A stretch of DNA of 64,000 nucleotides from a virus (Duplodnaviria; Caudoviricetes): IMG/VR virus record IMGVR_UViG_2744054422_000002, positions 29,022 through 93,021 of that record. One strand, written 5' to 3'. The notes below the pieces were generated by a model. The model had not been told where the DNA came from. It ran no database searches and saw nothing but the letters and a program-made list of their open reading frames with translations. Shown here piece after piece: positions 1 to 64,000 of the stretch; positions within the stretch are counted from its first letter, which is position 1, and every line of letters starts with the position of its first letter. The position numbers were made by a program, and so were the translations under genes.

Positions 1-829
1 CGATGGTGGCGGTCGGGGTGGTCGGCGAAGCGCAGTCGTTCACCGGCAAGCAGACGCCGACGCTGCCGGTCGGCGTGTAGGCCGTGGTGCCGTCAAGGAG
101 CGTGTCCGCCGTGGTGGTTCCGGCGTCGTCGGTGATGAACGTGCGCAGGAACGGGGCGGAGGTGCCATCGGCCTGGACGTCACAGAGGAGTTGCGCCGTC
201 TGGTCCGCGGCGGCCCGGCACGGCACGATGGACGCCGCGGCCAGGACGGCGCCGGTGGCAAGATCGAGGTATGTGACGGCCGGATCCCCGCAGGCGGCGC
301 ACTTGAGGACGGCCGCCGTGCCGGCGCCGCCGGCGCCGTCGTCGTAGCAGACGGTGCCGAGGACGACGGGGGTGTCCGCGGTGGTGTCCTCCGCTGGGCA
401 GTCGACCGGCGCGACTGGCGCGTACGGCTGCGCGAAGTCGCCATCCAGGAACGCGCCGAGGAGGGTGGGAGCGCCGCCGTTGCACGGGTCGAGGGCCCAC
501 ACCTCCACGTACGTGACGTCCGCGGTGCCGTCGCCGCTGGTGTCGTCGCACAGGGTGCGGGTGGTGATCTGCCGGGCGCAGCCGTTGCTCTGGCCGCCGC
601 ACACACTGAGCGTCCCGGTCGGCGTGTAGGCCGCGCCGGTGGACGGGGTGACGATCCGCGTGCCGACCCGGTCGCCGCTGGTGGAGTCGTAGACCGGCTC
701 AACGAGGGCCACGCCAGCCACGCTTCCGTCAGGCAGTACGTCGCAGAGGAGGACGGTCTCGACGTCGACGCGGCGCGTGGCCGCTACGCCGCTGACGATG
801 ACCGGGCCGCCCCCGCAGCATCCGCTCAC
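1..829 (-). CDS. Cys-rich repeat virion-associated protein, paralog of 2782..6273 (3' end runs off the window)
   Basis: Absent from the ORF track because it is open at the window edge. Manual translation from GTG 829 (RBS GGGGGTGA) gives MSGCCGGGPVIVSGVAATRRVDVETVLLCDVLPDGSVAGVALVEPVYD...LCDDTSGDGTADVTYVE...LLCDVQADGTSAPFLRT..., the same LLCD/DGT/FLR/TGTVGxC repeats as the 1163-aa protein. Confidence 0.85.
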   Translation of the reverse strand, partial: MSGCCGGGPVIVSGVAATRRVDVETVLLCDVLPDGSVAGVALVEPVYDSTSGDRVGTRIVTPSTGAAYTPTGTLSVCGGQSNGCARQITTRTLCDDTSGDGTADVTYVEVWALDPCNGGAPTLLGAFLDGDFAQPYAPVAPVDCPAEDTTADTPVVLGTVCYDDGAGGAGTAAVLKCAACGDPAVTYLDLATGAVLAAASIVPCRAAADQTAQLLCDVQADGTSAPFLRTFITDDAGTTTADTLLDGTTAYTPTGSVGVCLPVNDCASPTTPTATI

Positions 830-1441
830 AGAGTCACCCCCCGCGTGCCGAGGCGACCGAGGGCAAGCGGCGATAGACGTAGGAATGTTCCGGGCATGGA
901 CGCTTCCTCACGGGAGGTTCATCGCCCGGCCCAGAACCAGCAGCGTCCCCAAGGTTACCGTCAGCAGCAGAACCCACGCGGGGAGCAAACGAGTAATACA
1001 GGGCGAAGGCCGCAGGCGCGGGAACACCGGCGACCCTCTCACCGAACACCTTGAGCAGACCAAGGCTACAAAGAGGGCCGTCGACCGACCGAGGCCCGGT
1101 GAGTCGCGACCGTAAAGACTTGGCATGACGGTGAGCCATCAACAGCAGCAGCACCGCATGCAGTCGTCGAAAGAGACGGTCGAGTTGAAAATCATGTGAC
1201 GCACCATCAGCACCCTTCCTAGCTGCGGTTTTGCGAGGATGGCACGCCACCAGCGAGACAGATGAGGTGCGGGCGGGGTGGGTTCCGTTGGTGTCACGGC
1301 GGGGGATATTCAAACCTCAGGTAATCCTCAAGCCAAAAGATGACTCTTGACGATCAACAGGCTGGTCAATCACTGTCATCACAGCTCTTCGGAGCGGGAG
1401 CGCCTGACTAGCGCAACCTAAAATAAGGGGCGGGGATCAAT

Positions 1442-2140
1442 TTGCTACGCAGCAATTCAGTGCGTCATCGTGTCATGCAGGCCGTCGTGGGGGGTTCCAC
1501 AGCATTGGTGCTGTTCGGCGGCCTCGGGACGCAAGCCGCATTCGCAGATGACGGCGACACGACGGGCAATTCGGCAACCGTGCACGAAACGGCACCGGAC
1601 GAGGTCGACGAGACCGACGCAGTAGAGGTGCCATCGAATCAGGTGGACACCGAACCCGACATTCCCAGCACAGACCCTGGACCGGGCAATCACCCGGGAA
1701 GTGAGTACTGCGACCCAGTCAATGTCTACACGCCTACATACAAGGGCGGGTATCACATGAAGGGCATTGGCATCACGCAGTCCAACACTAACGCGACCAG
1801 CCGGGGTATGACGTCGACATTCACGTCAACGACCACCGGAACCGTTGGCGTCGCCATTGCCGGGCACCTCTCCACCAGCGTCCAAGTCATGGTTGCCAAG
1901 ATTGAGGCGAAGTACGACGTGACTCTCACCGCCTCCGTGGCTGTCGGCATCTCCACTTCATCCGCCATCACGACACCGGCGCACTACTCCACGTACGGGA
2001 AGTACGGCGTCTACCGGCTGCGCAACCAAGGCGTCAGCTACCACTACTACACCAATTGCTCCACCACTCCGCACGTCACCGTGACCAGCTACACGCCTCA
2101 CCACCTAGGCTGGTTTATCTGGGAGACGAAGAACGGATGA
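1442..2140 (+). CDS. Secreted protein (signal peptide, acidic linker, Ser/Thr-rich beta domain; possibly aerolysin/ETX-MTX2-like)
   Basis: Hydrophobic N-terminus ending AFA-DD; C-terminal STFTSTTTGTVGVAIAGHLSTSVQVMVAKIEAKYDVTLTASVAVGISTSS amphipathic beta pattern flanked by two Cys; lower GC than neighbours. Start codon uncertain. Confidence 0.65.
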   Translation: MLRSNSVRHRVMQAVVGGSTALVLFGGLGTQAAFADDGDTTGNSATVHETAPDEVDETDAVEVPSNQVDTEPDIPSTDPGPGNHPGSEYCDPVNVYTPTYKGGYHMKGIGITQSNTNATSRGMTSTFTSTTTGTVGVAIAGHLSTSVQVMVAKIEAKYDVTLTASVAVGISTSSAITTPAHYSTYGKYGVYRLRNQGVSYHYYTNCSTTPHVTVTSYTPHHLGWFIWETKNG

Positions 2141-2676
2141 GCGCCTTCCATCGAACTGGTCGCCTGGCTTGTGCCACCGTGCTCTCCGCCGCAGCCGCGG
2201 TGGGATGCACCAGCGGTCACTCCTCTTCGGCAGCGCACCCCACGGCATCCGAGACCGGAAACGTCAGTACTGCCGAGCCAAAGCCCACACCCTCGGATAC
2301 GCCCCAAGCCCCACAACACACCGCCTCGGTGGCCAAGCCCCCCAATCTTGCCGAGGATGGAGTCCCGGTGCTTGTTTCCGCTGCCGGCCTCAAAGGCAGC
2401 GCGGAATATCCCCTCAAGGGAGGCATCCGGGCGGGCAAGACGCTGGCCACAGCGGTGAATTGCCAAGGCGACGGAACTTTGCGGGTCTCCTTGGAGCCGA
2501 CCGGGCTCAGTTTTCCACTGACATGCTCGGAGGGAAACGTCACGCCCACATTCAACGAAGTACGGTTTGCGTCCAACCATAAAAAGGCGTACTTCAAGTT
2601 CACCCCGTCGCCATCCTCAGACATCACATGGTCCTTTGCCGCAGGATGGGATCCACACCCTCCCAAAAGGGAATAG
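2137..2676 (+). CDS. Lipoprotein
   Basis: ATG 2137 overlaps the upstream TGA (ATGA coupling); lipobox AVG-C after a hydrophobic stretch; Pro/Ser/Thr linker, then a beta domain with two Cys. Confidence 0.8.
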   Translation: MSAFHRTGRLACATVLSAAAAVGCTSGHSSSAAHPTASETGNVSTAEPKPTPSDTPQAPQHTASVAKPPNLAEDGVPVLVSAAGLKGSAEYPLKGGIRAGKTLATAVNCQGDGTLRVSLEPTGLSFPLTCSEGNVTPTFNEVRFASNHKKAYFKFTPSPSSDITWSFAAGWDPHPPKRE

Positions 2677-2742
2677 TCTCGCATTTTTCGAAGCGTGCGC
2701 TGCCTGGTGGGGTGGCCAAGAGTCCAAAAAAGCGGGGACCAC

Positions 2743-2775
2743 GTGGCCCGCTGCACCCTCGGTGCAGCGGGCCAC
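2743..2775. terminator. Bidirectional intrinsic terminator-like hairpin
   Basis: Perfect 15-bp inverted repeat GTGGCCCGCTGCACC-ctc-GGTGCAGCGGGCCAC between convergent genes. Confidence 0.8.
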
Positions 2776-2781
2776 ACCCGT

Positions 2782-5700
2782 TTACAGCGTGATCACGCTC
2801 GTCCAGGTAACGGTCACGGTGCCGGTGTCCGCCGCGATGGTGAGTGGGCCGGTCAACAGGGCGTCGGTGTCGCGGGCGACGCTCCAGGTCGCCGCCTCGC
2901 CGGTGTGCAGGGTGCTGGGGCCGTCGGCAGTCGTAACGAGGCCGTCGCCGCCGAAGGCGACCGCGGTGACGGACTGGAGGGTCGGCCACACGGCGGCGTC
3001 CCATGACTGGCCGGCCGTGAGTTCCCGGCGGCGGGCCTGGACACCGAACGCTGGGTCGGCGCCCTCGGCGTCGTCGAGGGCGTTGCAATCCACCGGCGCG
3101 ACCGGGGTGTACTCGGCAGTGAGGCCGTCGGTGTAGGTGCCCAGGCTGGTGAGGGCGCCTGTGCAGTCGACGGCCAGGAGCTCGACATAGCCGACGTCGG
3201 GCAGGCCGTCGCCGTCGGTGTCGTCGCACCGGCACTCTTGGATGACGTTCTGTGCCCGGCACGGCTGTTCCGGGCAGCAGGAGCCTCCGACCGCCTCACA
3301 GTGGCCCGCCGCGCCGGTGGGCGTGTACGGCTGTCCGTCGATGGTCGTGTCAGTGACCGCGGCGACCTCGCCGGTCTCACAGTCCGTGATGACGTTGCGA
3401 AGGAACTGCACCGCGCAACCGGTCTGGTCGTAGACCACGGTGGCGTCGAACGCGGACAGCTGCCACGCGGTGCGGCGCGGCGGCGGGCATAGGGCGCCGC
3501 TGTCGTCGTAGGCGTCGAACGCGACCAGGACGGCGATGTTCCCGGCGGCGAGGTCGGCGGCCGGGACGTCCGCCTCCGCAGTGAGCGTCCCCGTCCACCC
3601 GGCGGGCGTGTTGGCCGGGGGGAGCGCGAGCGCTACCCGGTTCGCTTCATCGGTGCCGTTGTACATGCCGATGAACCCGGTGGTGGCGCAGCCGTTGTCA
3701 GGGCCGAGCTGGACAACGTCTACCTGTACCGAGACATGTGCGGTGCCGGCGTCACAGACCGGCAGCTGCGCCTGGATGATGGCCGCGGCGGTGCGCACAG
3801 TGCCGGTCGTGCCCGGCTGCGGCCCCGCCGCGTCGGGAAGGGTGAGTGTGCCGCCGTCCCACAGGGTTTGGGCCCCTGCCGTGGCCACGCCCGTGGTGTA
3901 CGGGTAGTAGGGCGCTGGCGGGGTGTCGGTGATGGTCGGGCTCGGCGTGCCGTCGGTGGGCAGGTCGCACAGGAGGAGCGTGCTGGTGTTCCGGCACGGC
4001 GGCGTGCACTGGCCGACCGTGCCCGCGATGGCGTACGGGGTGGTGCCGTCGAGGGTGGTGTCCTGGGTGGCGGTGAGGGGGCCGTCGCAGCTGTAGGTCA
4101 GGTGCCGCAGGAAGGCTGTCACGGTGCCGTCGGCGGCCGTGTCGCACAACGGCAGCGTCTCAACGTCCGTACACGTGCCGGCAACAACGGTGCCGCCGCT
4201 GGTGGACGCGCACTGTGCGGGCTGACCGGTGACGGTGTACGGGTCGCCGTCGAGGGTGGTGTCCGTGACGGCGAGGACAGCGCCAGTGACACAGCCGGTG
4301 GTGATCGTGCGGAGGAACTGCGCGCCGCAACCGTCGGTATCGTAGGCGTACGCGGCGGTGAAGTTCCGGGCCTCCCACTGGCGTTGGTCCGGCGGCGGGC
4401 ACGTCGCGGTCTGGAACGTCTCCACGTCGAGCCAGACAGCGACGTCGCCGGCGGCCAGGTCTGCCGCGGGGACGTCCGCCTCAATGGTCAGCGTCTGGGG
4501 CGCGCCGACTGGGGTGTTGAAGAGGCCGGTACCCGACGCGAGGACCGACCCGTCCGTGTGGAACAGCCGGAAGCGGCCCGCGCCGGAGCAGCCAGCACCA
4601 GGGCCGAAGTTCTCGACCACGACCGACAGCGACAGGTGGACGGTGCCCGCGTTGCATGCGGGCGCATCCGCCTGCAAGGTGGCGGCGACGTACCGGTGGA
4701 CCTGGGTGATGACGCCCGGGTTGGTCGAGACGTCCGGGCCGAAGGTGATCGTTCCACCGGACCAGAGCGCGGCTCCGCCGCCGGGGCGGAGAACGAAGTC
4801 GCCGTTCGGGATGTCCGCAATGAACTGCTGCGCCGTGTCCGTCACGACGGAGACGCCGGTGGCAGGCTCGTCGTCGGGGAGGTCGCACAGCAGCAGCGTG
4901 TTGGCGTTGCTGCACGGTTCCGCGCACACGCCGACGGTGCCGGTGGCGGCGTACGGCGTGCCGTCCAGGCCGTAGTCCTTGTGTCCGGTGATCTGGCCGG
5001 TGGTGGCGTCGCGCCGGTAGTCCCGCAGGAACGGGACCGCGGTGCCGTCCGCCTGGACGTCGCACAGGACGGTGAGGTCCAGGTCCGCGGCTGGCGCGCC
5101 GGTCCCGGCCGGGCAGATGTTCAGCTGCCCCTGGAGCGTGTAGGTGGTGCCGGTGGCCGGGTCGACCAGGCGCACGGAGGCCAGGGAGCCGTCCGGGTTG
5201 TACTCGTACTCCACAAGGACCAGGCCGAGGACGTCGCCGGTGGCCGGGTCCACATCACAGAGCAGCCCGGCGAGTTCGAAGGCCCGGGAGTCCCCGCACG
5301 CGGCGGCGCCGGTCGGGGGCGCCCCGGCGGAGAAGGCGCCGGTGGTGAGGTTGATCCACCCGTCCTGGGTGACCACGCCGTCACAGTCGCGGGTGACCAC
5401 CACGGCGATGGGTGTGCCGTCGGCCAGGCACAGGCCGAGGGTCGCGGCCGGGGTGGTCTGCTCCGCGCACGGTGTTGAGCCGCCGTCAGTTCCGGCGCAG
5501 GCGCCGACCGTGCCGGTGACGACGTGCGGGGTCTGCCCGTCGAGCGCGACGTCCTCGTACGACGCCGTCCCGTTGAGGAAGACGTACCGGCGCAGGAAGG
5601 GTCCGCTGCCGTCGCACAGCATCACCGTCTCGCGGTCGGGGCAGCCGTAGGTGCAGGCGACTGGCGCGGTCGGCACGTACGGCACCGACGGGTCGTCCTG

Positions 5701-6273
5701 GTAGGTGAGGACGAGTTCGGCCGTGCCGTCGGCGCGAATGCACCACAGCTCGCTGTAGGTGTCGTCGGGCTGGCCGTCGCCGTCGGTGTCGTCGCACCGC
5801 TGACGACAGATCGTGTCGATGCAGTCCGTCGTGCACGCCCCCGCATCGGCAGGGGCCGCGCCGGGCGTGAACAGGCCGGTGGTCGGGTTGATCCAGCCGA
5901 CGACGACCGGATCATGGGCGGGGGTGTCGCAGTCGGCGCACTCGGAGCGGACGACGACGAGGATGCTCGTGCCGTCGGCAAGGCACATGGGCGCCGTGGC
6001 GATGGACGGGGAGCAGGAGCAGCCGAGCGTGCACGGGCCGGCGTCGGCCGGGACCGCGCCCGCGGTGTAGGTGCCGGTGACGGGGTCGATCCAGCCGATG
6101 GCGGCCGGGTCGGCTGCCGGATCACCGCAGTCGACGCACTCGGAACGGATGACGACGAGGACGGTCGTGCCGTCCGCACGGCACAGCGGCGTGGAGGCGA
6201 TCGAGGGCGCGCAGGCGCAGGTGCCTGTCGTGCCTCCGTCGCCCGGGGCGCACGGGACGGGCGAGACCGGCAT
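2782..6273 (-). CDS. Large Cys-rich repeat protein, probable virion decoration/fibre protein
   Basis: 1163 aa; many ~55-aa repeats (LCD..DGT..FLR..DTTLDG.PY..TGTVG.C), DxDGDG motifs and two duplicated ~190-aa inserted domains; located directly downstream of the capsid genes. Confidence 0.75.
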   Translation of the reverse strand: MPVSPVPCAPGDGGTTGTCACAPSIASTPLCRADGTTVLVVIRSECVDCGDPAADPAAIGWIDPVTGTYTAGAVPADAGPCTLGCSCSPSIATAPMCLADGTSILVVVRSECADCDTPAHDPVVVGWINPTTGLFTPGAAPADAGACTTDCIDTICRQRCDDTDGDGQPDDTYSELWCIRADGTAELVLTYQDDPSVPYVPTAPVACTYGCPDRETVMLCDGSGPFLRRYVFLNGTASYEDVALDGQTPHVVTGTVGACAGTDGGSTPCAEQTTPAATLGLCLADGTPIAVVVTRDCDGVVTQDGWINLTTGAFSAGAPPTGAAACGDSRAFELAGLLCDVDPATGDVLGLVLVEYEYNPDGSLASVRLVDPATGTTYTLQGQLNICPAGTGAPAADLDLTVLCDVQADGTAVPFLRDYRRDATTGQITGHKDYGLDGTPYAATGTVGVCAEPCSNANTLLLCDLPDDEPATGVSVVTDTAQQFIADIPNGDFVLRPGGGAALWSGGTITFGPDVSTNPGVITQVHRYVAATLQADAPACNAGTVHLSLSVVVENFGPGAGCSGAGRFRLFHTDGSVLASGTGLFNTPVGAPQTLTIEADVPAADLAAGDVAVWLDVETFQTATCPPPDQRQWEARNFTAAYAYDTDGCGAQFLRTITTGCVTGAVLAVTDTTLDGDPYTVTGQPAQCASTSGGTVVAGTCTDVETLPLCDTAADGTVTAFLRHLTYSCDGPLTATQDTTLDGTTPYAIAGTVGQCTPPCRNTSTLLLCDLPTDGTPSPTITDTPPAPYYPYTTGVATAGAQTLWDGGTLTLPDAAGPQPGTTGTVRTAAAIIQAQLPVCDAGTAHVSVQVDVVQLGPDNGCATTGFIGMYNGTDEANRVALALPPANTPAGWTGTLTAEADVPAADLAAGNIAVLVAFDAYDDSGALCPPPRRTAWQLSAFDATVVYDQTGCAVQFLRNVITDCETGEVAAVTDTTIDGQPYTPTGAAGHCEAVGGSCCPEQPCRAQNVIQECRCDDTDGDGLPDVGYVELLAVDCTGALTSLGTYTDGLTAEYTPVAPVDCNALDDAEGADPAFGVQARRRELTAGQSWDAAVWPTLQSVTAVAFGGDGLVTTADGPSTLHTGEAATWSVARDTDALLTGPLTIAADTGTVTVTWTSVITL

Positions 6274-6276
6274 GGG

Positions 6277-6762
6277 TCAGTCCTCCGGGTGGGCCTGACG
6301 GCGGTGGGTGGCAAGGGCGCGGTCGCTCTTGAAGGGGCGGTCGCAGTCGGGGCACTTGGGCTGGCCGTCTTCGGCGGCTGCGTCGCTTCGGTCGCTCGCA
6401 TCGGCCGGGTGGACGTCGAGCGGCACGGCGCCGGGCGGGTACGCCTCGGCAGGCACCTCGGGCAGCGGCTCGCCGGGGATCCCGTCCCGCTCCGGCTGGT
6501 CGACGCCGAGGAGCTCCAGGCCGCTGGCCGGGTCGGTCGGCTCAGGCTCGTCGGGAATGACGTATGCGTGCCCATCGACCACCGCGCCGACCAAGAGCCG
6601 CTCGGGCACGCTGGTGAACAGGCCGTACGGGACGGCGAAGTCCACCGGCGACACCGTGCGCACCTTCGGGTCCTGAGCGACCGCCCAACGGGCGAAGGCG
6701 GTCCGCAGGTCACGGGCCGGCTGGACGGTGATGAACGCTCTACTCACGGGCGAGGCCCCCAT
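6277..6762 (-). CDS. Phage protein with C-terminal C2H2 zinc finger
   Basis: CPDCDRPFKSDRALATHRRQAH motif; lies in the head operon. Confidence 0.75.
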   Translation of the reverse strand: MGASPVSRAFITVQPARDLRTAFARWAVAQDPKVRTVSPVDFAVPYGLFTSVPERLLVGAVVDGHAYVIPDEPEPTDPASGLELLGVDQPERDGIPGEPLPEVPAEAYPPGAVPLDVHPADASDRSDAAAEDGQPKCPDCDRPFKSDRALATHRRQAHPED

Positions 6763-6780
6763 CGTGGTCGTGGACGGCGG

Positions 6781-7620
6781 TCATGAGGGGCACGTCGAGA
6801 CGTTGATCGCGCAGACGGTGCAGGTCGTCGCAACCACGTAGGTCCTCTCGACCAGGACCCGCCGGTCGTTGATGCGGTAGTTGACTGACGGACCCGGCGT
6901 GTCCGGGATGGTCACGGCCGGGCCGCGCCGGACGACGACCGGGCCGGTGATGTACAGCCAGGCGGTGCCGTCGTCGGCGGGGATGTTGCCGGGTCCGGTG
7001 TTCGCGGTGCTGTATCCGGAGCCGATGACGACGCAGTTCCCGGCGAGGGTCGTCGGGTTGCCGCCGCCCGGGTCGCGCTGCACGACGTTGCAGCAGCCGA
7101 GGAGCGCCGCGGCCCCGGCGGGGACGTGGAGGACGCCGATGCCGCCGTACTGTTCGGCCAGGCAGCCTTCCAGGGCCGCGACGCCCTGCGCGATGTTCAC
7201 CGGTCCAGCGGCCGGGGTGAGGTCCTGGGCGTTCGCGGCGAGGAAGTTCGTCCAGAAGCCGAGTTCAACAGCTTCCTGCTGGCCGAGTTCGAGGGACGCC
7301 TCTGCGTGCGCGCGGGACTCCGGGTAGCTCCAGCCCATGGCGGAGCACTCGGCGCCCGCGTACACGGTGATCGGGTCGGCGTGCTCTGCAGTCGGCCTGC
7401 AGAACTCCTTCTGCGGGGTGGGGCCAGGGCTCTCGTCGGCGCCCACGCACGGGTCGTTCCACACCTCGACCGGGCAGCAGCCGAGCGCCATCCACTCCAC
7501 GCCCAGCAGTTCGTGCTCGTCGGTGACGTCGATGACGTCGGTACAGCCACCCAGGATCCCGTACGGGAGCGGCTTCCCGGGGAGAGCCTCTACACGCCGC
7601 CTCATACCAGTGGACGCCAC
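6781..7620 (-). CDS. Major capsid pentamer protein (mycobacteriophage cluster B-like)
   Basis: 279 aa; motifs PITVYAG.EC, GVAALEGCLA..YGGIGVLHVP, T.AGNCVVIGSGY and WLYITGPVVVRR; follows the hexamer gene. Recognised by eye. Confidence 0.7.
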   Translation of the reverse strand: MASTGMRRRVEALPGKPLPYGILGGCTDVIDVTDEHELLGVEWMALGCCPVEVWNDPCVGADESPGPTPQKEFCRPTAEHADPITVYAGAECSAMGWSYPESRAHAEASLELGQQEAVELGFWTNFLAANAQDLTPAAGPVNIAQGVAALEGCLAEQYGGIGVLHVPAGAAALLGCCNVVQRDPGGGNPTTLAGNCVVIGSGYSTANTGPGNIPADDGTAWLYITGPVVVRRGPAVTIPDTPGPSVNYRINDRRVLVERTYVVATTCTVCAINVSTCPS

Positions 7621-7744
7621 GTCAGATCACCCCCACGGGGAGCAACCGGCGTGCCGACAACGGTCGTTGTACCAGGTGAAAGGGCCGACGGTGCAGCGAA
7701 CACCGCCGACCCAGACCGAACACCTGTGATCGAGGAGTCCGGCC

Positions 7745-8539
7745 ATGGCCGACGTTATCTGTTCCGTCGTCGAAGACGACACCCGTTGCGCTCGTCCCGC
7801 GATCGCCCGCGGCTGGTGCAACAAGCATTACGTCCGGTGGCAACGCACCGGTGACCCGCTGACGGTGCGTACTCGTAAGGCGGCTGACTGCCGCGCGCTC
7901 GGTTGCGAGCAGCCCGCGGTGGGCCAGGGCCTGTGCCGCAAGCACTACATGCGGATGCAGCGTCGTGGAACCCTGGAGGTCGCCCGTCGGCAGTTCACGT
8001 ACACCTCCGACCCCGTGGCCGACTTCTGGCGCCTTGCGGACCAGACGGCCGGGTCTGAGGCCTGTTGGCCGTGGACAGGAACTCTGACGGGCCAAAACTA
8101 CGGAAGTTGGATACACGCCCCCGCTCACCGGATGGCGTACGTCTACGCCACGGGCCATGTCCCGGGGGAGCTGGTCATCGACCACAGGTGCCACGTCCCC
8201 GCCGACTGTCCTGGCGGACAGGCGTGTCTGCACCGGCGATGCGTGAACCCTGCGCACCTGAAGGCTGTGAAGCACGCTGAGAACGTGAGCGCCGAACGGT
8301 CGAGCAACGGGCGGCCCGCCAACGACACCTGTTCCGTCGATGCCTGTGGACGGCCCTACGTCGCCAAGGGCCTGTGTACGAAGCACTGGCAAGCTTCCCG
8401 CCGCGCGCCGAAGCCAGCGCGCACCGTGTGCCGCAATGGGCATCCGGTGATTGGCCCCGACGCGGACGTGAAGGTCGACGGGCGAGGGCACGTCAGGTGC
8501 CAGCAGTGCAGGCAGAACTGGGAGGCGCGGAACCTGTAG
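7745..8539 (+). CDS. Free-standing HNH homing endonuclease with repeated Cys/His Zn-binding modules
   Basis: CWPWTG...AHRMAY...IDHRCH...CVNPAHL...EN core; repeated C-x4-C...GxCxKHY modules; C-terminal CRNGH...CQQC; antisense insertion between the two capsid genes. Confidence 0.85.
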   Translation: MADVICSVVEDDTRCARPAIARGWCNKHYVRWQRTGDPLTVRTRKAADCRALGCEQPAVGQGLCRKHYMRMQRRGTLEVARRQFTYTSDPVADFWRLADQTAGSEACWPWTGTLTGQNYGSWIHAPAHRMAYVYATGHVPGELVIDHRCHVPADCPGGQACLHRRCVNPAHLKAVKHAENVSAERSSNGRPANDTCSVDACGRPYVAKGLCTKHWQASRRAPKPARTVCRNGHPVIGPDADVKVDGRGHVRCQQCRQNWEARNL

Positions 8540-8564
8540 AGACATCCTGGCCCGTTTCTGTATA

Positions 8565-8598
8565 GCGGTCCCGCCCCCTTCGCTGGGGACGGGGCCGC
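8565..8598. terminator. GC-rich hairpin between convergent HNH and capsid genes
   Basis: GCGGTCCCGCCCC...GGGGACGGGGCCGC imperfect inverted repeat. Confidence 0.5.
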
Positions 8599-8611
8599 GG
8601 CCGTCTGTGGG

Positions 8612-10237
8612 TCAGGCGATCGGGCAGGTGATGCCGAGCTGCTCGCCGGTGCGGCCGTCGGGGCAGACCGGCACGGTCACGACGCGCGCCTCCTGATTAC
8701 GGGTAATCAACGCACTGCACTCCTCGGTGAAAAGTGCCGTGTAGTCGTTCACGGAGAACTTCGTACTGTCATGAATTACCCCGAGGCTGATCTCGCCGCC
8801 TCGTCCGGCCTCGAACGTTCCCGCCGGGTAGATGAGGAACGGGATGCTGCTCGGCCAGTCGACGGCCGGGTTCGGGCCGCCGATCTCGGTGGGAACGGCC
8901 GGGTTGAGGCCGCGCGCCCACTGGATGGAGATGCCCAGCTCGGCGAAGGCGTTGATGACGTCCCGGGTGCTGATGTCGCTGATCGGCACGCCGTTCTGGC
9001 GGGCGATGTCCGCCAGGAACAGGTTGCGCGCCCACCAGGGGAAGACGACCTCGATGTTGATGTTCGCGCAGAGAGACAGCTTCTCCGTTAGGTCCGCCGC
9101 CTGGAGGGCGACGGCGGCGAACATGGCCGAGAACGCTCCGAACGTCGCCGTGATGGTGACGGCGGTCGACGCCGCGACGGCCTGCGTGAACAGCTCCTGG
9201 CGGATGCGGATCTCGTGCGCGACCATCGCGAGGGACTGGTAGTACGCCACCAGCTCCGGGAAGTGCCGCTGCGTCAGGATGCCGGACTCCAGGCAGGCGC
9301 CGATGGCCTCACAGCGGACCTCGACGGGGTCAGGGCAGGGGATGCGGAAGCACGGCTTGACGGCGCCGGAGATGTCGTCGGCCTCGGTGTGCACCCACGT
9401 CATCGCGGCGACGTCGAGCGACGGCATCGGGAAGTACCTGAGTCCGCCGCGCGCGAGCTGGATCTCCGGCAGGTCCCACAGCATCTCCGGGCAGGACATG
9501 CCGGTCAGCTCGTACACAGTCTCGGACGGCGCACACCATCCGCCGCTGGCCACGAGGTCGCCGCCGTTGAGGCGGGACTGGTCGCCGGCGAGGACGACGG
9601 CACGGGTGCCCTCGGTGCCCGAGGAGCTGTCGTTGACGATCAGCTGCTCGGGGAACGGCAGCCGGTACGAGGCGGTCAGACCGACGCCGCCGCCCGCCGT
9701 CTTGAGGGCGTTGGCGCGGCGGATGATGCCCTCGGTGACCCCGGCCATGTCGAGGGCCTGGCCCGGCTGGTAGCCGGGGACGTCGACGGAGGCGGTGATC
9801 TCCGGGCGCGGGTTCGGGTCGGCGGGCAGTACGCGCGGCTGGTGGGCGCGGACCCGGGACAGGTCCAGGGAGCGCCCCTTGACGGTGGCGGCCGCGGTGA
9901 CGGTCTCCTTGGCGGGCTCCGCCTCGACGGCGGGCTCGACGGCGGCCGGTTCGGCCGGCTCGACGGTGGCGGCCGTCTCGGGGTCATCGCCGCGCACGGT
10001 GGCGGCGAGGGCCTCGATCTCGGCGGCGGCCTTCTGCGCGGCCTCGATCCGCTCTGCCTTCTCCGCGCGGATGTTCTCGACCCCGGTGGCCAGCCCACGG
10101 AGCTGGACCAGGTCGTCGGTGGTGACGGTGCTGCTGCGCGACATCGCGTCGAACGCGTTGATCGCGCCATCGAGGAGGGCATCCAGCTCTTCGTCGTTGA
10201 GGACTGTGATGTCCTCGGGAAGCGAGAACTCTTCCAT
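8612..10237 (-). CDS. Major capsid hexamer protein (cluster B-like, with N-terminal scaffold/coiled region)
   Basis: ATG 10237 after GGAG; acidic Ala-rich N-terminus; ITASVDVPG, LVASGGWCAPSETVYEL, LPEIQLARGGL and GVIHDSTKFSVNDYTALFTEE motifs. Confidence 0.85.
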   Translation of the reverse strand: MEEFSLPEDITVLNDEELDALLDGAINAFDAMSRSSTVTTDDLVQLRGLATGVENIRAEKAERIEAAQKAAAEIEALAATVRGDDPETAATVEPAEPAAVEPAVEAEPAKETVTAAATVKGRSLDLSRVRAHQPRVLPADPNPRPEITASVDVPGYQPGQALDMAGVTEGIIRRANALKTAGGGVGLTASYRLPFPEQLIVNDSSSGTEGTRAVVLAGDQSRLNGGDLVASGGWCAPSETVYELTGMSCPEMLWDLPEIQLARGGLRYFPMPSLDVAAMTWVHTEADDISGAVKPCFRIPCPDPVEVRCEAIGACLESGILTQRHFPELVAYYQSLAMVAHEIRIRQELFTQAVAASTAVTITATFGAFSAMFAAVALQAADLTEKLSLCANINIEVVFPWWARNLFLADIARQNGVPISDISTRDVINAFAELGISIQWARGLNPAVPTEIGGPNPAVDWPSSIPFLIYPAGTFEAGRGGEISLGVIHDSTKFSVNDYTALFTEECSALITRNQEARVVTVPVCPDGRTGEQLGITCPIA

Positions 10238-10475
10238 GGGGTCGGTCTCCAAAAGATCGATCTTGGAGACCCGGCCCACAACCAGCGGTCGTCTGTGGAG
10301 ATAGTAGCCCGCTGCCCTGATGAGCGGCACGACCGCTGGTCAGCCTCAGCAATGTGCGGGTTGAGCTGGCAGACGCTGCGGCGCCATCTCCATGGAGCAC
10401 AAAGGGATACCGGCGGCCGCCAAGGCCTGAGAAAGTGATCTCTCACATGCGCACAGGGGGACGGAGTGACCGGCA

Positions 10476-11741
10476 GTGATCATCCTAGATTCGAACATAC
10501 TCAAGGGGATCTCTCTACGCGGCCCGGAAGCTGAACTACTGCGCACGATCCGAGCCTCCGGCGTCGAGCGGGTCGCCGCGCCATGGATCGTGTTCGAGGA
10601 ACTCGCCGCTCAACAAGCTCTGCTCTACGAAAAGAAGCACAAGGCTGCCGTCGATGCCATGACGGCCCTGCGCAAGGCCTCTCCTTGGGCCAACGTCACA
10701 CCCCCGGTGAAGGCTCCCCCGGAGCAGGCGCGGAACTACTGGCGCATGAGGTACGCCGATGTGGCGGAATCCCTCGACCCCAGCAAGAGGGTCTATGAAC
10801 AGGCGCTGTTCCGCGAAGCGAATCTGATCGCCCCTTGCAAAACGATCAACAACGGCGGCGACAAGACCGGAACCCGCGACGCCTCGATCTGGCTCACCGC
10901 CGTCGAATACGCCCAAGAGCATCCCCAGGAGACCGTCTACTTCGTGACCGACGACGATGACTTCTTCAGCGATAGAGCCACGGGATGCCTCGAGCCTCCT
11001 TTGGACGAGGATGTGGAAGCCTTCGGTCCACATTTCGTCGTCTTCACCTCGCTCGACGGCGTGGTCTCCAGACTCGCGACCGAAATCGAGGCTCCCGAGG
11101 ACGCCGTTCAAGGCATCCTGACAAAGCCACCTGCGGGTGAGGCTGTCGCCCGTTCCATGCGCCGAAGCGGCAACGGCTCCTTCGTGGCTACGGCTGTCCA
11201 GGCGGGGCAACGCCTGGTCAACGTTTCCGCCTCTGCGCGTTTCCTCACCGTTTTCTCCATCGCGCTGAGTTCCGTGACCGACATCCGCGGTTGGGAGATC
11301 TCCGGGCATAAGTGGTACACGGCGACGGCCCGCTGGCTGTTCTCGGGCTACGCGGCCACGCCGCAGCTTAAGATCCCTTTCTCCGTAGTCAGCTGGGCCT
11401 GGGAAACACGTGTCTTGGTCAGTTCTACAGCACCTGAGAAGGGGGTCACAGTTCTCCGAGGCATTGCCCTTTCCCCGATCTCACCTGACGACCTCCCGCA
11501 CCTCCCACCCACGTTCCGTTCCGGGATGACGACGGACTTGGAGAGTGCGCTGACCGAGATGTACGGCGGACTGTCTGAAGCGAATGAGCGGCTCGCCCGG
11601 GCCCTAACGACAATTGATTTGCCACAGCAGGCCCAACTCCTCGAACTCCTTGAGGGTCTGCGCCGTGGCGACGCCGCTGCAAAGAAGATCAACGAGCAGT
11701 TGCAGGGATCCCGCATCGCGCCTCTGGAAGACGATCACTGA
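10476..11741 (+). CDS. PIN-domain protein (DUF4935/PIN-like), candidate defence moron
   Basis: IILDSNIL...PWIVFEEL...GTRDASIWLTAVEY...VYFVTDD.DF acidic PIN core; antisense to the head genes. Confidence 0.8.
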   Translation: MIILDSNILKGISLRGPEAELLRTIRASGVERVAAPWIVFEELAAQQALLYEKKHKAAVDAMTALRKASPWANVTPPVKAPPEQARNYWRMRYADVAESLDPSKRVYEQALFREANLIAPCKTINNGGDKTGTRDASIWLTAVEYAQEHPQETVYFVTDDDDFFSDRATGCLEPPLDEDVEAFGPHFVVFTSLDGVVSRLATEIEAPEDAVQGILTKPPAGEAVARSMRRSGNGSFVATAVQAGQRLVNVSASARFLTVFSIALSSVTDIRGWEISGHKWYTATARWLFSGYAATPQLKIPFSVVSWAWETRVLVSSTAPEKGVTVLRGIALSPISPDDLPHLPPTFRSGMTTDLESALTEMYGGLSEANERLARALTTIDLPQQAQLLELLEGLRRGDAAAKKINEQLQGSRIAPLEDDH

Positions 11742-11771
11742 CCGGCGAACACGCATGTGTTGCGCGAATCG

Positions 11772-11806
11772 CTGTGGCGGGCCCGGTCAAGGAGGGCCCG
11801 CCACAG
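11772..11806. terminator. Terminator-like hairpin
   Basis: CTGTGGCGGGCCC...GGGCCCGCCACAG inverted repeat between convergent genes. Confidence 0.7.
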
Positions 11807-11811
11807 CCGTG

Positions 11812-12003
11812 TCAACTGGTCTTGCCGGACGTCCCAGTGGCGTTCTTCGGCGGAACCTCACGGATGGTGCTCCCGGCGTAGCGCTTGCCGACCGTCTCGG
11901 CGGTCGGCTTGCTGCCCGAGGAGAACACCACCTTCTCCTTCCCGTCGGTGGTGACGACGACCTCGAACCGGGTCTTGTTGCTCCCGTTGCAGGCACATCC
12001 CAT
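11812..12003 (-). CDS. Small basic phage head-module protein (MGCAC N-terminus)
   Basis: 63 aa, starts immediately after the protease stop, with RBS GGAG; typical small gene between protease and capsid genes in actinophages. Confidence 0.7.
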   Translation of the reverse strand: MGCACNGSNKTRFEVVVTTDGKEKVVFSSGSKPTAETVGKRYAGSTIREVPPKNATGTSGKTS

Positions 12004-12004
12004 T

Positions 12005-15000
12005 TCAGATCACTCCGTTCTGTGCGGCGACGGTGACGGTGGCGGACTGCTGGGCGACGAGGGCGACCATGGCCTCGATCTCGGCGCGGCGTTCGTCCTG
12101 GCGCCGGGTCACGGCGTCGGCGATCAGGTCGATGAGGGGCCCGCCGGCGAGGGCTGTCGCGAGGGCCTCGGCGTCCACGGACGCCATCGAGGAGGGCGCA
12201 ACGTCCGGACGCTGTCCGGATGCGGTGTCCGGACGCTGTCCGGGCAGGTCAGCGATGGTCCCCGTCGAGCTCGCGGACACGGGCCGGACGCCGTCCGGAT
12301 GGGCATCCGGGCTCTGTCCGGACGGGTCGTCCGTGACGGGCAGGAGGCCCGCCGCGGAGGCCGCGAGCGCCAGGTTCGACCGCTCGGCCACGGCGGGCAG
12401 CGCGGCCAGGAGCGGCGAGGAGTGGCCTGGCACCGGCACGGTCAGCACTGCGCGGAGCTGCCACTGGCCGCCGTTGCCCTGCCGCAGGTGGTACGACGGC
12501 TGGCATGCGGCGAACACCGCGCGGTCCCACTCGCTCAACCATGGGGCTGCCGCGCCGCTGAACCACAGGCCCCCGTCGTTCATGCCGACGGTGACGATCG
12601 CGCCGACCGTCCTGGTGTCGTCGAACTGGCAGGAGGCGGTCTCGCACTCGGCGCCGTCGCGGTGGTGGCCGACGTTCATGGTCATCGCCCCGGCCTTGAT
12701 GAACGAGCCGTCGTCGAGCGCGAACCGGGCCCGCAGGAAGTGCGTGAGGTCGAGCGTGCCGAGGGACTCGATCGTCAGCTTCTTCCCGGGGTAGCCCGCG
12801 TGGGGCTCACCGGCCTGGGCGACCCACCCGTACACGCGGCCGTCCTTGTAGTGGACGCCGCCGCTGCCGGGCGGGAGTTCCTCGGCGGTCGGCTCGGCGA
12901 ACCAGGCGGCGGGCATCGGGTCGAGGCCCTGCAGAGCCGTCCACGCGGACGCCTCCAGCTCTCGCAGGCCGCCCGAGGTGGTCTCTTCGTCGTCCTCGTA
13001 CCCAGGCAGGTCGAGGTCCCCGGACATCGCGGCGCTGATCTCCCCCTCGGGCATGGACGACGGGCCGCAGAACAAACCCGGGGAGAGTTTGACGATCCGG
13101 CCGTCCTTCGCCGCGCCGTTGAGGTGCCCGCGCGCCGTGCTCATGGCGATGCCGAGAGCGCGGGCCACGTCGCGGGCGCCGACGGCCGCCGGGGAGGTGA
13201 TCACGTAGACGACCACGCGGTCTCGAGTCTCGCCCGCCGCGGTGATGGTCGGTACTGGCGCGGCGGCGGTCTCGTCGATCGGGTCGAGAACGATCCGCGC
13301 GTCCTTGAACGCGGGCATCGACACGAGGGTCGCGCCGCGCAGGCGGGCGCGGGTGATGCGGACGAGGAACTCGCCGGATTTCTGCTCGTAGACGACGAGG
13401 CCCTTTTCCGGGTCGTCGGCGTCGCCGGCGGCCGCGGTGAGGACGCCGGTCCCGGCGAACGTGTCCCGGATAACGCTCGCGGTCAGCGCGCCGTCCGGGC
13501 CGGTGATCAGCTGGAGGTCGTAGCGTGAGCGGGAGATCGCGCCGTCCGATGCGGTCCACTCCGCACGGGTCGACGCGGACAGCATCATCGAGCCGTCCTC
13601 CATCGGCAGCACCGAGGCGTGCGGCAGACGCGCGGACGCGAACAGCCAGGCCGCGTCCTCCGGGTCGAGGGTCTTGTCGACGAACTCGATGTCGACGTCG
13701 TCCAGGTCGACGGAGATGCCGAGCGGGGCGCCCTCGTCCAAGAGCTGGATGGCGTCGGCACCGGCCGGCCTGGTCGCGTACAGCGGGCCCGTGGCGGTGA
13801 TGCGCTGGCCGTCCCGCTTCACCGTCTTGATGGCCCCTGCGAGTTCGGCGCCCTGGTGGCCCATGAGCATCTCGTCGGCGTACTGGAGCGGCATGGGCTT
13901 GCGGTCCCACTTCAGGGCGCCCTTGGCGAAGATCCTGCCGTCGCCGGTCTCCTGGTCCTCGAAAGCGATCGCACAGTCGTCGGGCGTCGACCATGTGCGT
14001 ACCGCCAGCATCGGTGCTTCCTGAACGTCGGTGGCCACAAGCTCCTCCTGGGGGCCGAGGGGGATGTCGGTGTGCTCGTCTCCGAAAGCGACGCGCACCC
14101 GGTCGAAAGTGATCGGGCCGACACGCTCGCCCATGGGCTCGTACGGCCACGCCTCGTCCGTGTACGCGGCACACACATGGGCGGTCCAAGGCGAGTGCTG
14201 GCGGGGCACGTCCGGGTGGTGGGTGTCCTCCAGCGCCGCGGTGGCGGCGTACCGGGCGTCGCCGATCGTCGGATCGTGGTCGGCGCGGTCCCGGTCGTCG
14301 CTGATGGTCCACACCCAGGACGGCTTGTCGGTGTCGGTGTTCCAGTGCGCTGCGCCCGTGACGTGGCCTTGGATCGGCTGGCCGAGGTCGGACAGCGCCG
14401 CCTCGAAGGCGCGGATGAACTCGCTGCGCTCGCCCTCGCTCCACTTGCTGGCGTCGTCGCCGAGGAAGAACAGCGTGCAGTGGATCTCCTCCGCTGCCTC
14501 GCCGCCGTCGAGGGCGAGACGGGCTGCGTCGTCTTCGGTGGGCAGGAGGGCGATCATCGCGCCCATGAGGTGACTCCCATCGCCCGCGGCCGTACGGCCA
14601 TCGGGCCTTACTTCTGAAATCCCGGCCGCTGGCGCCCCCTGAGATTCGTTGGCGGCGGCCGTGGTCTCGGGATGGACTGCGAGGATGCACCGGCAGTTCA
14701 CGCACTGCGAGGCGGGGGCTGTCGGATCGTGAGGGGCGTCCATCTTCACGCCCCCGACGCTGAACTGTTCGTCCAGGAGGCGGATCTGCCCGTCGACGCG
14801 GGCGTGGTCCTCACGCACCCGGTCGTCGTGCCGGGTGAGCCACTGCTTGACGATCGGCGCGGGGCTGCCTGTGGCGTCCCTGGCTGCGCCGAGGGTGGCC
14901 GTGTTCCACGCTCTACCGGCCTCAGTACGGGCGATGCGCTCCTCGCGGGCCTCACCGAGCTGGGCGCCCTCGCGGGTGAACCGCTCGCGGAGCCGGGCAC

Positions 15001-15436
15001 GGAGCTGCTCGATGTCCTCCCCTGCGTCGACACCGGCGGCCAGCTCCTCGCGGGCGGCCTCGGCGAGGCGGTCGCCGACGGCGCGCAGCAGGTGTTCCGT
15101 GACGTCGACGTAGTCGCTCATCGCTGGGGGCAGGTCGCGGCCGTCGTCGTACCGGCCGGGGAGGTCGTCCCACTCGGGCGGCAGCTCGCTGTCGGTGGCC
15201 TGGGCGGTGTGGTCGGCGGCCTGCTCGGAGACGCGGAGGAGGCGGCGAACGATGCGCGGCATCCGGTCGGTGAACATGCGGGCGATGCGGGAGACGGAGA
15301 AGCGGGCGGCGACCAGTTCGGTGGCGTCGGCGAGCTGTTGGGCGAACTCGTCGGCGACCTCGGTGAGGACGGCGCTGACCTCTTCGGCGACGGTTTCCTC
15401 GGCGTCGTCCAGGAGCTGGAGCAGCTCGTCATCCAT
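12005..15436 (-). CDS. MuF-like minor head protein / 2H-phosphoesterase / capsid maturation protease fusion
   Basis: Start MDDELLQLL (ATG 15436, RBS GGAG). MuF motif RIARTEAGRAWN..KQWLTRHDDRVREDH..CVNCRC; 2H motifs HCTLFFLG and HVCAAY; protease-like ETGDGRIF..GATLVSMPAF; winged-HTH-like insertion. Confidence 0.8.
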   Translation of the reverse strand: MDDELLQLLDDAEETVAEEVSAVLTEVADEFAQQLADATELVAARFSVSRIARMFTDRMPRIVRRLLRVSEQAADHTAQATDSELPPEWDDLPGRYDDGRDLPPAMSDYVDVTEHLLRAVGDRLAEAAREELAAGVDAGEDIEQLRARLRERFTREGAQLGEAREERIARTEAGRAWNTATLGAARDATGSPAPIVKQWLTRHDDRVREDHARVDGQIRLLDEQFSVGGVKMDAPHDPTAPASQCVNCRCILAVHPETTAAANESQGAPAAGISEVRPDGRTAAGDGSHLMGAMIALLPTEDDAARLALDGGEAAEEIHCTLFFLGDDASKWSEGERSEFIRAFEAALSDLGQPIQGHVTGAAHWNTDTDKPSWVWTISDDRDRADHDPTIGDARYAATAALEDTHHPDVPRQHSPWTAHVCAAYTDEAWPYEPMGERVGPITFDRVRVAFGDEHTDIPLGPQEELVATDVQEAPMLAVRTWSTPDDCAIAFEDQETGDGRIFAKGALKWDRKPMPLQYADEMLMGHQGAELAGAIKTVKRDGQRITATGPLYATRPAGADAIQLLDEGAPLGISVDLDDVDIEFVDKTLDPEDAAWLFASARLPHASVLPMEDGSMMLSASTRAEWTASDGAISRSRYDLQLITGPDGALTASVIRDTFAGTGVLTAAAGDADDPEKGLVVYEQKSGEFLVRITRARLRGATLVSMPAFKDARIVLDPIDETAAAPVPTITAAGETRDRVVVYVITSPAAVGARDVARALGIAMSTARGHLNGAAKDGRIVKLSPGLFCGPSSMPEGEISAAMSGDLDLPGYEDDEETTSGGLRELEASAWTALQGLDPMPAAWFAEPTAEELPPGSGGVHYKDGRVYGWVAQAGEPHAGYPGKKLTIESLGTLDLTHFLRARFALDDGSFIKAGAMTMNVGHHRDGAECETASCQFDDTRTVGAIVTVGMNDGGLWFSGAAAPWLSEWDRAVFAACQPSYHLRQGNGGQWQLRAVLTVPVPGHSSPLLAALPAVAERSNLALAASAAGLLPVTDDPSGQSPDAHPDGVRPVSASSTGTIADLPGQRPDTASGQRPDVAPSSMASVDAEALATALAGGPLIDLIADAVTRRQDERRAEIEAMVALVAQQSATVTVAAQNGVI

Positions 15437-15671
15437 GGGCGCTCGTCTCCTCTCCGTCGCTGCTGGGGTGCGTCGCCCGGTCCGGGGCCGCGCTCTCGTC
15501 GACCGCCTCGTTGTCGCGCTGCCGCCAGGCCAGGAGTTCCTCCCACACCTCTCGGCCGGGACAGCGGGAGCACCAGCCGAACGCGCGGTGTCCGGCGCGG
15601 GAGTGCCCGGGCGGCGCGACGTGCAGCTTCGGCGACTCCTCGCTCGTCGGGTCGTCAGTGGCGTCGCACAC
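15429..15671 (-). CDS. Small hypothetical protein (CxxC)
   Basis: GTG 15671 with RBS GGAGGA; WCSRCPG motif; overlaps the next gene start. Confidence 0.55.
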   Translation of the reverse strand: MCDATDDPTSEESPKLHVAPPGHSRAGHRAFGWCSRCPGREVWEELLAWRQRDNEAVDESAAPDRATHPSSDGEETSAHG

Positions 15672-15962
15672 GGTTGTCCTCCTGGCCGTCGGGGTCGTCG
15701 CAGATTTCGCATGCCGTCCAGGTGCCGACGACGGACACACCGTCAGGCGTGAGCATGAGGACGTCGCCGGTGAGGCGGGTATTGGCCTTGCAGGTGGGGC
15801 ACCAGTCCTCGCAGGCCGGGCCCGGGGTGACGTGGTCAGGGGCGGGGTGTCGGCCACGGTGGTGCTCCCTCGCTGGGATTTCATGAGGCCGCCTCCCTGC
15901 CAGGCCGCGATGAACTCCTTCGCCTGGTGGTGGCGCACGGGAACGACGTGCAGGCCAGTCAT
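15655..15962 (-). pseudogene. Deletion remnant: XF1762/Mom-like N-terminus joined to a start-less CxxC...CxxC ORF
   Basis: MTGLHVVPVRHHQAKEFIAAW resembles XF1762-family N-termini but diverges after ~21 aa; another frame reads WCPTCKANTRLTGDVLMLTPDGVSVVGTWTACEICDD with no in-frame start. Confidence 0.4.
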
Positions 15963-17710
15963 GCCGCGAGCCTCAGGCAGGAGGTGACGACGGCGGGCAC
16001 GACGTCGTAGGAGTGCTCGATACCGGCGGCGATGAGTTCGCGGGCGTAGGCGTCGAGCGCGGCGGTGAGACAGGCCGGGTCGAGGCTGTACCGCTTGGCG
16101 ATCTCGGGGACGCGGGACCAGGCGCCATCGAGGAGGCGGTACTGCTCGACCTGGCCGGGCTCGACTCTGATCTCGGTGTGCAGGGCGGCGGCTTGGATCT
16201 CACGGGCTCGGGCGCGCTCGCTGCGGGGGCAGGCGGGGGTGCGGATCAGCTTGTCGCCGGCTGAGGAGAGCGCGGCCCAGATCAGGCCGTCTGCGGCAGC
16301 GAGGAGTCCGGCGCTGGGCGCGGGGCGGCCGGAGGCGGGCAGGGAGTCGGGTTCTTCCTGTGTCTCGTCGACCGGGAGGTCGGGCTTCGGGCGAGGCGCG
16401 TTCTCGTCCTGGCCCTGGTCCTGTTGCTGGTCATTGACGGGCTGCCTTGCGCGGGCGTTCCGCTCCTCCTCGGTGGGGGCGTCGGACTCCTCGAAGCCGG
16501 TCTCGCGGCGCAGGGCTTCGGCGCTGATGACGCCTCGGTCGTACGCCTGCAGGGCGGTCTCCGAGCGGTTGGTGCGCACGCGGAGTCCGGCTGTGTCGTA
16601 CCAGACGAGCCAGCGGTGCCAGTCCTCGACGTTCTCGGCCTGGAGGAGGGGGCGCAGCCACTGCTGTGTGAGGGCGTGGCACACGGTCTGGAGCTTGGGC
16701 TCGATGCCCATGCGGATGGCCTCGGACGTCAGCATCCAGGCACCCCAATGATTGGTGTCGCCCATGCCGAGGAGGAGTTCGCCGGGGATCTCCAGGCCCG
16801 TGGCGAACCGTTTGATCGCCTCTTCGCGCAGCTTCAGCGCCAGTTCGTCGAAGTTGCTCTCGAACGTGAGGAGCTTGAAGTCGGCGATCGAGTCCGCGGG
16901 CACTTCCAGGACGATCGGGACGGTGGCCGCCGCGCTCTCGGGCTCGCGGATCGCCGTCTCGGCGATCATCATCAGGACTTCGATCAGGTCGTCCTCGGCG
17001 TCGCCCTGGCCCGGCCGGGTCGGGAAGCGCGTGCCCTTGGGGACGAGGAGGATGCCGCGCCCGGTGAGTCTTGACCTCGCGATGGCCTTGACGGCGGCGT
17101 TCAGCAGGAGCAGTTCTTCGAGCAGGTCGATGCTGGCGCGTACGGGACTGTCGGCCTCGATGGCGCGCTCGGGGTCGGGTTCCCACACGCGGAGGGCGAC
17201 GGGTGAGTCCGGGTCGAGGGTCTCCTCGTCGCCGGGCGGGATCTCGACGTCGTCCCCGTCGATCTCGGCGGTGAGCTTGCCGGACTTCTGGCTGACCTCG
17301 CGGGTGGACAGCACCCGCCAGTCGTGGCCGTCCTCGGGGACGTCGGGGCTGAGGACTTCGCCGTTGGGGCGGACGACGATCCACCCTTCGCCCGGCACTG
17401 TCAGGTGCTTGCCGAAGGCGCCAAGCATTTTGACCTGGCCGTCGGGGCCACCTGCGATCTGCTGGACGATCTCCGAGGCGCGGTGGTTGTCGGGGGCGGG
17501 CTCGATCGTGCCGTCGTCGGCGCGGCGGCCCGCGTACAGGGTGGCGCCGGCCATGCCGTTGGCCATGTACGTCGCGGCGAAGCGGACTTCGGGGACGGCG
17601 TGGTACAGCTGCCAGGCCCGGGTCTGCCATCCCTGGTCGGTGGCGGCCTTGACGGCGCGGACCTTCCGGTTGACGTATCGGGAGGCCGAGGCGGTCAGTG
17701 AGGTCGTCAC
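15959..17710 (-). CDS. Phage portal protein (cluster B-like)
   Basis: AWQLYHAVPEVRFA, HLTVPGEGWIV, RVWEPDP...ADSPVR, RSRLTGRGILLVP and LLGMGDTNHWGAW motifs; sits upstream of MuF/protease. Confidence 0.85.
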   Translation of the reverse strand: MTTSLTASASRYVNRKVRAVKAATDQGWQTRAWQLYHAVPEVRFAATYMANGMAGATLYAGRRADDGTIEPAPDNHRASEIVQQIAGGPDGQVKMLGAFGKHLTVPGEGWIVVRPNGEVLSPDVPEDGHDWRVLSTREVSQKSGKLTAEIDGDDVEIPPGDEETLDPDSPVALRVWEPDPERAIEADSPVRASIDLLEELLLLNAAVKAIARSRLTGRGILLVPKGTRFPTRPGQGDAEDDLIEVLMMIAETAIREPESAAATVPIVLEVPADSIADFKLLTFESNFDELALKLREEAIKRFATGLEIPGELLLGMGDTNHWGAWMLTSEAIRMGIEPKLQTVCHALTQQWLRPLLQAENVEDWHRWLVWYDTAGLRVRTNRSETALQAYDRGVISAEALRRETGFEESDAPTEEERNARARQPVNDQQQDQGQDENAPRPKPDLPVDETQEEPDSLPASGRPAPSAGLLAAADGLIWAALSSAGDKLIRTPACPRSERARAREIQAAALHTEIRVEPGQVEQYRLLDGAWSRVPEIAKRYSLDPACLTAALDAYARELIAAGIEHSYDVVPAVVTSCLRLAA

Positions 17711-18048
17711 TTACCCACCTCGCCGAGGGCGTCGTCGACCCGGTTCAGGAGGACGGCCGCGCCCGCGACGGCGAGCCACTCGACGCCGTGGACGAGGAGC
17801 GGGGCGTCATGGAACTGACCGGAGACGAGGAGCCAGGTCGTGAGGAGCGCGCCGCATACCCACCAGCCGGAGCAGTACACGCAGCTGATGAGCGTCACCA
17901 GGGCCGTGCGGATCTTCGCGTCGATGTTGCGGCTGTGCCAGGTGAACAGCCGGTCACGGGGGGCGTCCAGGATCGAGTCATGGACGACGAGTTGCGTGCC
18001 GCGATAGCCGGCAGCGGCCAGGACGGCGAGCTCGGGAATGCTGATCAT
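17707..18048 (-). CDS. DUF1360-like membrane protein (holin-like)
   Basis: YRGTQLVVHDSILD and LISCVYCSGWW motifs; hydrophobic helices; coupled to the portal gene. Confidence 0.75.
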   Translation of the reverse strand: MISIPELAVLAAAGYRGTQLVVHDSILDAPRDRLFTWHSRNIDAKIRTALVTLISCVYCSGWWVCGALLTTWLLVSGQFHDAPLLVHGVEWLAVAGAAVLLNRVDDALGEVGK

Positions 18049-18232
18049 GTCCGCCCCTTGCAGAGGATCTTGCGATTGCGAGCGGGCACTATAGAGCATT
18101 CGGCGCAAATGGTTCCTTTGTTGATCTTTCTTCATGGATATCTGCGGCAACAGAGATCAAAAGGGGTGCGGGAGCACGCTCAAACTTGGGATCCTCGCGG
18201 TCACGGCAAACTCCGACCACGAGGACCAAGCG

Positions 18233-19417
18233 TTGATCATTCTGGATACATGCCTCCTCCGAACGTTCAGCCCGGAGAGCAGCAGCGCCGAGCTCCTGAT
18301 GGCGATTCGAGCCACAGGCGCGCAACGCGTCGGCATCCCATGGATGGTGATGGAGGAACTGGTCGCCCAACAGGCGGTCAAGTACCAGGAGAGGCATGAC
18401 GCGGCGGCGCACGCCTTGAAGGCACTGCGGCAGGTCACTCCATGGCATCTGCAGGAGCTACTGGACTCTTGCGACCTCGACAGCGTGCGCGAGCACTGGC
18501 GGGACAAGTGGGGGGCCGTTGTTGAGACGATTCCAACCAGCGATGCAGCGCTGCGCCAGGCAGTGTTTCGGGAGGCCAACTGCCTACCGCCCTGCAAGCC
18601 ACCGAAGGGCGGCATCAAAACCGGTACGCGAGACGCCGCCATCTGGCTGTCCGCAGTCGAGTACGCCCGGACGAATCCGACCGAGACCGTCTACTTCGTG
18701 AGCGCCAACACCAAGGACTTCGGAGACGGCACCGCCTACCCGAATCTCATGCAAGAGGATCTCGCTGGCATCAAGGACAGATTCGTCCACTGGACCGATC
18801 TGGACCAAGCCCTCACAGAGTTCGCGAAACCGACTGCGACCGATCAGCACAGAGTTGCTGTGGTCCTGAGTTCGCAGAAGACCCTCGACCAGGTCAAATC
18901 CGCTTTCTGGGTCGGCGGCAACCTTCCGATCGCTGGAGGTTTCCTGTGCACGGCAAGGATCGCGGCCGGCGAATGGTGGATCCTCCCCTCTCTCCAGTGG
19001 GCGACAGTCGACGTAGCCCTTGAGGAGATCGAGAGGTCGCAGATGTACCACATCGGCGATCAGGAGTGGTGCGCCGCAACGGTCCGCTGGATCATGACCG
19101 GCACCATTGCCCTGAGCGCGGGCGGCTCCGCTGCGGCTGCTTGCTCGGTGACCGCATCGATGCTCTTCACCCTCAACCCGGACGATTCGCGTATCACCGT
19201 ACTGAGGGCCAGCGAACCTGTACCACTCGCGCACAACAGAGTCGATACCCTCAACAGACTTCCTGAGGCCTCCTGGACTCGCGCGGAGGTGGCGGTAGCG
19301 AAACTCCTGCATCTGGCCGCGCAGCCCTCTGCCCTTCTCCCGCTCCAAGGGCCACATCCCCACGAGGGAGCAGTTCTCCGGCGCTCCGGCGAGGATCGCG
19401 CTCCCGGGCGCACTTGA
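18233..19417 (+). CDS. PIN-domain protein (DUF4935-like), paralog of 10476..11741
   Basis: TTG 18233 after GAGGA; LIILDTCLL...PWMVMEELVAQQA...KTGTRDAAIWLSAVEY...VYFVSANTKDF. Confidence 0.8.
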   Translation: MIILDTCLLRTFSPESSSAELLMAIRATGAQRVGIPWMVMEELVAQQAVKYQERHDAAAHALKALRQVTPWHLQELLDSCDLDSVREHWRDKWGAVVETIPTSDAALRQAVFREANCLPPCKPPKGGIKTGTRDAAIWLSAVEYARTNPTETVYFVSANTKDFGDGTAYPNLMQEDLAGIKDRFVHWTDLDQALTEFAKPTATDQHRVAVVLSSQKTLDQVKSAFWVGGNLPIAGGFLCTARIAAGEWWILPSLQWATVDVALEEIERSQMYHIGDQEWCAATVRWIMTGTIALSAGGSAAAACSVTASMLFTLNPDDSRITVLRASEPVPLAHNRVDTLNRLPEASWTRAEVAVAKLLHLAAQPSALLPLQGPHPHEGAVLRRSGEDRAPGRT

Positions 19418-20127
19418 CCTAGGGGGGTGTGGAGTCGTGATCAATACAGCCGAGCGCGGTCCGGGAGCTGGCTGTGATCTGACCCTGCTCACAGTCGTAG
19501 AACGAGGCCCCCCACACACACCACCAGACCGAGCATGACGAAGGCCCACAGGCGACAACCACAGGCCGCTTCAACGGCGTTCGGCTGGTCCCTGCTCACC
19601 AGCGGCGTCTTCTCGCGCCATTTCGGGACCATCATGCGGACCCAAAACCACCAGGCCGGAGGGGCCACAGGCACCGCAATGGCCAGCAAGATCACGTACG
19701 CGACTGGCGCCGACTGGGCGTACAAGAGCCCGTGGCCGCTACTACTGCTGCCGGGCCTTAATGATCGCCGGGATCCGGCTGAGCTGAGCGGCGGGCAGAC
19801 CCATGGAAGGCCGCTACCGGGTCGCGAACGAGTCCGGACGGCCGCGTACGGCGATGAACGAGACGGAAACTGAGACGGAGCCATCACGTTCGCGGCGCGA
19901 CTCCAACGAACCCCTCGCCCTTGTGGTTGCCCATGATGAAGGCGAAGCCGTGGCCCTCTGCCCACGTGAAGGTCGGCATGCCTCCGAGGGCCGCCCTTTC
20001 GTCTTGCCTTAGCGCGGCATGGCCCATAAGTTGCGGTCATGTGTTCCCGAGAGGAGCCTGAGCGCACATCTCGGCATGCAGTCTTCAGTGAGTAGCCCGC
20101 TTCCCAGACAACTCATGGCTGAACAGC

Positions 20128-20889
20128 CTACTTTGAGGAATTCACCGGCTCTGGGAGCCACAGGAGTGCGCCAAACTGATCTAGCTGGTCTCTCCTCTCG
20201 CGATAGTCCGGAAGGGCCCGGCCGACGAGGGTCCAGAACTCTGGCGAGTGGTCACGCTTGTGCAGGTGGGCTAGCTCGTGCACCAAGACGTAGTCGATCA
20301 ACTTCGCGGGAAGTTGCATCGCGGCCCAGTGGATGTTGACCCCGCCTTCTCGATTGCAAGAGCCCCACCGGTAGCCGAGTCGGCGTACTGCGATGTTCTG
20401 GAGTGGCGCGCGCATCCGTTGAGCCCACGGCTCCGCGCGGGCCGGCAGCCAGACGTTCCCCCGACGGCGGTACCAGGTGATGAGGTCGTCCTGGGCGTGA
20501 TCCAGACAGTCCCGCCGCAGGAGGAGCCGTCCGCGCACCAATCCCACGGGCACGGGGGCCTCATCCACGATCTTCAGCCGGTAGCTACGGCCGAGGTAGT
20601 GGAATCCCTCTCCCGTGACAAACTCCTTGTCAGGCCGTAGCGCCGCTTCCTCTGTGCGTTCGTCGAGCTTGTCGTAGACCCATCGTCGCCGACTCCGCAC
20701 TACTGCGATCAACCGAGCAGTATCCAATCCAGCCGGGACAGTCGCGGTGATTCGTGCGTTGCGCTCCACCGTCAGCTTCACACCACCGCGGTCCGGTACG
20801 ACAACGACATCAATCTCCAGGCGGCCGACCTGCAGCGGGCCCGAACGAACCGGGCCCAGCTGCTCCTCCGTCGCTGCGACCGCGGCCAC
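20128..20889 (-). CDS. M48/YgjP-family metallopeptidase associated with type I R-M
   Basis: RWGSC..G..NIHW and IDYVLVHELAHL..DHS.EFW motifs; directly follows hsdR. Confidence 0.9.
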   Translation of the reverse strand: MAAVAATEEQLGPVRSGPLQVGRLEIDVVVVPDRGGVKLTVERNARITATVPAGLDTARLIAVVRSRRRWVYDKLDERTEEAALRPDKEFVTGEGFHYLGRSYRLKIVDEAPVPVGLVRGRLLLRRDCLDHAQDDLITWYRRRGNVWLPARAEPWAQRMRAPLQNIAVRRLGYRWGSCNREGGVNIHWAAMQLPAKLIDYVLVHELAHLHKRDHSPEFWTLVGRALPDYRERRDQLDQFGALLWLPEPVNSSK

Positions 20890-20890
20890 T

Positions 20891-23800
20891 TCAGCTATTC
20901 CTCTGGAGTGAGTAGCGGTGGTGCCCAAGGATGTCAAACAAGCTATCGGCGAGGTGGTCGACTTGTGAGGGGTCCGCTACCCCCAGATCGATCAAGAGAC
21001 GGAAGACGGCCGCGCGCAGGTCTCCCTGGGCCACAGGGTTGGACCAGAAGTTCTTCTTGCGCACGTGCTTCACTGCCTCATCTTCGATCTTCTCTGCCAC
21101 GAGGACGAGACGGTCGTGTACCTCCTGCGCCAGGACGCCGTCAGTGATCGCCTCAGACACCATCTCGCCGTAAAGTGCTCGCTCCAGCGGAGACAGCGCA
21201 GCCAGCCTCTGATCCCCATGGTCGCCGCTACCCTCATAGACAGCGATGACCTTGCTGGTCAGATCCTTGAAGAGCAGCACCTGCTGGTCCCACTGGTCAG
21301 CATAATCCCGCAGGATCTCTTCCAACCGCTCCCGCAGCTTGGTGTACTCGGCAGGGTCCTCCCCAAGGTGCACCTCGATATGACGCCGGATGGCATGCTC
21401 CATCGTTGACGCCTGCGCCTTCGCACCAGGCAGGTCCTCGACCTTGTCCGCGAAATCCCCCGCAGTGAGCTGCCGTGGCGGTATCACCTGCTTCACGCCA
21501 AGCGCGGCGATGTGCTGGTCGATGAGTTCGCGAACCTTCTCGCCGTAGAGCGAAGCATCGAAGTCGCTGCTGTCCTGGTAGCGATCTCGTGCCCAGGTAC
21601 TGATCTCTGAGTACAGCCGAACGTCGGCGAGGTAGTCCTTGGCCTCCTGCCGGGGCATTACCGTCTCGACGGTAATGAGGAACTTCCGCAGCGCACTGTC
21701 GAACTGGCTGCGCAGTTCGTCGTCCTCCAGGAGCTGCACACACTCCTCTATCGTCTGCTTGTCGCCAGCGGGGGTAACGCCGCGCTCGGTGAACAGCATC
21801 CGCAGACGGTTGCGTCGTGGTTCCAACCTGGCGATCTCCGCGCCGAAGTCGGTGGGGGCGCCTTCAGCGTCCTCGGCGGCATACGCGTCCATGGCTGCCT
21901 GGAGGTGCTTGGAGATGCCCGCATAGTCCACGACGAATCCGGCGGCCTTGCCGTCAGCAGTGCGGTTGACCCGCGCGATGGCCTGCAGTAGGTCCGCTTC
22001 CTTGATCCGTCGGTCCAGGTACATAACCTGCTCGATCGGGGCATCGAAGCCGGTCAGCAGCATGGTGCGAACAATCAGGAACGCGACGGGCTTCTCCCCG
22101 TGAGCCGGCTTGTCGGGGAATGCCTTGAGGAACCGTTCAACGACGTCCTCGTGCCCCTTCGCATCGGTCCATTGGTCCATTTCCTCGTCTTGATTGTGGT
22201 CCCCTGAAATGACCGGTACGAAGTCGATGGCCTTGAGTAGCTCCAGTTGCCGGTGTGCGGCAACGGCGATCGCCTGCTTGGCAGTGAGCCTCTCGGTAGG
22301 CTTCTCCAAGACCACCGACGACAACTTCTCCGCCTCGGCGACCAACTCATCCCGGGCATGGAGCAGCGCGTCTCGATACCGTACGGCGATCTTCCGGGAG
22401 TGGGCGACGACCTGTCCCTTGAAGCCGTTCGGCATCACGCTGGAGACATAGTGGGCCAGCATGTCCCGGGCCTTCTTCAGGATCAGGCTATCGGCGCTCA
22501 GTACGTCGCTAGTCGTGGCGTACCGCTGCTGGAGCTTGTCGTACTCCTCCTCGGTCAGTTCGGGGAAGTACGAGGCAAAGGCGTCATCGAGATCCTCGGC
22601 GTCTGTGATGGCGGCCTTGGCGATTCGGCCCTCGTAGACGATCGGGACGATCGCCCCGTCCTCCTCAGCATCGGTGAGCCGATACTGGTCGATGAACGTG
22701 CCGAAGATGTCCGCAGTGCGGTTCTTCGCCCGCATGATGATCGGCGTTCCGGTGAAGCCGATCCGGACAGCGTTCGGCAGAGACGCCATCAGGTTCTGGT
22801 GCAGCTTGGAGCCGTGAGAGCGGTGGGCCTCGTCCACCAGGATCAACACCGACTCTCTGTCATTGAGTTCGCCCCAGCCGACGGCCCGGTCGTGGGTGAG
22901 GGCATCCGCTGCAGCGGCCTGCTTCGACTTGGCGGCATCCACCTGCTTCTGCAGCATCACGAAGGCCAGGCCAGCGCCCTTCTTACGCAGCGCGGCCGGC
23001 ACACCGGTTGAACGCTTCACGACGTCGGGCTTCTCGCCAGTGAGTACCGCTGTCTTCGACAGCTGGGTCTGCAATTGGGTCCGGTCCGTGACCAGCACGA
23101 TCTTGAACTGGCTCAGCCCCGGCGTCGATCTCATCTTGCGCACCAGGAACACCATGGTCAGCGACTTGCCAGAGCCCTGGGTGTGCCAGACGATCCCGCC
23201 CCGCCGGTCGTCCTTGCCATCCTGTCGCTTGGTCTTGCCGGTCAGCAGGCGCTCCACGGCACGGTTGACAGCACGGTACTGCTGATAGCGGGGCGCGATC
23301 TTTACGCGGCGGGTACCGCCCTCATCGGTGGCGACGTCCATGAAGACGACGAAGTTCTTCACAATGTCGAGGAGTTGAGCCGGTCGTAGTACGCCGGCAG
23401 CGAGGATCTCCTGTGCCCACAGGGCGTCTTTGTTCTTGCCGAGTTCCGTGGCGAGATCAGCCCTGGCCAGGGGGTACGGATCGCGCCACACCGAGTAGTG
23501 GTCGGCGTGCGATGTATAGGTGCCCAGCATAGCCTTGTCACCCGTGGTCGCCACAGTGAGCTGAACGGTCCGGAAGAGCGGTTCGCTGCCCTCACTGTGA
23601 GTCTTAGCCCCACGCTGATTGGCATAGCGACGCAGCTGGTCGATAGCCGGGGACAGGGAGCCGCCATGCATGGCGGGTTTCTTGCACTCGATGACGACCA
23701 GCGGGATGCCGTTGACGAACAGCACCAGGTCCGGGACGACGGACTTTTGCCCCGACGTTCCTTGCACGTCCATCCGGAACTGCGACACGACGACGAAGTC

Positions 23801-24208
23801 GTTCCGCTCCGGGTGAACCCAGTCGATGTACTGCACCCGCTGGTCGCGGCCACTGTCCCAGCCAGGCAGTCCGTCGACTGTGACACCGATCAGGAGCAGA
23901 TCGGTTGAGACTGTGTTGGCCTCCAGGAGGGTGGTTGAGGGGAACCGCGTCAGCGCATTAACTGCCTGCGAAATACGCGCCTCGTCCAGCCACTCGCTAC
24001 CATTTGTATCGAGGTTGAGCTCCCGCAACTTGCGCCGCAGGAGTCGCTCGAGAACCGGCTCCGCGAAGGAGCCCCGGAGCGATGCCCCCGGGTCCCTCGG
24101 TTCTACCGCGCCGGGCGTGCTTCCCCCCGCGTGCCGCCACCCCATCGCCACGAGCTGCGCGATGAGCGGCTCCTCGACGAGTACGTACTCCAGCCCCGAC
24201 TCCGACAC
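20891..24208 (-). CDS. hsdR: Type I restriction endonuclease subunit R
   Basis: PDLVLFVNGIPLVVIECK nuclease motif, HTQGSGKS Walker A, DEAH, GFTGTP, MLLTGFDAP and QAIARVNR. Confidence 0.95.
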   Translation of the reverse strand: MSESGLEYVLVEEPLIAQLVAMGWRHAGGSTPGAVEPRDPGASLRGSFAEPVLERLLRRKLRELNLDTNGSEWLDEARISQAVNALTRFPSTTLLEANTVSTDLLLIGVTVDGLPGWDSGRDQRVQYIDWVHPERNDFVVVSQFRMDVQGTSGQKSVVPDLVLFVNGIPLVVIECKKPAMHGGSLSPAIDQLRRYANQRGAKTHSEGSEPLFRTVQLTVATTGDKAMLGTYTSHADHYSVWRDPYPLARADLATELGKNKDALWAQEILAAGVLRPAQLLDIVKNFVVFMDVATDEGGTRRVKIAPRYQQYRAVNRAVERLLTGKTKRQDGKDDRRGGIVWHTQGSGKSLTMVFLVRKMRSTPGLSQFKIVLVTDRTQLQTQLSKTAVLTGEKPDVVKRSTGVPAALRKKGAGLAFVMLQKQVDAAKSKQAAAADALTHDRAVGWGELNDRESVLILVDEAHRSHGSKLHQNLMASLPNAVRIGFTGTPIIMRAKNRTADIFGTFIDQYRLTDAEEDGAIVPIVYEGRIAKAAITDAEDLDDAFASYFPELTEEEYDKLQQRYATTSDVLSADSLILKKARDMLAHYVSSVMPNGFKGQVVAHSRKIAVRYRDALLHARDELVAEAEKLSSVVLEKPTERLTAKQAIAVAAHRQLELLKAIDFVPVISGDHNQDEEMDQWTDAKGHEDVVERFLKAFPDKPAHGEKPVAFLIVRTMLLTGFDAPIEQVMYLDRRIKEADLLQAIARVNRTADGKAAGFVVDYAGISKHLQAAMDAYAAEDAEGAPTDFGAEIARLEPRRNRLRMLFTERGVTPAGDKQTIEECVQLLEDDELRSQFDSALRKFLITVETVMPRQEAKDYLADVRLYSEISTWARDRYQDSSDFDASLYGEKVRELIDQHIAALGVKQVIPPRQLTAGDFADKVEDLPGAKAQASTMEHAIRRHIEVHLGEDPAEYTKLRERLEEILRDYADQWDQQVLLFKDLTSKVIAVYEGSGDHGDQRLAALSPLERALYGEMVSEAITDGVLAQEVHDRLVLVAEKIEDEAVKHVRKKNFWSNPVAQGDLRAAVFRLLIDLGVADPSQVDHLADSLFDILGHHRYSLQRNS

Positions 24209-24251
24209 GATGCTCTCCGTCTCCCCCAGCGTGTCACTCGATCAAACGAGG

Positions 24252-25487
24252 CTACCGCTCAGCACCGACAGGCACCCGTACGCGTCCGGTGAGGAGGTCG
24301 TCCATGAGCGCCTTCTGCTGCACTTTTAGCATTTCTTGTTTTGCAGCCGTACGCTGTTGTAGATGATCGATTGCCTGCATCGAATCCACGATCCTACCTT
24401 GCACCTCCAGCGACGGAAGTTCGATGTCCATCCCGCGCAGTGACGTAGGGTTCACATTCACCTGCTGAGCCCCTGGCGTAGCCAACCTCCTTACACGTCG
24501 CCTGATCAGGTCATGCTCAAGCCACTCCACCAAATAGGCTGGGTGCACGCGAGTTCGATCAAAGTTAAGACGGATCAAGTATGAAGCGAAAGAGGCACCA
24601 TGGAGTTCGTCACTCCACACGCAACTCTTCCCGACTCGCTCCAAACTGTTAGTTCGATTGAATAGAACATCGCCAGCCTTGAGCAGCAATCGTGCCGGAA
24701 TTTGCACGTCGCTATACTTCAATTCTTGAAGCGCCGGCTTCCCATTCTGAATATTGTTCATGCGCAGAACCGGAGTTCCCCTCGCATCATCCGTCAAAGA
24801 GGAAGAGATTCCGTAGTCGGCGCTCGGCACGACGTCCCTCAAGGCAAGAAGTTCCCAATCCGGAATTTCTGTAGGCTCAGGGGAAACGGGGATGAGGTCG
24901 CGAACCAGGGCTACACGCTCAAGGCCGACCTTTTCGAGGATCTTCCCCAATGCCGCAATTTCCCCTTCGAGCGCTTCAAGGATCTCCACAATTCGGCGCT
25001 GCTCGTCTAGCGTCGGTAGGTGTAGCTCCAGCGCGAAGAAGTCATCGACCTTCACGTTGAGGAGGCCGTGATTGCGAACCCCCTCCTTGGCGATATCCAA
25101 GATTGCGTCGTTCAGGATTCCCGAATCGAAATAATGCGACACAAAGGTTGCGTCAGCCACCTCAGGATCCACTCGGAAACAAATATAGAGAGGGGAGACA
25201 ACTCCGGAATCGTAAAGGCCAAGTTGCCGTACCACCCCTGCCGGGTAGCCCGCCGAGTAGCTCTTATTGTATGCGAAATCCCCTCGGCGGAGTCGGAAAT
25301 ACTGCGAGAGATCCGCGCTTGCGACCCTCCGATTAAAGAATTCCTCTTGACTGACAAGCCCATGCTTGGCCGAGATTGTCAAGACATTTCGATCGTCGGC
25401 AAGGTTTCGCTGAGTGACGCGCGAGGCAAGACTGCCAAGGTTGCGCGTAGTCCATCCCTCGACCCCAGCCATTGTCTGCTCACGCAT
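24252..25487 (-). CDS. hsdS: Type I R-M specificity subunit S
   Basis: Two TRD repeats each ending in LP.L.(E/V)Q.RIV helices; C-terminal LMDDLLTG; lower GC. Confidence 0.9.
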
Positions 25488-27984
25488 AACCCAGCACCTC
25501 AAGGAATCCCGCCAGTCGCTCGGCTGCAGCTACACGTTGATTCTCCAGGTCTGCGAGCGTCACCGCATACTTATTACCCCAGTTCAGGTATGCCGCAACC
25601 AGATCCTGGCGGCCCACTGACACGAAACGATCCATTCTTGCTCGCAAGTCCTCATCCAGGAAAGTAAGAACCGTCTCCTGAGCCTCTCCCACCGACAATC
25701 CCGCTGCGGCCTTCTTCAATTCGTAAACGAAGGCAGCCCGTAGTTTCTTGACCCCCGCCTTAGCATTCTTCAACTCAGCCTTAAGCTTGCGGAGATCCGC
25801 CGCGCTAAGGATCTCCTCCGGGCTCTGCTCCGGCTCGTCAACCTCGTCGTCGCCAGCAGCAGTCTTCTTCGGCGTGCCAGCCTTGATCTTGCCGTCCAGG
25901 TCAACGACCAGCGCCTCCGCGGCGTCCAGCTGCTCCACGTAGTCGGGGATCAGCGCCGGGACTAGCCGATGGCCTCTCGCCTTGCGCTGGTCGGCTCGCA
26001 GCCGCGCAAGAGTCTTGGAATCTGCGTCTTCCGGTTCTTCGAAGGCCGACTCGATGTTGGCCACCCAACGCTCGACAACACCCGCGAAGCCCTGCCTCGC
26101 CAGACTCTTAAGGTCGTACTGAACCTCGTACCACCAAGCCGCGATCACGCCAGAGAGCTGGAAACGGTTAAGTACTCCCACCGACAGCAGGTCCCGGGTA
26201 AAGGTCGTCAGCAGTTCTTCACGCGTCTTCATCAGCTCGCCGCTCCTGTCCGAGACAAGCTCAGGTTCCCTCCCGAGACCAGCCTCAGACACCTCACCAA
26301 GGGCGACAAGATGCTTCACATGCGCGTCCCGCCATTCGCCGTATACCTCCACAAGCTTCCGCTCGCGTGGCGCGGTCAGCGCCGGGATGCTGGCGGCTGT
26401 CGCCTCATATCCGGCATCAGGGAAGTCGTAGTAGTCGGCATCCCGCTCCTTGAAGAGCTTCGCCACGTCAACGCCGTACGCCTTGAACAGCCCGGCCTTA
26501 GCTGCGACCTCCGCCTTCGGTACACCGCCGTGCAGGTGAGCCCGTACGTCTTGCGGTTCGGGCGGCGGGGCGTTGTCGACGTAGCGGCGGATGTTGAGGT
26601 TGTAGTCGTTGTCCTTTAGTTCCTCAAAGGGGACGACCCGCGCGAAACCGTCGATGTTCTTCCGTTCCCGGAAGGCAGTGACGATCTTCTCGTCGTGTTG
26701 CGGGTCGACGGTGTTCTGAGCACGTCCCGCCGCGAACTCGCGGTCGGCGTTGATGAAGAGCACACCGTCCTGCTTATCTTCGGGCAGGCCGTCCGAGCCA
26801 CGCAAAATCAGGATGCACGCTGGGATGCCGGTGCCATAGAAGATGTTCGGGCCGACGCCGATCACCGCTTCCAGGCGATGCTCCTCAACCATCTGCTTCC
26901 GAATCTTGGCTTCGTCCCCGCCTCGGAAGAGCACGCCGTGCGGCATGACTGAGGCACCGACGCCGTCCGGCTCCAGCACCGTCAGTACGTGCTGGATGAA
27001 CATCAAGTCAGCCTTCTTGCCCGACTCCGGAGCCCAGCCGTATGCCATGCGCTCGGGGTGCGGCATCCCCTTCCGCTTGTAGTTCTGCGCGAAGGGCGGG
27101 TTCGTAAGAACGCGGTCGAAGTGAAGGAGTTCGCCCTGTGCGTCCTCGTGCTTAGGGTCAGCAAGGGTGTCGCCGTGTGCAATGCCCTCGCCAGTCATGC
27201 CGTGGAGGAGCATGTTCATCCGGGCCATTGCCCAGGCGCTTCCATTCTCTTCCTGCCCGTACACAGCAAGCGTCGAAGCGTCATGGCCGTGCTCCTCGAC
27301 GTACTCCTTGGCGAGGATGAGCATGCCGCCGGAGCCGCAGCACGGGTCGTAGACCGAGTGGCCCTCCTTGGGCTCCACAAGGCGGACCATCATGCGGATC
27401 ACGGAGCGGGGCGTGTAGAATTGCCCGCCCTTCTTGCCTCCCTCATCGGCGAACTCGCCGATGAGGTACTCATAGGCATGGCCCAGCAGGTCGGGGAACT
27501 CGAAGTCCTCGTTGCGCAGCTGATAGCGGCCGAAGTGGTCGATCAGGTCCCGCACTGCGGTGGCGCTGAGCGGCGAGTTGCCCACCTTGCGCGTGAAGTC
27601 GATGTGATCCAACACACCGCCAAGGGCGAGCGAATTGTGATCCTCCAACGCGCCGAGCGCCTTGTTGAGCAGGTCGCCAGGGTTCGCCTCGCGGGCGTGG
27701 TCGACGATGTAGGGCCAACGAGCGGGCTCGGGTACGAAGAACTGATTGCTGGGGTAGTAACCCTTCGCCTCGGCAACCATCTCCGCCCGGCTCTGGGAGT
27801 CGCCGGCGCGCAGCCGCTGCTGAATGACCTCGGCGCGCACGACATCGAACTGGTCGGAAGCGCGCTTCAGGAACAGCATCCCGAAGATGTACTCCTGGTA
27901 CTGCGACGCATCCATCTTGCCCCGCAGAATGTCCGCCGCAGCGAATAGGTGCCGTTCCAACTGGGGCAGGGTCAGCCGTGCCAC
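25480..27984 (-). CDS. hsdM: Type I R-M N6-adenine methyltransferase subunit M (long form)
   Basis: GTG 27984 with RBS GAAGGAGG; [26 protein letters not shown] and PHGVLFRG motifs. Confidence 0.95.
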
Positions 27985-28173
27985 CCGAGCCTCCTTCTCA
28001 TCGTCCGAGTCGCGCAGCCTGAAGACCACCAGCCTGCTGATCCTTGCGCGCTCTGGGTTGTCACTACCGTCTTACCGCATCGCACTGACGGCACCAGGAC
28101 TCATCATCCCGCACGAACCCCATGGAAAGTTCGACCACGAAGGGGCCAGGGCGATCGAGGCAGAGTGCCCCAC

Positions 28174-28380
28174 GTGACCGTTGACGATCTCATGAGGGCC
28201 CTGGCTACGCTGCGTCGAGCCCGGATAGGCAGTCGTGGAGCACCGCATAAACCCTTGCTGCTGCTCTGGCTCCTCAGTCGCTTCTCCACATCAGGAAGCA
28301 CCGCGTCTCGTACAACGAGGTGGAAGAGTCCCTCAGTCGCCTGATCAACGATTTCGGGCCAGCCAGTCGGCGTGCACCGG
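28174..28380 (+). pseudogene. Frameshifted N-terminal remnant of a phosphorothioate-DNA-binding HNH restriction endonuclease
   Basis: LATLRRARIGSRGAPHKPLLLLWLL continues after a frameshift as SYNEVEESLSRLINDFGP; the HKP.LLL motif is typical of sulfur-binding domains; no HNH part follows. Confidence 0.6.
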
Positions 28381-28505
28381 TTGCGATGGGGCGGGGTCCA
28401 GGCTGGCCGGGTCGATGCCGAGGAAAGCGAGCCGCTCCAGGTCACTGGGCATCGCGTCCTCCTCTGCGCTCACCCTCCGGCAGCCCACCTCTTAGAATCG
28501 AACGG

Positions 28506-29498
28506 GTGAACGATAACTCGCCGTCGCGTCTGGAGATGCTGCACTTCGCACGCCGCATCGCTGAACAGCAGCTCACCCAGATCGACCGGTGGATCGCCGC
28601 GGAGGAACGGCGGGAAGCGGAACGTCAGCACGGCATCGCGGCCCGCCCTCCCGCACCGGACTGGCTGGTCGAGCACGGCCTGTCCGGCCAGGACTCGATG
28701 TACGTCCACACCGGCGACTGCTGGAACGCGGGGAAGCGCTCCAAAGGCGTCACGAGGGACACGGCGCTGCGCGCACTCACCGAGGGTGGCGCACCAGCCT
28801 GCCCTCACTGTCGGCCGGACACCGCGCTCGGCATCCTGGAGGGCTTATTCAGGCGCTGCGCGGCTTCCGTGCGCTCTCCCACTTCAACCGCAAGTGCGCG
28901 AATTGCCCGTTCTGCTACAGTCCGCGCCCCGCGCGTCTTTGAGCGGAGCGCGCGGCAGGGAGAGGCGCCGGCGGTTATGCCGCTACAGCGTCCGGACGGC
29001 AGGGGTCGCGCATCCCCGGCCGCCGGTGCCACCTCACCCGGCTTCCGGGCCCCCGCAACCCCGAGCGTGGGGGCCCGGATCACTCCTCAGAACAGAGCGA
29101 TCGTGTCGATACCCGGCGCCTCATCAGGCTCCCCGTCGTCCAGGCCGAGGTCGAGAGCGAGCTGCTCCCCCGGCACAGGCAAGTCCACGATCTCCAGCGA
29201 CCCGGCGCAGGACACGAGGGCGTCGCCGAAGATCTCGGGCCGCTTCGTCGGGTCGTGTCGCCACAGGCGGCCCTTGCTGGGGCGTCCGGCGACTATCCCG
29301 GCAGCGATCGACCGGGAGCAGAACGCGCACTCAAGTCGGGGCATCTTCACACAAACCAGTGTGCCGATGCCCGGCCTGCCGCGTACAGCAGACCGGGCAT
29401 CAGGGTCATCAGTCAGGCTGATGTTGCAGGGAGTACGTTCACCTCGTGTGGGCTTCCATGGCCTTCGCGGCCTCGCACAGCGCCTTCAAGTCGCTTAG
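28506..29498 (+). CDS. DUF6233-like protein (core ends ~28845; C-terminal extension probably read-through)
   Basis: PDWLVE.G...VHTGDCW...ALRAL...ACPHCRPDTALGIL motif. The extension overlaps antisense genes and looks non-coding. Confidence 0.6.
   Translation: MNDNSPSRLEMLHFARRIAEQQLTQIDRWIAAEERREAERQHGIAARPPAPDWLVEHGLSGQDSMYVHTGDCWNAGKRSKGVTRDTALRALTEGGAPACPHCRPDTALGILEGLFRRCAASVRSPTSTASARIARSATVRAPRVFERSARQGEAPAVMPLQRPDGRGRASPAAGATSPGFRAPATPSVGARITPQNRAIVSIPGASSGSPSSRPRSRASCSPGTGKSTISSDPAQDTRASPKISGRFVGSCRHRRPLLGRPATIPAAIDREQNAHSSRGIFTQTSVPMPGLPRTADRASGSSVRLMLQGVRSPRVGFHGLRGLAQRLQVA
29087..29350 (-). CDS. Small Zn-binding hypothetical protein with clamp-binding-like motif
   Basis: CAFC...RHD...SCAGS and QLALDL motif. 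Confidence 0.65.
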   Translation of the reverse strand: MKMPRLECAFCSRSIAAGIVAGRPSKGRLWRHDPTKRPEIFGDALVSCAGSLEIVDLPVPGEQLALDLGLDDGEPDEAPGIDTIALF

Positions 29499-30230
29499 GA
29501 AGTGCCGCATCACGGCAACCCCAGCTCGCTCGGGATCGGGTGACCGCCTCCACGGATTCCGGCCGTCGCCCAACAGTTGCTCCGCCGCCTGGTGGCCAGC
29601 GGTCTCCGTGGGCTTATCGATCCAGTCGCCGGTCAACTGGCCGCGCACCCCGTCGTCGAACCTCTTCCACTGGGTTTTCACTCCAGTCCGCCACAACCGC
29701 ATTTCCTGCACCTCGTCACTGCGGCGATGGAACGATGCAAAGTTGTCGCGGTGAAAACGTGCCGGAAATAGCGCTCCGAAGGCGGCGAAAAAGACGCGAA
29801 CGGCATCGACCCGCGCCGGGTCTTCGGGGCGCATGAGTCGGATGTCTGCGATCTGTTCGGACAGGTCTTGCACCCTGTCGGCGACGTCGTCGAGGCCGCG
29901 GCCGTTGAAGGGATCAAGCAGGCTCGCCACGAAGCTGGCAACCCCGGCCGCGGCCCGGGCGCGGACTAGTTCGGTCTCTCGGAACTCGGCCTGGGTCCTG
30001 GTCAGGTAGTCCAGCCCCACGAGCGCGAAGGGCACACCGAAGCAGGCACCAGTCAGGCCCGAAAAGAGGTTCAGGAGGTAGCCGTGGCGCGGCCACCAGT
30101 TGACGGTGTCGAGCCACACGCCAAGCCCGATGAGGGCGAGCCCGACAGGAATGCCGACGGATATGACGATGCGGGTAGTCCGCGGTTGTGTTCTCAGCCA
30201 GTTACCCGTCCGCGTGATCAGTTGCGGCAC
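29439..30230 (-). CDS. Two-TM membrane protein, hypothetical
   Basis: Two N-terminal hydrophobic helices followed by a helical soluble domain. Confidence 0.7.
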   Translation of the reverse strand: MPQLITRTGNWLRTQPRTTRIVISVGIPVGLALIGLGVWLDTVNWWPRHGYLLNLFSGLTGACFGVPFALVGLDYLTRTQAEFRETELVRARAAAGVASFVASLLDPFNGRGLDDVADRVQDLSEQIADIRLMRPEDPARVDAVRVFFAAFGALFPARFHRDNFASFHRRSDEVQEMRLWRTGVKTQWKRFDDGVRGQLTGDWIDKPTETAGHQAAEQLLGDGRNPWRRSPDPERAGVAVMRHFLSDLKALCEAAKAMEAHTR

Positions 30231-30461
30231 AGCCCCCCCCTAACTCGTTTGCACTACGCGGACGTTAGCGCACGCTCAGAAGTCGCGGGTCGACGATCTC
30301 CAGGAGCCGTCGCAACACGCGAGGACGCGGGGCGGCGGCCGTGCGGCTTGAAGTCGGAGCCACGGGGGCCGCCCACACCCGTCACTTCCCGATCCTCCGC
30401 CCGTAGGCGGCCGCTGCGGCCGCTCGCCGGCCCGCGCAGCCACCCCGCCGGATCCGGAGAT

Positions 30462-31493
30462 TTAGAACACGCCTTGGCACTGCTCCGGCGACCGCATGCC
30501 GTGAGTACAGGCCCAGCGGATGACGTTGATGACTTTGATCGAGACCCGCTGTGCATGCGAGCCGGACCCGTCGGGCGGTCCCCCGTCGGTGACGAGAGGC
30601 TTGGTGTTGAGTTTTGCCTGGTGTTGCTGGTTGTCGTCCGTCGTGAATTCAGCCTTCAGATCCCATGTACAGCGCTTGCCCGCGTCAGCAGTACCCAGGA
30701 CGCTGAGCGTCTGAGCATCCGCCCCTCCACCGAGCGTGATCGTGTGGTGAGCGAAGTAAGGCTGACCCCAATTCGGCGAGTCCACGTCCGAAACATCCAG
30801 CAGCTCCCGCTCCCTTCCGAGCCGGAAGGCGACGGCACTGATTGTCATCTCACCTTCGGCCTTACTGTCGACTGCAGCAATCATTTCAGACCTGTCACAT
30901 CTGATGTTCACCGCCTCAATAGCAGTTACCGTGATCATGGCGTCGCTGTCGCTGACGAGATCTACGAGGTAGACCTGCCCTGACCCGCCTGGATCGGTGT
31001 AGCCCACTGACAGATCTACAGCGGGTGTGCCGCCCTTCACGCTGTCGGCCGAGCTGTACTCGCCGCTCTGAAATCCTTTGATCTGACGGGGGCTCAATTT
31101 TTTCCGGTAAAAGGTTTCGTACGGAGCGCGGTAGTAATCGCTCTTCATGGGCCGGATCGAGGCGTGAATGAAGCCCTTCTCCGCATTCAACTCGTCATGG
31201 AGGTTTTCGGCGTGCCGCTCCGTCCGTTCAGCGGTGCACTGCCCCCAAAGGAATTCGGTGGTGAGGGTCAAAACGACGATGAAGGCGGCCTTGCTCAGGG
31301 AGATTCCCCAACGCGCGATCCGTCGTCTTCTCGGTGTGCCGCTTGAGTCCGGGTCGAGCGTGTTCACTACGAACCGTAACTCCCGCCTGAGCCAGAGCCG
31401 TAGCCGCTCCCTGCGGCTCGGTCCAGTCGGCTGCGGTCCTGGCTGCGGGTTCGGCTGTGGCTGCGGGTTCGGCTGCGACGACGTAGTACTCAC
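30462..31493 (-). CDS. Membrane-anchored hypothetical protein
   Basis: PQPNPQP N-terminus, single TM segment, beta-rich C-terminal domain; lower GC. Confidence 0.65.
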   Translation of the reverse strand: MSTTSSQPNPQPQPNPQPGPQPTGPSRRERLRLWLRRELRFVVNTLDPDSSGTPRRRRIARWGISLSKAAFIVVLTLTTEFLWGQCTAERTERHAENLHDELNAEKGFIHASIRPMKSDYYRAPYETFYRKKLSPRQIKGFQSGEYSSADSVKGGTPAVDLSVGYTDPGGSGQVYLVDLVSDSDAMITVTAIEAVNIRCDRSEMIAAVDSKAEGEMTISAVAFRLGRERELLDVSDVDSPNWGQPYFAHHTITLGGGADAQTLSVLGTADAGKRCTWDLKAEFTTDDNQQHQAKLNTKPLVTDGGPPDGSGSHAQRVSIKVINVIRWACTHGMRSPEQCQGVF

Positions 31494-31578
31494 GGATACC
31501 CCCGATGTGTGGCGACGTGGAGCCTAGCCAGACATCCAGCGCCCATCGTGACCTTTACAGAATCTCCCTTCTCCCAGT

Positions 31579-33171
31579 TCACACCCCGATCCGCCGCCCA
31601 TACGCGGCTGCCGCGCCGCTCCCCGGCCCAGCCCGGCCGGTCTGGCCCGGCTGCGGGGCCCGCGGGAGCGGCGGGTGAACGATGGCACCCTTGTTGGCCT
31701 CGGGGATCAGGCCGTACACGAGGATGCACGAGGCGTCGATCCGGCCCGGCGAGTTCGGGTCGGTCGACATCCACGTCGCCCACTCGTTCTCCAGGTCGGT
31801 GAACATGCCGCGCAGCCGGACCCGGTCCTGCACCATCTGCTGGGCGATCGGCTCGGCGCGCAGCAGCTTGCCCTGCTTCGCGAACACCATGTCGATGCCC
31901 GGCATGAGGACGTTCTTCGGGATGACCCCCTCGCGCTGGAGCGTCTCCCACGACGTGCGGATGGCCAGCACGCACATGTCGCGGCCGTAGTTGGCCTCGA
32001 CGTAGATCACGGCCGCGTTCGTCTCGTACGCGAGCAGGCAGGCCGCGGTGGACCACTCGGCCGACGACATCGCAGCCGACCGGTCGTGCGTGACCCAGAC
32101 CCGGCTGTCGTCGCCGACGAAGCCGCCGATGACGCCGGCGACGTCCCGGCCGCCACCAGACGGGTCGACCGACACGGCGATCTTCTGCGGCTCGACGACC
32201 GTGACCGCGTCACGGATGAGGCGCAGCAGGTCGCGGGAGACCAGGGCTCCTTCGGCGGGCTGCGGGTCGCCCTGCGCCATGGAGTGCCAGTCGCGGACGC
32301 TGGACGTCTTCTTGACGTCCGCCCACCAGGCGAACAGCGCCCGCCGGTTCTTCGTGCGGATCTTCGGGTGCGGCAGCGGGTCGCCGTCCTCACGGCCGAG
32401 CGGGTCGGGCCCGAACTTGCTCGGGTTGGCGATCGCCGGGAGGTGGACGACCTTCCACCGGCCGCCGTCCTCCAGCCGGCCTTCCTCCTCCAGCCGCCTG
32501 CCGCAGAAGTCATCGGGGTGCCAGCGCGTTTGGGCCACGACGACCGCGTTCCGGTCGGGCTGCAGTCGCTTGAGGGCGGCCGATGACCACCAGTCATGTA
32601 CGTGCTCGCGCTGTCGGGGTGACTCGGCGTCGGCGCGATCTTTGTGTGGGTCGTCGACGACCAGCACGTTCACGTCGAAGCCGGTCAGGCCCGAGCCGAT
32701 CGACACCGAGCGGACGCCGCCGCCCGCGGTGGTGTCGTAGTCCTGCGCGGCCGATGAGCCGGCGAGGAGCGCCAGGTCGTACTCGTCGCCGTAGTCGGTG
32801 ATGTACCGGCGGATCGTCTTGCCCCGGCGCATGGCGAGGTCATCGGAGTACGAGGTGACGGCGACGCGGTCCTCACCGTGCAGGCACAGCCACCAGAACG
32901 GGAACCACTCGGCCGCCAGGGACGACTTCCCGACCTGGGACGGCGTCCAGACCATCAGCCGGTCGTACTCGCCCTTCTCCAGGCCGACGAGGGCCTCGGC
33001 GATGACCCGCAGGTGCGGGCGCACGCGGTACACCCTCTCCAGTCCCCGGGCCAGCGTGACCGGGTCGCACAGGAGATCCCGCGCCATCGCCTTCTTCGCA
33101 GCCTGGAGCCGCTGGTACACCTCGGCGTCGTCGAGGTGCGCCAGCTCATCGACGTTCTGCGGCTTGCTCAC
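31579..33171 (-). CDS. Terminase large subunit
   Basis: PSQVGKS Walker A, VVDDPHKD Walker B, QTRWHPDD, VSVDPSGG nuclease motif and SPGRIDA. Confidence 0.95.
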   Translation of the reverse strand: MSKPQNVDELAHLDDAEVYQRLQAAKKAMARDLLCDPVTLARGLERVYRVRPHLRVIAEALVGLEKGEYDRLMVWTPSQVGKSSLAAEWFPFWWLCLHGEDRVAVTSYSDDLAMRRGKTIRRYITDYGDEYDLALLAGSSAAQDYDTTAGGGVRSVSIGSGLTGFDVNVLVVDDPHKDRADAESPRQREHVHDWWSSAALKRLQPDRNAVVVAQTRWHPDDFCGRRLEEEGRLEDGGRWKVVHLPAIANPSKFGPDPLGREDGDPLPHPKIRTKNRRALFAWWADVKKTSSVRDWHSMAQGDPQPAEGALVSRDLLRLIRDAVTVVEPQKIAVSVDPSGGGRDVAGVIGGFVGDDSRVWVTHDRSAAMSSAEWSTAACLLAYETNAAVIYVEANYGRDMCVLAIRTSWETLQREGVIPKNVLMPGIDMVFAKQGKLLRAEPIAQQMVQDRVRLRGMFTDLENEWATWMSTDPNSPGRIDASCILVYGLIPEANKGAIVHPPLPRAPQPGQTGRAGPGSGAAAAYGRRIGV

Positions 33172-33803
33172 TCCTCGGTGTCGTCCTCGCCGCCAGGGTC
33201 GGGCAGACCGTCGTCGTCCTCGTCGTCGGCTCCGTCCAGCGCCCTGGTACGCCGCTGCACGGCGGCGGCGAGGTCAGCCAGCCGTACGCGCCGCTGCTCC
33301 GCGGGCATCTGGGCGAACTCGGCGAGCTGCACGGCGAGCGGGTTCCCGCCCGGGCCGGTGACCGCGATCGTGGCCGCCGGGTCGCCGAACAGGACGCGCC
33401 GGTGCCTCATGGCGACGTCGAGCAGGCGGATGAAGTCGCCCACGGTCATCTTCTGCGCGTCGAGCGTGCCCAGGCGCTGCGCCAGCTTGCCGACGGCCGC
33501 GCCCAGGATCCTCGCGTCGCTCTCGGCGGCTTTCCGGCGCTCCTCGACCCATCCGGCCTCGTAGAGCCGGTCCAGGTGCCGGTCCCACGCCTCGGCTCGC
33601 TCACGCCACCGGAAGCGGGCCGCCGCCTTCCGGACGGTGACCGCGTGGAGCTGTAGCCCGTCCGCAGCCTTCTGTAGGGTCCGTGTCCGGCCGAGGTCAC
33701 GGTAAGTGATGAACTGGCCGTGTTTGCGGGCGGTCTCGTCGGGTTGCTGCTCCCATGGGTCGAGGGTCGTACTGAGCGTGATCGGGGGCTGGTTGGCGGT
33801 CAT
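33168..33803 (-). CDS. Terminase small subunit (probable)
   Basis: ATG 33803; PWEQQPDET...FITYRDLG..R...WRERAEAWD motif; overlaps terL start. Confidence 0.75.
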   Translation of the reverse strand: MTANQPPITLSTTLDPWEQQPDETARKHGQFITYRDLGRTRTLQKAADGLQLHAVTVRKAAARFRWRERAEAWDRHLDRLYEAGWVEERRKAAESDARILGAAVGKLAQRLGTLDAQKMTVGDFIRLLDVAMRHRRVLFGDPAATIAVTGPGGNPLAVQLAEFAQMPAEQRRVRLADLAAAVQRRTRALDGADDEDDDGLPDPGGEDDTEE

Positions 33804-33808
33804 GGCGG

Positions 33809-34705
33809 TCAGGCCGGGATGTCGAGGTACTGGCGGGCCCACAGTTCGAGGGCCTTGTGGCGGTGCTCGGCGGGGATGTCGCCACGGGCTACAGCCTGCT
33901 GTAGTGCCTTTTCGACGGTGGCGGCTGCCTTGGTGGGCATGGCGTCGGTGTGGAACAGGGTGGTGAGGGGAGCCATGCCGTGGTGGCGGGGTTCGCCTGT
34001 GTCCTGGTCGAACCAGCCGTCGGTGAGTTCGGGGGCGTGGGCTTTGAAGGACTCCAGGATGATGCCGAGGGCTGTGGCGACGTTGGTGACGTCGTAGCTC
34101 TTGGAGGCGAGGTCGAGGGCGCCCATGGTCTGGTCGTACTGGCGTAGGGCGGCGACCCATACGGCGTCGGAGGAGGCGGCGAGGCCGAGGGCGTCGCGGA
34201 GGACGTCTTGGGCTTCCTTGAGGTCGTCGGGGAGGAACACGATCGCGAGGGTCTGGAAGGTGAGGTTGGCTTCGCCGAGTGAGGGGCTGTCGAGGTCGGC
34301 GAGGAGTTCGAGGGTGGCGTCGTCGATGCCGGCGTACTGGCGGAGGTCGATCTCGTCGATCTTCTCGTAGATCGTCTTGAGGATGGCGAGGTCGTCTTCG
34401 CCCGCGATGGCGTTGTGGCTGACCTGGAGGGCGAGGCGCTTGCTCTCGGTAAGGCGGTCGCTGGTCTCCAGCCAGAAGATCTCTTCGAGTCCGGCTTCCA
34501 CGGCGGCTTTCACGCGGTGGTTGCCGGACAGGATGTGGCGTACGCCGGTGTCGACGTCGTGCCACACGAACGGCGTGGAGGTGAGGGTCTCGTCTTCGCG
34601 GAGGTTCGAGACGAGCTGCTGGTACTGCTCGTGCCGCATGTAACGGGCGTTGAGTTCCAGGGACTTGAGCGTCTTCGGGTCGCCCTTGGCGATGTCGACC
34701 TTCAC
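33809..34705 (-). CDS. ParB/Srx-like nuclease-domain protein of the DNA-modification locus
   Basis: GTG 34705 coupled to the upstream stop; NARYM...LVSNL...ILSGNHRVKAA...SHNAIAGEDD. Confidence 0.85.
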   Translation of the reverse strand: MKVDIAKGDPKTLKSLELNARYMRHEQYQQLVSNLREDETLTSTPFVWHDVDTGVRHILSGNHRVKAAVEAGLEEIFWLETSDRLTESKRLALQVSHNAIAGEDDLAILKTIYEKIDEIDLRQYAGIDDATLELLADLDSPSLGEANLTFQTLAIVFLPDDLKEAQDVLRDALGLAASSDAVWVAALRQYDQTMGALDLASKSYDVTNVATALGIILESFKAHAPELTDGWFDQDTGEPRHHGMAPLTTLFHTDAMPTKAAATVEKALQQAVARGDIPAEHRHKALELWARQYLDIPA

Positions 34706-36114
34706 TTCTTCACATCCTTGCCGTATCGCTTCTTCCACTCGGCGAGCACGTCGGCGAGCGGCTTCCCGGAGAAGGGGGCCCCGTACTGGAGTTGGAACTG
34801 CTGGGCGTAGTACGAGTCGTTCGCGTCGATGCCCTTGGCCCAGTCCTCTTTGAGGACGTCCTTCTGATCGCGCTTCAGCAGGCGTAGGACGCCGCGGTAC
34901 TTCATCGACACCGGCCGCTTCGTGAACGCCGTGGTGGCGAGGGACTGGTAGCGCCGGTGGCCGTGCCGCCACGCGAGGAACTGGGCTTCGCGGCTGATCG
35001 CGGCCATGACGATCAGCTTGCTGAGCTTCGCGTACCGGCTCGTGGACACCGGGAAGTCCGACAGCATGTAGACCGTGGGCTGCTGCGGGAGGTGCGCGCC
35101 CCAGTTCCCGAGGGTCGGAGCCCAGGAGTAGGCGAACACGCCGACGAGCTTCTGGTCGACGAGGACGGCCATGGCGAGCGATTCAGAGCCGGGCCGGATG
35201 TTCGCGTTCATGTACGCCGAGCGGAGCGCCGCGAACTGGCCGGAGGTGAGGACGGCGAGGCTGATGCTGTCGCCGATCTCCTCGCCGGACAGGTGGGGGC
35301 CGGGCCAGGCTTCGGTGTGCTGGCGGGGCTCGACCAGGCGCATCGGTCCGGAGTTGGCGTAGACGTAGATCGGGATGCCGCGGTTCGTGGTCCTCGTCCG
35401 GCCGCGCAAGTAGGCGGCCATCTCCGGCACTTCTTCGTTGGTGCCGAGGAGCCAATGTTCCCGGTCGGTGATCCGCCCGATCAGGTACTCCAGCTCAGGG
35501 TCTTCCATGATCGTGAAGTCGGGCGGCGTCCACTCGAACATCTCCTCCAGCTTCGCGAAGTCGCGGACGAACGCGGCGCCCGCGCCGTGGAACGGCGGGT
35601 ACGAGATGACGCCGGCGCCCTCGGGGATCTTGTCGACCCACGTCAGGGCGTCCTCGGCTGCGTACGACGCGAGCTTGAGCGTCTCCTGCGCCGCGGTGAC
35701 CTTGGCGACGGTCTTGGTGTGCAGGTCGGGCCACTGCTGCTCGTACGCGCGGCGCATCTTCGCCCAGTACGGGTTGGACTCCTTCTTTCCCATGAGGGGG
35801 GCGAGGCGCGTGCACAACAGCATCGTCGCGAGCTGCTGTTCGGGGGTGTCGTGGTGCTCGGTGATCCACGGGAACTCGGCGACGGCCGGTTCGGTGAGCA
35901 CGAGCGGCATCGGGTCGGCTGCGTAGTACCGGCCGATTGCCGTGGAGTACATCAGCACGTCGCACGAGTGCAGGCGCTTGCCGAGGGAGGCGATGGTCTT
36001 CTCGACGGTGAAGTTCCCGCAGCAGACGTTGTAGACGTCGGTGACGTCGGTCCACAGGGAGACGTGCTCGCGGACGATGCGGCACATGTCGGATGGGATC
36101 GAGCCGTGGAACAC
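34702..36114 (-). CDS. Adenine-MTase-like (Rossmann) + GNAT/Mom-like fusion, putative anti-restriction DNA-modification enzyme
   Basis: N-terminal FHGSIP, NVCCGNFTVE (motif I-like) and ISYPPF (motif IV-like); C-terminal AVLVDQKLVGVFAY..VYMLSDF..YAKLSKLIV..LATTAFT..SMKYRG GNAT-like pattern; adjacent to ParB and terminase. Confidence 0.75.
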   Translation of the reverse strand: MFHGSIPSDMCRIVREHVSLWTDVTDVYNVCCGNFTVEKTIASLGKRLHSCDVLMYSTAIGRYYAADPMPLVLTEPAVAEFPWITEHHDTPEQQLATMLLCTRLAPLMGKKESNPYWAKMRRAYEQQWPDLHTKTVAKVTAAQETLKLASYAAEDALTWVDKIPEGAGVISYPPFHGAGAAFVRDFAKLEEMFEWTPPDFTIMEDPELEYLIGRITDREHWLLGTNEEVPEMAAYLRGRTRTTNRGIPIYVYANSGPMRLVEPRQHTEAWPGPHLSGEEIGDSISLAVLTSGQFAALRSAYMNANIRPGSESLAMAVLVDQKLVGVFAYSWAPTLGNWGAHLPQQPTVYMLSDFPVSTSRYAKLSKLIVMAAISREAQFLAWRHGHRRYQSLATTAFTKRPVSMKYRGVLRLLKRDQKDVLKEDWAKGIDANDSYYAQQFQLQYGAPFSGKPLADVLAEWKKRYGKDVKK

Positions 36115-36212
36115 GGGGCGGCTCCGGAGGCGGTCGGCGATCAAGACGGGCGCAGATGGTAGCCGAACGGGCTTTCCAAACATTCCGCCGCGTTTGCGCT
36201 GGTCGCATGACT

Positions 36213-36246
36213 GAGGCCCTCACCCCAGGGAAGGGGCGAGGGCCTC
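36213..36246 (-). terminator. Hairpin immediately 3' of the tRNA
   Basis: GAGGCCCTCGCCCC-loop-GGGGTGAGGGCCTC 14-bp stem with one G-U pair. Confidence 0.6.
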
Positions 36247-36248
36247 GG

Positions 36249-36322
36249 TGGAGCGCCGGCCAGGACTTGCACCTGGACCTCCCGACCGGAAGTCAGGCGT
36301 GCTGCAATTGCACCACCAGCGC
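36249..36322 (-). tRNA. tRNA-Gly(UCC), atypical D- and T-loops
   Basis: GCGCTGG TG GTGC AATTGCA GCAC G CCTGA CTTCCGG TCGGG AGGT CCAGG TGCAAGT CCTGG CCGGCGC T CCA: full cloverleaf, anticodon TCC, U73, encoded CCA. Confidence 0.9.
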
Positions 36323-36373
36323 ATTTACCGGGCGCACCGCCACTCGGAACATCCGGCAAAAGCTGACATTACC

Positions 36374-36970
36374 TCACTTATCTTCGTGAAACGCTTCCTC
36401 GCTGGAGACAACTTCGGCGGCGATGAGTTTCATGACGGCGATCCCACTCATGACCCCCACGCTGCCCATGCCCGCATAGACAAGCATCATCGCCCAACCC
36501 TGCAGGTCGAGCAGCATGACGAACACATACCCCAGAACCCACGTTGTGGTGGCGAAGGAGGTAATCACCAAAAGGCCCCGGCGGTAGATAGCGGGGCGGC
36601 TCCTGGCCGACTCCGGGCTGACGACGCGCGCGGTCGCGACGGCCCCGAAAATCGCGAGCTGTAGGGCGAACCACATACCCTTGACGAACTTGGTGATCCA
36701 CAGCCCGTTGCCGCGGAGGATGTACCAGAGGTCCGACTTCCACTTCTTGTAGAGGGCGTCGCGGACGGGCTCGGGCGTGACCACGCGTGCGATCTGGAGG
36801 ACGAGGAAGGGGATCCGCAGCGTGACCGCCTTCGTCAGCGCCATCGTCACCTCGTAGATGACGGCAGCGATGCCAGCGGCGATGAGCGCGACGGTCCAGC
36901 CGTCGACGTCGTGGCCGATGAACGTGAAACCGTGTTCGGCGACGCCGCCGCTGGCCGAGAGGATGTTCAC
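36374..36970 (-). CDS. Membrane protein paired with PadR
   Basis: Several TM helices; directly follows the PadR gene. Confidence 0.7.
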   Translation of the reverse strand: MNILSASGGVAEHGFTFIGHDVDGWTVALIAAGIAAVIYEVTMALTKAVTLRIPFLVLQIARVVTPEPVRDALYKKWKSDLWYILRGNGLWITKFVKGMWFALQLAIFGAVATARVVSPESARSRPAIYRRGLLVITSFATTTWVLGYVFVMLLDLQGWAMMLVYAGMGSVGVMSGIAVMKLIAAEVVSSEEAFHEDK

Positions 36971-36975
36971 GGTGC

Positions 36976-37380
36976 TCAGATCCCCCTCGCGGCGGGGCGG
37001 AGCCCGTTGAGCTTCGCAGGGAAGCAGCCCAGGGCGCGGGCGGCTCGGTTGGCCTGGGGCTTCAGCTTCCATCCGGGGGACGACGCTGGCGGGCGGACGC
37101 TGTCGCTGAGTTCGACGAGGGCGAGGTGGGCTTCGCGGGCGCCGATGTCCGTCATCTCGTAGTAGTGGCGAGCGGGGCGCTTCTCCTTGCTCGGGTCGAT
37201 GTCCTCTTCCTCGCAGGTCACCCAGCCTGCCTTTTCCAGGCGGGCGAGGGCCGGGTACAGCGAGCCGCTGCCGACGTGGGCAGCTTCCGAGAGTTCCGTG
37301 GCGTAGAAGATGCGGTCCGGATCTTCAAGGAAGGTCTGGAGCATCCTCACCATCGCCGGGGTGAGGTTCTTCTGGTCCAT
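36976..37380 (-). CDS. PadR-family transcriptional regulator
   Basis: YATELSE...GSGSLYPALARLEKAGWV...RPARHYYEMT. Confidence 0.85.
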   Translation of the reverse strand: MDQKNLTPAMVRMLQTFLEDPDRIFYATELSEAAHVGSGSLYPALARLEKAGWVTCEEEDIDPSKEKRPARHYYEMTDIGAREAHLALVELSDSVRPPASSPGWKLKPQANRAARALGCFPAKLNGLRPAARGI

Positions 37381-37560
37381 GCCCCAAGAGTACACCTCGC
37401 TCAAGTCCTGACTGAGGTCTTACCTGCTTAATCAACACCCGACTGAGGGTCTCTTAGCGTGGGGAGCGAGGTGGATTCGAGGCGTGACCTGCGTGGATAC
37501 GCCTATGGCCGCCTCGCGGCGGCCACGTGGAGAGGAGGAGGGCGGAGGGGGCTGAGCGAC

Positions 37561-38214
37561 TTAGACCGGCATGAGGGCCTCGAACAGTCCGGGCTGGACC
37601 GGGGTCGAGGCTGGTGCGGGCTCGCGGGCTACGCGGTGGGCGAGGTGCTCGACGAGCGTCCACCGCGCCCAGTCCGGCCAGCCGATACGCCCGGATCGGT
37701 CGAGGATCAGCAGGTCCGCGCAGGTGTCGTGCATGGTGCCGTCGAGGATCAGCCACACCTCGCACTTCGGGGAGCCGACCGCGGCGACCATGGCGAGCTG
37801 GTGGATGTCGCCCCAACTGGGGTGCAGGCCGCCGGGCTGGACCCACGTCCAGGTGCCGGGCTGGATGTCGCCGGGGCCGGTCGGGGTGTGCCGGTAGGGC
37901 GGGCGCTGCCGTGCCCGCCGGGACGGCTTGGGCGGGTAGGAGTGGCTCGGCGGGTAGTGAGGGTGCGCCTCCCGGTAGGCGCGCACGTCGGCCGCCTGCC
38001 GCTGGACGACGTCGAGGTCGGTGTAACAGCGCTCTCCCGGGTGCCAGCGCCGGGCGCCCCGCTTCTCCCAGTAGGTGCCCTGGCCGCAGGAGCACCGGCC
38101 GGGGCCGAGGTAGTCGCCGGCGAACGCGCACGGCCAGGGGGTGGAGCAGGAGCGGCACGTCCAGCCGTTGGCAATGCCCGGGAGGTGGGTGTCGGGCAGA
38201 CGGATCGGGCGCAT
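37561..38214 (-). CDS. Hypothetical Cys-containing phage protein, C-terminal QPGLF
   Basis: ATG 38214 with RBS GAGAGGA; WTCRSC..PWPC motif. Confidence 0.65.
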   Translation of the reverse strand: MRPIRLPDTHLPGIANGWTCRSCSTPWPCAFAGDYLGPGRCSCGQGTYWEKRGARRWHPGERCYTDLDVVQRQAADVRAYREAHPHYPPSHSYPPKPSRRARQRPPYRHTPTGPGDIQPGTWTWVQPGGLHPSWGDIHQLAMVAAVGSPKCEVWLILDGTMHDTCADLLILDRSGRIGWPDWARWTLVEHLAHRVAREPAPASTPVQPGLFEALMPV

Positions 38215-38281
38215 CGGGTTCCTCTCGCTCGCGGGTGAGGCCCGGGACGGTGTCCCGGGCCTCGCTGGCGTCTGCTGCCGG

Positions 38282-38947
38282 TCAGTTCTTGCCGACCGAG
38301 CACGGGTGGCAGACCGCCAGGGCCTCCCGGGCGTAGACCAGGGCCTGCGGCTTGTTCTCGAACCTGGCCGCGTCCTCCGGGTCGCAGCCGCACCGATCAT
38401 GGAGCACGCCGATCGTGGTGGTGCGCAGGGTGACCTTGCCGTCCGAGCCGCTCTCGCGGATCTCGTACGGCTTGCCGCCGTCGATGTCGCGCACGTGGTA
38501 CCTGGCCGGGCCGTCGTCGGTGGGCTCGGTGCGGGTCAGGATGCCGATCGCGCTCGGGGCGAGGACGAGGGTGACGCTGCTGGTGACCTCCACCGCGTAC
38601 GGGGGGACGGCTTCCAGGCCGAGGACCTGTACCCGCCGCCTGGCGACCTCGGTCGCCTGGAGGCGGCGCAGGCGGGCGATCTCCAGGAAGGCCAGGCCGA
38701 CCGCGGTCCGTCGGTTGCCACCCGTGCCCCAGGCTTGCCGGTTACCGTCCACGTCCCGTACTTCCCAACCGTCCTCGATCCGGTAGACAGCCATCAGCCA
38801 GTCGGTGACGTTGGTGTGCGCCGGGGTGTCCTCGGGGAACGAGCCGGGGACAGTGAACAGGTATCCGTTGCGGCCGAACGGCAGGTGCTCCGCGAAGCGG
38901 TCCGGGCCGTACGGGGCGAACTGGACGTCGGGCGTGGTCTCGTTCAT
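38282..38947 (-). CDS. Hypothetical protein
   Basis: ATG 38947 with RBS GAGAGGA; C-terminal HDRCGC...CHPC. Confidence 0.65.
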   Translation of the reverse strand: MNETTPDVQFAPYGPDRFAEHLPFGRNGYLFTVPGSFPEDTPAHTNVTDWLMAVYRIEDGWEVRDVDGNRQAWGTGGNRRTAVGLAFLEIARLRRLQATEVARRRVQVLGLEAVPPYAVEVTSSVTLVLAPSAIGILTRTEPTDDGPARYHVRDIDGGKPYEIRESGSDGKVTLRTTTIGVLHDRCGCDPEDAARFENKPQALVYAREALAVCHPCSVGKN

Positions 38948-39033
38948 GGCGTTCCTCTCGGGTCCGAGCTGGTTGGATGGAGGGGAGGCCGGGGAGCGCT
39001 GCATGCTCCCCGGCCTCGCCGGTGGCTGGCGGG

Positions 39034-39915
39034 TCAGTAGTTGAGGGGGAGGGCCAGGACTTCGAGGGCTTGGCGAAGGTCGACCACCGCGTGGAGGGAA
39101 CCGCCCGCGACGACCGGGCAGGTGGCTGCGGCCGAGGAGGCGACGATCACCCGCTTGTAGCCGCCGCAGATGTCGGCGTAGCGGATGCTGCCGCGGGGGT
39201 CGCGTACGCGGCCGTCGAGGCCGAGTTCGCCGATGAGCACGGTCCGCTTCAGGGCGCGCGGGTTGACGTGGCCGGCCGCTGCGAGGATCGCGCACGCGAT
39301 GGCCAGGTCGGCGGACGAGCTGGGGTATCCGGAGCCGTGCAGGGTGACCGTCAGCTCCCCCTCGGGCCAGTCGTAGCCGCTGTTGAGGATCGCGGCGCGT
39401 ACGCGGTCCCGGGTTTCGAGGACAGAGCCGTGCAGGCCGTCGACCGTCAACGAGGAGGTGTCGGCCGGGGTCAGGTCCACGTGGACGTGGCACACGAGGC
39501 CCTCGTGGAGAACGTACGCGCGGGTGTGGCGCTTCTCGGCGGGCGGCTCAGGGAGCTGAACGTCCCGGTACGGGAAGCCGTCATCGGACGACTTCCAACC
39601 GGCGGCGACCAGGCCGCCGAAGGGAATTGCCTGCCGGAACAGGTCGTCGACGTCGTCCACAAGGCCGTCGTTGAAGGCGTGGCCGAGGCTCGCAGGCGCG
39701 TACCAGAGGGTCTTGCCCTCGGCGTCGCGGACCTCGTTCAGTTCCCTCTCCTCGGTGTCGACCGTGATGGCGGCCGCAGTGGGCAGGACCGCGCGGATCA
39801 GGCGGGCCGCGTAGGCGATCGTGTCGGCGAGGAGCGCGCTGCGGGCGGCCTCGGCGGTCCGCGCGGAGCTGGCGCACGCGCGGGAGAGCGCGGCGGTGAG
39901 GGAGTCGGTGCTCAT
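39034..39915 (-). CDS. Protein with ComM/YifB N-terminal (Lon-like/ChlI) domain, lacking the AAA+ ATPase
   Basis: ETRDRVRAAILNSG...ADLAIACAILAA...LIGELGLDGRVR; no Walker A present. Confidence 0.75.
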   Translation of the reverse strand: MSTDSLTAALSRACASSARTAEAARSALLADTIAYAARLIRAVLPTAAAITVDTEERELNEVRDAEGKTLWYAPASLGHAFNDGLVDDVDDLFRQAIPFGGLVAAGWKSSDDGFPYRDVQLPEPPAEKRHTRAYVLHEGLVCHVHVDLTPADTSSLTVDGLHGSVLETRDRVRAAILNSGYDWPEGELTVTLHGSGYPSSSADLAIACAILAAAGHVNPRALKRTVLIGELGLDGRVRDPRGSIRYADICGGYKRVIVASSAAATCPVVAGGSLHAVVDLRQALEVLALPLNY

Positions 39916-39986
39916 GGTGTTCCTCTCGGAGCTGGAAGGGGTGGGCCGGGGAACGCTGCCTGTCCCCCGGCCCGAGTGCTGGTCGG

Positions 39987-40229
39987 TCAGTTGTCGGCGG
40001 TCACGATGAACCGCGGGGTGCGGCCCGCGATCTGGACCCAGACTTCGGTCTCGCCCTTGTGGACGCTGGCGGCCGGGATGCTCTCGGTCCAGCGGATGAC
40101 GGTCTTGCGCATGGGCGCCTTGGAGAACCTGGCGGTGCCGACCTCGGAGGTGACGACCTCGGCCGGGTAGAAGGTGCCGATGGTGGCGAGCTGGGTGCCG
40201 GGGGCGAGGGGGGTGAAGTTGGCGGCCAT
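39987..40229 (-). CDS. Small hypothetical early protein
   Basis: ATG 40229 with RBS AGGAGG, directly downstream of repeat promoter copy 1. Confidence 0.7.
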   Translation of the reverse strand: MAANFTPLAPGTQLATIGTFYPAEVVTSEVGTARFSKAPMRKTVIRWTESIPAASVHKGETEVWVQIAGRTPRFIVTADN

Positions 40230-40252
40230 TTCTTCCTCCTTGGAGAGGGGTT

Positions 40253-40336
40253 TTAGTGGGTAGTCACTAATACCAACGCGTGTACGACCCATGCGGTACC
40301 GGGTTGACCCGGGGGATTTCGAGAAAATGCAGGTCA
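40253..40336 (-). promoter_or_regulatory. Repeated promoter/operator cassette A, copy 1
   Basis: Minus strand TGACCTGC...GGTAC-N17-CGTT-GGTA-TTAGTG-ACTACC-CACTAA. Confidence 0.8.
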
Positions 40337-43099
40337 GGCGGCCAGCGCGAAGCGGTCGATCTCCTCGCCCGTGATGCACTCGACCAGCAGGCACAGCAGG
40401 ACCTCGGCCGCGTTCGGGGTGACCGCGTTACCCAGCTGCCTGACCTGATCGCGCTTCGACCCGAGGATCTTGTACTTGTCCCCGAAGGCCATCGCGCGCG
40501 CGATCTCCTTCGGCTGGAGCATGCGGAACAGCACCTTGGAGATGTCGTAGTCGCCGTTGGCGTCGAGGAGCGCGTACCGGTCGCGGGTCGGCAGGGCGCC
40601 GATGGGCTCGCCGACCGGGCGGGCCTGGCCGTTCCCGTAATACGGGACGAGGAGCGGCTCGGCGGAGGTCACCAGACCATGATGATTGCCGCCGGCCGAG
40701 ACGGTGTGGACCGGCTGGCTAATGTGCCGCGCCTTCTCCTTGTCGCCGCCGCCTCGCATGGGGACCACGAACGGCGCGTAGGCGATCGCCGTCTCAAGCC
40801 GTGCGGTCTGGGTGCGCAGCGGCTCGTTCAGGCTCATCGGCTTCTTGCCGTCGCGGCCCTCACAGGGGATCAGGATGGGCGGGATCACCAGGGCGTCGCT
40901 CTCGACCGTGGTCCGGGTCGGCATGGGGGCGCTCGTGCTGGTCGCGTCCTTGCGCCAGGTGCCGCCGGTGGGGACGAGGAGCGGTGCGATGTCGCCGCCA
41001 GCCTGGTCGTCGAACAGCGAGCCCTGGCTGACCGTCACGCCGGGCTGCGGCCAGAAGCGGCTGACGCCCGCGCGGACGCGGGCCATCGTCGCCGGGGCCA
41101 GGCCCTCGGGACAGCCCTTGCTCTTGGGGCGGGAGCCGATCGGCGTGCCCTTGACGGACCAGTCGATCGCCACGGCGGCCGAGAGGGTGCCGGGCTCGAC
41201 GATCGAGCGGCAGGACTTGCGAGGGCACTTGTAGTCGTAGCTGGAGTTGTAGCGGCCCATGTCCTTGTCTGGCCTGCGGAAGACCTGGTTGGCCTGGACC
41301 ACCTCGTCGCAGTTCAGGCAGAAGGCCGCCGGCCGCAGCCACTTGTCGAAGTTGGGCGTGCGCCCGAGGCTCTTGTGCCAGTAGACGAGGTACAGCCTGT
41401 CCCTGCTCTGCGGGGCGAGGTGCACGCTGCGCGGGTAGGCGTGCATGGAGTTCAGGGCGACGAGCTTCGTGCGGTAGCCCAGCTTGTGAAACTCCTTGAT
41501 CCACGAGTCCCACTCGGCCCATGCGCGGACGTCCACGACGTTCTCGACGACCCCCGCTTTGACCAGACCGCCGCGCTCGATCACGCCTCGCAGATAGAGG
41601 GGGATCTCCTCCATGAGGGCACGGCTGGCCTCCTCCTCCTCGGTCGGCCCGTCCTCCAGCTGGCCGCCGGTCTTGAACATCTCCTCTTCCATGTCGGCGT
41701 ACAGGCCCAGGAGGTCGCCCTGGACGGCCTTGGCGAACGACCGCTTCTTGCCCTTGGCGATGCTCCAGTTGGTGCACTCGGGCGAACCCCAGTGGATGTC
41801 ACAGAACGGCCAGGCCCAGACCGGGGCCTTGCGGATGTCGCCCATGTAGTGGCCGACACCCGGGAAGTTGAACATGTGCGTTGCGAGCGCCTGCCGCCAG
41901 TGGTTGGCCGCCATGGCTACGCGCAGGAAGGGCACCGCCTCAGCGCCCTGCGAACTGCCGCCCGCTCCACAGTTCCCGGTCCAGTGCACCAAGCCGTTGC
42001 GCCGACAAAGCCACGTGCCGTGCTCAACGGTGGGGCACCACACGATGCCGGTGAGGGTGGTCCACTCGGCAACGGCTTGGCGGAGCGGCTTGGCTGTGAC
42101 TCGCTCCAGGAGCGATACCCGCCACATCGGGTATGCCGCGCCCTTGTGCCGCATCTCCCACCGACGGATCGACGTCGCCCGGCCAGCGAGGATGGCAGCG
42201 AACTGGAAGGCTTCCGCGCGGTCTTGCCGGTTCTGCGAGAGAGACGATTCCCGCGCACCGTTCCGCACTCGGGTCGTCCCGTCGGCCAGCATCGACGTCT
42301 CGATCAGCAAGTTGAGCTGTTCCGCGGCGAGGGTGAACAGCCAGTCCGAGTCGAGGACGCGATCCGGCGCGGCAGCCAGGATGGGGGCCGTAGCTGCAAC
42401 GTTCAGCCGCCAGTACCTGGTCCCCTCGTAGTCCGCCACGTTCCACGCTGGCTGACCGGCTCGGCGGCCCGCGCGGCCCATCGGGGGGCCGTACAGCGCG
42501 GTCAGCGCCCGCTCGATCCGCGCGCACTTCTCAGGGTTCACCGACGGCGACTGTGACAGGTGCAGTCCGCCGTTCGCGCGGTAGCTCCCCTCGGTCCAGG
42601 CCCATCCGACGACCTCCACCAGGGCGTCATCCTGAACCTTGCGCGTCGGGGCCTCGAAGGGCGCACTGCGCACGACCGATGAGTCCACGGTGAGCCGGTC
42701 GGACGTGCGGACCTGCCATTCCGTTCGGCGTCCGGATGGCGTGCTGACGCGCTGTTGTACCGGCCAGCGGTGGCCGACCGTCACAAACGCTGACAGCGCT
42801 TTGCCCTCCACCTTGAGCATCTTCTCGTCGGTCACCTTAAAGATGTTCATCCTCTGGATCGGCACCCAGCGCGCGATGCCGTCCTCGGCATTGAGGCTGG
42901 CGACCAGGTCACCGACCGCCACCTGGTCGTACCGCCGCCATCCACGCGCGGTGAGGATCTCGGTCTCGGTGTCCGCACAGAACCAGTCCATGACGCTCAG
43001 GTCTCCGCTGTCGTGCCGGTAGGCGCGGATGCGTCGGGGGGCCTTGACGGCTACCGAGGCTGCCGCCCAGGCGCGGGAGGTGGAGTCGATGTAGGGCAC
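40334..43099 (-). CDS. C5 DNA cytosine methyltransferase containing an intein
   Basis: After intein removal motif I reads DWFCGAGG; ANHW, WGSPEC catalytic motif, VENV, PQSRDRLY, and C-terminal RMLQPKEI..QLGNAVTP. Confidence 0.9.
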   Translation of the reverse strand: MPYIDSTSRAWAAASVAVKAPRRIRAYRHDSGDLSVMDWFCADTETEILTARGWRRYDQVAVGDLVASLNAEDGIARWVPIQRMNIFKVTDEKMLKVEGKALSAFVTVGHRWPVQQRVSTPSGRRTEWQVRTSDRLTVDSSVVRSAPFEAPTRKVQDDALVEVVGWAWTEGSYRANGGLHLSQSPSVNPEKCARIERALTALYGPPMGRAGRRAGQPAWNVADYEGTRYWRLNVAATAPILAAAPDRVLDSDWLFTLAAEQLNLLIETSMLADGTTRVRNGARESSLSQNRQDRAEAFQFAAILAGRATSIRRWEMRHKGAAYPMWRVSLLERVTAKPLRQAVAEWTTLTGIVWCPTVEHGTWLCRRNGLVHWTGNCGAGGSSQGAEAVPFLRVAMAANHWRQALATHMFNFPGVGHYMGDIRKAPVWAWPFCDIHWGSPECTNWSIAKGKKRSFAKAVQGDLLGLYADMEEEMFKTGGQLEDGPTEEEEASRALMEEIPLYLRGVIERGGLVKAGVVENVVDVRAWAEWDSWIKEFHKLGYRTKLVALNSMHAYPRSVHLAPQSRDRLYLVYWHKSLGRTPNFDKWLRPAAFCLNCDEVVQANQVFRRPDKDMGRYNSSYDYKCPRKSCRSIVEPGTLSAAVAIDWSVKGTPIGSRPKSKGCPEGLAPATMARVRAGVSRFWPQPGVTVSQGSLFDDQAGGDIAPLLVPTGGTWRKDATSTSAPMPTRTTVESDALVIPPILIPCEGRDGKKPMSLNEPLRTQTARLETAIAYAPFVVPMRGGGDKEKARHISQPVHTVSAGGNHHGLVTSAEPLLVPYYGNGQARPVGEPIGALPTRDRYALLDANGDYDISKVLFRMLQPKEIARAMAFGDKYKILGSKRDQVRQLGNAVTPNAAEVLLCLLVECITGEEIDRFALAA
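41972..42979 (-). mobile_element. Intein (336 aa) with LAGLIDADG-like homing endonuclease
   Basis: Starts CADTETEILTARGW; block B VTVGHRW; GWAWTEGS and SMLADG; ends VWCPTVEHGTWLCRRNGLVHWTGN followed by +1 Cys. Confidence 0.9.
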
Positions 43100-43172
43100 G
43101 CGCTCTCCCCTTCGGATATGGGTCCGGGCGAGCGGATGGATCTCCGCTCGCCCGGGGTGGATGGGAAAGTTG

Positions 43173-44129
43173 TTACACAACCATCTTTGCCAAATTCACT
43201 TTGCAATATCCTCCGCACTTCGGGGATTTCGGCAAAGAAGCCTCAAACCGCCCTGATCGGGGCTGGAACGGGACCTGCGCGTTCAGTTGGCCGTCGAGCG
43301 CGTACCAGCACCAGTCATGGCCGCCGATCGCGTACCGGCCTTCCGCGTTCGGCTGGAGAACCTCGGTCGCCCGGTGGTGCCACTCGCTCCCGAGGTACAT
43401 CCAGCAGACGACCAGCACGACCGCATGGTCCGTTCCGTCGACCGCGCCTTCCAGGACGTGCACCGTGTCGACCGAGCCGTGCCCGTACCGGGTGGCGTCC
43501 GCCGCGGTGGCCTCCGCGATGCGCCGGACGGTGTCGAGGTCGAACCAGGGCCGTACGTACCCGTCGCGCTGGTCGGCGGGGTCCACCCTGGCCGGGTAGC
43601 GGTCGTTGTCATTCGCGCACACCATGACGTCGACCATCGCGCTCAGCGGTCGGGCCGTGCTGGCGGGCGCGATCGGGGCGAGCGGGACGGCCGCCGCGCG
43701 GATGAGGTCGAGGGCGTAGACCGATTGCCCGTCGCGGTCGGGCAGCTCTGCGCACAGCGGGTGCCAGACGTCCCGCGTGCTCTCGTCGAGGTACAGCGTC
43801 CACTCGCTCATGCCATGGACGCCGTTTCCGGCCTCGACCACGCCGACGGCCTCGGTGAAGGTGCGCCCCTCGCCGGCCATCGTCCAGTACCGGCCGGTGG
43901 GGAACAGCGCGCCGCCCTCGGCTTCGACCAGCTCGACCGCGCTCGCGTCGAACGCGGCCTCCTGGTCGTGGCCCGTCAGGATGTCGCGCACCGCCGCGGC
44001 GGCCGTGACGACCATCGCGCGGCCGAGCCGGTCGTGCGCGGCCCGGGCGGCGTCCAGCGCGGCGTGAGCCTCGGCGCCGAGGCTGGCGGGGATCTCGTAG
44101 GCCAGGCGAGAGGGGGTCTGGTCGGTCAT
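43173..44129 (-). CDS. Hypothetical modular early protein
   Basis: ATG with RBS GAGGA; C-terminal domain RPWFDLDTVR..SVDTVHV..CWMYL..YAIGGHDWCW shared with 44215..45129. Confidence 0.75.
   Translation of the reverse strand: MTDQTPSRLAYEIPASLGAEAHAALDAARAAHDRLGRAMVVTAAAAVRDILTGHDQEAAFDASAVELVEAEGGALFPTGRYWTMAGEGRTFTEAVGVVEAGNGVHGMSEWTLYLDESTRDVWHPLCAELPDRDGQSVYALDLIRAAAVPLAPIAPASTARPLSAMVDVMVCANDNDRYPARVDPADQRDGYVRPWFDLDTVRRIAEATAADATRYGHGSVDTVHVLEGAVDGTDHAVVLVVCWMYLGSEWHHRATEVLQPNAEGRYAIGGHDWCWYALDGQLNAQVPFQPRSGRFEASLPKSPKCGGYCKVNLAKMVV
43181..43238 (-). promoter_or_regulatory. Repeated operator cassette B upstream of the cytosine MTase
   Basis: CCATCTTTGCCAAATTCACTTTGCAATATCC...GGATTTCGGCAAAG aligns with 46001-46060 and 56131-56190. 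Confidence 0.55.
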
Positions 44130-44214
44130 GTGACGTCCTCGTTTCTTCCTGGTGGGGTGGAGGAGGGGGCCGGGACGAGCGCGGAGAGCTCCGCTTCCCG
44201 GGCCAGGGGGCGAG

Positions 44215-45129
44215 CTACGGGCGGGCGGCCGGGAAGGTGATCCGGTACAGCTCGTCGGTCTCCTCGTCCGGGACGTGCTGCCATCCGGCCGAGGTCAGAT
44301 CCCCGGGGGCGACCTCGGCGAGGGCGAGGCGCAGGATGCTGTCGGCCGCGCCGAGGGTCTCGAACGGGCCGGTGTCGTCGGCCGTGTCGATCTCGGTGTC
44401 ACCAGCGAAAACCGCGCAGATCCGGGCGAGGTTCTGGAGGTCAACCAGGGCCGACGTCGTCTCGGGGACCAGACTGCGCAGGACAATCCCGGCCTTCAGG
44501 GTGAGGGCGTCGACGGGCATCAGAGCGGCCGGCTGGTCGTCGCGGGTCAGGCCACACAGGCATTCGGTGTCGTGCCAGTCCTGGCTGTGCCCGCACGCAC
44601 ACGTCCAGGACGCCGCGCTCCAGGGCCACTCCCTGTCACCGAGGGGGTACAGCCCCTCGCGGTCGGGCCGGACGACATTGGCGGCCGTGCCGCTGCCCTC
44701 GTCCAGGTACATCCAGCAGATGTGCACGAAGACCGCGCGGCGGGCACCGCGACCGCCGGAGCTTCTCCTGCGGGCCGCCTTGCGGGCCTTTGGGGTGGCG
44801 TCGGTGATGCGGACGGCACGCTCCGCGTCGCGGTCCAGGCCGCGCCAGTTGATGCGGAAGGCGACCGCCAGGGTCTCGCCCTTCTCCTCGCTGTAGCGGC
44901 TGGGGCCGCCCTCGATTACGTGGACGGTGTCCGGGCTGTCCACGCGGCCGTCGATCACGTGGATGGTGTCCACGCTGTCGTAGCCGTACTCGTCGGCCAT
45001 GCGGATGGTCGCGGCGGACACCTGGCGGGCGCTGTCGAGGGGGAAGTAGGGGCGGTTGCCGGGGCTGAGCTGGCAGTCGAAGGGGCCGATGTCGCCGTCG
45101 AGGTAGACGCGGCTGGCGATGCGCTTCAT
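44215..45129 (-). CDS. Hypothetical modular early protein
   Basis: RPYFPLDSAR..SVDTIHV..CWMYL..YPLGDREWPW domain, then CxC..CxC, then a domain resembling the N-terminus of 39034..39915. Confidence 0.75.
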   Translation of the reverse strand: MKRIASRVYLDGDIGPFDCQLSPGNRPYFPLDSARQVSAATIRMADEYGYDSVDTIHVIDGRVDSPDTVHVIEGGPSRYSEEKGETLAVAFRINWRGLDRDAERAVRITDATPKARKAARRRSSGGRGARRAVFVHICWMYLDEGSGTAANVVRPDREGLYPLGDREWPWSAASWTCACGHSQDWHDTECLCGLTRDDQPAALMPVDALTLKAGIVLRSLVPETTSALVDLQNLARICAVFAGDTEIDTADDTGPFETLGAADSILRLALAEVAPGDLTSAGWQHVPDEETDELYRITFPAARP

Positions 45130-45207
45130 GCGGGGTGCTCTCCGTTCGGGCATGGGTCGGCCCCGGGGCGGGCGCGCGTGCCCGCCCCGGGGCCGGGGTG
45201 AGGTCTG

Positions 45208-45639
45208 TCAGATGTCGAACAGGGTGGGGGTCGGCTTCTTCGGGTGGGCGCCTAGCTCGGGCACCGCTTCGCCGGTCTGCTCGGTCCAGAACTTGGCGAG
45301 CATCGACCTGTGGCACCACTGTCCGGGCTTGTCGAGGCGGTCGAAGCAGAGGAGGACGACGGGGCTGTCCAGGTCGTTGACTCCCGCGATCGCGAGCAGT
45401 TCCTCGCGGATGGCGTCGACGCCGGTGTCGGTGAGCATCCGCCGGTACTGGAACTCGTAGGCGTCGACCGCGAGGTTCGCGCGGACCAGCGACCAGGGCG
45501 GGGTGACCAGTCGAGCGTGGCCGGCGAGCGCGTACGGGAGGGAGAAGCGCGGGTGACCGGCGGTCGTGCGGACCGGGGTGCCCATGGCGGGCTGGAACTC
45601 CTGAAACGTGCAGGTGGCGATTCGCACAGCTTCGCTCAT
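45208..45639 (-). CDS. DUF488-like protein
   Basis: VVLLCFD...WCHRSML motif, P.W.L and Y..QYRRML; ends PTLFDI. Confidence 0.7.
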   Translation of the reverse strand: MSEAVRIATCTFQEFQPAMGTPVRTTAGHPRFSLPYALAGHARLVTPPWSLVRANLAVDAYEFQYRRMLTDTGVDAIREELLAIAGVNDLDSPVVLLCFDRLDKPGQWCHRSMLAKFWTEQTGEAVPELGAHPKKPTPTLFDI

Positions 45640-45707
45640 GCTGCTGTTTCCCTTCGTGCTGGAGTGGGCCCGGCCGGGCCTGTGTGGCCCGGCCGGGAGG
45701 GCGGAGG

Positions 45708-45959
45708 TTAGCCCTCGCAGATGCAGGTTTCGCGGGTGCCGGGCTCGGTCCCGTAGAGCTGGTGGGCAGTCCGGAGGATCTTGCTGGCGACCTGGCAGAG
45801 GTGCGCGTTGTCCTCGTGCTTGGGCTGGTTGGTCAGGGTTTCCCTGATCCAGGGGAGGAGGAGCTCCATCTCCTCTCGGGTGAGGAGGAAGAGGTCCCTG
45901 TTCTCGATCTGCTCGGAGAGGTTGGAGGTGGGGTTCTGGGTGGTGGACGTGGTGGACAT
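45708..45959 (-). CDS. Small hypothetical protein
   Basis: ATG 45959 with RBS GGGAG, downstream of cassette B. Confidence 0.6.
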   Translation of the reverse strand: MSTTSTTQNPTSNLSEQIENRDLFLLTREEMELLLPWIRETLTNQPKHEDNAHLCQVASKILRTAHQLYGTEPGTRETCICEG

Positions 45960-46000
45960 TTGGTACTCCCAGTTCGCTGTGGTTTTTTGAACGATCCACT

Positions 46001-46060
46001 TCCTTCCTTTCCGGAATCCACTTTGCCTAATCCATTTCACAAAATTGATTAGGCAAAGAG
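46001..46060 (-). promoter_or_regulatory. Repeated operator cassette B
   Basis: CTTTGCCTAATC...GATTAGGCAAAG inverted repeat plus an extra half-site; AT-rich. Confidence 0.7.
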
Positions 46061-46079
46061 ACTCGCAAGAAGCCGCAGG

Positions 46080-46910
46080 TCAGGCGGCGGACTCGAAGAG
46101 GTCGAGCTGGCGCGGCTGGCGCTTCAGCCAGTCGTGGGTGCGCAGGCGGCTTCCGGCGTAGCCCGGCAGGAAGACCAGGCACGTGCGGACGCCCGTTCCG
46201 GAGACCGCGAACGAGTCGTCGGGCAGAGCCTCGATCTCGCCGCCGACCTCCTCGACGATCTCGCGGAACTCGGTCGTCTTCCGGTCCGACCACCACATCA
46301 GGCCCTGGCTCATGACGGCTACCAGGACGCCGTCGTCCTTCATGAACTGGGCCGCGTGAAGGATGTGGTTGAGCCCGTTGTTGAACGGCGGGTTCATCAC
46401 GATCCGGTCGTAGCCCTCCTCCCAGTCGAGCGGGTCGAGTCCGAGGAAGTCGGCTTCCATGGCCTTGCGGCAGTCTCCCTGCGCCCGCAGGATCTGTGCT
46501 CGCCGGCTGTCCAGTTCCACGGCGTCGACCAGGCCGCCTCGGCTCGCGATGTCGGCGGTCATCGCGCCCGCACCCGCCGAGGGTTCGAGCACCGTGTCCC
46601 CGGCCCGAATACCGGCCAGGTCGACGATCTGCGTGACGAGCGCGGGCGGGGTGGCGTACCAGCCCTGTTCTCCCTTGGACGGGTACTCGCCGGCCGCCAT
46701 GCACTGGCGCATGAACTCCTCGATCCGGTACGGGAAGACGTGCGCCCGGACCTTCTTGGCGCCGACCCACCGGCCGCCCATGTCCTTGAGCACCTTGTCG
46801 ACCTGCTCGTACAGGGCCCGGTCGAGTTCGAAGGGGACGCGCACCTGGTCGTGCCGGATCTCCGTGCGCCGGTCGTTGAGGACGGTCAGGACGTCGGTCG
46901 GGAAGAACAT
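46080..46910 (-). CDS. N6-adenine (amino) DNA methyltransferase, class I SAM
   Basis: YATP, VLEPSAGAG and IVMNPPF motifs; C-terminal QLDLF. Confidence 0.85.
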   Translation of the reverse strand: MFFPTDVLTVLNDRRTEIRHDQVRVPFELDRALYEQVDKVLKDMGGRWVGAKKVRAHVFPYRIEEFMRQCMAAGEYPSKGEQGWYATPPALVTQIVDLAGIRAGDTVLEPSAGAGAMTADIASRGGLVDAVELDSRRAQILRAQGDCRKAMEADFLGLDPLDWEEGYDRIVMNPPFNNGLNHILHAAQFMKDDGVLVAVMSQGLMWWSDRKTTEFREIVEEVGGEIEALPDDSFAVSGTGVRTCLVFLPGYAGSRLRTHDWLKRQPRQLDLFESAA

Positions 46911-47077
46911 GGCTCTCCTCCTGGAGGTCTGTGCTGGGTGGGTGAGGCCCTGGGGCCGGGGGCCCGAGGCGGGGAGGGCGTGGGGGCCGCTGCGACCGCC
47001 TCGGGGCCCGGGGTGGAGGGGGTAGGAGCGGGGCGCCGCTTACTCCCATGAGCGGCGCTTGTGGCATCCGGGCTCGG

Positions 47078-47680
47078 TCAGCTCGCGAGGCGCAGGTCGC
47101 GGGCGGCGTCCTCGGCCGCGCGGGCGCCGTCGAACTCGCCGCGCAGCCACCGGTTCAGGAAGGGGACCTGGCTGGTCGAGTCGAGCCGGGAGACGTACCA
47201 GGCGAGGCCGACCGGGAGGCGGCCCTTGCTCAGGGCGGTCTGTCCGGCCGGGCAGAGGTCGAGCAGCTCGATCCGCCAGCGGATGTAGGTCGGGAGCTTC
47301 CCGCACGCGTCTGCGATCTCGCAGTGGCTGAACCCGGCGTCGGCCAGCCGCTCGAACAGGGTGGCTTCTTCCATCGGGCTGATGTCCGGGCTGCCGATCT
47401 TGCGGGCGACCGCCATGAGCAGCCGTCCGGCCCGGCCGTCGTCGGAGACGTTGAGGACCGTGGCCTCGATCACCGCGTGGCGCGCGGCCCGCGCTGCCGC
47501 GTACTGGGCCTCGCCGAGGACGAGCAAATACCGGCCGGTGGCCGGGATGCGGCGGACGGTGACCCGGTTGCCGAGGTCGGACACTGCCTCGATGAGGTCG
47601 GTGAAGCCCATCGGGGCGAGGGGCGTGGGGACCGGGGAGCGGTCGATCTGGTGGACGGGGATCATGCGGGTGACGGTCAT
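47078..47680 (-). CDS. Short degenerate ParB-like paralog
   Basis: RYLLVLGEAQYAAA, SPMEEA..F.RL, YIRWRIELL.LC and KG.LPVGLAWYVS, matching the upstream ParB domain. Confidence 0.8.
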   Translation of the reverse strand: MTVTRMIPVHQIDRSPVPTPLAPMGFTDLIEAVSDLGNRVTVRRIPATGRYLLVLGEAQYAAARAARHAVIEATVLNVSDDGRAGRLLMAVARKIGSPDISPMEEATLFERLADAGFSHCEIADACGKLPTYIRWRIELLDLCPAGQTALSKGRLPVGLAWYVSRLDSTSQVPFLNRWLRGEFDGARAAEDAARDLRLAS

Positions 47681-47750
47681 GCTCGCGCCTTTCGGGTAGG
47701 GGGGCGCCCCCCGTCCGCTGCCTGGACGGGGGGCGCCGATGGAGGGTTGG

Positions 47751-50700
47751 TCAGGCGGCCGAGGACGAGGCGGCGGCCTCCGGGTTGATCTGGATGCTGT
47801 TCGCCTGGACCGCTGCGATCGCCTGGGCCTGGCGGAGGTTCTTCGTGGCGCGCAGGGTCAGCTCCCGCAGGTGCTCGATGCGCATCTGGTGGCCGGGGAC
47901 GCCGCCGGGCGTACCGGCGAGCAGGAGGGCGAGGGTCTCGGGGTCCGCGCTGGCCAGCTCGGAGAGGATCTCGCCGGCGGCGCTCAGGCGGTCGATCTTC
48001 TTGGTAAGCGCGTCCCGGTCAGCCACGAGCTTCTCGCGCTGGCTCTCGGGGAGGTCGAGCGAGCCGGGGATCGCCTCCTGGCCGCCCTTGCTCTCGGCGG
48101 CCTCGTCGGCGAGGACGAAGAAGCTGCCCTGCTCTTCCACCGCCTTCTCCTGCGTGCGGGCCGCCTGGGCGAATGCCTCGGCGTCCCGGGTGCTCTTGAA
48201 CTCGCCCCGGGCGTACCGGGTGATGAACCGCTCCTGGTTGTCGCAGTTCAGCAGGGACACGTACCAGGCGAGGCCGACCGGGAGGTGCCCCTTGCTGAGG
48301 GCCTCACGGCCGCGCTCGCACAGGCGCAGGAGGTCGATCCGCCAGCCGACGTAGGCGGCGGACTTGCCGACCATCTCGGACACCTCGTCGATCGTGTACT
48401 CGGCGTCCACCAGCCGCTTGAAGCTCTCGGCCTCCTCGATGGGGGTCATGTCCGCGCGCCCGCAGTTCTCGGCGACCTGCTTGGCGAGGGTCTCGCGGTC
48501 GCCGTCCTCGACGCCGTGGATCACGATGGCGTCGAGCTCGGCGATCTCGCCGATCTGGGCAGCCCTCCAGCGTCGCTCACCCATGACCAGCGTGTACCGC
48601 TTTGTGGACCGCACGTAGCGGACGGTCACCGGCTGGAGCTGGCCGAGCCGCTTCATCGACTTGGCCAGCTCCTCCAGCTTGGCCTGGTCGAAGAGCTGGC
48701 GCGGCTGGGTCTCGTCGCGGTCGATGCGGTCGACGGGCACGCGCCGGTTGGTCGTCTTGGCCTCGGCCGGGGCGGTCACCTTCGGGGCCGCCTCCTTCAT
48801 CGCAGCCACCTTCTTGGGGGCGGTCGCCTTCTTCTCCGCCGGGGCGGCCTTGGCGGACTTGCGGGCGCGGGTGGTGGTGGCGGTCATGGTTGGAACCTCC
48901 CGTGTGGCATTTAGTGGGTAGTCACTAATACCAACACGTGAACGATCTTGGTGGTTCCGGGTGCTTTCAGAGAAATCGCTGGTCAGGGACGTTTTTTCGA
49001 CCTCCGCGCCCCCCTCTGCAACCTCCTCGACCGCCACCTCGGACCCCTCGGTCGACTGCTTGGTCGCCGCCGGTGCGCCCTCGACGTCCGTCGCAGGCTC
49101 GCCGACCGCCGTGGCGGCGACCAGGTCGGCCCCGAGGGTGCTCGCCCAAGCCTGGAAGTCGAGCGGGGCGTACCAGCCATCCGTGGACGCGATGCCGTCG
49201 TCCACATATCGCCGGTAGGCGGCGTCCAGCTCGGCCGTGCGCTCGATCTCCGGCTGCCGTGCGGCGCGCTCTTGCATCTCAGCGATCTGGGCAGCTTTGC
49301 GCTCTCGCCGGGTGAGCCGACGCCCGTTCGCTTCTTTCTCGGTCATGGCGTCCCCCTGAGGGGTTGGATTTAGTGGGTAGTCACTAATGCCAACGCGTGG
49401 ATCCGCCGTGTGGTTCCGGGTGGATTCCGAGAGATCGCAGGTCAGAGCCGTTTTTTCGCCCTCCGGCTGGCTCTCTCCGTGCCCCTCGGGGGTCTCCTCC
49501 GCCGGGGCCTCGGACTCCGCCTGCGGCTCGTCGACCGGCGTCTCGGCGTCGGCCGCCGCAGCCTCACCGGCCGGTGCCTCCTCCTCGATGGCGGGCGCCG
49601 CCTCGGGCTGCTCGTCGACCACCGCGGTGGTCTCCTCCACCTGGGGCGGCTCGGACGCCGCCGGGGCGAGGACAACGTCCCGGACGAAGCCGCTGCGGTC
49701 CCGGGACACCGCCCAGTCCTCCTCTCGGCACACGTAGCCGCGCTCGGCGAGCAGCCGCGTGATCTCGGCCTGGAGGGACTTCGACCACACCGCCCGCTGG
49801 AACCGCTCACCCTCGGGAGGCATGATCACCTCCGGCGTGAAGTCCTTGTGCGGTCGGCTGTTCCCGTTCAGCCACACCAGCTCGGCCACCTCGCCGTCCA
49901 GGTCGCAGGTGACCATCACCCGCTTGGCCGCCTTCGGATCGCTTCGCTTCGCCGTCTTCGCAGCCTTCGGCTTGGCGGCCTGCGCCTCGCGGACCGCGCT
50001 CGCCGGCTGCGCCTCGGACGCCTCGGCGGCCAGCTTCGTGCCGGGCACCTTCCCGTCAGCCAGGAAGGCATCTATGGCCGTCTCGGGGCACCGGGCGCGC
50101 ACCTCCGTGTAGTCCGCCGGGTGCGTCCAGACCCGGCCTCGGTCGGTGGCGTCCTCCAGCGTCATCACCTGCTTCGGGGCCAGCCGCAGGTTCCACGCGA
50201 TGGACAGCGTGGTCGGGTTGACCCGCTTCACCTGGTACCAGGAGCCGAGGTACCTGACGTAGTCGCCGGGCGCGAAGTCGTCCGGGCCCCAGATCTGCAC
50301 TCCGTCGACCTTGGCCTTCTCGACGATCGCTTCCCAGTGCTCGATCTCCTCGCGAAGGTCGAGGACATTCACCTCGTGCCGCTCGCCGTCCCAGCCCTTC
50401 TCGGCGGCCTCCGCCGCGTACCGCTCCTGCTGGCGGAGGTCGGCGCCCAACTTCTTCAGCCTCCGCAGGGTCCGGTACGGGTCCTTCCGGAACGCCTCGT
50501 AGTTCTCGGCGGCCCTCGCCCGGTCCGACCAGTACGCCGACCGCTCGCGGTCCTCGATCGACTTCCGCATATTGGTGTGCATGCGCTCCTGGTCGCGGCG
50601 GGCGCGGCCCTCGCTGTGGTGGCCGACGAGGATCGGCTGGCCGAACTCGAACCGCCGGCTGATGCTCTCGGCCGCGCCCCGCCGGGCGTCGGAGGAAGCG

Positions 50701-51029
50701 GCGGCCCGGCCCGCGCGGCCGCTGTAGCGGTCAGCGCGGTCCTCGGCGCGGTCCTCGCGGTCGGCCTCGGCCTCCGAGAAGGACCGCCGGATCCGTTCGC
50801 TGATCTCGACCGTCACGGTGTGGCCGGCCGCTCGCAGGGCCTCGGCGGCCCGGTTGATTCGCCAGGTGTCGGCTGCCCTGTCGCGTGACCGCTTGATGAA
50901 CAGGCCCTCGATCGAGCGGGAGAACCAGAAGCCGTGTTCCCTGACGATCTCGAAGATGCCGTCCCCCTTGCTGGAGCCGGTGAGGATCGTGCCTTCCGCT
51001 CGCGTGTGGGTGATCGTGATCTCGGCCAA
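47751..51029 (-). CDS. DUF3560-like domain fused in frame to ParB (internal RBS+ATG at 49346 and 48887)
   Basis: FGQPILVGHHSEGRARRD DUF3560 signature; C-terminal QPRQLFD..LQPVTVR..MGERRWRAA..ENCGRADMTPIEEA ParB/CTPase motifs. Confidence 0.85.
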   Translation of the reverse strand: MAEITITHTRAEGTILTGSSKGDGIFEIVREHGFWFSRSIEGLFIKRSRDRAADTWRINRAAEALRAAGHTVTVEISERIRRSFSEAEADREDRAEDRADRYSGRAGRAAASSDARRGAAESISRRFEFGQPILVGHHSEGRARRDQERMHTNMRKSIEDRERSAYWSDRARAAENYEAFRKDPYRTLRRLKKLGADLRQQERYAAEAAEKGWDGERHEVNVLDLREEIEHWEAIVEKAKVDGVQIWGPDDFAPGDYVRYLGSWYQVKRVNPTTLSIAWNLRLAPKQVMTLEDATDRGRVWTHPADYTEVRARCPETAIDAFLADGKVPGTKLAAEASEAQPASAVREAQAAKPKAAKTAKRSDPKAAKRVMVTCDLDGEVAELVWLNGNSRPHKDFTPEVIMPPEGERFQRAVWSKSLQAEITRLLAERGYVCREEDWAVSRDRSGFVRDVVLAPAASEPPQVEETTAVVDEQPEAAPAIEEEAPAGEAAAADAETPVDEPQAESEAPAEETPEGHGESQPEGEKTALTCDLSESTRNHTADPRVGISDYPLNPTPQGDAMTEKEANGRRLTRRERKAAQIAEMQERAARQPEIERTAELDAAYRRYVDDGIASTDGWYAPLDFQAWASTLGADLVAATAVGEPATDVEGAPAATKQSTEGSEVAVEEVAEGGAEVEKTSLTSDFSESTRNHQDRSRVGISDYPLNATREVPTMTATTTRARKSAKAAPAEKKATAPKKVAAMKEAAPKVTAPAEAKTTNRRVPVDRIDRDETQPRQLFDQAKLEELAKSMKRLGQLQPVTVRYVRSTKRYTLVMGERRWRAAQIGEIAELDAIVIHGVEDGDRETLAKQVAENCGRADMTPIEEAESFKRLVDAEYTIDEVSEMVGKSAAYVGWRIDLLRLCERGREALSKGHLPVGLAWYVSLLNCDNQERFITRYARGEFKSTRDAEAFAQAARTQEKAVEEQGSFFVLADEAAESKGGQEAIPGSLDLPESQREKLVADRDALTKKIDRLSAAGEILSELASADPETLALLLAGTPGGVPGHQMRIEHLRELTLRATKNLRQAQAIAAVQANSIQINPEAAASSSAA
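48911..48985 (-). promoter_or_regulatory. Cassette A copy 2 (inside the long ORF, upstream of the ParB start at 48887)
   Basis: GGAAC-N18-GTT-GGTA-TTAGTGACTACCCACTAA, followed by RBS GGAGG. Confidence 0.8.
49370..49444 (-). promoter_or_regulatory. Cassette A copy 3 (inside the long ORF)
   Basis: GGAAC-N17-CGTT-GGCA-TTAGTGACTACCCACTAA, then RBS GGGGGA and ATG 49346. Confidence 0.8.
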
Positions 51030-51097
51030 GGCCGGGACTCCTTCCGGGTGTGCGGACGGCCCGGCGATTGCCGGGCCGTGGGTGGTGGTCGTGCGGG

Positions 51098-51355
51098 TCA
51101 GAGCACGCGGGTGGCGGACATCGCGGCTTCGACGATCGGGAAGGTCTCGGCCCAGGTGGCCTCGACGAACAGGGCGGTGTCGCCGCCGTAGCCGCTGCTG
51201 CCCGCGATGTAGGCCTTGCCGCTGCCCTTGGGGAGCTGGACCGTCCAGTCCTGGCCGTCGTGGGCGACCGAGGTGCGCGGGCCGAGATTCGTCTGCTTCC
51301 AGGTGGTGGCGGTGGCCGCTGCGGTGAAGATGACGGAGATCGTTGTGGCGTCCAT
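51098..51355 (-). CDS. Small hypothetical early protein
   Basis: 85 aa, directly after cassette A copy 4; typical codon usage. Confidence 0.7.
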   Translation of the reverse strand: MDATTISVIFTAAATATTWKQTNLGPRTSVAHDGQDWTVQLPKGSGKAYIAGSSGYGGDTALFVEATWAETFPIVEAAMSATRVL

Positions 51356-51377
51356 TTCCGGCCCCTTAGATTGGGGT

Positions 51378-51462
51378 TTAGTGTGTAGTCACTAATGCCA
51401 ACGCGTGTATGGACCATGTGGTTCCGGGGTGAGCTGCATGAATCGCAAGAAATAGCAGGTCA
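51378..51462 (-). promoter_or_regulatory. Cassette A copy 4
   Basis: GGAAC-N17-CGTT-GGCA-TTAGTGACTACACACTAA. Confidence 0.8.
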
Positions 51463-51774
51463 GAGGCTTACCGGGTGGATGCCGCGCTCCTCCGCCTCGG
51501 TGTCGACCGCCCACCAAGCCCAGAAGAAGCCCGGCGTCTCGTCATCCCGGGCCTCGCGCTCGCGGGCAGCGTTCAGCACCTCTTCGAACCGTGCGTGGGG
51601 CAGGTCGAACAGGAGGAGGCTGACGGCTTCCCTGGCCTGCTCGCCGCGGTGGTCGCACCTGAGCGTGCAGGGCTGGCCGACTTCCGCGCCGCAGATGCCG
51701 CATTCCTTGTCCGTGGTGACCGCCGGGGGGCGCAGGGCGATCTGGACCAGTTCGTCGAAGGTGATCGCGCTCAT
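51460..51774 (-). CDS. Small Zn-finger-like protein
   Basis: CGICGAEVGQPC...CDHR motif; RBS GGAGGA. Confidence 0.65.
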   Translation of the reverse strand: MSAITFDELVQIALRPPAVTTDKECGICGAEVGQPCTLRCDHRGEQAREAVSLLLFDLPHARFEEVLNAAREREARDDETPGFFWAWWAVDTEAEERGIHPVSL

Positions 51775-51842
51775 GATGGGGTCCTCCTGGGTGGTGGGGT
51801 TAAAGGAGGGCGGGGCCGGTGGCCCCGCCGGGCTGCTGGCAG

Positions 51843-52520
51843 TCAGCCGGCGAGGATCGCCGTGCCGGTCGCGGTCAGGGCCACCCGCTGCCCGGTGAAC
51901 AGCGAGCAGCGGGTGTCGGCCTTCGCCCACCCCTGCTCGATCACCCACATGACCATGTCCTTGCGGGGCCGGTAGCCGTCCTCGACGGACACCATGGTCT
52001 GGCCGAGCTTGAACTCCGAGAGCGTGACGCCGTTGTCCCGGATGGCCTCCAGGGTTCGCTTCTGGGCCGGGGTCGCCTTCGGGACCTCCACCGGCGCGGG
52101 CGCCGGGGCCGGCTGGGGCTCGACCGTCGGGGCGGCTTCCTCGGCCGGGGTCCGGTCCTCGTCGATGTCCATACCGTTGGTGCTGCTCAGGAAGCGTCGC
52201 AGGCCGTCCTGCTCGGCCAGCCGGGCCGCGTTGGTGACCATGCTGGTGCTCAGGGCGATCCCGTAGCTCACGAGGGCCTCCGTGGCCTTGGCGCGGGCCT
52301 TGGCGAGTGCCTCGCGGACGCCGTGACGCTCGATGCGCACCATCAGCTCGGCCCAGGGCTTCGCCTGAGCGTCGGCCACCAGGACGGCGTCCATACGGTG
52401 GTCCAGCTGGGAGCCGTCGACCGCGAGCGCATCGTTCAGCGACTTACGGGCCGCCTTGGCGTTCTCGGCCTCACTGGTGGCGCGGATGGTGAGGAACTTG
52501 AGAGCGTTCGTGGCGTCCAT
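51843..52520 (-). CDS. Hypothetical early protein (helical N-terminus, winged-helix-like C-terminus)
   Basis: RBS GGAG; first gene after cassette A copy 5. Confidence 0.7.
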   Translation of the reverse strand: MDATNALKFLTIRATSEAENAKAARKSLNDALAVDGSQLDHRMDAVLVADAQAKPWAELMVRIERHGVREALAKARAKATEALVSYGIALSTSMVTNAARLAEQDGLRRFLSSTNGMDIDEDRTPAEEAAPTVEPQPAPAPAPVEVPKATPAQKRTLEAIRDNGVTLSEFKLGQTMVSVEDGYRPRKDMVMWVIEQGWAKADTRCSLFTGQRVALTATGTAILAG

Positions 52521-52545
52521 TTCGGTCTCCTGTGGGGTGGGGGGT

Positions 52546-52679
52546 TTATTGGGTAGTCACTAATATCAACGCATGTACGGGTCATGTGGTTCCGGGTATT
52601 TCGCGAGAAATCGCAGAAAATCGCAGGTCAGCGGCCTACCGTGCACACGATGCGGTCTCCGTAGTGTCTACCCACTACG
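52546..52679. promoter_or_regulatory. Cassette A copy 5 plus a divergent operator for the HTH gene
   Basis: GGAAC-N17-CGTT promoter on the minus strand; CGTAGTG-TCTACC-CACTACG at 52660-52679, 8 nt before ATG 52688. Confidence 0.8.
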
Positions 52680-52687
52680 CTTGCCGC

Positions 52688-52975
52688 ATGGAACGCACCC
52701 CGCTCCCCGAACCTTTTGCCGCGCTCGCCGACATGGCAGGCGAGCCGACCATCGAGCAGGCTCAGGCCCTCGGCAAGGCGCTCAAGTCCGTGCCCGCTCT
52801 CCAGCGCTGGCTTCGGGAGGAGAGGCAGCGCACCGTCCGCGCCCTCCTCGACGGCCCGTACACCAAGGAGGACCTGGCCCCACGCTTGGAGGTCACGCCA
52901 CAGCGGGTCGCAGACATCGCCAGCGGCCACCGGAACACAGCCGCCCTCGCCCGCAAGGCTCGCAAGACCGGCTGA
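52688..52975 (+). CDS. Small HTH regulator (candidate binder of operator A)
   Basis: LREERQRTVRALL...TKEDLAPRLEVTPQRVADIASG HTH; no RBS, so likely leaderless. Confidence 0.8.
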   Translation: MERTPLPEPFAALADMAGEPTIEQAQALGKALKSVPALQRWLREERQRTVRALLDGPYTKEDLAPRLEVTPQRVADIASGHRNTAALARKARKTG

Positions 52976-52989
52976 ACGCGCCACACACA

Positions 52990-53027
52990 AAAGGGCGCCC
53001 CTCACGCTGTCGCGCGGGGCGCCCTTC
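52990..53027 (+). terminator. Terminator-like hairpin
   Basis: AAGGGCGCCCC...GGGGCGCCCTT inverted repeat. Confidence 0.65.
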
Positions 53028-53696
53028 GCATATCGCCGGTCAGGCAGCCTCGGCGAACAGGCTCAGCCGTTCCGTCTCGTCCGGCACGGCCGGGAGCGGG
53101 GCCGCCTGGAGTTCCGGGGGTGGCCCGCAGAAGTTCACCGACGTCGAGTGCGCCATGGCATCGTCACGGACTCACCATCCACAGGTAATAGATGCAAAGC
53201 TCTACTGTCCATTACCGACACGCCGGTTACTTGCACCCCCGTACACCGACTGCAGCGATCTTGGTCCGGTCGGGGAAGTTTTTCTTATGCACAGCCGATG
53301 GACGGGAAACCGGCAGGTCAGTGCGGCTATCTCGTGCGGTGTGGCCAGCTATGCACAGGCCCATCCCGCGGGTTACCCACAGCGGAAGGCCAAGTATCCC
53401 CAGAGGTAAGGGCGTTGTACCCAGATGCCTGTGGACAACCAGATTGGGGATGGAACGAGAGCGTGCCAGTATCAACGAGCCGAACGGCTGAACTGCCCTT
53501 TCGAGCGCCGCCATTGACGATGAGCAGGTTTCACGTGGAACGACGCGCAGACACAACTCGCCCTCGCGTAAACGGAGTTGAGACCATCATTTGTCAGTCC
53601 CGTGCCGTAGAAATGGCAAGCCAGACAAGACGCGGGGGCGCACCCGAGCACTTTGACGAGAGAACGGGCGCGCCCCTACAGAGAGCCAGGAGGAAC

Positions 53697-54071
53697 ATGA
53701 ACACGCCCCACCCGACGCACGGCGCCCTGCTCCCGGACGGAAGCCTTGGCGCTACTTCTACTGTTCCAGAGACCACTGACAACGCCCAATGGCGGTCGCG
53801 CGGAGCGGAAGCTAGCTGCGTGATTGACCCCGAGCCTCTTGCCGATGTGCCCGATTCCACGCCCCAGCGGGCCACAGTGATCATCGTCTTGGACCAGCAC
53901 CTTGAAGGCCCCCCTCTCGGTGAGAAGCCGCAGGCCAGGCGGCTGAGTCCCGCCCGGATGCGGGCGCGCCGACTGCTGGACACCGCGAGCGACGAACTCA
54001 CGCGACTGGCCGTGGAAGCGTCCGCGACCGGCGTGCTCGCGTGGGCGGTCTACTGGTTCCAGCGCCGCTGA
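53697..54071 (+). CDS. Small C-terminally membrane-anchored protein
   Basis: ATG after AGGAGGA; ends ATGVLAWAVYWFQRR. Confidence 0.5.
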   Translation: MNTPHPTHGALLPDGSLGATSTVPETTDNAQWRSRGAEASCVIDPEPLADVPDSTPQRATVIIVLDQHLEGPPLGEKPQARRLSPARMRARRLLDTASDELTRLAVEASATGVLAWAVYWFQRR

Positions 54072-55009
54072 TCTGGTGCCGGCTGGGAGCACGACGTGCT
54101 CCCAGCCGGGTCACCGTGCCAAGGATTTCCAGGCAGATGGGCCCCACCGGAAACCAGGACGCCAACATCTACCGGCTCACCCTCGGCCCGGTCTTCGTGA
54201 AGTTCAACTACGTCCGGGAGGAGCCCCTGTTCTGAACTTCAATGCGCCCGATCCCTGCCCCTGGGACGCCAGTCGACAACCCGGGCGCACGGTGACGTCA
54301 CCGAAAGGATGCCGGGCCGGAGACAGAGGTGACAACGAAGCCGTCGCGGCATTCGCCGTCGGGCGCGTAAAGCAGACGAAGCCCCGACTGCGGACATGTC
54401 CCAGGGGGCGCTGAGGGAACCGAAAGCCCCCGGTCACGAACTACGCCACTGGTCAACCTCGCGGAACGGCGATGCAGATCAAGCCAAGGTCAAAGCTGTT
54501 CCAGAGATCGGAAGAGATGTTGATGAACGCCAGCATGTGGACACCGTGGGCCTTCAAGGACCTGGCCTCGTACGACGCGCCTTGACTTGCACAATCAACC
54601 GCCAACCGCGCTCATCGCGCGGCACGGGGGGTGCGTCACCGTGCTCGCGGACTGCCGGTGGCACCCAACACAATGGTCCCGGTGGCCTTTTGGTGCCGCC
54701 GCCTACACGGCGGCGGCCCCCTGCTCGCAACAGGAGGCCACCGACTTCGACTGCAAGAACCGACGACCTGAGGAGGTCACGATTCCCACCGAGAACGAGC
54801 CTACGGGCTCACACCGACAAGACAAGCCTGACCAGCACCTTGAGGGCCCGCCTCTCGGTGAAAAGCCGCAGACCAGGCGGCTGAGCCCGGCTCGGATGCG
54901 GGCACATCGACTGCTGGAGACTGCGAGCGACGAACTCGTGCGGTGGGCAGTGAAGGCGTCCACGACCGGCGTGACCGCGTGGGCGGTCTACTGGATCGAG
55001 CACCGCTGA
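53892..55009 (+). repeat. Diverged ~180-bp direct repeat (53892-54071 and 54830-55009)
   Basis: Both copies encode DQHLEGPPLGEKPQ.RRLSPARMRA.RLL.TASDEL.R.AV.AS.TGV.AWAVYW...stop. Confidence 0.85.
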
Positions 55010-55243
55010 CCCGGGGCCGGCTGCGAGTGCTGAGGTACTCGCAGCCGGTCCCCCTTGCCTTAGAAGGCCGGGAGATGGGATACGTCGCTAACGGTGACGC
55101 CGACATCTTCCCGGAGTTCCACTGCGTGGCGAATGGCCGCCACCTTCTACCCGACCCTGCGAACGGCGAACTCGGCGTCGGAGAGGGCGCCAGCGAGGCG
55201 GAGGCGGCGGGCAGCAGTGGCGAAGTGGTTCATGGTCGTTCTC

Positions 55244-55708
55244 TCACTTCCAGATGCGGATGGCCTGGACACGACGGGCCGCGTAGCGGACGGCCGTGTC
55301 GGGGTGGGCGATGCGGATGTGCTCGGCGGCGGCCTCGCGGGCGCCGTCGCGGGTGGTGGAGCGCCAGGCTTCCCGGCAGTCGAGGTCCATCACGCCGCCG
55401 CGCTCGGTGGGTACGCCGACGATGTAGACCCGGCACCGCCACAGCCAGCCCCGGCCGTTGCGGGCTCCGGAGACCGGCGCCCAGTCCACGGTGGCCACGG
55501 GTCCGAACGCACCCTCGGCGCTCAGCAGGCTGTCGATGATGTGGCCGGTGAACTGGTCGGCGGGCACGCGGCGGGCGTCCAGCCAGGCGAGGGTGAGCGG
55601 AGTGCAGTCCTGCGCCGGTACGGGTCGGTCGCCGGGCCAGCACTGGTCAATGCCGGGCAGCTCGGGCCAGTCGGGCGCGAGCGCGCGCAGGGTGGGCAGA
55701 TCGGTCAT
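55244..55708 (-). CDS. Hypothetical protein
   Basis: RBS GGAGGA; GC3-rich frame. Confidence 0.65.
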   Translation of the reverse strand: MTDLPTLRALAPDWPELPGIDQCWPGDRPVPAQDCTPLTLAWLDARRVPADQFTGHIIDSLLSAEGAFGPVATVDWAPVSGARNGRGWLWRCRVYIVGVPTERGGVMDLDCREAWRSTTRDGAREAAAEHIRIAHPDTAVRYAARRVQAIRIWK

Positions 55709-55732
55709 GGCGTGGTTCCTCCTGGGTGGGGT

Positions 55733-56092
55733 TCAGCTGGTGAGGTCGAAGATGTGGGCCGCGATGCGGTGCCAGCAGACGTGGACGGCTTTCAGGCCGG
55801 CCGGGCACGTGCAGGCGGCGCGGGCGGTGCGGTAGGCGGTCGTGCCGTCGCTGCCGACCGCCAGGTAGACGCGGTTCTTGCCCGTCTTGCGGAGCAGGAC
55901 CAGGCCGCCCTGCCGCAGGTTCTCGGTGGCCTTCTCGACCTGGTGCTGCTTGTAGGCGTTTACGACCTCGGGGGCCTTGCCTGCACGGCGGAGCTTCTGA
56001 CGGCATTTCGGGCCGTAGCCGTCCGGGCTGGGGTTCTTCATGGCGCGGTTGCACTTCGCACACCGGTGGGTGGTGGAGGGCTTGGCGCTCAT
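55733..56092 (-). CDS. DUF6011-like + SWIM-type Zn-finger protein
   Basis: CAKCNR...GYGPKC and CTCPAG...CWH motifs. Confidence 0.75.
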   Translation of the reverse strand: MSAKPSTTHRCAKCNRAMKNPSPDGYGPKCRQKLRRAGKAPEVVNAYKQHQVEKATENLRQGGLVLLRKTGKNRVYLAVGSDGTTAYRTARAACTCPAGLKAVHVCWHRIAAHIFDLTS

Positions 56093-56130
56093 GCGAACTC
56101 CCTGGTGGCTGGTGGTTGATGTCGTTACTT

Positions 56131-56190
56131 CCATCCTTTGCGTAATCCACTTTGCCTAACCGTTTTTACAAAGTGGATTACACAAAAAAA
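56131..56190 (-). promoter_or_regulatory. Operator cassette B
   Basis: TTTGCGTAATCCACTTTGCCTAACC...AAAGTGGATTACACAAA direct and inverted repeats. Confidence 0.7.
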
Positions 56191-56455
56191 CTCCCAATAA
56201 GCCCTGCCCAGCGGGCTGCGCGGGGCGGCCCGCCGGGGTCGGTCGGCCTACTTCCCGGTGGGCCACTCGCAGGTGCCGTGCTCGTGGCAGTTGCAGCGCC
56301 CGCAGCCCGCGCACATCTGGCCCGCTTACAGGCCACTCGGGCCGCAGCCGCCAGCCGCGTCCAGTTCGGGGTCGTCCAGGGCGCACGTCAGGTCGATCAG
56401 GGTCTCGGGCTCGTCAAACGCGTTTTGCAAAGTCCATTTATGGAAGACTGCGGAC

Positions 56456-56743
56456 ATGCCCAAGAAGCCCGGGCCACAACCCCAGCCCGACCACGAGCTC
56501 AGCGAGACCACCCGCGCCGCGATCAAGGCGTGGGAGGACCACATCGAGAAGGAACCCGAGCTGCGCAAGGCGGCGCAGAGGGCGCTGGCCGACGAACTCA
56601 AGGCCGATCCGGATCTCCCCGTCGCAGCCCTCGCGAAGGCGAAAGGAGTGCCCTGGGGGATCGGCACGCTGTGGGTCATCGTCAGGGAATACGGCGTCCC
56701 GGCACGTCAGCCGAACAAGGCGAAGAGGTCTGCCGAGAGCTGA
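56456..56743 (+). CDS. Small putative DNA-binding regulator (candidate binder of operator B)
   Basis: Basic termini; PVAALAK..GVPWGIGTLWVIVREYGV HTH-like; preceded by TTTGCAAAGTCCATTT, a B-like site. Confidence 0.65.
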   Translation: MPKKPGPQPQPDHELSETTRAAIKAWEDHIEKEPELRKAAQRALADELKADPDLPVAALAKAKGVPWGIGTLWVIVREYGVPARQPNKAKRSAES

Positions 56744-56753
56744 CCGGCAGCAG

Positions 56754-56802
56754 GAAAGCCGAAAGGGCCACGACGGGGGAGGCGTGGCCCTTTCGGGGCT
56801 TC
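56754..56802. terminator. Bidirectional terminator-like hairpin
   Basis: CCGAAAGGGCCACG...CGTGGCCCTTTCGG inverted repeat. Confidence 0.7.
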
Positions 56803-56814
56803 TATGTCCGCCGA

Positions 56815-57060
56815 TCAGCCAGCACGGCCGAGCACGGCCGCCGCCAGGACGACGAGCAGCACCACCGTGGCGATGCGCTGCTCTGTCGGCAAGTCACGCC
56901 ACCGCACGCCCTCTTCGGGGCGGATACGCTCGCCAAGCGGGTGGTCGCCGCCGTGGCGGCGTTGGCGATGGTCGTCGCCGTGGGCGTCCGCCAAGCCGCG
57001 CAGCCAGTACGGGCGCGACTCGATCGCGCAGGGCGGGCAGGTGTACCGGTAGCGGCGCAT
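56815..57060 (-). CDS. Small CxxC/His protein with C-terminal TM
   Basis: YTCPPC...H...H...HGG motif and a hydrophobic tail. Confidence 0.6.
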   Translation of the reverse strand: MRRYRYTCPPCAIESRPYWLRGLADAHGDDHRQRRHGGDHPLGERIRPEEGVRWRDLPTEQRIATVVLLVVLAAAVLGRAG

Positions 57061-57071
57061 GGCGGGCCCCC

Positions 57072-58268
57072 TCACGACTTCTCTCCCTCCCCATGGTGGA
57101 CGATCCGCCAGGCAGATGGACCCCTTTCCAGATCCTGAACGATTTCGAAATCGCGTTCCCCGGCCCCCCTCCGCTCCTCTCCGACCACTCCCCGCTTCTC
57201 TCCGCTGCTCTCCGCAGATGCCATCTGACCTGCGTCTCCGCTGCGGAGACCAGGTCCGGAGAGCGGGGCAGGGGCACCCTCGGGGGAGGGCAGTGGCGGG
57301 AGCTGATTCCGGGGTACTCCCGCCCTCCCTGCGTACCCCCTCGCACGGAACTTCTTGGAGGGGTCGTAGCCGGCTGCGGTGAGCACCTCTCTCAGCTGCT
57401 CATCGGTGGCTTGGGAGAGGGTGGGGAGAGCGGCCCGCATCGCGGGTCGGAGGTCGGCCAGGTGGACCCCGTTTTCGCTGCCGATTTCGGCCCGGATGAG
57501 GGCGGTCAGCGGGTCCTCTTCAAAGGCCTGCTCCATGGCCTCGACGGAGGCCTCGACGGCGTCTTCGGAGGAGTCCTCGGCTGGGGGCGGACCGGGCCGA
57601 TTCTCGACGGTCGCCGCACTCTTGCTGGCGGGCTTCTTCTGGTCCTTCTTCCGGACCTGGGCGACCGCGTGCTGGCGCACGGCGATGGAGGCCACGAACC
57701 AGCCGTCGACGAGGCCGAAGGGGGCGAGGTCGGGCCAGGTGCTGACGGCCTTGAAGGAGCAGTACACGCCCGCGCCGATCATGATCAGGCGATGCTGGGG
57801 CTTGGCGTTCTTAGGGCCGCCCTCTCCCCTGGCCCACGCCGAACCCCGGCGGATCAGCAGCCAACTCCCGAGGCCGAGGTCGATGACGAAGAACAGCAGT
57901 GAACGGCCCGCGGGCAGTTCGCCCGCTGTGCGGCGCGCGGCTTTGCGGGCGCGGCGCATGGCCTTGCGCTCCGGGGCGCCTTCGCGGTGGCGGCGCGTCG
58001 CCTCAATACCGGCGTTGATGACGGCGGGGATCCACATCAGGTTGGTGTACGGGCGCAGGTCAGGGAGGGCGAGGGCCCGCCGGGGCGCGAGCTCGTCGTC
58101 TTCCGCGTACTCCTCCAGTTCCTCATCGATGTCGCCGGGGGACTCCTCCCCCGCGGTCTCGTCGACGGCCAGGACGGGCGCGGTCCCGGGGTGTTCCTCC
58201 CCCGCCGTGTCGTCGCTGGACGGCGGGGTCGGCTCGTCGTCGGGGACCAGGTGCAGCGCAGCGGTCAT
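57072..58268 (-). CDS. Membrane protein with C-terminal winged-helix-like domain (spread/transfer-region type)
   Basis: Starts MTAALHLVPD; central TM segments; GVHLADL...LREVLTAAG...FRARGYAGRAGV. Confidence 0.65.
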   Translation of the reverse strand: MTAALHLVPDDEPTPPSSDDTAGEEHPGTAPVLAVDETAGEESPGDIDEELEEYAEDDELAPRRALALPDLRPYTNLMWIPAVINAGIEATRRHREGAPERKAMRRARKAARRTAGELPAGRSLLFFVIDLGLGSWLLIRRGSAWARGEGGPKNAKPQHRLIMIGAGVYCSFKAVSTWPDLAPFGLVDGWFVASIAVRQHAVAQVRKKDQKKPASKSAATVENRPGPPPAEDSSEDAVEASVEAMEQAFEEDPLTALIRAEIGSENGVHLADLRPAMRAALPTLSQATDEQLREVLTAAGYDPSKKFRARGYAGRAGVPRNQLPPLPSPEGAPAPLSGPGLRSGDAGQMASAESSGEKRGVVGEERRGAGERDFEIVQDLERGPSAWRIVHHGEGEKS

Positions 58269-58273
58269 CGGTT

Positions 58274-58672
58274 TCACGCCCAGTACTGGGCGGCGGACTT
58301 GATCAGCCCGGCGTACCACGTGAAGGGGCCGCCCCCCGCGCCCGCCGCCGCGCTGAAGAAGACAATGCCGCACATGGCCACGCCCCGTAGCGTCAGCTTC
58401 TTGAAGAGGACGAGGATGCCGGTGCAGATGGCGATGCCGGCCGTGGTCATGGTCGGCACTGCGGTGCCGACCATGCCGAGGATGTCGTTGACGAAGTCGG
58501 AGACCCACGAGAACGGGGCGCCAGCGACCTTGAAGGCACATCCGGCCGTCATGGACAGGAAGAGCGTCCACCCCCAGGGCAGCGTGCCGAACTTGCCGCC
58601 GCCCTGGGTGCCGAGCCACAGCAGGAGAACCAGGGCGCTTGCTACGCCGCCGATTCCGAGGTGAATGTTCAT
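58274..58672 (-). CDS. Small multi-TM membrane protein
   Basis: Gly-rich hydrophobic helices. Confidence 0.7.
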   Translation of the reverse strand: MNIHLGIGGVASALVLLLWLGTQGGGKFGTLPWGWTLFLSMTAGCAFKVAGAPFSWVSDFVNDILGMVGTAVPTMTTAGIAICTGILVLFKKLTLRGVAMCGIVFFSAAAGAGGGPFTWYAGLIKSAAQYWA

Positions 58673-58685
58673 TACTTGCTCCGGT

Positions 58686-59525
58686 TCACTGACCAAGCGG
58701 GGTGCTGTACCAGAGCACTCCGAGGGCGGATGAGGTGGTGACACCGCGCACAGCCCAGGCGAGCAGCCAGTGCCACTGGCGAGCGCGGTAGTCGATGAGG
58801 ATCCAGGCGATGCCCATGCCATGCGTCGCGAGGACGTCGACGCTTCCCGGGTCGTGGTGGGCTACGAACTCGTGGCCTGCCATGCCCTTCTGGAAGGCTC
58901 CGAGCCAGATACCACCTGCCAGGCCGGTGCCGTGGTAGAGCAGCCACTTGTTGTGGAGCTCAATGTCTCGCCACCAGGTGAAGACGTTGTGCTTCTTCTC
59001 GGGCAGGCCGGGAGGGCGGCCGAGGGCGGGCCGGGACCAGCGGCTCGCGGGTCGCGCCGAGTCCTGCTCCTCCCCCGTCTCCTCGGCATCTTCGGCGGCG
59101 TCGGGGTCGTCGGTCTTGGCGGTGGGGGCCTGCTGGGCCAGCAGCCATTCCCTCATGAGGGTCTCGAGATCCGCCTTGTCCGGGTTGGACGGCTGACTGC
59201 CCGTGTTCTCGTCCTCGGCGTCTGCGGCGGCAAGCGGCGGCTTCTCTGTACGCCACCAGTCCGGCAGACGGCCAGTGCGAGGATTGGCCGCCGGTTCCGT
59301 CTCCTCTTGGCCGTCGTGCTCGTCCGGCTTCTGGCCGGTGGATCGACGAGAGCGCCGCCAGTCCGGCATGCGCGGGGACGAAGGCAGGCCAGGCGGCTGC
59401 GGCGGCACCGGCGACTGGGCAGGGATCTGCGCGCTGTCGTCGTCGTTGGGGTCGGCGTGGCCGACCGGGCGGACACCGAGGCCGCCCATGATGCGCTGCG
59501 TCCAGCGCTCGTTCGCGGACGTCAT
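58686..59525 (-). CDS. Membrane protein with disordered PDWR/PDWWR N-terminus
   Basis: Starts MTSANERW; C-terminal TM segments. Confidence 0.65.
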   Translation of the reverse strand: MTSANERWTQRIMGGLGVRPVGHADPNDDDSAQIPAQSPVPPQPPGLPSSPRMPDWRRSRRSTGQKPDEHDGQEETEPAANPRTGRLPDWWRTEKPPLAAADAEDENTGSQPSNPDKADLETLMREWLLAQQAPTAKTDDPDAAEDAEETGEEQDSARPASRWSRPALGRPPGLPEKKHNVFTWWRDIELHNKWLLYHGTGLAGGIWLGAFQKGMAGHEFVAHHDPGSVDVLATHGMGIAWILIDYRARQWHWLLAWAVRGVTTSSALGVLWYSTPLGQ

Positions 59526-59707
59526 CGGCTCAACCTCGCCGTGTCCACGCCCGCCTTGATCAGAGCGTAGAACGGCATGGCGGCGAGCGACAGGCCCGCC
59601 CACGCGGCCAGCCAGAAGAACGGGACGGCGAGCGCCCGGGTCGGCATGATCTGGACGAGGATGAGCGATCCGAAGAACGTGATCAGCAGAGCGGTCACCA
59701 TGAGGGG

Positions 59708-59996
59708 TCACTTCCGGAGGTAGGGCGGCAGGAGTCGGGCCGCGACGTCGGGGAAGTTGGCGGGGCGCTGGCGCGGCAGGCGCTCGGCGTCGAGGCGGCG
59801 CAGGACCGTGCAGGCGTCGACGGCCGCGATGACGCGCACGCCGTTGAGCCGGTACTCGTGACCGTTGGCCAGGCGGCCGTCGATGATCGCGACGGGCACC
59901 GGGCGTGCCCGGCTTCGGGCGGCGGCCGGGCTGTCCCAGGCGGTTCCAGGCGTAGAACGCTGCGGCGGCGATCGCGGCGATCAGGAGCACGGACAT
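59708..59996 (-). pseudogene. Internally deleted/frameshifted membrane-anchored protein (possibly NERD-like)
   Basis: The N-terminal TM (MSVLLIAAIAAAAFYAW) and the C-terminal PVAIIDG..NGVRVI..LPPYLRK lie in different frames. Confidence 0.35.
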
Positions 59997-60248
59997 CAGG
60001 GGCTTCCTTGCATGAGGATCTGGCCGACGGAGACGAGGAGGAGCAGGAGGGCGGCGAAGGCGAGGCCGGCCACGACGTGACCGGCCCCGACCTTCGTCCA
60101 GCGGGGTCGGGTCACCAGGAGTCCCAGAACAGGAGCGAGACGAGGAGAGCCCCCAGGGCGGCGAGGCGGCCAAGGGCCGCCAGGTCGCTGGGCTTGCCAC
60201 GGAGCGCCACGCCAAGCCCGAGGAGCCCGTTGATCTGGAGGAGGTAGA

Positions 60249-61331
60249 TCACGAGGCCCTCCGCGCCCTGGCCCACTTACGCCGGTAGGTGGCGACGGTC
60301 TCGGCGAGCTTGGGCCGGTCACCGTGGACAGACCGGACGTGCGCCACGAGGTCCTCGTCCGAGATCGTCTCGTCCTGGTCCAGGGTCGCCGTCACCGTCT
60401 GCCGGATCGACGGCCCCATCGGCACAACGGGCGGCACGGGCGGCTGCGGCGCAGGTCCGGACGTCGGCACGGCCGGGGGCGTCGGGGTGGCCGAAGGGAC
60501 TGGAGGGACCGGCGCCGCGGGCGCGGGCGTCTGGACCGGAGCGGCCGGGGCGGCTGGGGCCTGCGACTGTCCGGACACCGCAGCGGACACGGTCGCGGCG
60601 TGCCCGGACGTGTCCGCAGCCGGGAGCTGCTGCGCCTGATGGCCGCTGGCCTGGGCCAGGATGGCCTCCGCCGCCTGGAACTCCGGGCCCCCTGCCCGCA
60701 TCTGGACGGCACGCCGGTTGAGGCGGGCCAGGCGGGTCCCAAGCAGGAACCGGCCAGCCATGTGCTGCTCCTCCTCGGCAACCCAGTGGGCGACGCCGGC
60801 GTCCAGCTCGACCGCATCCAGTCCCATGACCAGGAACCACAGCCCCTTGGCCAGCAGGTCCAGGCAGGAGCCGACGACGCCAGCGGGCAGCAGGTCCAGG
60901 GTGTGGCCGTACGTGATGACGGCGCCCATGCTGATGATCAAGGCCGCCCACCCGCCGATCCGGGCCCGCTGGGCGCGGCCGGCGTCCACGCGCTCGATGT
61001 GCTCCACGCCGAGGCAGGCCAGCCACGACGACGTGAACACCACGCCCACGGCGTACGCGACGCCCGGATGCAGCATGTTCGACAGCAGGCCGCCGACGCT
61101 CGCCGTGGTCCCGGCCGCGGCCAGAACGGTTACGCCGACCGCCACGATGGTGACACCGCGCCGAATGATCTCGTCCCAGTCGCGCGGCGGGAGGGTGACC
61201 CACACCTCGTCAGGCACCATCCGCGTGGACGGCCTGCCGTCGATGACGGTGGTCTCCGCCCGCTGGATCTTGACCTTCCTGCGGCGCGTACCCGGCTGCC
61301 AGTGCTGCGGCGTCTCGGGTGTCTCGGTCAT
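60249..61331 (-). CDS. Four-TM Spd-like membrane protein with Pro-rich linker and C-terminal HTH-like domain
   Basis: PPRDWD motif, four TM helices, Pro/Ala tract, helical C-terminus; architecture typical of Streptomyces mobile-element spread proteins. Confidence 0.7.
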   Translation of the reverse strand: MTETPETPQHWQPGTRRRKVKIQRAETTVIDGRPSTRMVPDEVWVTLPPRDWDEIIRRGVTIVAVGVTVLAAAGTTASVGGLLSNMLHPGVAYAVGVVFTSSWLACLGVEHIERVDAGRAQRARIGGWAALIISMGAVITYGHTLDLLPAGVVGSCLDLLAKGLWFLVMGLDAVELDAGVAHWVAEEEQHMAGRFLLGTRLARLNRRAVQMRAGGPEFQAAEAILAQASGHQAQQLPAADTSGHAATVSAAVSGQSQAPAAPAAPVQTPAPAAPVPPVPSATPTPPAVPTSGPAPQPPVPPVVPMGPSIRQTVTATLDQDETISDEDLVAHVRSVHGDRPKLAETVATYRRKWARARRAS

Positions 61332-61860
61332 GGTGCTGCCCTTCGGGCTCGTGGGTCATAAGAGGGAGACCCGGGCCGCCGACCCAAGGGGAAGTGGGAA
61401 CGGCGGCCCAGGCCGGTCAGGGATTCACACCAGGCTTGGGCTGCTCGGTGTTCCGCTTGGTGCGGCGGCCCCGGTCTCGGCTGGCCTGCTGCTCCTGGGC
61501 CTGCTGCTTCGCCCGGCGGGTCTCCTTCTTCTCCCGCTGGACAGCCGCGGCGGCCGGACCCTGGCCGGGGGTGACGCTCAGGAGCAAGTCACGAAAGCCC
61601 ATCAGTGGCCACCTCCAGCCGGGGCCGGGGCCACCCCGGCGTCGAACCAGGCGCCGCACCCGCCGGTGCACACCCACTGACCGTTGTCCTGCTTCATGGG
61701 CTGGCCGCAGCACGTCACCGGGCACCCCCCGGGTTGCTGCCGGACGTGTTGCTGCCGTCAATGCGCGCGTTGTCCTGGCCGCGCTGGACGTCACCGCTCT
61801 CGCGCTGCTCGCGGCCGGCGCCGTACGCCTGGCGGGCACGCGCATGCTCGGTCTGGGCGC

Positions 61861-62124
61861 TCACCGCTTCACCCCCACCAGGAGGCGAGTGCCGTACGCG
61901 CGGGCGGTCTCCCCGTCCAACGGCTGCGGCAGCTTGCCGAGCACACCGGCGAACACCCCGTCGGGCTCTCCCCGCGTCTGCTCGTTCGCGAGGCGCTGCG
62001 CCTCCTCCAGGAGCGCCGGGGACTCGGCCGGAAACTCGCGCAGCAGGTCCGCCACCTCGACCGTCTTGCGACGTACCGCCTCCCCCACAGTCAGGGGCTC
62101 GTTGACCGCCATCGGCTCGCTCAT
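61861..62124 (-). CDS. Small hypothetical protein
   Basis: MSEPMAVNE start coupled to the upstream stop; GETARAYG.RL motif. Confidence 0.55.
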   Translation of the reverse strand: MSEPMAVNEPLTVGEAVRRKTVEVADLLREFPAESPALLEEAQRLANEQTRGEPDGVFAGVLGKLPQPLDGETARAYGTRLLVGVKR

Positions 62125-62600
62125 CGGACCGCCACCGCCTGCCCCGGGCGAGGAGCCGGAACGCGGCCAGACTCGTCGCTGCGGCGCGGGCCGGGCACCG
62201 GGTGGCGCGGGATCGCGCGCTCCTCCCGGTCCTCCTCCCAACCCAACTGCACGCCGCGCCAGTCAAAGCCCAGCGCCCGGGCCGCCTCAGCCACCGTGAC
62301 CGCGAACTCCTCGCGCGTCACCCCGGCCGGAACCTCGCCCCGCTCCAGGCCCGTGCGCTCGGCCACCGCCCGCAGCGCCATACGGGACACGTTCTGTCCA
62401 CCGCCGTGACAGCTCCGGCCAGCCAGGTCGTAGGACCGCACCCCGACCAGGACCACGAACTTCAGGGAGTCCGCCGGGCCGTTGGGGTCTTCGAACACCA
62501 GCGTCCGGGCGACCCCCGCCAGCATCTCGGCGGCCTTGAACCGGTGTTCACCGGTGACGTCCCGGGCCAAGCCCAGGGGTCGATCAGTAATCTGTGCCAT
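62121..62600 (-). CDS. Hypothetical protein, first gene of the leftward operon
   Basis: RBS GGAG; GVTREEFA motif. Confidence 0.65.
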   Translation of the reverse strand: MAQITDRPLGLARDVTGEHRFKAAEMLAGVARTLVFEDPNGPADSLKFVVLVGVRSYDLAGRSCHGGGQNVSRMALRAVAERTGLERGEVPAGVTREEFAVTVAEAARALGFDWRGVQLGWEEDREERAIPRHPVPGPRRSDESGRVPAPRPGQAVAVR

Positions 62601-62690
62601 GCGTCAGCTCCATCTGACGTGGCCCCCGGCGGCGTTTCCTAGGCCCCGCCGGGGGCCGACTTGTAGGCGCGAAACCAGTGGAGGCGGCTT

Positions 62691-62750
62691 CGCGACACAA
62701 ACCCTAGGGCTTGTACCGCGACGGGAGCAAGCCCTAGGGTTCGTGTCGCG
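62691..62750. promoter_or_regulatory. Divergent control region with a 23-bp inverted repeat (two CCCTAGGG palindromes)
   Basis: CGCGACACAAACCCTAGGGCTTG...CAAGCCCTAGGGTTCGTGTCGCG. Confidence 0.8.
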
Positions 62751-62786
62751 CGGTCGCGCCCGCCGAGGCACGAAGGGAGCGGGCCT

Positions 62787-63125
62787 GTGGCCGATGAGCC
62801 GAAGGAGGTGCCGGAGGAGGTGACAAAGCTGCGGGAAGCCATTGCGGCGTTCGCGGCGATGGAGGACGACGTCGCGTGTACCGCCGCCGTCTCTCAAGTA
62901 CTCCGCGACTGGCCGGAGCTCCACTCGGAGCTGCGGCAGTTGCGCGAGACGCGAGTGAACACGCTCCGACACGAACGCCAGATGACATGGCCGGAGATCG
63001 CGGCCGTCATTGGCGAGGTGACACCGGAGCGCGCCCAGCAGATCAGCAAGGGCCTGCGCGGGACGAAACGACCGGAACCGAAGAACCCGAGGAAGAAGAA
63101 GGCGGCCGAGCCGCCGACTGAATAG
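62787..63125 (+). CDS. Small HTH regulator
   Basis: LRETRVNTL...MTWPEIAAVIGEVTPERAQQISKG; same architecture as 52688..52975. Confidence 0.8.
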   Translation: MADEPKEVPEEVTKLREAIAAFAAMEDDVACTAAVSQVLRDWPELHSELRQLRETRVNTLRHERQMTWPEIAAVIGEVTPERAQQISKGLRGTKRPEPKNPRKKKAAEPPTE

Positions 63126-63190
63126 GGCGGCCGAGCGGTGGTCGAGACCGCCCGGCCATAGCGCACGAGATCACAGAGAAAGGCGCTGCG

Positions 63191-63742
63191 TTGAGCGTAG
63201 CGAAACCCGCTGGCGCGCTGGGGGCATGGGCAGAGCGCTGGTACTCGCCTGCCGCTGTCTACCGACTGTGGGACGCCGAGGGCGGCCTGCTGTACATCGG
63301 GTCGGCGTACGACCCGGAGGAGCGCTGCAAGGGGCACCGAGATAGGCCCTGGTGGCCCGAGGTGACCCGGCGCACCGAGGAGTGGAAAGACAGCCGCGGG
63401 GCGGCCTACACGGCGGAACTTGAGGCAATCGCCCTTGAACGCCCCAGGCACAACGTCATAGGGACACGGGAGTACACCACTCCAGACACACCCGCGATCC
63501 GCCGGCGCAACGCCATGGCCAGCATCCGAGGGCGGTACCTATACCAATCTGGCGAGTTGCGCATGGAGATCACCGAGGCGGCCCGCCAGGCTGGCTACCC
63601 GCACGAGCAGGCCGACCGCATGGGCCGTGTTACAGAGGTCGACTTCCTGGACCGTACGGGCATCTTCGTGGACTCGGTGAGGCGGCGCCGCAGGGCACTA
63701 GCCGCCGAGGCCGGAGCGCGGGCCGCCGCCTGGTCGGGGTAG
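63191..63742 (+). CDS. GIY-YIG nuclease family protein
   Basis: AVYRLWD...LLYIGSA..PEER..GH...WW...E..AI..ERP.HN. Confidence 0.85.
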   Translation: MSVAKPAGALGAWAERWYSPAAVYRLWDAEGGLLYIGSAYDPEERCKGHRDRPWWPEVTRRTEEWKDSRGAAYTAELEAIALERPRHNVIGTREYTTPDTPAIRRRNAMASIRGRYLYQSGELRMEITEAARQAGYPHEQADRMGRVTEVDFLDRTGIFVDSVRRRRRALAAEAGARAAAWSG

Positions 63743-64000
63743 CCGGTGCAGTGACCGGCCCGGTACGAACTGGGGCCTGCTCGCCGAGTCGGCGAGCAGG
63801 CCCGTCGTGCGTCCGGTCGCTGTCCGGGTGCATGTCTGGACGGGGCGCTGCTGTCAGGGGGAGAGCGGTTGTATGTCGTCGGCTGGAGGTGTCACGTCAC
63901 CTGCCGCTGGCAGGCGTGGGAAGAGGTAATCCTCGACGGCGTCCGTGGCAAAGAGGAACGCGATCATCAGGCCGGGCATGAGCAGTGCGAGCAGGACCAC

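What the first reader, a model, noticed from the sequence alone, without database searches (positions are those of the whole stretch)
33809..36322. Candidate tRNA-dependent DNA-modification system: non-proteinogenic-type tRNA-Gly(UCC) + MTase-like/GNAT fusion + ParB, next to terminase
Seen in sequence: the only tRNA found in the window (36249-36322) lies ~135 nt upstream of, and co-oriented with, a Rossmann-MTase-like + GNAT-like fusion. That gene is translationally coupled to a ParB-like gene, followed by terS/terL. The tRNA keeps the GlyRS identity elements (G1-C72, C2-G71, G3-C70, C35/C36, U73, encoded CCA). It lacks the D-loop G18G19 (loop AATTGCA), has GTGC instead of GTTC in the T-loop, and has an A51-U63 T-stem pair. 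Established knowledge: staphylococcal non-proteinogenic tRNA-Gly species used by the GNAT-fold FemXAB ligases show the same deviations (no D-loop GG, GUGC T-loop, weak EF-Tu-binding T-stem pairs). GNAT-fold Fem and L/F transferases use aminoacyl-tRNA donors. Phage Mu Mom is a GNAT-fold enzyme making N6-carbamoylmethyl-adenine; I recall a glycyl-tRNA donor being reported for it, which should be verified. Inference: the phage encodes a dedicated, ribosome-evading Gly-tRNA that feeds a glycyl-type base modification of DNA at packaging, as anti-restriction.
Basis: partly seen in the sequence, partly recalled or inferred. Interest (0 to 1): 0.93.

Follow-up and report, generated by a model that had tools for sequence, protein, structure and literature searches.

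The report
Phage DNA-modifying enzyme with private tRNA-Gly
This prophage carries an odd glycine tRNA gene directly ahead of a two-domain enzyme (a Dam-like fold without its catalytic residue, joined to an acyltransferase fold) and a ParB-like gene; the same kit recurs in most related phages, so the tRNA probably gives glycine to phage DNA rather than to ribosomes.

Summary
The window's only tRNA (tRNA-Gly UCC, 36249-36322, minus strand) lies 134 nt ahead of a PF22555 (Dam-like) + PF22559 (phage GNAT-like) fusion gene. That gene overlaps a ParB-like gene by GTGA, and terS and terL follow.

A tRNA-Gly or tRNA-Gly-like element sits in the module in 5 of 5 close viral relatives, 68 of 80 species genomes, 66 of 75 further viral contigs and 65 of 80 metagenome contigs. 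The sets overlap in part. Only 4 non-Gly tRNA calls were made in all these loci, two of them dubious.

- **tRNA sequence:** in 125 distinct sequences, what I recall as the GlyRS identity set is practically invariant. U33 (89 of 125), U8 (91) and U55 (94) are often lost, and position 34 varies freely.
- **Lineage:** the tRNAs co-diverge with the enzyme and differ from the host tRNA-Gly genes.
- **Fold:** the best solved match of the GNAT domain is phage Mu Mom, the known Gly-tRNA-dependent adenine modifier, but only by a margin under 1 Z.
- **Dam-like domain:** it has Y/F-PP-F in place of D-PP-Y.

Most likely this is a Mom-like, tRNA-dependent adenine modification system with a private glycyl carrier. 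The chemistry is untested. My literature searches found no description of it. Other agents of this scan noted the same kit on other DNA.

The parts
36249..36322 (-). tRNA-Gly(UCC), 74 nt with encoded CCA. What I recall as the GlyRS identity set is intact. G55 replaces U55, the D loop has no GG, the T stem has A51-U63, and positions 37-38 are GG. Proposed private glycyl carrier.
   Evidence: ARAGORN; Rfam tRNA 52.4 bits; own model R1 90.3 bits; the only R1 match in the 93-kb provirus record.
36213..36246 (-). Stem-loop of 14 pairs that starts 3 nt after the tRNA's CCA. It has no U tract. It may be a processing or attenuation element between the tRNA and the enzyme gene.
   Evidence: strand folding on 36115-36250: the hairpin is in both the MFE and the centroid structure; the 136-nt stretch has z = -2.58. 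The simple terminator scan does not call it.
34702..36114 (-). Fusion enzyme gene. The likely start is GTG at 36114; the open frame reaches ATG at 36183. About 470 aa. NCBI names homologues 'putative antirestriction adenine methyltransferase'.
   Evidence: homologues start at residue 24 with MFHGSIP.
35290..36111 (-). Dam-like domain (PF22555, residues 25-298). Motif I-like C-C-G-N-F-T; invariant D75; Y-P-P-F where Dam has D-P-P-Y. Proposed DNA-binding and adenine-flipping module.
   Evidence: Pfam E 8.4e-96. Foldseek to E. coli Dam 2ore_E (E 8.4e-5, TM 0.47 on the target) and 4rtn/4rtq. The residue before PP is Y or F in 217 of the 221 family proteins where the motif was found, and D, N or S in none.
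34723..35271 (-). Phage GNAT-like domain (PF22559, residues 305-487). It has no glycine-rich acetyl-CoA loop after strand 4 (L-S-D-F-P-V... instead). Proposed glycyl transferase that takes Gly-tRNA.
   Evidence: Pfam E 6.7e-54. AF2 domain model pLDDT 86.1, pTM 0.85. The best solved match is Mu Mom 8bv8_B, Z 11.0, rmsd 3.6, 154 aligned.
33809..34705 (-). ParB-like gene (298 aa, conserved L-S-G-N-H-R motif). Its start overlaps the enzyme gene's stop. Proposed DNA-loading or activating partner.
   Evidence: A homologue lies next to the enzyme gene in 84 of 87, 75 of 75 and 74 of 80 loci.
33168..33803 (-). Terminase small subunit (context).
   Evidence: phrog_6299, E 5.8e-20.
31579..33171 (-). Terminase large subunit (context).
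   Evidence: phrog_38, E 4.3e-72.

Best explanation
This is a three-part phage module for DNA modification. (1) The tRNA-Gly gene gives a tRNA that the host GlyRS charges with glycine. Its departures from translational tRNAs would keep it largely out of EF-Tu and the ribosome: G55, no D-loop GG, A51-U63 and G37-G38 here; loss of U33 or U8 and a free position 34 elsewhere in the family. That would make it a private pool of activated glycine. (2) In the fusion enzyme, the Dam-like domain has kept the adenine pocket (PPF) but lost the catalytic Asp. It binds phage dsDNA and flips out a target adenine. The GNAT-like domain takes the glycyl group from the tRNA's 3' end and puts it on N6, as Mu Mom does. 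The adduct may then rearrange to N6-carbamoylmethyl-adenine, as shown for Mom. (3) The ParB-like protein, translationally coupled to the enzyme, loads the enzyme on dsDNA or activates it there. The modified DNA would resist host restriction. Shown here: the parts, their folds, their conserved linkage, and the pattern of conservation in the tRNA. Inferred: charging, exclusion from translation, DNA as target, the chemistry, the role of ParB and the anti-restriction purpose.
For: **Linkage.** An R1 or ARAGORN tRNA-Gly(-like) element lies in the module in:
- 2 of the 2 named phage records examined, out of 15 hits (Jeon, annotated; Jollymon, a degenerate form that ARAGORN and Rfam miss);
- 5 of 5 close viral relatives;
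- 68 of 80 species genomes, 61 of them on the same strand and within about 220 nt upstream;
- 66 of 75 further IMG/VR loci;
- 65 of 80 metagenome loci.

Where the order differs, the tRNA stays inside the module: between the enzyme gene and parB in L078 and L079, and just after parB in L083, L140, L229, L230 and L276. Non-Gly tRNA calls in all these loci number 4: Leu in L082, Glu in L277, and two dubious 89-nt 'Arg' calls in L035 and L047.

**tRNA pattern.** In 125 distinct sequences, G1, C2, C35, G71, C72 and U73 are found in 125 of 125, and G3, C36 and C70 in 124. U33 is found in only 89, U8 in 91 and U55 in 94. Position 34 is U 77, C 25, A 20, G 3. Position 38 is G in 100. Pair 51-63 is G-C in only 2. 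The cloverleaf is kept with covariation: 95.9% of cells paired, 14 pairs with changes on both sides, 0 of 500 shuffles as good.

**Own lineage.** In three host genomes every host tRNA-Gly has U8, GG in the D loop, U33, A37-A38 and TTCGA. The module tRNAs are 51-66% identical to these, but 78-95% identical to module tRNAs of other species. tRNA and enzyme distances correlate: Spearman 0.80, n = 61, 0 of 999 permutations as high.

**No codon demand.** GGA is 7 of 103 Gly codons in the four adjacent genes.

**Folds.** The N domain resembles E. coli Dam and the C domain is a GNAT. Mom is rank 1 of 48,161 representative chains for the GNAT domain.

**Precedents.** Mom uses Gly-tRNAGly (PMC13219725). 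A phage ParB homologue activates a post-replicative DNA-modifying enzyme on dsDNA (PMC13229309, abstract). Staphylococcal non-proteogenic tRNAGly is a dedicated non-ribosomal carrier (PMC7826273).
Against: - There is no direct evidence of any DNA modification, of charging, or of poor EF-Tu binding.
- No sequence-level homology to Mom: hhalign probability 0.8% against one Mom sequence, different Pfam families, and no PDB sequence hit.
- About 12-19% of loci show no tRNA within 2.5-3 kb: 12 of 80 even with filters off, 9 of 75, and 15 of 80, of which 4 have under 100 nt upstream. The enzyme can therefore presumably work with host tRNA, or the tRNA is not essential.
- 40 of 125 distinct tRNAs keep U8, U33 and U55 alike. 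The window's own tRNA keeps U8 and U33. Use in translation is therefore not excluded.
- R1 was built from these tRNAs, so invariance at the strongly modelled positions is partly a matter of how they were found. ARAGORN, which is independent, gives the same picture.
- The tRNA-enzyme distance correlation could partly reflect shared host phylogeny.
- The Dam-like domain keeps a well conserved motif I-like loop and D75, so a methyltransferase or SAM-dependent role is not excluded.
- The relative placing of the two domains is uncertain (pTM 0.59).
Confidence: 0.6

Rival explanations
1. The enzyme uses Gly-tRNA, and the tRNA is its dedicated partner, but the acceptor is not DNA. It could be a protein (ParB, terminase or a capsid protein), a cell-wall precursor or a small molecule, in the way of Fem or L/F transferases. 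Alternatively the GNAT domain modifies the aminoacyl-tRNA itself, as the toxins AtaT and TacT do.
For: GNAT enzymes that use or modify aminoacyl-tRNA have many kinds of target (Discussion of PMC13219725). AtaT acetylates Gly-tRNAGly (PMC7595197, abstract start in a search listing only). The margin of Mom over other GNATs is under 1 Z.
Against: The GNAT domain is fused in every full-length member to a Dam-like DNA adenine methylase fold. It is also paired with a ParB-like DNA-binding partner in 84 of 87 loci. Both point to DNA, and to adenine. The glycine-rich acetyl-CoA loop is absent from alignments A1 and A4, which argues against an acetylating toxin.
Confidence: 0.17
2. The fusion is an ordinary, or unusual, SAM-dependent DNA adenine methyltransferase with an accessory GNAT domain. 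The tRNA-Gly is a normal phage tRNA for translation, or a replacement for host tRNA-Gly cut by host defences, and is linked to the gene only by shared late expression.
For: NCBI names the family 'putative antirestriction adenine methyltransferase'. The motif I-like loop and D75 are invariant. The window's tRNA keeps U8 and U33, and 40 of 125 distinct tRNAs keep U8, U33 and U55.
Against: The catalytic D/N/S of motif IV is absent in all 221 family proteins where the motif was found. Only Gly tRNAs are linked, with position 34 free, including A34 in 20 of 125; to my recollection bacteria do not use A34 for Gly. U33 is lost in 36 of 125. Some elements are so degenerate that ARAGORN and Rfam miss them. 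GGA is only 7% of Gly codons nearby. The hosts already hold UCC, CCC and GCC tRNA-Gly. Linkage persists through rearrangements and across phyla.
Confidence: 0.1
3. The tRNA-like element is a cis-acting RNA signal rather than a carrier. It could be an RNase P/Z processing site that sets the 5' end of the enzyme mRNA, or a sensor of glycine charging that controls expression.
For: It is usually 15-220 nt upstream on the same strand. In the window a strong hairpin follows it.
Against: A processing signal would not need invariant C35, C36 and U73, nor an encoded CCA (67 of 125). In several loci the element lies after the enzyme gene or after parB, and in L046, L152, L176 and L269 it is on the other strand. 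That position does not fit a 5' leader.
Confidence: 0.05
4. The tRNA is the substrate of the enzyme, not its cofactor. The Dam-like/GNAT protein would modify this tRNA, or host tRNA-Gly, at an adenine, for instance to reprogram decoding.
For: Some GNAT enzymes act on tRNA bases (TmcA, cited in the Discussion of PMC13219725). Rossmann-fold adenine methylases of RNA exist (recalled).
Against: The ParB-like partner and the position next to terS and terL (window-type terS within 3 kb in 60 of 87 and 20 of 75 loci) fit DNA. A tRNA made only to be modified by its neighbour has no evident purpose. The nearest fold of the N domain is the DNA enzyme Dam.
Confidence: 0.05

Closest known systems
Mom of bacteriophage Mu (Pfam PF25680; PDB 8bv8; Silva et al. 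2026, PMC13219725)
   Same: Both are phage-encoded GNAT-fold enzymes. Mom takes glycine from Gly-tRNAGly and puts it on N6 of adenine in dsDNA after replication, late in infection, to evade restriction. Mom is the top solved fold match of the window's GNAT domain (Z 11.0). Both lack the glycine-rich acetyl-CoA loop after strand 4.
   Different: There is no detectable sequence homology. Mom is a single domain with an HTH-like insert, and it uses any host tRNA-Gly isoacceptor. Here the GNAT is fused to a Dam-like domain, coupled to a ParB-like protein, and in most genomes accompanied by its own divergent tRNA-Gly. The activity here is untested.
Staphylococcal non-proteogenic tRNAGly with FmhB/FemA/FemB (Rietmeyer et al. 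2020, PMC7826273)
   Same: A separate tRNA-Gly lineage, charged by the normal GlyRS, feeds a non-ribosomal transferase. It has TGC/TGT in place of TTC in the T loop and binds EF-Tu and ribosomes poorly. The window's tRNA has the same TGC.
   Different: That lineage is chromosomal, confined to staphylococci, and serves peptidoglycan synthesis by Fem-family enzymes. Here the tRNA is viral, sits next to its enzyme gene, and occurs in Actinomycetota, Bacillota, Chloroflexota and others. Its departures differ from clade to clade (U33, U8, G55, odd anticodon loops).
Dam (class alpha N6-adenine DNA methyltransferase; E. coli Dam, PDB 2ore, 4rtn)
   Same: The fold of the N-terminal domain matches. The order of motifs matches too: a motif I-like loop, an acidic residue after strand 2, then PP-aromatic after strand 4. 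The best local profile alignment puts Y-P-P-F on D-P-P-Y (not significant on its own).
   Different: The catalytic Asp of DPPY is replaced by Tyr or Phe throughout the family. Motif I is C-S-G-N-F rather than F-x-G-x-G. No sequence-level hit to Dam or to the Pfam Dam families was found.
ParB-dependent phage thymine dioxygenases (5mYOX with ParB; O'Toole et al. 2026, PMC13229309)
   Same: A phage ParB homologue encoded beside a post-replicative DNA-modifying enzyme, and needed by it on dsDNA.
   Different: The enzyme class (Fe/2OG dioxygenase) and the target base are different. Whether the ParB-like protein here binds or activates the fusion enzyme was not testable.

Membership tests
PF22555 + PF22559 fusion family ('putative antirestriction adenine methyltransferase') | Both Pfam domains score above the gathering cut-off, in the order Dam-like then GNAT-like. 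| tested here: met
   320.9 and 182.6 bits against cut-offs of 27. 118 of the 120 listed homologues carry both domains.
Mom family (PF25680) | Sequence membership in the Mom profile. | tested here: not met
   The GNAT domain hits only PF22559 at E <= 10, while Mom hits PF25680. hhalign probability is 0.8%.
Mom family (PF25680) | GNAT fold close to the Mom structure. | tested here: met
   8bv8_B: Z 11.0, rmsd 3.6, 154 aligned, rank 1 of 998 and of 48,161 chains, but within 1 Z of ordinary GNATs.
Mom family (PF25680) | Essential residues R111 and S124, and the HTH-like insert at 175-209. | tested here: inconclusive
   The only alignment is not significant. It pairs L-S-D-F-P with L-H-D-D-M-P. 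No residue-level structural alignment was available.
Mom family (PF25680) | Gly-tRNAGly as donor and adenine N6 in dsDNA as acceptor. | not testable with these tools
   Support comes only from genomic linkage to tRNA-Gly and from the fusion to a Dam-like fold.
Dam / N6-adenine DNA methyltransferases | Rossmann methyltransferase fold of Dam type. | tested here: met
   Foldseek: 2ore_E E 8.4e-5; 4rtn, 4rtq and 2g1p at probability 1.00.
Dam / N6-adenine DNA methyltransferases | Motif IV (D/N/S)-P-P-(Y/F/W). | tested here: not met
   Y-P-P-F in the window. The first residue is Y or F in 217 of 221 family proteins with the motif, and D, N or S in 0.
Dam / N6-adenine DNA methyltransferases | SAM binding (motif I F-x-G-x-G and the acidic residue of motif II). 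| tested here: inconclusive
   The conserved loop is G-C-S-G-N-F-T (C-C-G-N-F-T in the window), and D75 is invariant. Binding itself cannot be tested here.
Fem / L/F-transferase type aminoacyl-tRNA transferases | Fold match to FemX/FemA or L/F transferase. | tested here: inconclusive
   None appear among the 50 rows shown by either VIA search.
Canonical elongator tRNA-Gly | Cloverleaf with the GlyRS identity set (G1-C72, C2-G71, G3-C70, C35, C36, U73; the set is recalled). | tested here: met
   The set is kept in 124-125 of 125 family tRNAs.
Canonical elongator tRNA-Gly | Universal tertiary and decoding positions: G18-G19, T54-U55-C56, U33, A37. | tested here: not met
   In the window: no GG in the D loop, G55 and G37, though U33 is kept. 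All host tRNA-Gly genes checked have these features.
Staphylococcal non-proteogenic tRNAGly lineage | TGC or TGT in the T loop. | tested here: met
   The T loop is T-G-C-A-A-G-T. The feature is described in PMC7826273.
Staphylococcal non-proteogenic tRNAGly lineage | Poor binding to EF-Tu and the ribosome. | not testable with these tools
   Only sequence hints are available: A51-U63 here, and a G-C pair at 51-63 in only 2 of 125.
ParB N-terminal domain (PF02195) | Profile match. | tested here: inconclusive
   The window's protein scores E 0.083, below the cut-off. 10 of 25 family members match at E <= 0.01, best 3.4e-5. PHROG ParB-like families score 3.4e-10 and lower.

The most novel reading that the evidence does not exclude
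Many phages of Actinomycetota, Bacillota, Chloroflexota and other phyla encode a tRNA whose job is not translation. It is a private, GlyRS-charged tRNA-Gly lineage that has co-evolved with a dead-Dam/GNAT enzyme and a ParB-like partner. It acts as the cofactor that writes an amino-acid-derived mark on adenines of the phage's own DNA. This would be the first virus-encoded tRNA dedicated to DNA modification. It would also be a second, independently evolved family of tRNA-dependent DNA-modifying enzymes beside Mom, possibly with a product different from Mom's.
Probability: 0.55. Interest if true: 0.9.

Novelty: new variant of a known kind. Interest (0 to 1): 0.85.

Why it matters
tRNA-dependent DNA modification is known from a single enzyme, Mu Mom, whose glycyl-tRNA donor was first reported in a 2023 preprint and published in 2026. 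Mom draws on the host's tRNA pool. If the reading here is right, three things follow:
- The chemistry is widespread: the family has 737 clusters at 50% identity at E <= 0.001.
- It evolved in a second GNAT family with a different architecture.
- Phages have solved the problem of competing with translation in the same way staphylococci did for cell-wall synthesis, with a dedicated tRNA that the ribosome ignores.

It would also give a function to a class of 'odd' single tRNA genes in phage genomes, and to genes annotated as methyltransferases or as hypothetical proteins. The conserved tRNA features could show how such enzymes recognise their donor. The work is directly testable, because cultured, non-pathogenic phage-host pairs carry the kit: Mycobacterium smegmatis phages of the Jeon group and Gordonia phages of the Jollymon group.

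Tried and rejected
- **Sequence search against PDB chains.** Neither the single protein nor the profile A1 found a Dam, Mom or GNAT hit. The only hits were chance ones (a phosphodiesterase and CaMKII).
- **hhalign of the family profiles.** Against one Mom sequence the probability was 0.8%; against one E. coli Dam sequence it was 0.2%. Neither is significant. I use them only to say which motifs were paired.
- **NCBIfam.** No family was found for either protein.
- **Fused forms.** No homologue of 864 aa or more was found (weak evidence by the tool's own note). No triple fusion with ParB appears among the 120 and 150 homologues listed.
- **FemX and L/F transferase.** They are not among the 50 rows shown by either VIA search. 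This is no evidence of difference.
- **Promoter and terminator scan of 33500-37500.** No promoter-like site was found, and the one terminator-like site lies elsewhere.
- **RNA evidence.** No RNA holder was listed for 33700-36500.
- **Loci without a tRNA.** With filters off, R1 gave only chance-level hits (E >= 1.2) in the 12 genome loci without a tRNA.
- **Kits with other tRNAs.** None was seen in my samples, apart from two dubious 89-nt 'Arg' calls on the opposite strand about 1.5 kb downstream of the enzyme gene (L035, L047). More distant relatives were not sampled.
- **Codon supply as the tRNA's purpose.** Rejected and on the variety of anticodons.
- **Remnant of a prophage attachment site.** Rejected. 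The tRNA is complete, lies inside the provirus next to the terminase genes, and is present in the genomes of isolated phages.
- **Literature.** Searches for the Pfam names, the NCBI name, and combinations of tRNA-Gly, GNAT, ParB, Mom-like, aminoacyl-tRNA, DNA hypermodification and phage-encoded tRNA found no description of this module. In the main text of the Mom paper, 'ParB', 'methyltransferase', 'fusion', 'phage-encoded tRNA' and 'neighborhood' occur 0 times. Its supplementary files (similarity network, lists of homologues) were not open to me and might bear on this. Subscription journals are not in the library.

Full report
**1. The observation**

ARAGORN finds one tRNA in the 64-kb window, tRNA-Gly(tcc) at 36249-36322 on the minus strand. 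Rfam's tRNA model scores it 52.4 bits. The sequence shows:
- acceptor G1-C72, C2-G71, G3-C70, then U73 and an encoded CCA;
- anticodon loop C-U-U-C-C-G-G;
- D loop A-A-U-U-G-C-A, without the usual GG;
- T loop U-G-C-A-A-G-U, with G at position 55;
- T-stem pair A51-U63.

A 14-pair hairpin follows 3 nt after the CCA.

The next gene on the same strand (34702-36183; likely start GTG at 36114, where the homologues begin) encodes PF22555 'DAM-like-phage1' plus PF22559 'GNAT-phage-like'. Its stop overlaps the GTG start of a 298-aa ParB-like gene. terS and terL follow. A PadR-family gene and a predicted membrane-protein ORF lie upstream. The window is part of a 93-kb IMG/VR provirus record, in which my tRNA model finds only this one element.

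**2. Is the tRNA linked to the enzyme gene?**

I collected homologous loci from four sources and scanned them with ARAGORN and with a covariance model (R1) built from 31 of the tRNAs.

| Source | Loci with a tRNA-Gly(-like) element |
|---|---|
| Named phage records (2 of 15 hits examined) | 2 of 2 |
| Close IMG/VR relatives (86-91% identity) | 5 of 5 |
| One genome per species (30-43% identity) | 68 of 80 |
| Further IMG/VR loci | 66 of 75 |
| Metagenome contigs | 65 of 80 |

- **Named phages.** Mycobacterium phage Jeon has an annotated tRNA-Gly(tcc) directly upstream of the homologue. Gordonia phage Jollymon has a degenerate tRNA-like element there, which ARAGORN and Rfam miss and R1 finds at 50 bits.
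- **Species genomes.** They include Streptomyces, Micromonospora, Actinoplanes, Nonomuraea, Gleimia, Oscillospiraceae, Selenomonadaceae, Chloroflexota and Planctomycetota. In 61 of the 68 the element is on the same strand with its 3' end within about 220 nt of the gene start. The other 12 gave nothing even with filters off.
- **Further IMG/VR loci.** Three carry two tandem copies.
- **Metagenome contigs.** 64 were found by R1 and L239 by ARAGORN only. Of the 15 without an element, 4 have under 100 nt of upstream sequence.
- **Overlap.** Some contigs occur in more than one collection (for example L027 = L162 = L260), so the sets are not independent.
- **Other tRNAs.** ARAGORN called only 4 tRNAs of any other type across all these loci: Leu in L082, Glu in L277, and two dubious 89-nt 'Arg' calls.
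- **Rearranged loci.** Where the gene order differs, the tRNA still stays in the module: between the enzyme gene and parB in L078 and L079, after parB in L083, L140, L229, L230 and L276, and inverted just upstream in L046, L152, L176 and L269.
- **ParB.** The ParB-like gene accompanies the enzyme gene in 84 of 87, 75 of 75 and 74 of 80 loci.

The unit is therefore a conserved trio.

**3. What kind of tRNA is it?**

The cloverleaf is kept with strong covariation: 95.9% of cells are paired, 14 pairs have changes on both sides, and 0 of 500 shuffles do as well. Over 125 distinct sequences:
- **Kept:** G1, C2, C35, G71, C72 and U73 are present in all 125; G3, C36 and C70 in 124. I recall these as the identity set of bacterial GlyRS.
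- **Lost:** positions that translation and the tRNA core normally need are often changed. U33 is kept in 89 (C 23, A 9, G 4), U8 in 91 (A 29) and U55 in 94 (G 27). 85 of 125 have lost at least one of the three.
- **Free:** position 34 is U 77, C 25, A 20, G 3.
- **Other features:** position 38 is G in 100, pair 51-63 is G-C in only 2, and some anticodon loops do not have seven bases.

I checked three host genomes. Every host tRNA-Gly has U8, GG in the D loop, U33, A37-A38 and a T-T-C-G-A T loop, and the anticodons UCC, CCC and GCC are all present. The module tRNA in each is 51-66% identical to these, but 78-95% identical to module tRNAs of other species and genera. Across 61 loci, tRNA distance follows enzyme distance: Spearman 0.80, with 0 of 999 permutations as high. 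GGA makes up 7 of 103 glycine codons in the four adjacent genes.

The pattern is: keep what the synthetase reads, relax what the ribosome reads. It fits a carrier of glycine better than a decoder.

Caveats:
- R1 was trained on these tRNAs, so part of the invariance is built in.
- The host phylogeny may add to the correlation.
- 40 of 125, and in part the window's own tRNA (U8 and U33 are kept), look less deviant.
- The window's G55 and its D loop without GG are traits of its clade, not of the family. They are, however, the same traits as in staphylococcal non-proteogenic tRNAGly (TGC/TGT in place of TTC; PMC7826273, Introduction).

**4. The proteins**

The full-length AF2 model is confident within domains (pLDDT 85.8) and less so between them (pTM 0.59).

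*N-terminal domain.* Foldseek matches it to E. coli Dam (2ore_E, E 8.4e-5; several Dam-DNA complexes). The family keeps:
- a motif I-like loop, G-C-S-G-N-F-T (C-C-G-N-F-T in the window);
- an invariant Asp after strand 2;
- P-P-F after strand 4.

The residue that is D, N or S in active amino-methyltransferases is Tyr or Phe here. That holds in 217 of the 221 family proteins where the motif was found; none has D, N or S. In some homologues an intein sits exactly after this motif. This suggests the motif matters even though it cannot work as in Dam.

*C-terminal domain.* It is a GNAT fold. Modelled alone it has pLDDT 86.1 and pTM 0.85. Its best solved match is Mu Mom (8bv8_B: Z 11.0, rmsd 3.6, 154 residues). 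That holds among Foldseek's top 998 chains and in a search of 48,161 representative chains that does not depend on Foldseek.

There is no significant sequence similarity to Mom. The loop after strand 4 lacks the glycine-rich acetyl-CoA motif, in the family and in Mom.

The family is large: 737 clusters at 50% identity at E <= 0.001, and 230 at 1e-30.

**5. Mechanism proposed**

Mom shows that a phage GNAT can move glycine from Gly-tRNAGly to N6 of adenine in dsDNA, after which the adduct rearranges to N6-carbamoylmethyl-adenine (PMC13219725: abstract and Discussion). A phage ParB homologue is known to activate another post-replicative DNA-modifying enzyme on dsDNA (PMC13229309: abstract).

I therefore propose four steps:
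1. The host GlyRS charges the private tRNA.
2. The Dam-like domain binds DNA and presents an adenine.
3. The GNAT domain transfers the glycyl group to it.
4. The ParB-like partner brings the enzyme to dsDNA or switches it on there.

The position ahead of terS and terL (window-type terS within 3 kb in 60 of 87 and 20 of 75 loci; a lower bound) fits late expression, as for mom. It does not show coupling to packaging.

The parts, folds, linkage and conservation pattern are shown. Every biochemical step is inferred. I put this at 0.6. The rivals:

| Rival | Confidence |
|---|---|
| Same donor, different acceptor | 0.17 |
| True methyltransferase with an ordinary tRNA | 0.10 |
| Cis-acting RNA signal | 0.05 |
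| tRNA as the enzyme's substrate | 0.05 |

**6. Comparison and novelty**

It works like Mom, but it is not a member of the Mom family: the profile test fails. It looks like Dam, but it fails Dam's motif IV. Its tRNA behaves like the staphylococcal non-proteogenic tRNAGly, but it belongs to a different, virus-borne lineage.

My searches of the open literature found no description of the module or of the two Pfam families. The main text of the Mom paper mentions neither ParB, nor methyltransferase fusions, nor phage tRNA genes.

Other agents of this scan have noted the same kit on other DNA: 31 notes in at least 26 genomes. Their readings agree with mine, which I had stated before I saw them. 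They are not independent evidence.

I class it as a new variant of a known kind: tRNA-dependent DNA modification, here with a new enzyme family, a new architecture and a dedicated tRNA.

Noticed in passing
Proteins P0154 and P0180 (homologues from the protein collection); probably also L082:3001-5100: Some homologues of the fusion enzyme are 600-724 aa long because of an insertion directly after the (Y/F)-P-P-F motif. The insertion begins with Cys and ends His-Asn followed by Thr, which are intein hallmarks. P0154 also has a LAGLIDADG-like block. Pfam splits the Dam-like domain at profile position about 177 of 274.
   Followed up: partly
Protein P0264 (609 aa): One homologue carries a C-terminal extension that matches the DUF559 and MTES_1575 restriction-endonuclease-like families below their cut-offs (E 1.3e-5 and 2.4e-6).
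   Followed up: no
L139, L142, L151, L219, L224, L244: Two tandem tRNA-Gly(-like) copies lie ahead of the enzyme gene, in some loci with different first anticodon bases (for example ccc + acc, acc + tcc).
   Followed up: no
L001:7854-7927 (Gordonia phage Jollymon) and L002:7893-7966 (Mycobacterium phage Jeon): Jollymon's element has a degenerate T arm and a C-C-C-C-C-G-G anticodon loop; it is not annotated, and ARAGORN and Rfam miss it. Jeon's annotated tRNA-Gly gets no Rfam tRNA hit at E <= 1. Standard annotation will undercount these elements.
   Followed up: partly
L046, L152, L176, L269: In four loci the tRNA-Gly next to the enzyme gene is on the opposite strand. The one in L046 looks canonical (U33, A37, T-T-C-G-A). 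It may be a host-type tRNA or an integration site rather than the private lineage.
   Followed up: no
L073 and L077: The translated C-terminal part of the enzyme gene holds stop codons in these two loci. This may reflect a frameshift, a pseudogene or an assembly error.
   Followed up: no
window 36976-37404 (minus) and 36374-37072 (minus): A PadR-family regulator gene (E 1.1e-10) and an overlapping 232-aa ORF with hydrophobic stretches and no family hit lie just upstream of the tRNA on the same strand.
   Followed up: no
P0001 residues 356-437: There is a weak match of the GNAT-like domain to the C-terminal part of PHROG 2443 'amidoligase enzyme' (E 3.6e-5). This hints that the domain also occurs fused to ATP-dependent ligases in other phages.
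   Followed up: no
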